From the NCBI GenBank assembly GCA_964016885.1, contig OZ024749.1, forward strand, positions 28,334,001 through 28,398,000: a DNA stretch of 64,000 nucleotides. Direction: 5' to 3'. This document shows, piece after piece, positions 1 to 64,000 of the stretch. How positions within the stretch are numbered: the stretch's first letter is position 1; each line of letters opens with the position of its first letter. The DNA is from Eledone cirrhosa (lineage: Eukaryota). The notes below the pieces were generated by a model. The model was not told the origin of the DNA. It saw only the letters and a list, made by a program, of their open reading frames with translations, and did no database searches. Both the position numbers and the translations under genes were made by a program.

Positions 1-174
1 CTGCTTTTGATTTCCCCTGGGTAATAGAATCAGTTAAAACATCTTTCTATATATTTAACAGCTAACACTATGTCCTTGATATAGTTAGAAAGAAAGGACC
101 TCGGTCGGTTTCAACGAGGAGTTTGCCAGTTATTCGAATCAACGGAAACGGAACAGCCTCCTCTTCTTACTCCT

Positions 175-424
175 GAAATTAACATCTAAACGGCTGAGCA
201 TTCTACAAACACGCGTACCCTTAACGTAATTAATTCTCAGGGAGATTCGGCAGGATACAATGTGTGACAAAGCTGTCTCCTTGAATTACAGGTACAATCC
301 ATTTTGTATTATAGTATATTTGGTTGAATATTCCACAAACAAATGTACCTTTAACGTACTTAGTTTCAGGGAGATTCGGTGTGGCACAGTGTGTGACAAG
401 GCTGACCTTTGAATTACATATACA
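175..424. repeat. Two diverged adjacent copies of a ~110-130 bp interspersed-repeat (SINE-like) segment
   Basis: The block 'cattctacaaacacgcgtacccttaacgta...cagggagattcgg...tgtgtgacaaagctg...ttgaattacaggtaca' (~199-296) recurs at ~329-424 with substitutions. It resembles a common octopus repeat (from recall, not searched). Confidence 0.55.
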
Positions 425-436
425 GTAGTCTATCTA

Positions 437-590
437 ATGGGCTTCCAAACAGTTTCTGCCTACCCAATTTCTCTCAAAGTATAGGTTAACCATAAGTTAT
501 GGTAAATGATACTTGTCCAAGATCCTATGTAGTGAGGTTGAACATGAGACCTAATCATTGTCAGAACTCCTTAACCATGCAGCCAAGCTG
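437..590 (-). mobile_element. Degenerate tRNA-derived SINE (family 2), with a further decayed copy at ~765-895
   Basis: Aligns by eye with 35628-35781 ('cagtttc..ctacc.aatt..ctca...gttat.gta.a.ga.a.tt...caa...ttaac.....cagcca'). The minus strand begins with an A-box-like 'tggctgcatggttaag' followed by a B-box-like 'gttcaa'. Confidence 0.55.
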
Positions 591-1608
591 CACCCACATT
601 GTTATGATAAAATATAAATAATTAGAACATTATTTTTTTTACTGGGAGTCCGAAATTAGTGGGAGAGAGGAGGAAAGTTATCCTTAATCAGGAGACCTGC
701 TACGGATACTTACAAAATAAAGGACTCTGTTAAAGTCATCCAAGGGCCAAGTGGTGGTGTGAAACCCAATTTCAATCACAAGGCCTGGGTCTACTCAGAA
801 CTATGATAAATGACACTTGAAACAAGAGGTCATGTTTTGGGGTCGATTGAACCTGTGACTTTAATGATTACAAAACAAACTTCTTAACCATGATGTGTCC
901 TCTTACAACAGTTATGGTCATAAGGTTGGGCTCATTTTAAAGAGAGAGGGAGAACAAAAACAGAAACATTCGAGAAATCGGATCTAAGAACGGAGGTTGT
1001 CTAAAATCTTCAACGTCCCATCACACGAATGGTTTTTAGATATTCTTTATCCTTGGCTTCCACCCTATTTTCTCTCTCCCTATTCCATTCTCATCTCTCT
1101 CCCCTCTCCCCCACTCACTCTCCTCTTTCTCCCCTTCTCCACTCCCCTCTCTCATTCTTCATTATCCTCTTTCACCATCTTCTCCTAGTCTCCCTTCTCC
1201 CTTCACTCTTCTTTTGGCCTTCCTCTACCCTATATTCTATTTCTTCCTATCTATCCCCTTACATGGGTATTTATGTAACTAATCCACCCTTAAGTGAATT
1301 GCTTCACTGATTTCTGAATTTTTAAACCATTACCCTCGTTTTGTTATCTACCGTCTTCCCAACAAAATATCACAAGAAAAAAAAGGTTCGTTATTTTTGG
1401 AAAAACAAACAAACTAACAAACTTTGAAATTACATATTTCAAGAAATAAATAAGTAAATAAAATTCTACCAAAGATTGTCGAAGGGGTATTTATTAAACT
1501 TTGAGGTTTTGACCTAAATCAGATTGTTGCTACTGTTGATTCAGCCGATATATTGCCAAAATGGCAGAATAGCCCGAGTTAGATGTAAGTCTGTTTGTTT
1601 CGTTCAGT

Positions 1609-4600
1609 GTCTATTGTGGAAGACATTGTGGTGGGACAGTGTTTATTGTGGGAGACAAGACAGTGTTTTTTGTGGGACGCAAGACAGTGTTTTTTGTGGG
1701 ACGCAAGACAGTGTTTATTGTGGGACGCAAGACAGTGTTTATTGTGGGACGCAAGACAGTGTTTATTGTGGGACGCAAGACAGTGTTTATTGTGGGACGC
1801 AAGACAGTGTTTATTGTGGGACGCAAGACAGTGTTTATTGTGGGACGCAAGACAGTGTTTATTGTGGGACGCAAGACAGTGTTTTTTGTGGGACGCAAGA
1901 CAGTGTTTATTGTGGGACGCAAGACAGTGTTTATTGTGGGACGCAAGACAGTGTTTACTGTGGGACGCAAGACAGTGTTTACTGTGGGACGTAACACTTT
2001 ACTGTGGGACGTAACACTTTACTGTGGGACACAAGACAGTGTTTACTGTGGGAGGTAACACTTTACTGTGGGATACAAGACAGTGTTTACTGTGGGAGGT
2101 AACACTTTACTGTGGGACACAAGACAGTGTTTACTGTGGGAGGTAACACTTTACTGTGGGACACAAGACAGTGTTTACTGTGGGAGGTAACACTTTACTG
2201 TGGGACACAAGACAGTGTTTACTGTGGGAGGTAACACTTTACTGTGGGACACAAGACAGTGTTTACTGTGGGAGGTAACACTTTACTGTGGGACACAAGA
2301 CAGTGTTTACTGTGGGAGGTAACACTTTACTGTGGGACACAAGACAGTGTTTACTGTGGGAGGTAACACTTTACTGTGGGACACAAGACAGTGTTTACTG
2401 TGGGAGGTAACACTTTACTGTGGGACACAAGACAGTGTTTACTGTGGGACGTAACAGTTTTACTGTGGGACACAAGACAGTGTTTACTGTGGGAGGTAAC
2501 ACTTTACTGTGGGACACAAGACAGTGTTTACTGTGGGAGGTAACACTTTACTGTGGGACACAAGACAGTGTTTACTGTGGGAGGTAACACTTTACTGTGG
2601 GACACAAGACAGTGTTTACTGTGGGACGTAACAGTTTACTGTGGGACACAAGACAGTGTTTACTGTGGGAGGTAACACTTTACTGTGGGACACAAGACAG
2701 TGTTTACTGTGGGGGGTAACACTTTACTGTGGGACACAAGACAGTGTTTACTGTGGGAGGTAACACTTAACTGTGGGACACAAGACAGTGCTTACTGTGG
2801 GACGTAACAGTTTACTGTGGGACACAAGACAGTGTTTACTGTGGGAGGTAACAGTTTACTGTGGGACACAAGACAGTGTTTACTGTGGGAGGTAACACTT
2901 TACTGTGGGACACAAGACAGTGTTTACTGTGGGAGGTAACACTTTACTGTGGGACACAAGACAGTGTTTACTGTGGGACGTAACAGTTTACTGTGGGACA
3001 CAAGACAGTGTTTACTGTGGGAGGTAACACTTTACTGTGGGACACAAGACAGTGTTTACTGTGGGACGTAACAGTTTACTGTGGGACACAAGACAGTGTT
3101 TACTGTGGGAGGTAACACTTTACTGTGGGACACAAGACAGTGTTTACTGTGGGAGGTAACACTTTACTGTGGGACACAAGACAGTGTTTACTGTGGGACG
3201 TAACAGTTTACTGTGGGACACAAGACAGTGTTTACTGTGGGAGGTAACACTTTACTGTGGGACACAAGACAGTGTTTACTGTGGGAGGTAACACTTTACT
3301 GTGGGACACAAGACAGTGTTTACTGTGGGAGGTAACACTTTACTGTGGGACACAAGACAGTGTTTACTGTGGGACGTAACAGTTTACTGTGGGACACAAG
3401 ACAGTGTTTACTGTGGGAGGTAACACTTTACTGTGGGACACAAGACAGTGTTTACTGTGGGAGGTAACACTTTACTGTGGGACACAAGACAGTGTTTACT
3501 GTGGGACGTAACAGTTTACTGCGGGACACAAGACAGTGTTTACTGTGGGAGGTAACACTTTACTGTGGGACACAAGACAGTGTTTACTGTGGGAGGTAAC
3601 ACTTTACTGTGGGACACAAGACAGTGTTTACTGTGGGAGGTAACACTTTACTGTGGGACACAAGACAGTGTTTACTGTGGGACGTAACAGTTTACTGTGG
3701 GACACAAGACAGTGTTTACTGTGGGAGGTAACACTTTACTGTGGGACACAAGACAGTGTTTACTGTGGGAGGTAACACTTTACTGTGGGACACAAGACAG
3801 TGTTTACTGTGGGAGGTAACACTTTACTGTGGGACACAAGACAGTGTTTACTGTGGGAGGTAACACTTTACTGTGGGACACAAGACAGTGTTTACTGTGG
3901 GACGTAACAGTTTACTGTGGGACACAAGACAGTGTTTACTGTGGGAGGTAACACTTTACTGTGGGACACAAGACAGTGTTTACTGTGGGAGGTAACACTT
4001 TACTGTGGGACACAAGACAGTGTTTACTGTGGGAGGTAACACTTTACTGTGGGACACAAGACAGTGTTTACTGTGGGACGTAACAGTTTACTGTGGGACA
4101 CAAGACAGTGTTTACTGTGGGAGGTAACACTTTACTGTGGGACACAAGACAGTGTTTACTGTGGGAGGTAACACTTTACTGTGGGACACAAGACAGTGTT
4201 TACTGTGGGACGTAACAGTTTACTGCAGGACACAAGACAGTGTTTACTGTGGGAGGTAACACTTTACTGTGGGACACAAGACAGTGTTTACTGTGGGAGG
4301 TAACACTTTACTGTGAGACACAAGACAGTGTTTACTGTGGGAGGTAACACTTTACTGTGGGACACAAGACAGTGTTTACTGTGGGACGTAAACAGTTTAC
4401 TGTGGGACACAAGACAGTGTTTACTGTGGGAGGTAACACTTTACTGTGGGACACAAGACAGTGTTTACTGTGGGAGGGTAACACTTTACTGTGGGACACA
4501 AGACAGTGTTTACTGTGGGAGGTAACACTTTACTGTGGGACACAAGACAGGTGTTTACTGTGGGAGGGTAACACTTTACTGTGGGCAACAAGACAGTGTT

Positions 4601-4655
4601 TACTGTGGGACGTAACAGTTTACTGTGGGACACAAGACAATGTTTATTGTGGGTC
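1609..4655. repeat. Minisatellite: 24-bp unit (to ~1990) switching to a 44-bp (24+20) dimeric unit, about 60 dimers
   Basis: The first unit is TGTGGGACGCAAGACAGTGTTTAT. It becomes TGTGGGACACAAGACAGTGTTTAC plus TGTGGGAGGTAACACTTTAC (variant TGTGGGACGTAACAGTTTAC). The 44-bp period is read directly, e.g. 2047 to 2091. Confidence 0.97.
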
Positions 4656-4708
4656 AAAAGATTTTCTACAGTATTTGTAATACTAACGCGCCCTCTCTCT
4701 CTCTCTCC

Positions 4709-14825
<10,117 letters not shown>

Positions 14826-15462
14826 ATGGTGGCTGCCAACTCGTTTTCGAGTACGGCCACTACTTTACATCCATGTAGGATAACCCCTACCGAAGCGCTG
14901 AACGAGTGTGACTTTTTAATCCAGCCAGCGACTTGAAACCTCTGGTACAAACACTACACCTGTGACAATTATTGACACATAGTGCTAGGCCCATGGTAGG
15001 ACAATTATTGACACATAGTGCTGGGCCCATGTGAGGACAAGTGCAGAGAGATCTCCAGATATAAAGCAATGCCTGTGCCGTGAAGCTTTTATAGTGAGCA
15101 AAGGCACTGCACAAAGCCAGTCCCACTCTCTTAACCAAGATGCTATTTACCAAAAAGAAGAACAAGTCAACATCATTGGATACCATCAGGGTTGCAGGTG
15201 TTATATCAGAGTTTTCCTTCTCCTAGAATTCTGCCTTGACTAAGGCTAAAGGGGTCATCTCTCCCGGTGATTTTGGATGGCCATTGACTCTTAAGAGCTC
15301 CTTTGCCCTTTGACAGGTTTTGTTTTTAGTCCTGCAGGATGTCCAAAGTCACCCTCCTCACCAAGAAACCTTGGTGGGGTTGCCAGTTTAGTCGCCAACG
15401 ACCCGACCATGAGACAGGTTGTACTGGGATACATGTTACCAGTAGCACCAACTGGTGACCTG

Positions 15463-15463
<1 letters not shown>
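14826..15463 (-). mobile_element. Non-autonomous bipartite RTE-derived retroelement, copy 1
   Basis: 15066-15275 is similar to the RTE 5'UTR at 22598-22828. The 3' part encodes [22 protein letters not shown], matching the last RTE zinc finger. It ends in 'tggccgtactcgaaaacgagttggcagccaccat', like the RTE terminus at 18488-18518. This copy has an internal ~35-bp duplication. Confidence 0.9.
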
Positions 15464-15497
<34 letters not shown>

Positions 15498-15857
15498 TAC
15501 ATATATACATACATATATACATATATATATACATACATATACATACATATACATACATACATACATATATATACACATATATATACACATATATACACAT
15601 GTATATACATACACATATATACACATATATATACATATATATACACATATATACACACATATACACATATATATACACATATATACACATATATATACAC
15701 ATATATACACATATATATATACACATATATATATATATACATATATATATACATATACATATACATATATACATATACATATACATATATATATACATAT
15801 ACACATATACATATATATATATCTACATATATATATACACATATATATATACATATA

Positions 15858-16630
15858 ACTTTGAACTTTGAATAACTTTGAAATGTTTTGGCCAGTATTG
15901 GCCCAGGCCATGTCTAACTTAATAGCACCACCTGGCGAAGTCTTTCGATTCAGGATTTGGGCACCATGGCCCATTCGAGAAGAGAATTACTGTTTGCGGA
16001 GACATATCCGGGTGTGGGTGGTTTGTCCGGGATTACTTGGAGGAATTTGTCCAAAGACTTCTTGAATTTTGTGTGGTCAGTTTCTGTTTTGACGTGTCCT
16101 GGTGTGATGTTGAAGAGAGCAGGGCCGATTGAGGTGAAATAATTGTGCCGTATTGTTGTTATGAGTTGCGATTTAGATTTTTGAATGGGACGGATAGCAC
16201 GGGGCCCAAGCCTTGGGTGTATCTTGAAGGCGATGCCAACATCATTTGGGCAGTGATGATGGAACATTTTCCACATCATGCAGATAATATAACGCTCACG
16301 GCGACGTTGGAGCGAGTAAAGTTTCAGGTTTTCCAATCGACCCCAGTAGTCAAGGTCTGACATGCCATCTATCTTTTTCGTGATTGCCCTTTGAGGAGCT
16401 TCAAGTTTCATGATACTTTGTTTCGTGTGGGGAGACCACAGTGGACAACAGTATTCAAGGTGTGGTCGGGCGAAAGTAGAGAAGAGAAGGATAATGGTGC
16501 GGGAATCTCTCGACTGGAAGGTTCTGAGGATCCAGGAACACATTCTGCGGGCCATGTCAACTTTGCTGCTTATATGCGTGGTCCAGCTTATGTTGCTGTC
16601 CACGGTTACTCCCAAGTCTCTGATGTTGTT
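15858..16630 (-). mobile_element. 5'-truncated CR1-like LINE (RT C-terminal/thumb region, 3'UTR, TTCAAAG-type tail)
   Basis: Uninterrupted frame 15950-16630: [18 protein letters not shown]...[13 protein letters not shown]...[11 protein letters not shown]...[12 protein letters not shown]...FKKSLDKFL. The minus-strand tail reads ttcaaagttattcaaagttcaaag. Confidence 0.88.
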
Positions 16631-18476
<1,846 letters not shown>

Positions 18477-18548
18477 AATAATAATAATGGCTGCCCCCTC
18501 GTTATCGAGTATGGCCATTGCACAAGAAAAAAAAAAAAAATAATAATA

Positions 18549-18640
18549 ATAATTGTTTCTACTATTGGCACAAGGCCAGAAAATTACCCAGTACATTACT
18601 GGTACTTTATTTTATCGACCCCGTAAGGATGAAAGACAAT
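18549..18640 (-). mobile_element. 3' half of tRNA-derived SINE (family 1), lying inside the RTE 3' region
   Basis: Closely matches 24752-24836 and the reverse complement of 30641-30727 ('...tttcatccttacggggtcgataaaataaagtaccagtaatg...ctggccttgtgcc...agtagaaacaatt'). Confidence 0.85.
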
Positions 18641-18675
18641 AATAAATAAATTAAAAAAAAAAAAAAAAAAGGAAA

Positions 18676-18742
<67 letters not shown>

Positions 18743-18945
18743 CATACATACATATATACACACACACATACATACATATACACACACACACATATACACA
18801 TACATTAATAACAATAATAATAATAATAATAATAGCAATAATGATAATAACGACAACAACAATAATAATATACATATTCATATATATATACACACACACG
18901 CACGCACATAAGCATATCTACACACACACACACACACGATAGCAA

Positions 18946-21900
18946 CTAACAGTGCTGCGATCGAATGTGGCTTTTTAGCCCAGCCAATGATCCAAAATGT
19001 CTTGCACAGAGTCGGCAACCAAAACATTTACTGGGAATAGTCGGCTGTGGTTGGAGTTCGTGAACTTTTGCATGTCGCTTGAGCCCTCCTGCTGATTTAC
19101 ATTCTCTACCACATGTTTGGCAAGCATGATGAGTAGCATCTCCAACAGCAGCCTGGTAGTCAACCACTGGTCTTACTTTATGACTGCGAAGATGACTTTC
19201 GTGTCCAGCTTTGCTTAGGCAGAGTCTCGCACAGACGCTGCATGTCAGAAACATAGGAGGACCCTCGCCGTCTGGAAGTGCAACAGCAATACCCTTCCTC
19301 ACGTCCCGCTTTACTTTCTCGTGTGCGATTCGAGATGCCTCAAAGGCAACTTTTCCCTCATATACAGTCTTTCTCCATTTATTACGATCAGCAGCAACAT
19401 TTTCCCATGTATCAGCAGAGATGTTAGCGTCTCTCAGAGAGGCCTTCAAGGAATCCTTATACCTCTTTTTTGGTTTATGTGGCGGTCGTTTTCCTTTAAC
19501 CAACTCTCCATAGAAGAGTTGTTTTGGTATTCTAGAATCCTTCATCCTGGCAAGGTGACCACTCCAACGGAGTCGCTGCTTAAGCACAAGAGCTTCTATA
19601 CTGTCACACATAGAGCTTTCCAAAATCTCGACATCACTGATGTGGTCCCTCCAGCGAACGCCATGTATCCGTCTGAGACACATCTGATGGAAACGCTCCA
19701 ATTGCTTAAGGTGGCGTCGATATGTGACCCAGGTCTCGCAGGCATAAAGAAGACAAGAGAGTACACATGCCCTGTACACCTTTACCTTTGTCCTCCTGCA
19801 TATGTCTCGCCGACCCCAGAGTCGCCTTTCTAGCTTTCCGAAAGCATCACTTGCTTTCCTAATCCTAAGTGAGATTTCACTGTCAAGGTTGCCGTATCGA
19901 TTGACAGTGCTTCCCAGGTAGACAAACTGATCAACCACTCCAAGTCGTTTGCCATACACATAGATGTTTGGTTCAGTGTACTGCCTACCAGGTGCAGGTT
20001 GGTACATGACGACGGTTTTCTTGAGACTGACAGTCAAACCCAGGGCAGTGCAAGCGTCAGAAAATACATTCAAAATGTGCTGCATATCACTCTCTGTGTG
20101 CGCTACAAGATCGCAATCATCTGCATACAAGAGGTCTCTTATGACTGATGTAAATACTTTTGTCTTCGCAGCAAAGCGCCTGATGTTAAATATGCTGCCT
20201 GAGGTTCGATATCGGATGTAAACACCATGCTCGCAATTCCTGAATGCAATACAGAAAACCATTGCAAAGTATATGGCAAACAGGGTCGGTGCTGGAATAT
20301 CCCCCTGTTTCACTCCATTTTTTACTGAGATAGGCTCCGACATGTTACCTCCGACATTAACCCAAGCCTTCATGTCGTCATGGAAAGACCTAACTAAAGC
20401 AAGGAACTTATCAGGGCAACCAAGTTTCTGGAGAACCTTCCATAATGCATCTCTGTTGACAGTATCGAAAGCCTTTGTCAGATCGACAAAAACCTGATAC
20501 AGATCCAAGCCCTGTTCAATGCACTTCTCCTGGAGCTGTCTAGCTGAGAAGATCATATCAGTAGTGCCGCGTCCAACACGAAAACCAGATTGACTTTCAG
20601 GAAGGACACAATCTGCAATGTGTGTCAGCAGACGGTCCAGAAGCACCCTACATAAAACTTTCCCCACGACAGAAAGCAATGATATACCTCTGTAGTTCCC
20701 ACAATCATTCCTGTTACCCTTTCCCTTGTACAAGACCACCATTACTGCATCTCTCCAGTCCTCAGGCACGGATTCATTAGCCCATATCCTTCCAAACAGA
20801 GAGTGAAGATGTTGCAGGAGTCTCTCACCACCATATTGTAGGAGCTCAGCATGTATGCCATCCATACCTGGAGATCTTCCACTGTTCAGCTTCGAAATAG
20901 CCACTGCAACCTCCACAAGTGTCGGAGGCTCTGCGAGAGCTACTTTCACAGGACTTTCCGGAATGAGATTGAGGAAATCTTCACTGACGACAGACGGCTG
21001 ATTCAAAAGATCATCAAAGTGCTCTCGCCACCTTCGTAGAATTCCCTGTGAGTCACGAAGAAGTTCTTTGCCATCCCTGCTGCGAATCGGTGTCACCAGA
21101 GAAGAAGACGGTCCATAAACCTCACGCAAGAGACTGTACAACAGCTTTGTGTTATTGCAATCAGACGCAGTTTGTATCTCACCAGCCTTCTCACTCCACC
21201 ACTGATCCTTCATCTGAGAAAGACTCCGCCTAACACGTGATTTTACATCCCTGAGCTCCTCATGCAACGTATTCCTCTCCTGTGGTCTTGCCGTCAAGTA
21301 GCGTGACAGAGCGCGCCTCTTATCAGCCAACAAGTCATCTATATGCACATCTTTCTCATTAAACCAGTCCTGATGTTTTCTCTGCACCAATCCCAGAACA
21401 CGTCTGCCTACATCGTAAACCGACTTTTTAAGGGTCGGCCAATCCTCACCAAGATCTGCAGCCTGCATCTCTTCTTCCAATGTCCTCTTCACATTTTTAT
21501 CCTTAAGACGAGCAGCATTCAATCTTTTGGGCAGGGTAACACCAGGAGCCCGGATTTTACGTTTGGTGATTAGATTCACTTTTGCGCGTACCAGGCGGTG
21601 GTCCGTCCAGCACTCAGCTCCACGAAGAACACGAACACACCGCACATCCTGTCTGTCACGCATCCTGACTAGGACGTAGTCCAAAAGATGCCATTCCTTA
21701 GATGCAGGATGCATCCATGTGGTCTTGAATTTGTTCTTTTGTTGGAACATGGTGCTGGTAACACACAGATCCAGCTCCTCACACATCTGCAGCAAGAGCA
21801 TACCATTGCTGTTACACTTTCCCACCCCATGCCTTCCGATTACATTCCATGTGTTAAAATCCCTACCCACTCTAGCATTAAAGTCACCAAGCACGATGAC

Positions 21901-22491
21901 TTTGTCTGCCTGAGGGATATTTCTTAAAACACCTTTCAAGGCATGGTAAAAGGACAGTTTTTCTTCATCGACAGAATTCATAGTTGGAGCATACACACTC
22001 ACCAGGGTAGCATATCTTCCCTTGTCCAGCGGAACTCTCATGGACATAAGACGCTCACTAATCCCCACTGGGAATTCTTCTAATTTATTCACCAGTACAG
22101 TCTTAACAGCAAATCCTACCCCAGCCTCTCTTCTGGTTCCTTCATCTCTTCCTTTCCAGAAGAATGTATATTCTCCACAAAATTCCGTAAGATGACCATC
22201 TCCAGCTAACCTCGTCTCAGACAAAGCCACGATGTCAAGATCGTAACGTCGAAGCTCCTTCGCAACAAGAGCGGTCCTTCGTTCAGGACGCTCCAAAGAA
22301 TCCCTGTCAAGCAGCGTCCGTACGTTCCAGCAGCCAAGACTAAATGCCCTGTTTGGCTCTATTACAATGGCACGATGACGGGCGGGCCCAGGTTGTGATA
22401 ACTTGGGGCCCCTGCCCTTATTGCCAATGATCTTTTTTGTTCCAGAACCCAAATTGGCAATTATCTCGTTTACATTGTTCTGGAACATCAT
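18946..22491 (-). CDS. RTE-clade LINE polyprotein: APE-type endonuclease, reverse transcriptase and three C-terminal C2H2 zinc fingers (1181 aa, intact)
   Basis: EN motifs: WNVRTL, DIVALSETRL, YAPT, GDFNARVG, DYVL, TDHRLV. RT motifs: YRGISLLS, QSGFR, FVDLTKAFDTV, GVKQGD, LLYADD. RTE-type LRWSGHLARM. Fingers: CSVC..HLRSH, CQTC..HAKVH, CRLC..HIRSQH. Confidence 0.97.
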   Translation of the reverse strand: MMFQNNVNEIIANLGSGTKKIIGNKGRGPKLSQPGPARHRAIVIEPNRAFSLGCWNVRTLLDRDSLERPERRTALVAKELRRYDLDIVALSETRLAGDGHLTEFCGEYTFFWKGRDEGTRREAGVGFAVKTVLVNKLEEFPVGISERLMSMRVPLDKGRYATLVSVYAPTMNSVDEEKLSFYHALKGVLRNIPQADKVIVLGDFNARVGRDFNTWNVIGRHGVGKCNSNGMLLLQMCEELDLCVTSTMFQQKNKFKTTWMHPASKEWHLLDYVLVRMRDRQDVRCVRVLRGAECWTDHRLVRAKVNLITKRKIRAPGVTLPKRLNAARLKDKNVKRTLEEEMQAADLGEDWPTLKKSVYDVGRRVLGLVQRKHQDWFNEKDVHIDDLLADKRRALSRYLTARPQERNTLHEELRDVKSRVRRSLSQMKDQWWSEKAGEIQTASDCNNTKLLYSLLREVYGPSSSLVTPIRSRDGKELLRDSQGILRRWREHFDDLLNQPSVVSEDFLNLIPESPVKVALAEPPTLVEVAVAISKLNSGRSPGMDGIHAELLQYGGERLLQHLHSLFGRIWANESVPEDWRDAVMVVLYKGKGNRNDCGNYRGISLLSVVGKVLCRVLLDRLLTHIADCVLPESQSGFRVGRGTTDMIFSARQLQEKCIEQGLDLYQVFVDLTKAFDTVNRDALWKVLQKLGCPDKFLALVRSFHDDMKAWVNVGGNMSEPISVKNGVKQGDIPAPTLFAIYFAMVFCIAFRNCEHGVYIRYRTSGSIFNIRRFAAKTKVFTSVIRDLLYADDCDLVAHTESDMQHILNVFSDACTALGLTVSLKKTVVMYQPAPGRQYTEPNIYVYGKRLGVVDQFVYLGSTVNRYGNLDSEISLRIRKASDAFGKLERRLWGRRDICRRTKVKVYRACVLSCLLYACETWVTYRRHLKQLERFHQMCLRRIHGVRWRDHISDVEILESSMCDSIEALVLKQRLRWSGHLARMKDSRIPKQLFYGELVKGKRPPHKPKKRYKDSLKASLRDANISADTWENVAADRNKWRKTVYEGKVAFEASRIAHEKVKRDVRKGIAVALPDGEGPPMFLTCSVCARLCLSKAGHESHLRSHKVRPVVDYQAAVGDATHHACQTCGRECKSAGGLKRHAKVHELQPQPTIPSKCFGCRLCARHFGSLAGLKSHIRSQHC

Positions 22492-22534
22492 TGAATTGGG
22501 AAAAAAAAAAAAAAAAAAAAAAAAAGTAATAATA

Positions 22535-22569
<35 letters not shown>

Positions 22570-22870
22570 ACACTATTAATAATTATTAATGCACTCGTGC
22601 AATGCCTGTGCGTGACGAATATTTTTAAAGTGAGGAAAGACTGTGCACTGAACCAATCCCACTCTCTGAGCGACAGTAGCTATAACCCGAAAAGAAGAAA
22701 AGATCAACATCATCGGTAACTACTGAGCCGCAGGTTTTATATCGGAGTTAACCCAGTTTCCTGAGATGCCTTCTCCTAGAAGAATACCCTGACATGGGCT
22801 AGGGGTTCTTCACTCCCAGTGGTTTAACTGCGCGATCGGGCATCCAGCCCGATTATTTCTATGTCCCCGC

Positions 22871-22906
<36 letters not shown>

Positions 22907-23103
22907 ACTTATTGACACTTATACGTACGACATACACACACACGCATACATATGCGTGCACACAGCAACACTCACACACACAACAAACACACACACACGC
23001 TACTCTACTCACTTACACGCACACACACACATATATATATATATATTACCGTCATTACTGATACAAGATTACCAGATTACCAGATTATGTCAGATTATGT
23101 CAA

Positions 23104-23168
23104 TATATATATATACATATATATATATATACATATATATATACACATACATATATATATACACATAC

Positions 23169-23223
<55 letters not shown>

Positions 23224-23274
23224 CATATATACATATATATATATACATATATACATATACACATATATATATAC

Positions 23275-23307
<33 letters not shown>

Positions 23308-23678
23308 CACATATATATATACACATATATATATACATATATATATACATATATATACATATACACATATATATATACATATATATACATATATATATAT
23401 ATACATATATATATACATATATATACATATATATATATATACATATACATATATATATATATACATATATATATACATATATATATACATATATACATAT
23501 ATATATACATATATATATATACATATATATATATACATATATATATATACATATATATATATACATATATATATATACATATATATATATACATATATAT
23601 ATATACATATATATATATACATATATATACATATATATATATACATATATATACATATATATATATACATATATATAC

Positions 23679-23713
<35 letters not shown>

Positions 23714-24406
23714 CATATATATATACATATATATATACATATATATATACATATATATATACATATATATATATACATATATATATATACATATATATAT
23801 ACACATATATATATACATACATATATACACATATATATATACATATATATATACATATATATATACATATATATACATATATATATACATATATACATAT
23901 ATATATACATATATATATATATACATATATATACATATATATACATATATATACATATATATACATATATATACATACATATACATATATATACATACAT
24001 ATATATATACATATATATATACATATATATACATATATATATACATATATATATACATATATATACATATATATATACATATATATACATATATATATAC
24101 ATATATATACATATATATACATATATATATATATATACATACATATACACATATATATATACACATATACACATATATATACACATATATATACACTTAT
24201 ATATACACTTATATATACACATATATATACACATATATATACACATATATATACACATATATATATACACATATATATATACACATATATATATATACAC
24301 ATATATATATATACACATATATATATACACATATATATATACATACATATATACATACATATATACATACATATATACATACATATATACATACATATAT
24401 ACATAC
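23104..24406. repeat. Compound (TA)nCA microsatellite
   Basis: Seen directly. Confidence 0.97.
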
Positions 24407-25026
24407 ACTAGACCTGAAAAATGCGCAGGCTCAAAAGAGCCACAAAATATTATAATAAACCTTCAAAAATGTGGGACTAGAGATGTTGCTCATAAATATT
24501 ATAATCATTATCTATCGTACACTCTGTGGCATCCTTTTATAAAAAAGAGACTCATAACGAACTCAAGACGACACGATAATTATTTAAGCTAATGTTCAAT
24601 ATCTCATATTACATGTTTAGTATTGATTAATACGAAATGCACTTAAACCGAATTCTATATTATAAATTCACTTAAATAATTATCGTGTCAGCTTGAGTTC
24701 GTTATGAGTCGCTTTTTTTTATAAAAGGATGCCACAGAGTGTACGATAGATAATTGTTTCTGCTTTAGGCACAAGGCCAGCAATTATCCAGTGTATTACT
24801 GGTACTTTATTTTATCGACCCTGTAAGGATGAAAGGCAAAGTAAACCTCGGCGGGATTTGAACTCGGACTGTAAAGGGGCGTAACTATGCTGGAAAGCAT
24901 GGTGTCCGACTCTCTACCAATACAACGATTACAATATTTTTGAGCAACAACTCTAGTCCCACACTTTTGAAGGTTTATTATAACATTCTGTGGCTCTTTT
25001 GTGCTTGCGCATTTTTCAGGTCTAGT
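24407..25026. mobile_element. Fold-back element with ~180-bp inverted arms, the right arm interrupted by a SINE
   Basis: 24407-24500 pairs with 24933-25026 (actagacctgaaaaatgcgca... / ...tgcgcatttttcaggtctagt). 24508-24588 pairs with 24670-24754. The spacer is ~80 bp. Confidence 0.85.
24752..24930 (-). mobile_element. tRNA-derived SINE (family 1)
   Basis: Reverse-complement match to 30538-30727, with a B box (gagttcaaatcc) on the minus strand. Confidence 0.88.
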
Positions 25027-25683
25027 TTAATATTTTTTTTAAGGAAACGCTTGTAACAACTCTAGTTAAACATGATATATATTAATAATAAATTATCGTT
25101 GTAATGTAATTAGATTATATAATTGTTATTTTATAAATGATCTTATAAATATTATTGTAAGATGTATAAAAATATTTTCAGACTTTTAATATAAACAACT
25201 ACAAAAACAATCAATATTAAATAAATATATTTTACATTATAATTGTTATAGTTGAATTAATAAAAATTAAATATTACATACAAATAGTCTAACATAATAA
25301 TAAAAAATAATCTAACATAATAATAATAAAATAATCTAACATAATAATAATAAAATAATCTAACATAAAACGAACATTAATATGGACAAATATACAAGTA
25401 TATATGATACAACCAATATTATAAGTATGTTATAACGAACTGAAAAAAATAGTTAATATAAATTTAAAAAAATCATATATAAATTAACAATATAACTTAC
25501 CAAAACGAGAAAAATATTTTGATGATAAACGATGAAATACGGGAGGAAGATTCGATAGCGAAACGATAAATAAACGTGCAAACAAAATGGCGGATGCTTT
25601 TGAGCAACAATTACTCTCGTTGTTTGATTAGCCAATAAGACGATGAAATTAGCCAATAAGACGATACATTACAAAACATGTTT

Positions 25684-25766
25684 GGCAGCGATCATCACCA
25701 CGGCCAGCGATCATCACCACGGCCAGCGATCATCACCACGGCCCGCGATCATCACCACGGCCAGCG
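25684..25766. repeat. 19-bp tandem repeat GCCAGCGATCATCACCACG, ~4.4 copies
   Basis: Period of 19 read directly (25687, 25706, 25725). Confidence 0.9.
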
Positions 25767-27184
25767 ACACCCCTTGAATTTTTTATTCACAAGCTACGCA
25801 TATATGTCAGACACGCAGACTTAAAATATTCTGTTAGTCACTGCGTGTCTAACAGATATATATATATATAATCTTTCTCTCTATCCCACTATCTTTCTTT
25901 CTCCCTATTTCTCTCATTATCTCACCCTCCTCCTCTCTCTCCTATTCTTCCCCTCTGTCTATCCTGTCTGTATATAAGTGTGCCCCCCCCCTCTCTACTG
26001 CTCTGGAAGACATCGACCGTGTTCCGACAACGTGGAGAGGGATAAGATCCGCCAAGTTATAAAATGCCCAAGTGACACCGTTTGTCAGGATGGTGACCCT
26101 ATGACTTCATCAACAGTTAAGGACCCGTTACTTTACCTAAACAGATCCACGTTCCAAAGAAAGAATCGCAACACGTAAAGACCAGAAGAATGGTCGTATC
26201 TGTTGTTATATAAGATATCCCACTATAGTAATATGGAAGCCGATGTCACCTTACTGAGTTTAACTAACACTGTTTAGAATGTCAAGGGGAAACAAAATCG
26301 ACACACACACACACAAACCCTCACAGACACATGCACAAACACATGCACACAAATACAAACGCACGCACACATACATATGCAGAAACCCACGCAAACACAC
26401 ACATACAAACACACTCATACACAAACGCATGCACATAAGCACAACACACACACGCATACATACAAACATACACATATACCCACATACACTCACACACAAA
26501 CAAACACTTATACACATACGCATGCACACATACAAGCACACACATATACCCACACGCATACGCGTACACATTCATACACATACATACACACATACAGACA
26601 TGCGCACATATGCACACATAAAATTATCACGAACGATCGCCTGTTATTTTGAGATTAAAATAACAACACCAACAACAACAAAACTCCGCACACCAAATGA
26701 AAGACCTGATGTATATTAGTAGAAGCGGATAAGGACCAAACTAGTTGAAAATCGGATGTCATTAGTGTTGCTTTCAGAAGAAATTGGGATATTAGGAAGG
26801 TGGGATGGAGAATTTAAAAGCCTCTAATCTGACATTTAGAATATACAACCTAATGAAATATATTCCCAGTTTGGAGAGAGGTGCTAAATACTACCCCACT
26901 CTCGTCCGCTCCCTTTCTATACCATTCTGTCAACACTAATTAAATTTGGGGCATTTATCTACAAAATATTTTAAAGTATTTCACACTTGTCTTGCTTTGT
27001 TTTGCTGTCGCTGGTTTTATAAGTCTTTTAATATTATTCTTCGTTTCGTTTTTTCTTCAAGACTTAATTTACCACGGCAAAAACAAAAACAAAAAAATGG
27101 CATGGTAGGGTATGTAGTAATATTTATACTCTCTTGAATAATGCATGCATACATACATTTGTATGTATATAGATATAAATGCAT

Positions 27185-27332
27185 ATACACACACACACAC
27201 GTATGTATGTATGCATATATGTACGTATGTATATATAGGGGTGCATGTGTGTCTCCATTCTTTCCTGGGGTACATACGTACTTACACACACACACGTGTG
27301 CGTGCGTGTGTGTGTGTAAGTACGTGTATATT

Positions 27333-27369
<37 letters not shown>

Positions 27370-27513
27370 GTATGTATGTATGCATGCATATATGTACGTA
27401 TGTATATATAGGGGTGCATGTGTGTCTCCATTCTTTCCTGGGGTACATACGTACTTACACACACACACACACGTGTGCGTGCGTGCGTGTGTGTGTGTAA
27501 GTACGTGTATATT

Positions 27514-27552
<39 letters not shown>

Positions 27553-27555
27553 GTA
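27185..27555. repeat. Tandem duplication of a ~175-bp microsatellite-bounded unit
   Basis: 'ataggggtgcatgtgtgtctccattctttcctggggtacatacgtacttac' occurs at ~27235 and ~27408. Confidence 0.9.
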
Positions 27556-27745
27556 TAGATAGCGACGATGGTAGGTGGATGGCGGTGATGGTGATCCAGG
27601 TGGTGATCAGAGGTGATTGTGATGATAGCGATATTTATAGGCAGCAGATGTCTTCATCTCGCCTTGTTGATTTGGGATATATAAAAGTTTATCCCTGTTT
27701 CAATCAGGGGGAAATCACAATAAGTAAGGTACTCAATACATAGAG

Positions 27746-27818
27746 TATTTAATATAGAAAGGGCTTCTACAGTGCTAGAACTGTTCTAATCCTGTAGAAG
27801 CCATTCCTATATTAAATA
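27746..27818. repeat. Fold-back palindrome with 27-bp arms (2 mismatches)
   Basis: tatttaatatagaaagggcttctacag / ctgtagaagccattcctatattaaata. Confidence 0.85.
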
Positions 27819-27866
27819 TATATATAATAAATGTGAAGACTAAAATCCAAAGAGGGCTCGATAAGG

Positions 27867-27905
<39 letters not shown>

Positions 27906-27928
27906 GTGGAGCAAATATTTATTAAAAG

Positions 27929-28034
27929 AACAGATTAAAGTTTAAGCAAAGAATCGCTGCTTTCACCCTTAACGGGATCTTCTGAAGATCTCAGGGGTGA
28001 AAGCAGCGATTCTTTGCTTAAACTTTAATCTGTT
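27929..28034. repeat. Palindrome A: perfect 40-bp arms, 26-nt spacer containing CTGAAGA. Related copies at 28716-28801 and ~31088-31231.
   Basis: aacagattaaagtttaagcaaagaatcgctgctttcaccc / gggtgaaagcagcgattctttgcttaaactttaatctgtt. Confidence 0.93.
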
Positions 28035-28067
28035 ATGTATGTATGTATGTATGTATGTATGTATGTA

Positions 28068-28119
<52 letters not shown>

Positions 28120-28121
28120 CG

Positions 28122-28572
28122 TGATGGTAGCTAAGATGCTTCCATAGGCGGTATACGGATTGAGCACTTTATGCTCTTACAGAGCAGAGTATGATAGAAT
28201 AGAAGACGAAGAATCAGTGATGCATCTGAACTCAATTTATTGTGTGTTACAATTGTTTCCCCGGCGGACAGCTCGAGACGCGATCATTGTGTGGATCTGT
28301 CTGATTCTGGACCCGCAGGTTTGACGGACATGTCTAATGATTTCGGAGAGTGTGAGAATATGCTCCGAAATCATTAGGCGGGTCCAGAATCAGACAGATC
28401 CACACAATGATCGCGTCTCGAGCTGTCCGCCGGGGAAACAATTGTAACACACAATAAATTGAGTTCGGATGCAACACTGATTTTTCGTTTTCTATTCTAT
28501 CATACTCTGCTCTGTAAGAGCATAAAGTGCTCAACCGGTATACCGCCTATGGAAGCATCTTAGCTACCATCA
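28122..28572. repeat. Palindrome B: 195-bp arms (about 6 mismatches), 61-bp spacer with a nested 15-bp hairpin; carries hammerhead-like motifs
   Basis: 28122-28316 is the reverse complement of 28378-28572. The spacer contains ctaatgatttcggag...ctccgaaatcattag. Each arm carries GAAACAATTGTA followed by AATAAA, reading outward. Confidence 0.93.
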
Positions 28573-28574
28573 GG

Positions 28575-28714
<140 letters not shown>

Positions 28715-29203
28715 GAACAGATTAAAGTTTAAGCAAAGAATCGCTGCTTTCACCCCTGAGATCTTCAGAAGATCCCGTTAAGGGTGAAAGCAGCGATTCT
28801 TGGTCAGGAAGGTCGGTTTTTTTTCTCTCTCTCGTCTACGATTTCACAGAACTTACGTTCACCGAATTCACAGACTAGATCCCTTCTTCCTCCCGTTAGA
28901 CCTGTACGGAATTCCTTCCTTGCTCACATTCCAACCAGGTTTGATGGTCTTTATTCTCTCTCGTTCACGATTTCACCGAATTTATATTCATGGAAATTTG
29001 GGACTTGACTCCTTCTTTCTCACTTTTCGTTGCTTCACCATCTTTGTTTGTTTACACTCTCGTGTCCCCTTTATTTACGTGTCCCAACGACTTTTTTAGC
29101 CGTTGCTCGCACCAACCGGAGGTATATGGTCTTTAAAGCGATGAAATACCAATGATGGTTGGAAGATCACTGATGAAGGACTAACTTTATTCATATATAT
29201 ATC

Positions 29204-29238
<35 letters not shown>

Positions 29239-29621
29239 TACTGTATCATTGACAATAGAAAAGGTGGAAAATAATTTTTGAACAGGGAACTTCCTGGGAC
29301 AGGCGGTCTCCCTCATACAGAGGGAGACAAAGTAGGGGACAGGTTGACTATCTCCCTCATACAGTGGGAGATATAAAGCTGGAGGGCTCCTGGGACAGAT
29401 TGACTGTCCCCCTCATAGTGAGAGGGGCCACTGGCATGCATGGGTAACTGCTGTAGCGGGGAGAGGGGCGACTGACATGCATGGGTGACTGCTGTAGCGT
29501 GGAGAGGGGTCACTACTGGTCATCCATAAAACACTTTGCCCAGGCTGGCAACGTGGAAAGAAAGTTTCCAGTTGTAAACCCATGTTAAACCATGACCAAG
29601 GACAGGGGCTTTACAATGAGT

Positions 29622-29780
29622 GCAGGCATGTCTATATGGTACAGAAGCTTACTTTGAAACTCGGGGGTTTGGTGTTCGATCCGACTGCGTAGCATCTTGG
29701 ACGAGTGACGTCTACATGTATTCTTGGGTTGACAAAGGCTTTATATTAAATGTGGCAGATCAAAACAGTGTGAAACCCCA
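29622..29780 (+). mobile_element. Degenerate tRNA-derived SINE (family 2)
   Basis: B box 'gttcgatcc', and loose reverse-complement similarity to 35628-35781. Confidence 0.5.
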
Positions 29781-30321
29781 TCAGGGATGAAAGGTGGGGG
29801 TAGCTGTCCGTGTTAACACTACCATCTTACGCCACAATGAATGTATTTAACGGAGTTCATTCCTTTGCAGACTCTCATCCAGGCTTCCAGTTTGAGAATA
29901 ACTTTCTACTATTCTCCAACCAAACTCCGATGCTCTGAGAATAATCATGAGCTCTGTCCTGGCTCTTCTGACCAAGACACATAATACAGCGCTCTATTAA
30001 TCTACTAACTTTACTTCAAATCATATTTTTTCTTGTGTTCCTTTCTTTCGGCAACGATATATAAACAAGAAAGGCAGTTGTGTAAATACTTGAAGTCAGC
30101 AGGTGTCTAACTGACAAACACTATTATATATGAAAATATTTCATTGACACTAACTTATCTTGTAGTTTCAAACGTTGCCACTCCGATGTTTTTATAGTAA
30201 TCTTAGTAAGTAAAGTTAAATAAAGAACTATTTCTAGAAAATATATATATTATTATATTATATACAAAGTCAACACGGTGACCTCGACACGGTCACTAAA
30301 ACTGCTGGAGGCAGCAGCAAC

Positions 30322-30381
<60 letters not shown>

Positions 30382-30537
30382 GACTTCAATTTCCATTATA
30401 TATATATATATATATATGAAAAAATGGGGAGAAGAATACTGCATGGTTGCACATGGATAACATGTTATAAAATGAGTCCCTCATCAGTGATTTACCAACG
30501 GTCATAGGTATTTCATTGCATTATATATATATATAAT

Positions 30538-30727
30538 GCGGTGGATTGGCAGTATCGGTAAAGGGTCGGACGCCATGCTTTGCAGCAAAGAGTTACGGCC
30601 CTTTATGGTCTGAGTTCAAATCTCGCCGAGGTTGACTTTGCCTTTCATCCTTACGGGGTCGATAAAATAAAGTACCAGTAATGCACTGGGATAATTGCTG
30701 GCCTTGTGCCCAAAGTAGAAACAATTA
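30538..30727 (+). mobile_element. tRNA-derived SINE (family 1; resembles octopus OK-type SINEs with a Nin/Deu-like core)
   Basis: A box tggcagtatcgg (~30547), B box gagttcaaatc (~30612), core gactttgcctttcatccttacggggtcgataaaataaagtaccag, ending in a TA tail. The family name is from recall. Confidence 0.88.
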
Positions 30728-30785
30728 TATATATATATAATGGAAATTGAAGTCAGATTTGCAGACCGTGTAGAAAATTTATTTG

Positions 30786-30878
30786 CATATTACAATTATC
30801 AATTGTTTCAATATCGATCAGCTCGAGTGTGATCAAGGTAATCGAGCCCCACTCTTCTTCGACATCTCCTCAGATATG
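30786..30878 (-). ncRNA. Type I hammerhead ribozyme motif with enlarged stem II (degenerate)
   Basis: Minus strand: cauau CUGAGGA gaugucga [~43 nt including a gcucga/ucgagc hairpin] ucgauauu GAAA caauug(auaauug) UA auaug, then AATAAA. Homologous to 33149-33235. Confidence 0.65.
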
Positions 30879-31045
30879 TGAGTCTGCATGCGTCATCCAT
30901 ATCTAAACTGTTGACATGTACACACACACATATACATGCACACACATACATATACACACACACACATATACACACACACACATATACATATATACACACA
31001 CACACGCACACATACACATACACATATATACACACACGCACTCGC

Positions 31046-31087
<42 letters not shown>

Positions 31088-31228
31088 GATAAATGTGAAG
31101 ACTAAAATCCAAAGAGGGCTCGATAAGGATAAATATACATCAAATATATAAGCACCCTAGAGCAAATATTTATAAAAAATAACAGATTAAGGGTGAAAGC
31201 AGCGATTCTTTGCTTAAACTTTAATGTG

Positions 31229-31270
<42 letters not shown>

Positions 31271-31498
31271 TCCCAAACTTGTAGAAAACTTATAATGAAA
31301 CAATTGTTTGGAAAGAGAGATATACTTTAACTTTAATTATATCTCATAAAATAATACAACTGGTTTTTCCACATTATACATATTGTTAGCACCACAAACA
31401 CTTAAATTGGGTTTATATTTTAATATAACCTAATGTTTGTTGAGTGAGATGGTTACCAGTCAGAGTTTAGCTTTAAACTATCTCTGTTATTGTATTAA

Positions 31499-31555
<57 letters not shown>

Positions 31556-31904
31556 TGCGTGTGTATGCTAATGCGCGGAGATGCTATGAAATAGCTTATA
31601 AAATAAGGTGAAGATCCTTAGAGGTGGAAAAAGAAGTTGTCTGGCCGATGGCAACCTCTTTTTTTTCGTTTTTAAGGTTCTTCACCCTCCATTATGTGCT
31701 ACAGGACATAAACAAACCCTCAACACCACATCTCGTTCTTTCTGCTTAAATCGCCATTTATCTGTAATTCGTCCTCCCACATTTTTTTCTGCAACCGTCA
31801 ACCTTCGAATGCTCAAAAGGACCGACCATTAACGGTTTCGATCTCACCATTCTTAGGGGAAGGGGGTTTGGGAAAGCCTTAGACAAAGTTCCTTACCACA
31901 CCAG

Positions 31905-32040
31905 ATTAATCTCAGTACTTGACTCTTACATTATATTATCGTCCCTGGAAGGAAGGATGAAAGGACCGAACTCAGTGGGATTTGAACTCAGAACGCAAAG
32001 AGTCGAAACTAGATACCATCTTGATGCATCTATCAATTCT
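31905..32040 (-). mobile_element. Degenerate SINE (family 1)
   Basis: 'attatcgtccctggaagg...atgaaagg...gggatttgaactcagaac' matches the 24752-24930 copy. Confidence 0.6.
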
Positions 32041-32569
32041 GATGACGTTTATTTATGACGTTCTGCGAGATAGAATGCCAACCAAACCTCATTGTATTCC
32101 ACCACAAACTTCTCCCAACACAAATACATATTCTTTGCTATATCCAATAAAAATAACGATTGTTATTGGATATAAACTAACCAATCTTTAAAATGAATTT
32201 TTCACAAATAATGGAATCACTTCTGGGCCACGTATCACCATCTTTGCTACTGCTCCAATCATAGACTCTGATGTTGATCTCCATATTCTAATTATACGCT
32301 ATATCCTTATTCAAACACCACACCGTAATCCGATCTTCCACCATTATTCGCTAGCTCGCATGATAACCTCTTACTTTACAACTTTTTTCGCTTGTAATGT
32401 TTCCCCGAGGACATATTTCCAAGCTCATGTTTCTTCAGCCAACACAAATACAATCAATTCACTACACTTCTAATCTTCCCTGCTTTCATGTGATCATATC
32501 AAGGAAGGTCAGTTACTAAAATGGTCATTCAGCTTTAGATTATTGTATTTTTTTTTTTTTTTTTTTTAA

Positions 32570-32845
32570 GGGATATAAAGCTAGATCACAGCTCCGATAC
32601 TATGGGCATGTGGTTAGAATGTCTCAGGAAAGAATCGCTAGACAAATTTTACGGGAAAAACCAACTGGCAAGAGATCCAAGGATAGACCCCGAGCAAGAT
32701 GGTTGGATAACATCCATGAACTTAGCTGGTGCCACTTGGGGATCCAGCCGGATCAGTTGGAAACGGTTGCTTTTGACAAAACCACTGGAAGGAATGTTTC
32801 AGAACTCTGCCCCAACGACCCTCGCAAGAAGAAGAAGAAGAAGAT
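32570..32845 (+). mobile_element. 3' fragment of a second RTE-like LINE family, with an (AAG)n tail
   Basis: Frame reads RSQLRYYGHVVRMSQERIARQILREKPTGKRSKDRPRARWLDNI, then aagaagaagaag. Confidence 0.8.
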
Positions 32846-33148
32846 GGTGGTGGTTATTTAAGCTTGTACGTGGCCCGAAGGTGTAAATTTCATCAAAGCT
32901 ATTGAGTATTATTTATGGTAAGAGAATAAGAAATCGATCGACAAGATCCCAAGCCTCATTCACTTACTGGGTGGAGTCAGATCGGACCAAGGAAACAATG
33001 TTTCCATTCGTCTTTCCAATTGCTGATACATCTAAACAGTTGACAGAGGTCCCGTGATCCGTTTATATACACTTATTGGTGGGTTTTTAAGGGGTGGTGG
33101 TAAAGTAGGTTTTATATATATATATGTGTCTTTGCGCATATAAGCTCG

Positions 33149-33235
33149 TATATCTGATGAGATGTCGAAAAAGAGTCGAGCCCTCTCACCTTGAGTGTAC
33201 CCTGAGCTGATCAATACCGAAACATTATAATATGC
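33149..33235 (+). ncRNA. Type I hammerhead ribozyme motif with enlarged stem II (degenerate)
   Basis: uauau CUGAUGA gaugucga [~42 nt] ucaauacc GAAA cauua UA auaug. The surrounding 33135-33280 aligns with the reverse complement of 30738-30890. Confidence 0.6.
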
Positions 33236-33307
33236 AAATAACGTTTGTACATATGCAGCGGAACTGACTTCGACTCTTAATTCTCTCTCTCTCTCTCTCT
33301 CTCTCTC

Positions 33308-33355
<48 letters not shown>

Positions 33356-33587
33356 GCGAGGTTTTTGATATGAAATCGTGTCGAAACAAATATTGTTATA
33401 CTTGGGAGGGTCATATTTGTGTAATATTCCCAGAATTAATAACAGAACACACTCACTGTTTGGTTGGTTTTCGCTTCTGTGTCTTTTATATCGGTTAATT
33501 TAATTTATTCGATCCTCAATGTTGCCATTGACTGACCAACGGTCAAAAATACAGATACAATATAGACACAAACATATATATAGTCTA

Positions 33588-33629
33588 TCAAAGTTCTTTC
33601 GTTGCACATCTGCAACATCGTCAGTGTTG
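33588..33629 (-). ncRNA. Minimal hammerhead ribozyme motif in the PLE terminal repeat (stem III/I decayed)
   Basis: Minus strand: caaca CUGACGA u guugca gaug ugcaac GAAA gaac uu. The second copy at 52663-52702 keeps the same stem II with a different loop. Confidence 0.7.
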
Positions 33630-33770
33630 CTATTATGTTTCCTCCCGTTGCATTGTATGCTTACGCCATCTTTATTTAGTCTGTTTATTTATTTATTTGT
33701 TTATTTTTTTTGTCTTCTTTGCGCATGCGTTTGCGTGTCTGTATAGTGTTTTGTTTGATGTGTGTTCTTG

Positions 33771-35080
33771 TTCAAGTTCAACGAGAAGATCTACACCCAA
33801 AATGAGGGAGCAGCCATTGGCGTCAGCATAGCTGGTGACGTTGCCAACCTTTTTATGGTATGGTGGGAAAGGTGACTCAAAGATCTCGATGAGAGTTCCA
33901 TAGACCTCATCATGTACTCACGTTACGAAGACGACATCAATATAGTAATAAGGACATCCCCACAAGAGAGCACTAACAAGTTTGATTTAGAACGTAGCAC
34001 AATGAAAAGCATCCAGCAGATAGCTAATTCCATACACCAGAGTATAACTGTAACTATCGACTACCCTTCCAAACACCCTAACAATAGACTACCTGTTTAG
34101 ACACGGAACTCTGGATTAACGCTATAGATGAGAGAGCCCAAATTCTCCACTCACACTATGCTAAACCCATGGCCTCCAAATACCTGATACTCAAAAACTC
34201 AGCAATGTCCAGTAGTGCTAAGTTTAATATTCTGATCGCAGACTTGGTACGAGTGATGAAGAACATGTCCCGCATGTGCGACCCAACAGAAATGGAAAGA
34301 CACATCCAACACTTCATCAACCGCATGCAGTTCTCTGGCTACAACCAAAGAGACAGAATCAGAATATACGAAGGAGCCACGGAGAAGTATGAGACCCCTA
34401 TAGAACTGGACATGAAAGGAATTTGCCCATTATACAGGAGCAAATCATGGAACATCTTAGATAGGACTAGACATAAGATAGGGAAAGCCACCTCATGGTA
34501 CGACAACCAGAGATACCAGTGTGTCATGTTTGTGGACGCTACCCCTGGAGGGAAATTAGCTAACCCGTGTAGAAAGGCCCTGAGAAAGACCCACTTAAAG
34601 ATTAAGGTGGTAGAAAAGCCAGGAACCACAATAAAATCCCTGATCAGCAAAACCTACCCTTTTAAGAAAACCCACTGTACTAATAGGAAATGTATCATAT
34701 GTAGAGTAAACCCCCGGATAAACTGTAAAACTAGAAACGTAGTCTATAGCATAAGATGTACAGAGGGTACTTGCAGAAACATGACAACAACATACATAGG
34801 CGAGACAGCTCGTAGCATAGGTGAAAGGATAGACCAACACTGGGGGGAACTAAAAGGACGAAAAAACGGTCCAGTACTATACGAACATGCCAGACAACAA
34901 CATGACGGTAACATAGAAAACTTAGAAATTAGAATAATATCTAAACATAGAAATGACCCAGCAGATAGGCAAATCAGAGAGGCCAGTGAAATAGAAATTA
35001 GAAGACCAAGACTAAACAGAAAGAATGAATGGAATAACAACAACACCCAAACAAACAACACTGACCTAAGAGAAGTATAA
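33771..35080 (+). pseudogene. Penelope-like RT (partial) plus GIY-YIG endonuclease, with one nonsense codon and one frameshift
   Basis: Reads FKFNEKIYTQNEGAAIGVSIAGDVANLFMVWWER*(33873)...YSRYEDDI...LPV/LDTELW (frameshift ~34098)...HYAKPMASK. A Cys-rich linker CTNRKCIIC follows, then NVVYSIRC...YIGETARSIGERIDQH...RQIREASEI...PRLN. Confidence 0.92.
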
Positions 35081-35231
35081 ATAAATAAATAAATAAATAC
35101 ATATACAAGCACAATAACAACAAACACATATAAACACACACTAGTAAACTAAGATAGAATACATTAACCAATACACAGTCACCCAAACAAGATCACACAT
35201 CAAACAAAACACTATACACACACGCAAACGC

Positions 35232-64000: not shown

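What the first reader, a model, noticed from the sequence alone, without database searches (positions are those of the whole stretch)
14826..15463. Bipartite non-autonomous RTE derivative: 5'UTR fused to the last zinc finger and 3' stem-loop, four same-strand copies
Seen (minus strand), in order: a ~190-nt head; ~210 nt similar to the 5'UTR of the intact RTE (e.g. ttctaggagaagg, atgatgttga.tt.ttcttctttt, agagagtggga.tgg, gcacaggcattgc; roughly 70% by eye); a short linker; a segment encoding [20 protein letters not shown] ([23 protein letters not shown]); and the terminal stem-loop ctcg-aaaa-cgag matching the RTE end (ctcg-ataa-cgag). There is no tRNA head. Established: bipartite 5'+3' RTE-derived non-autonomous elements are known in other animals. 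Inference: this is a young family from a sister RTE lineage, mobilised in trans. All copies are full length with the same ends, three at independent sites, and all lie on the minus strand in CATA/TA tracts.
Basis: partly seen in the sequence, partly recalled or inferred. Interest (0 to 1): 0.75.

Follow-up and report, generated by a model that had tools for sequence, protein, structure and literature searches.

The report
Two-ended mini-retrotransposon homing to microsatellites
This is one copy of a short, very abundant jumping element built from the front and back ends of a larger RTE-like retrotransposon; its copies sit almost only inside TA/TATG simple repeats, in one direction, and it is likely copied by the larger element's enzyme. 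The kind of element is known, and the strict landing habit is the unusual part.

Summary
Four minus-strand copies lie in the window. Two of them belong to a ~5.3-kb tandem duplication.

The element has five parts: a ~147-nt head, a ~250-nt block homologous to the 5'UTR of the RTE-like LINE at 18487-23103, a linker, the LINE type's last zinc-finger codons with the stop codon in the same place, and a 3' stem-loop ending in CAT.

The genome holds 28,107 exact copies of the 17-nt tail, evenly split between strands. Forty of 40 scored copies are ~100% identical over the full length.

- 74% of tails run straight into a perfect 12-nt (A/G)T repeat.
- TG-type repeats outnumber CA-type 15,373 to 806 downstream.
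- Upstream, 12-mers without C outnumber those without G 6,788 to 1,662.
- Such repeats cover ~7% of 200 kb of arbitrary genome.

The LINE has the same junctions.

Verdict: a bipartite non-autonomous RTE derivative, which is a known kind (Kojima 2018), with orientation-specific microsatellite insertion that my literature searches did not find described for RTE. Transcription, the trans-mobilising LINE and the priming mechanism are inferred.

The parts
14826..15463 (-). The copy in the finding: 638 bp, a member of the subfamily with the 28-bp duplication
   Evidence: Read. It is the self-match. 40 of 40 scored genomic copies match it at ~100% over 1-638.
15464..15467 (-). TATG directly before TCAGG: probably the element's own first four bases, which equal one microsatellite unit
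   Evidence: 29 of 30 loci have ATG before TCAGG. 14 of 30 have TTATG, which breaks the repeat phase. 6,788 genomic 5' ends match TATG plus the head with a C-free 12-mer upstream.
15317..15463 (-). Head (~147 nt): absent from the LINE, with no small-RNA match
   Evidence: No LINE match. No tRNA. No credible Rfam hit. A ~75%-like head stands in another family at L077:790-695, and an 83%-like one at L142:485-590.
15066..15316 (-). 5' block shared with the LINE 5'UTR and with other lineages; the LINE-alignable part is 15066-15273
   Evidence: 157 of 230 columns match the LINE, E 5e-26. A profile search found 100 hits in held DNA, including lineages at 68-75%.
14984..15065 (-). Linker with no LINE counterpart; it holds the 28-bp tandem duplication 14999-15026 that marks this subfamily
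   Evidence: Alignment gap in the other three copies. '28 left out' at 14999 in contigs of runs X4 and X5.
14887..14983 (-). Remnant of the LINE type's last C2H2 finger, with TAG at the same distance after ..KSH.RS as in the LINE
   Evidence: 65 of 105 columns, E 6e-5. This copy has lost the second His. The copies at 57156 and 62470 keep it, and the frame-shifted copy at 46744 keeps its codon.
14826..14869 (-). 3' stem-loop (GUGGC.GUACUCG-AAAA-CGAG..GC.GCCAC) followed by CAT
   Evidence: Folds at -14.8 kcal/mol, z -2.5. 26 of 30 positions match the LINE end. On three lineages, 32 of 36 pair cells are kept and 2 pairs are compensatory. 21,179 exact genomic copies of the 35-mer.
46744..47347 (-). 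Second copy (604 bp; 1-nt deletion in the finger remnant)
57156..57764 (-). Third copy (609 bp), inside a tandem duplicated segment
62470..63078 (-). Fourth copy (609 bp), the duplicate of the third
   Evidence: Within the element it is identical to the third copy. The surrounding segment 59401-64000 matches 54052-58748 at 89%.
18487..23103 (-). RTE-like LINE, 5'-truncated copy (full-length copies elsewhere are ~6.1 kb). The ORF from Met is 22491-18946, 1181 codons: APE, RT and C-terminal C2H2 fingers.
   Evidence: Translation. Pfam RVT_1 1.6e-30 and Exo_endo_phos 1.3e-11. Full-length 5' end GAGGGAGCTTATAG.. directly after (TATG)n in 4 of 7 copies examined. No ORF1.
22599..22825 (-). The LINE's copy of the shared 5'UTR block, just upstream of (TTA)n(T)n and the start codon
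18487..18530 (-). The LINE's 3' stem-loop. This copy ends ..GCAGCCATTAT; 25 of 28 other copies end ..GCAGCCATCAT followed by (GTAT)n.
14600..14825 (-). Downstream (GTAT)n/(AT)n tract: tail and/or target
   Evidence: Microsatellite run of 139 nt by the walk (locus L001).
15468..15700 (-). Upstream (TATG)n/(TA)n tract: the target, since it cannot come from this element's 3' tail
   Evidence: Run of 387 nt, ending in unrelated sequence (locus L001).

Best explanation
This is one copy of a 604-638-bp protein-less retroposon made of a ~147-nt head, a ~250-nt block shared with the 5'UTR of an RTE-like LINE, and that LINE type's last zinc-finger codons and 3' stem-loop; the genome holds at least 28,000 of its 3' ends, mostly inside (TA)n/(TATG)n microsatellites with the TG strand as sense strand, and it is likely copied in trans by the LINE's endonuclease-reverse transcriptase, which would prime on the nicked CA strand of the repeat.

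Shown directly:
- the anatomy and its homology to the LINE;
- the copy number and the near-identity of many copies;
- 5'-truncated copies;
- the precise ends;
- the microsatellite flanks on both sides and their polarity;
- the same junctions for the LINE itself.

Inferred:
1. The element arose by internal deletion of a LINE of a sister lineage. The same genome shows that such deletions recur.
2. Its RNA is made by RNA polymerase II from the retained 5' part.
3. The LINE protein recognises the 3' stem-loop.
4. The RNA ends in a few (AUGU) units that anneal to the (ACAT)n 3'-OH left by the nick. This would fix both the site and the orientation.
5. The 5' end (TATG...) is joined by microhomology with the repeat.
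6. Each insertion brings a new (GTAT)n tail that serves as a further landing site. This would give same-strand clusters such as the one in this window.
For: Anatomy: three collinear homologies to the LINE with E 5e-26, 6e-5 and 2e-4. The stop codon sits at the same place.

Tail: the 44-nt alignment and the stem-loop are kept across three lineages, with 32 of 36 pair cells formed and compensatory changes in 2 pairs.

Abundance and youth:
- 2,066 first-look candidates, with 40 of 40 scored at ~100% over 638 bp;
- 21,179 exact 35-mers and 28,107 exact 17-mers, with reversed-pattern controls at 0;
- older copies at 86-89% in arbitrary DNA.

Retroposition signature: of the 26 copies with a 3' end in held DNA that were not fetched for being full length, 15 are 5'-truncated.

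Target:
- 30 of 30 loci are flanked on both sides by TA/TG repeats.
- 20,765 of 28,107 tails (74%) are followed by a perfect (R-T)6, against ~7.4% of 200 kb of arbitrary genome in such repeats on either strand.

Polarity:
- Downstream, 15,373 TG-type versus 806 CA-type.
- Upstream, 6,788 C-free versus 1,662 G-free 12-mers.
- Upstream tracts abut another element's tail in only 4 of 30 loci.

LINE:
- 40 of 40 scored copies are 100% identical at the ORF start and at least 99% at the ORF end.
- Full-length and 5'-truncated copies directly follow (TATG)n.
- 25 of 28 copies end ..GCAGCCATCAT followed by (GTAT)n.

Recurrent deletion derivatives in the same genome: L028, L016/L067, and L124/L018/L009.

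Landing pads: 7 of 28 LINE tails have another member of these families within 400 nt downstream on the same strand.

Literature: bipartite ORF-less derivatives are documented for RTE (Kojima 2018, PMC5786205, sections 15 and 22 read). RTE 3' repeat tails have been proposed to steer integration (Nishiyama and Ohshima 2018, PMC6007223, abstract and passages read).
Against: No LINE with the element's own tail or finger sequence was found. The window's LINE differs from the element at 4 of the 30 aligned tail positions, more over the 44-nt alignment, and in the loop (AAAA versus ATAA). Recognition by this LINE is therefore assumed, not shown.

No transcript evidence exists.

The covariation support for the stem-loop rests on three sequences, and 42 of 500 shuffles do as well.

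26% of tails are not followed by a perfect 12-nt repeat, and I did not examine what follows them.

Target-site duplications could not be read in repeats. One locus (L013) suggests 9-11 bp, and another (L027) shows none.

The downstream repeat may be partly the element's own tail, so only the upstream counts speak cleanly for a pre-existing target.

Membership of the LINE in the RTE clade was not tested by a tree.
Confidence: 0.8

Rival explanations
1. The elements do not seek microsatellites. Instead they create them: their 3' repeat tails grow by slippage during or after retroposition, so the association is a by-product.
For: RTE elements are described as progenitors of simple repeats in Lepidoptera (Tay et al. 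2010, PMC2887409, abstract read). Some LINE copies here have only 3-6 repeat units between the tail and unique DNA. 7 of 28 LINE tails are followed by another family member, so tails do add repeat DNA.
Against: A 3' tail cannot explain the upstream flank. 30 of 30 element loci have upstream repeats, median 130 nt, and only 4 of 30 abut another element's tail. Genome-wide, 6,788 5' ends have a C-free 12-mer upstream against 1,662 G-free. 5'-truncated LINE copies also directly follow (TATG)n that starts from unique DNA, as in L148 and L064.
Confidence: 0.1
2. It is a true SINE: the head is a diverged small-RNA gene with an internal pol III promoter, and the LINE-like parts are only its body and tail.
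For: A related head (about 75% over 74 nt) stands at the front of another family (L077). That family also carries a 23-mer that is 20 of 23 identical to the motif Kojima quotes for the RTE-like part of cephalopod SINEs (PMC5786205 section 15). Three heads share conserved blocks and a hairpin.
Against: ARAGORN finds no tRNA in the window, L001, L077 or L142. Rfam at E up to 1 gives only hits to microsatellite-like miRNA models and weak scattered ones. A T5 run at about element 306-310 (window ~15154-15158) and T4 runs in the relatives would be expected to stop pol III; this is established knowledge, not tested here.
Confidence: 0.1
3. The helper is not the LINE in the window but a separate sister LINE that carries the element's exact finger, stop codon and tail, either still present at low copy number or recently lost.
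For: Identity to the window's LINE is only 68% in the 5' block, 62% in the finger and 87% over the last 30 nt. Meanwhile each family is ~100% identical within itself. The genome holds several diverged lineages of this superfamily.
Against: None of 56 element-type 3' ends in held DNA continues into a LINE body. Only two tail types were common in about 0.7 Mb of held DNA. The stem-loop of the window's LINE type is structurally the same, and that LINE is clearly active.
Confidence: 0.3
4. The copies spread as DNA by segmental or tandem duplication of repeat-rich regions.
For: Two of the four window copies are a tandem duplicate.
Against: Thirty loci on many contigs share only the element, with different flanks and precise ends. 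5'-truncated copies are common. The tail occurs 28,107 times, evenly on both strands.
Confidence: 0.01

Closest known systems
Bipartite ORF-less non-autonomous RTE derivatives, such as WALLSI3 and RTESINE2 (Kojima 2018, PMC5786205; abstract and sections 15 and 22 read)
   Same: Only 5' and 3' regions of an RTE-type LINE are kept after internal deletion. There is no small-RNA head, the 3' tail is shared with the LINE, and pol II transcription is presumed.
   Different: The retained 5' block is not the LINE's 5' end. It lies ~1.2 kb inside the present LINE's 1.6-kb 5'UTR and is preceded here by an unrelated 147-nt head. A finger-coding remnant is kept. Insertion is confined to one microsatellite type and one orientation.
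Octopus RTE-2_OV LINE (Petrosino et al. 2022, PMC9115989; passages read)
   Same: As described there: a single ORF of ~1,100 aa with endonuclease, RT and a C2H2 finger ('relatively rare in RTE'), and a microsatellite beginning right after the ORF and filling most of the 3'UTR. The window's LINE has all of these.
   Different: No sequence of RTE-2_OV was available to compare, so this is a resemblance of descriptions only. In the passages I read, that paper reports no target preference and no non-autonomous derivative.
Microsatellite-specific LINEs: Togen on (TG)n and some Hero families (Kojima and Jurka 2015, PMC4640811; passages read); Dong on (TAA)n and Waldo on (ACAY)n (recalled; Kojima and Fujiwara 2004 seen only in a reference list)
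   Same: Copies sit in one kind of simple repeat, with fixed orientation and precise junctions.
   Different: Those lineages belong to clades related to NeSL, to Hero and R4, and (recalled) to R1. Here the LINE has RTE-like architecture, and the bulk of insertions come from a non-autonomous derivative.
Ceph-SINEs and the conserved RTE 5'UTR domain (Kojima 2018, section 15)
   Same: A block from the middle of an RTE 5'UTR is reused in short retroposons and conserved across lineages. A family in this genome (L077) has a 23-mer that is 20 of 23 identical to the quoted motif, next to sequence shared with this element's block.
   Different: Ceph-SINEs have tRNA heads and a CORE-like part, and none was detected here. 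I could not align to the published domain because its figure is not held.
RTE elements as a source of microsatellite families in Lepidoptera (Tay et al. 2010, PMC2887409; abstract read)
   Same: RTE 3' ends are tightly linked to simple repeats, and 3' partial copies are abundant.
   Different: There the repeats are explained as products of the elements. Here the upstream flanks show insertion into existing repeats.

Membership tests
Bipartite non-autonomous LINE (RTE-derived) | Holds 5' and 3' regions of an autonomous LINE, collinear, with the middle deleted | tested here: met
   Three collinear matches. The 5' region matches an internal part of the present LINE's 5'UTR, not its terminus.
Bipartite non-autonomous LINE (RTE-derived) | Encodes no LINE protein | tested here: met
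   Only short frames exist: 35 codons in two copies, frame-shifted in one, and 99 codons in the 638-bp form because the 28-bp duplication shifts the frame. No frame is conserved with the LINE's 5'UTR.
Bipartite non-autonomous LINE (RTE-derived) | Shares the 3' terminal recognition sequence with a LINE of the same genome | tested here: met
   26 of 30 positions. The same stem-loop and terminal CAT.
Bipartite non-autonomous LINE (RTE-derived) | Mobilised in trans by that LINE's protein | not testable with these tools
   Needs a retrotransposition assay.
SINE in the strict sense (pol III, small-RNA head) | 5' head derived from tRNA, 5S, 7SL or snRNA, with an internal promoter | tested here: not met
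   ARAGORN finds none. No credible Rfam match. There is an internal T5 run.
RTE clade of LINEs (for the partner at 18487-23103) | Single ORF with N-terminal APE endonuclease and RT, and no ORF1 | tested here: met
   Pfam domains. No sense-strand ORF of 50 codons or more in the 1.6-kb 5'UTR other than low-complexity ones.
RTE clade of LINEs (for the partner at 18487-23103) | 3' end of simple repeats instead of poly(A) | tested here: met
   ..CAT followed by (GTAT)n or (AT)n in 25 of 28 copies.
RTE clade of LINEs (for the partner at 18487-23103) | RT groups with RTE references in a tree | not testable with these tools
   No named reference LINE sequences were at hand. The homologues found carry no informative names.
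RTE clade of LINEs (for the partner at 18487-23103) | No C-terminal Cys/His motif, and a very short 3'UTR (recalled from Malik and Eickbush 1998) | tested here: not met
   Three C-terminal C2H2-like fingers and a 330-600-nt 3'UTR that is largely repeats. The octopus RTE-2_OV is described with the same departures (PMC9115989).
Target-specific (microsatellite-specific) LINE/SINE | Most copies lie in the same target sequence | tested here: met
   30 of 30 loci. 20,765 of 28,107 tails have a perfect 12-nt repeat, against a background of ~7.4%.
Target-specific (microsatellite-specific) LINE/SINE | Fixed orientation relative to the target | tested here: met
   15,373 versus 806 downstream. 6,788 versus 1,662 upstream.
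Target-specific (microsatellite-specific) LINE/SINE | Specificity set by the element's endonuclease or DNA-binding domain | not testable with these tools
   Needs nicking or binding assays. Annealing of the RNA tail is an equally good explanation.

The most novel reading that the evidence does not exclude
An RTE-type LINE lineage that gained C-terminal C2H2 fingers has become a strict, strand-specific microsatellite homer. Together with a 28,000-copy parasite of itself, it feeds a self-reinforcing cycle: each insertion adds a new (GTAT)n tail that is the next landing pad. This builds the multi-kb same-polarity TA/TATG arrays seen in this window and much of the ~7% of the genome made of such repeats. 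The fingers, not only RNA-tail annealing, would read the repeat and its polarity. This would be the first protein-encoded target specificity in the RTE clade.
Probability: 0.25. Interest if true: 0.7.

Novelty: new variant of a known kind. Interest (0 to 1): 0.5.

Why it matters
Bipartite RTE derivatives are catalogued, so the element as first described is an ordinary member of a known kind. Three points add value.

1. Scale and freshness. At least 28,000 tails, with dozens of identical full-length copies beside an equally fresh LINE, make this a live LINE/parasite pair suitable for experiments.

2. Target choice. Insertion is almost exclusive and strand-specific, into one class of microsatellite. 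That is a safe-harbour strategy known from other LINE clades. For RTE I found it only proposed, as a tail-driven bias. Here it can be tested directly by swapping tails, stem-loops and fingers.

3. Recurrent derivatives. Several independent derivatives and lineages in one genome keep the same ~250-nt 5'UTR block. This makes the long-noted but unexplained conservation of RTE 5'UTR sequence open to deletion analysis.

The element also explains a practical annotation problem: same-strand clusters of elements embedded in multi-kb TA/TATG arrays.

Tried and rejected
- RNA evidence. The look-up of sequencing runs listed no RNA holder. The one 'RNA?' run (X14) is a guess and gave two short contigs. 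Nothing can be said on expression.
- Known RNA families. Rfam at permissive thresholds on the element, on the LINE 5'UTR and on two loci with related heads gave only matches of the flanking repeats to miRNA models, plus weak scattered hits. No ribozyme family was found. HDV-like ribozymes are poorly caught by such models (recalled), so this is not evidence of absence.
- tRNA head. None found.
- A closer ('sister') LINE. It was not seen in ~0.7 Mb of held DNA. The own-genome search scores only the 40 best candidates, so a direct search is swamped by the element itself.
- Relatives of the LINE in metagenome contigs. Only 22-36% identical pieces were found, of no use for tails. The protein search gave many 48-64% relatives without informative names.
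- Splicing as the origin of the deletion derivative in L028. Rejected, because the junction shows a CGA microhomology and no AG acceptor.
- A conserved upstream ORF in the 5' block. Rejected, because a 1-nt indel puts the LINE and the element in different frames.
- Target-site duplications. They are unreadable in perfect repeats. There is one suggestive case and one contrary case.
- Earlier findings of this scan. Nothing by place, words or sequence.
- Literature on microsatellite-specific RTE insertion, or on this family. Six searches found none. Subscription journals, Repbase Reports and Dfam are outside what I could search.
Full report
**1. What is at the coordinates**

Read on the minus strand, window 15463-14826 is a 638-bp unit between long (TATG)n/(TA)n tracts. 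BLAST against the window finds four full-length minus-strand copies: 15463-14826, 47347-46744, 57764-57156 and 63078-62470. In their alignment 619 of 691 columns are invariant and the ends are identical.

The copy in the finding carries a 28-bp tandem duplication (14999-15026) that the other three lack. The last two copies are identical to each other and lie in a tandem duplicated segment, 54052-58748 versus 59401-64000, 89% identical. The window therefore holds three independent insertions.

**2. Anatomy**

Against the LINE on the same strand (23130-18481), three collinear local alignments are significant:
- element 191-398 with the part of the 5'UTR just before the start codon: 157 of 230 columns, E 5e-26;
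- element 481-585 with the last zinc finger and the stop codon: 65 of 105, E 6e-5;
- element 605-634 with the LINE's last 30 nt: 26 of 30, E 2e-4.

The finger remnant reads ..[24 protein letters not shown], against the LINE's ..[26 protein letters not shown]. The stop codon sits at the same distance.

The frame is not maintained as a gene. It runs 35 codons from an accATGG in two copies, is frame-shifted in one copy, and runs 99 codons in the 638-bp form, where the 28-bp duplication shifts the frame. The very successful 638-bp form has lost the second histidine.

The last 44 nt fold into a stem-loop (-14.8 kcal/mol, z -2.5). Aligned with the LINE's end and with the end of a third lineage, 32 of 36 pair cells are kept and two pairs change on both sides (G-C to A-U, G-C to U-A). 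With only three sequences this is weak, because 42 of 500 shuffles do as well.

The first ~147 nt (the 'head') match nothing in the LINE, no tRNA and no credible Rfam family.

**3. The LINE**

The ORF from its first Met (22491-18946, 1181 codons) has an APE-type endonuclease, a reverse transcriptase and C2H2-like fingers at the C terminus.

The window's copy is 5'-truncated. Elsewhere the element is ~6.1 kb, with a ~1.6-kb 5'UTR that holds no ORF1. In 4 of 7 copies examined it starts GAGGGAGCTTATAG directly after (TATG)n.

It is as fresh as the short element. 40 of 40 scored copies are 100% identical over 331 nt at the ORF start, from 1,405 candidates. 40 of 40 are at least 99% identical at the ORF end, from 969 candidates.

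In 28 of the 30 fetched loci a 3' end was present. The 3'UTR is mostly simple repeats. 25 of these ends read ..GCAATGGCCATACTCGATAACGAGGGGGCAGCCATCAT followed by (GTAT)n or (AT)n, and 3, including the window's, read ..CCATTAT. The window's copy also has an unrelated ~100-nt repeat inserted at about 18541-18639.

**4. Abundance and age of the short element**

- The own-genome search found 2,066 first-look candidates. All 40 that were scored match 1-638 at ~100% on at least 16 contigs and on both strands.
- Exact-pattern counts over the whole 3.0-Gb assembly give 21,179 copies of the 35-nt tail and 28,107 of its last 17 nt, 14,072 forward and 14,035 reverse. The reversed control pattern gives 0.
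- The LINE-type 17-mer occurs 6,637 times.
- In 200 kb taken at arbitrary round coordinates I found two old, 5'-truncated copies at 86-89%.
- In all held DNA, 56 copies include the 3' end. Leaving out the 30 loci fetched for being full length, 11 are full length and 15 are 5'-truncated at scattered positions. None starts at 400-480, where a LINE body would go on.
- Contigs of one public run (X1) gave 13,838 matching pieces. About a quarter of the summed depth carries the 28-bp duplication.

**5. Where the copies sit**

All 30 fetched loci have TA/TG repeats on both sides, and 29 of 30 read ..ATG|TCAGG at the 5' end.

Genome-wide, 20,765 of 28,107 tails (74%) are followed without a break by a perfect (A/G-T)6. 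By a 40-nt, 85% criterion, such repeats on either strand make up 7.4% of the 200 kb of arbitrary DNA and 53% of this window.

Polarity downstream: subtracting the 5,392 pure (AT)6 cases leaves 15,373 TG-type cases against 806 CA-type cases, about 19 to 1.

The downstream repeat could be the element's own tail, so I also tested the upstream side. 6,788 5' ends (TATG plus 16 nt of head) have no C in the 12 nt before them, against 1,662 with no G. Of the first 100 listed in the G-free class, 76 are pure A/T and only 24 hold a C.

Upstream tracts have a median of 130 nt. In 4 of 30 loci they abut another element's tail. In 6 they run past the locus edge. In most of the rest the walk ends within repeat-like sequence at an interruption, and in about ten loci it ends in unrelated DNA.

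The LINE behaves alike. Full-length and 5'-truncated copies directly follow (TATG)n that rises from unique DNA.

The four same-strand copies of the finding and the LINE between them are thus explained. The whole window is one polar (CATA)n/(TA)n landscape, with negative GC skew throughout, and insertions take its polarity.

**6. The family context**

The same genome shows that bipartite derivatives arise repeatedly.
- L028 holds the LINE's 5'UTR joined, at a CGA microhomology, to codon ~1085 of its ORF.
- L016 and L067 hold the 5' block joined, after ~45 nt, to the LINE-type tail.
- L124, L018 and L009 hold a more distant version of the block with a third kind of tail..GTACTCTTAGCAGAGTTTGCAGGTATCAT.

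In several of these lineages the shared block begins right at the element's 5' end with ..GAGTCAACGGCCATCCAAA. That corresponds to element position ~150 here. The head is therefore an addition in front of an older 5' end, just as the present LINE has ~1.2 kb in front of its own copy of the block.

A related head (76% over 74 nt) stands in yet another family, at L077. There it is followed by a 23-mer that is 20 of 23 identical to the motif Kojima quotes as the start of the RTE-like part of cephalopod SINEs (PMC5786205 section 15).

Seven of 28 LINE tails have another member of these families within 400 nt downstream on the same strand. This is what one expects if tails serve as landing sites.

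**7. How it most likely works**

Shown: structure, homology, numbers, junctions and polarity.

Inferred, in order of confidence:
1. Retroposition by target-primed reverse transcription. This is supported by the 5' truncations, the precise 3' ends and the shared LINE tail.
2. Use of the LINE's protein through the 3' stem-loop.
3. Priming by annealing of terminal (AUGU) units of the RNA to the 3'-OH of the nicked (ACAT)n strand. This accounts at once for the site, the orientation and the in-phase ..CAT|GTAT junction.
4. 5' joining by TATG microhomology.
5. Pol II transcription from the retained 5' part. The internal T5 run argues against pol III.

Whether the endonuclease or the fingers add specificity of their own is open.

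**8. Compared with what is known**

Bipartite ORF-less derivatives are documented for RTE, Ingi, Vingi and R2. [quoted passage not shown]

An octopus RTE with endonuclease, RT, a C2H2 finger and a 3'UTR that is mostly microsatellite has been described (Petrosino 2022; passages read). I could not compare sequences.

RTE 3' repeat tails have been linked to the first base of the duplication, and it has been proposed that they steer integration (Nishiyama and Ohshima 2018; abstract and passages read). RTEs have also been seen as makers of microsatellites (Tay 2010; abstract read).

Strict microsatellite specificity is documented for other clades (Kojima and Jurka 2015; passages read). In six full-text searches I found no report of it for RTE, and no report of this family. 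Repbase, Dfam and subscription journals were out of reach.

I therefore file the element as a bipartite non-autonomous RTE derivative, with orientation-specific microsatellite insertion as the new variant.

**9. Limits**

- No transcript data.
- No tree for the LINE.
- No empty sites.
- Duplications are unreadable in repeats.
- The 26% of tails without a perfect repeat were not inspected.
- Own-genome DNA searches score only 40 candidates, so identity distributions are not representative.
- Names of organisms in the public runs are coded. Twenty rows from 17 studies hold part of the element, and one contig of another coded organism (X5) spans the whole 609-bp form with 13 differences. That fact cannot be interpreted further.

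Noticed in passing
window 6000-14000: About 8 kb of almost pure (TA)n/(CATA)n, with GC of 6-12% and GC skew near -1. By a 40-nt, 85% criterion, 53% of the whole window is TA/TG-type microsatellite, against 7.4% in 200 kb of arbitrary genome.
   Followed up: partly
window 54052-58748 and 59401-64000: A tandem segmental duplication of ~5.3 kb, 89% identical, mostly microsatellite, carrying one element copy in each unit.
   Followed up: yes
window 18541-18639: An unrelated ~100-nt repeat (..ggggtcgataaaataaagtaccagtaatgtactggg..) is inserted in the LINE's 3'UTR. 1,024 first-look candidates in the genome, at 92-99% identity. Its family was not identified.
   Followed up: no
L028:2380-2800 (minus): An independent deletion derivative of the LINE itself. 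The 5'UTR up to ..CAGGCATTGCACGA is joined to ORF codon ~1085 at a CGA microhomology, and the short element later inserted into its 3'UTR repeat. Its copy number was not measured.
   Followed up: partly
L016:2495-2886 (minus); L067:389-762: A second, shorter bipartite family: the 5' block, ~45 nt, then the LINE-type stem-loop tail, with no finger remnant.
   Followed up: partly
L124:2225-2578; L018:2905-3151 (minus); L009:983-1026: A third lineage with a 70-74% version of the 5' block. Its tail is ..GTACTCTTAGCAGAGTTTGCAGGTATCAT, whose inner stem covaries with the LINE's (CTCG/CGAG becomes CTCT/AGAG).
   Followed up: partly
L077:500-793 (minus): Another short family with a related head, followed by CCAACTATGGGTTAAATAGC. 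That is 20 of 23 identical to the motif quoted for the RTE-like part of cephalopod SINEs in PMC5786205.
   Followed up: partly
L150 (C1:311888800-311897800), about 5260-5380: A 5'-truncated LINE is preceded by the reverse complement of a LINE 3'UTR and tail. This may be an inversion of the twin-priming kind or a head-to-head pair.
   Followed up: no
window 14887-15186 (minus): In the 638-bp subfamily the 28-bp duplication fuses frames into a 99-codon ORF running from the 5' block into the finger remnant. It is absent in the 604-609-bp copies and is probably fortuitous.
   Followed up: partly
L007, L014, L022 (flanks of element loci): A further repeat..gaacacggacgttaaacgttgatgatgat.., with a (GAT)n end borders the TA/TATG tracts in three loci.
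   Followed up: no
public runs X4, X5, X14 (coded): Runs labelled as other organisms hold 40-50% of the element's sampled words. One 667-nt contig of X5 spans the whole 609-bp form with 13 differences. With coded names I cannot tell whether these are related species.
   Followed up: partly
L061:6635-8225: The full-length LINE's 5'UTR (~1.6 kb) is itself full of internal simple repeats, including a long A-rich run, (CA)n and (CAC)n. It has no ORF1.
   Followed up: partly
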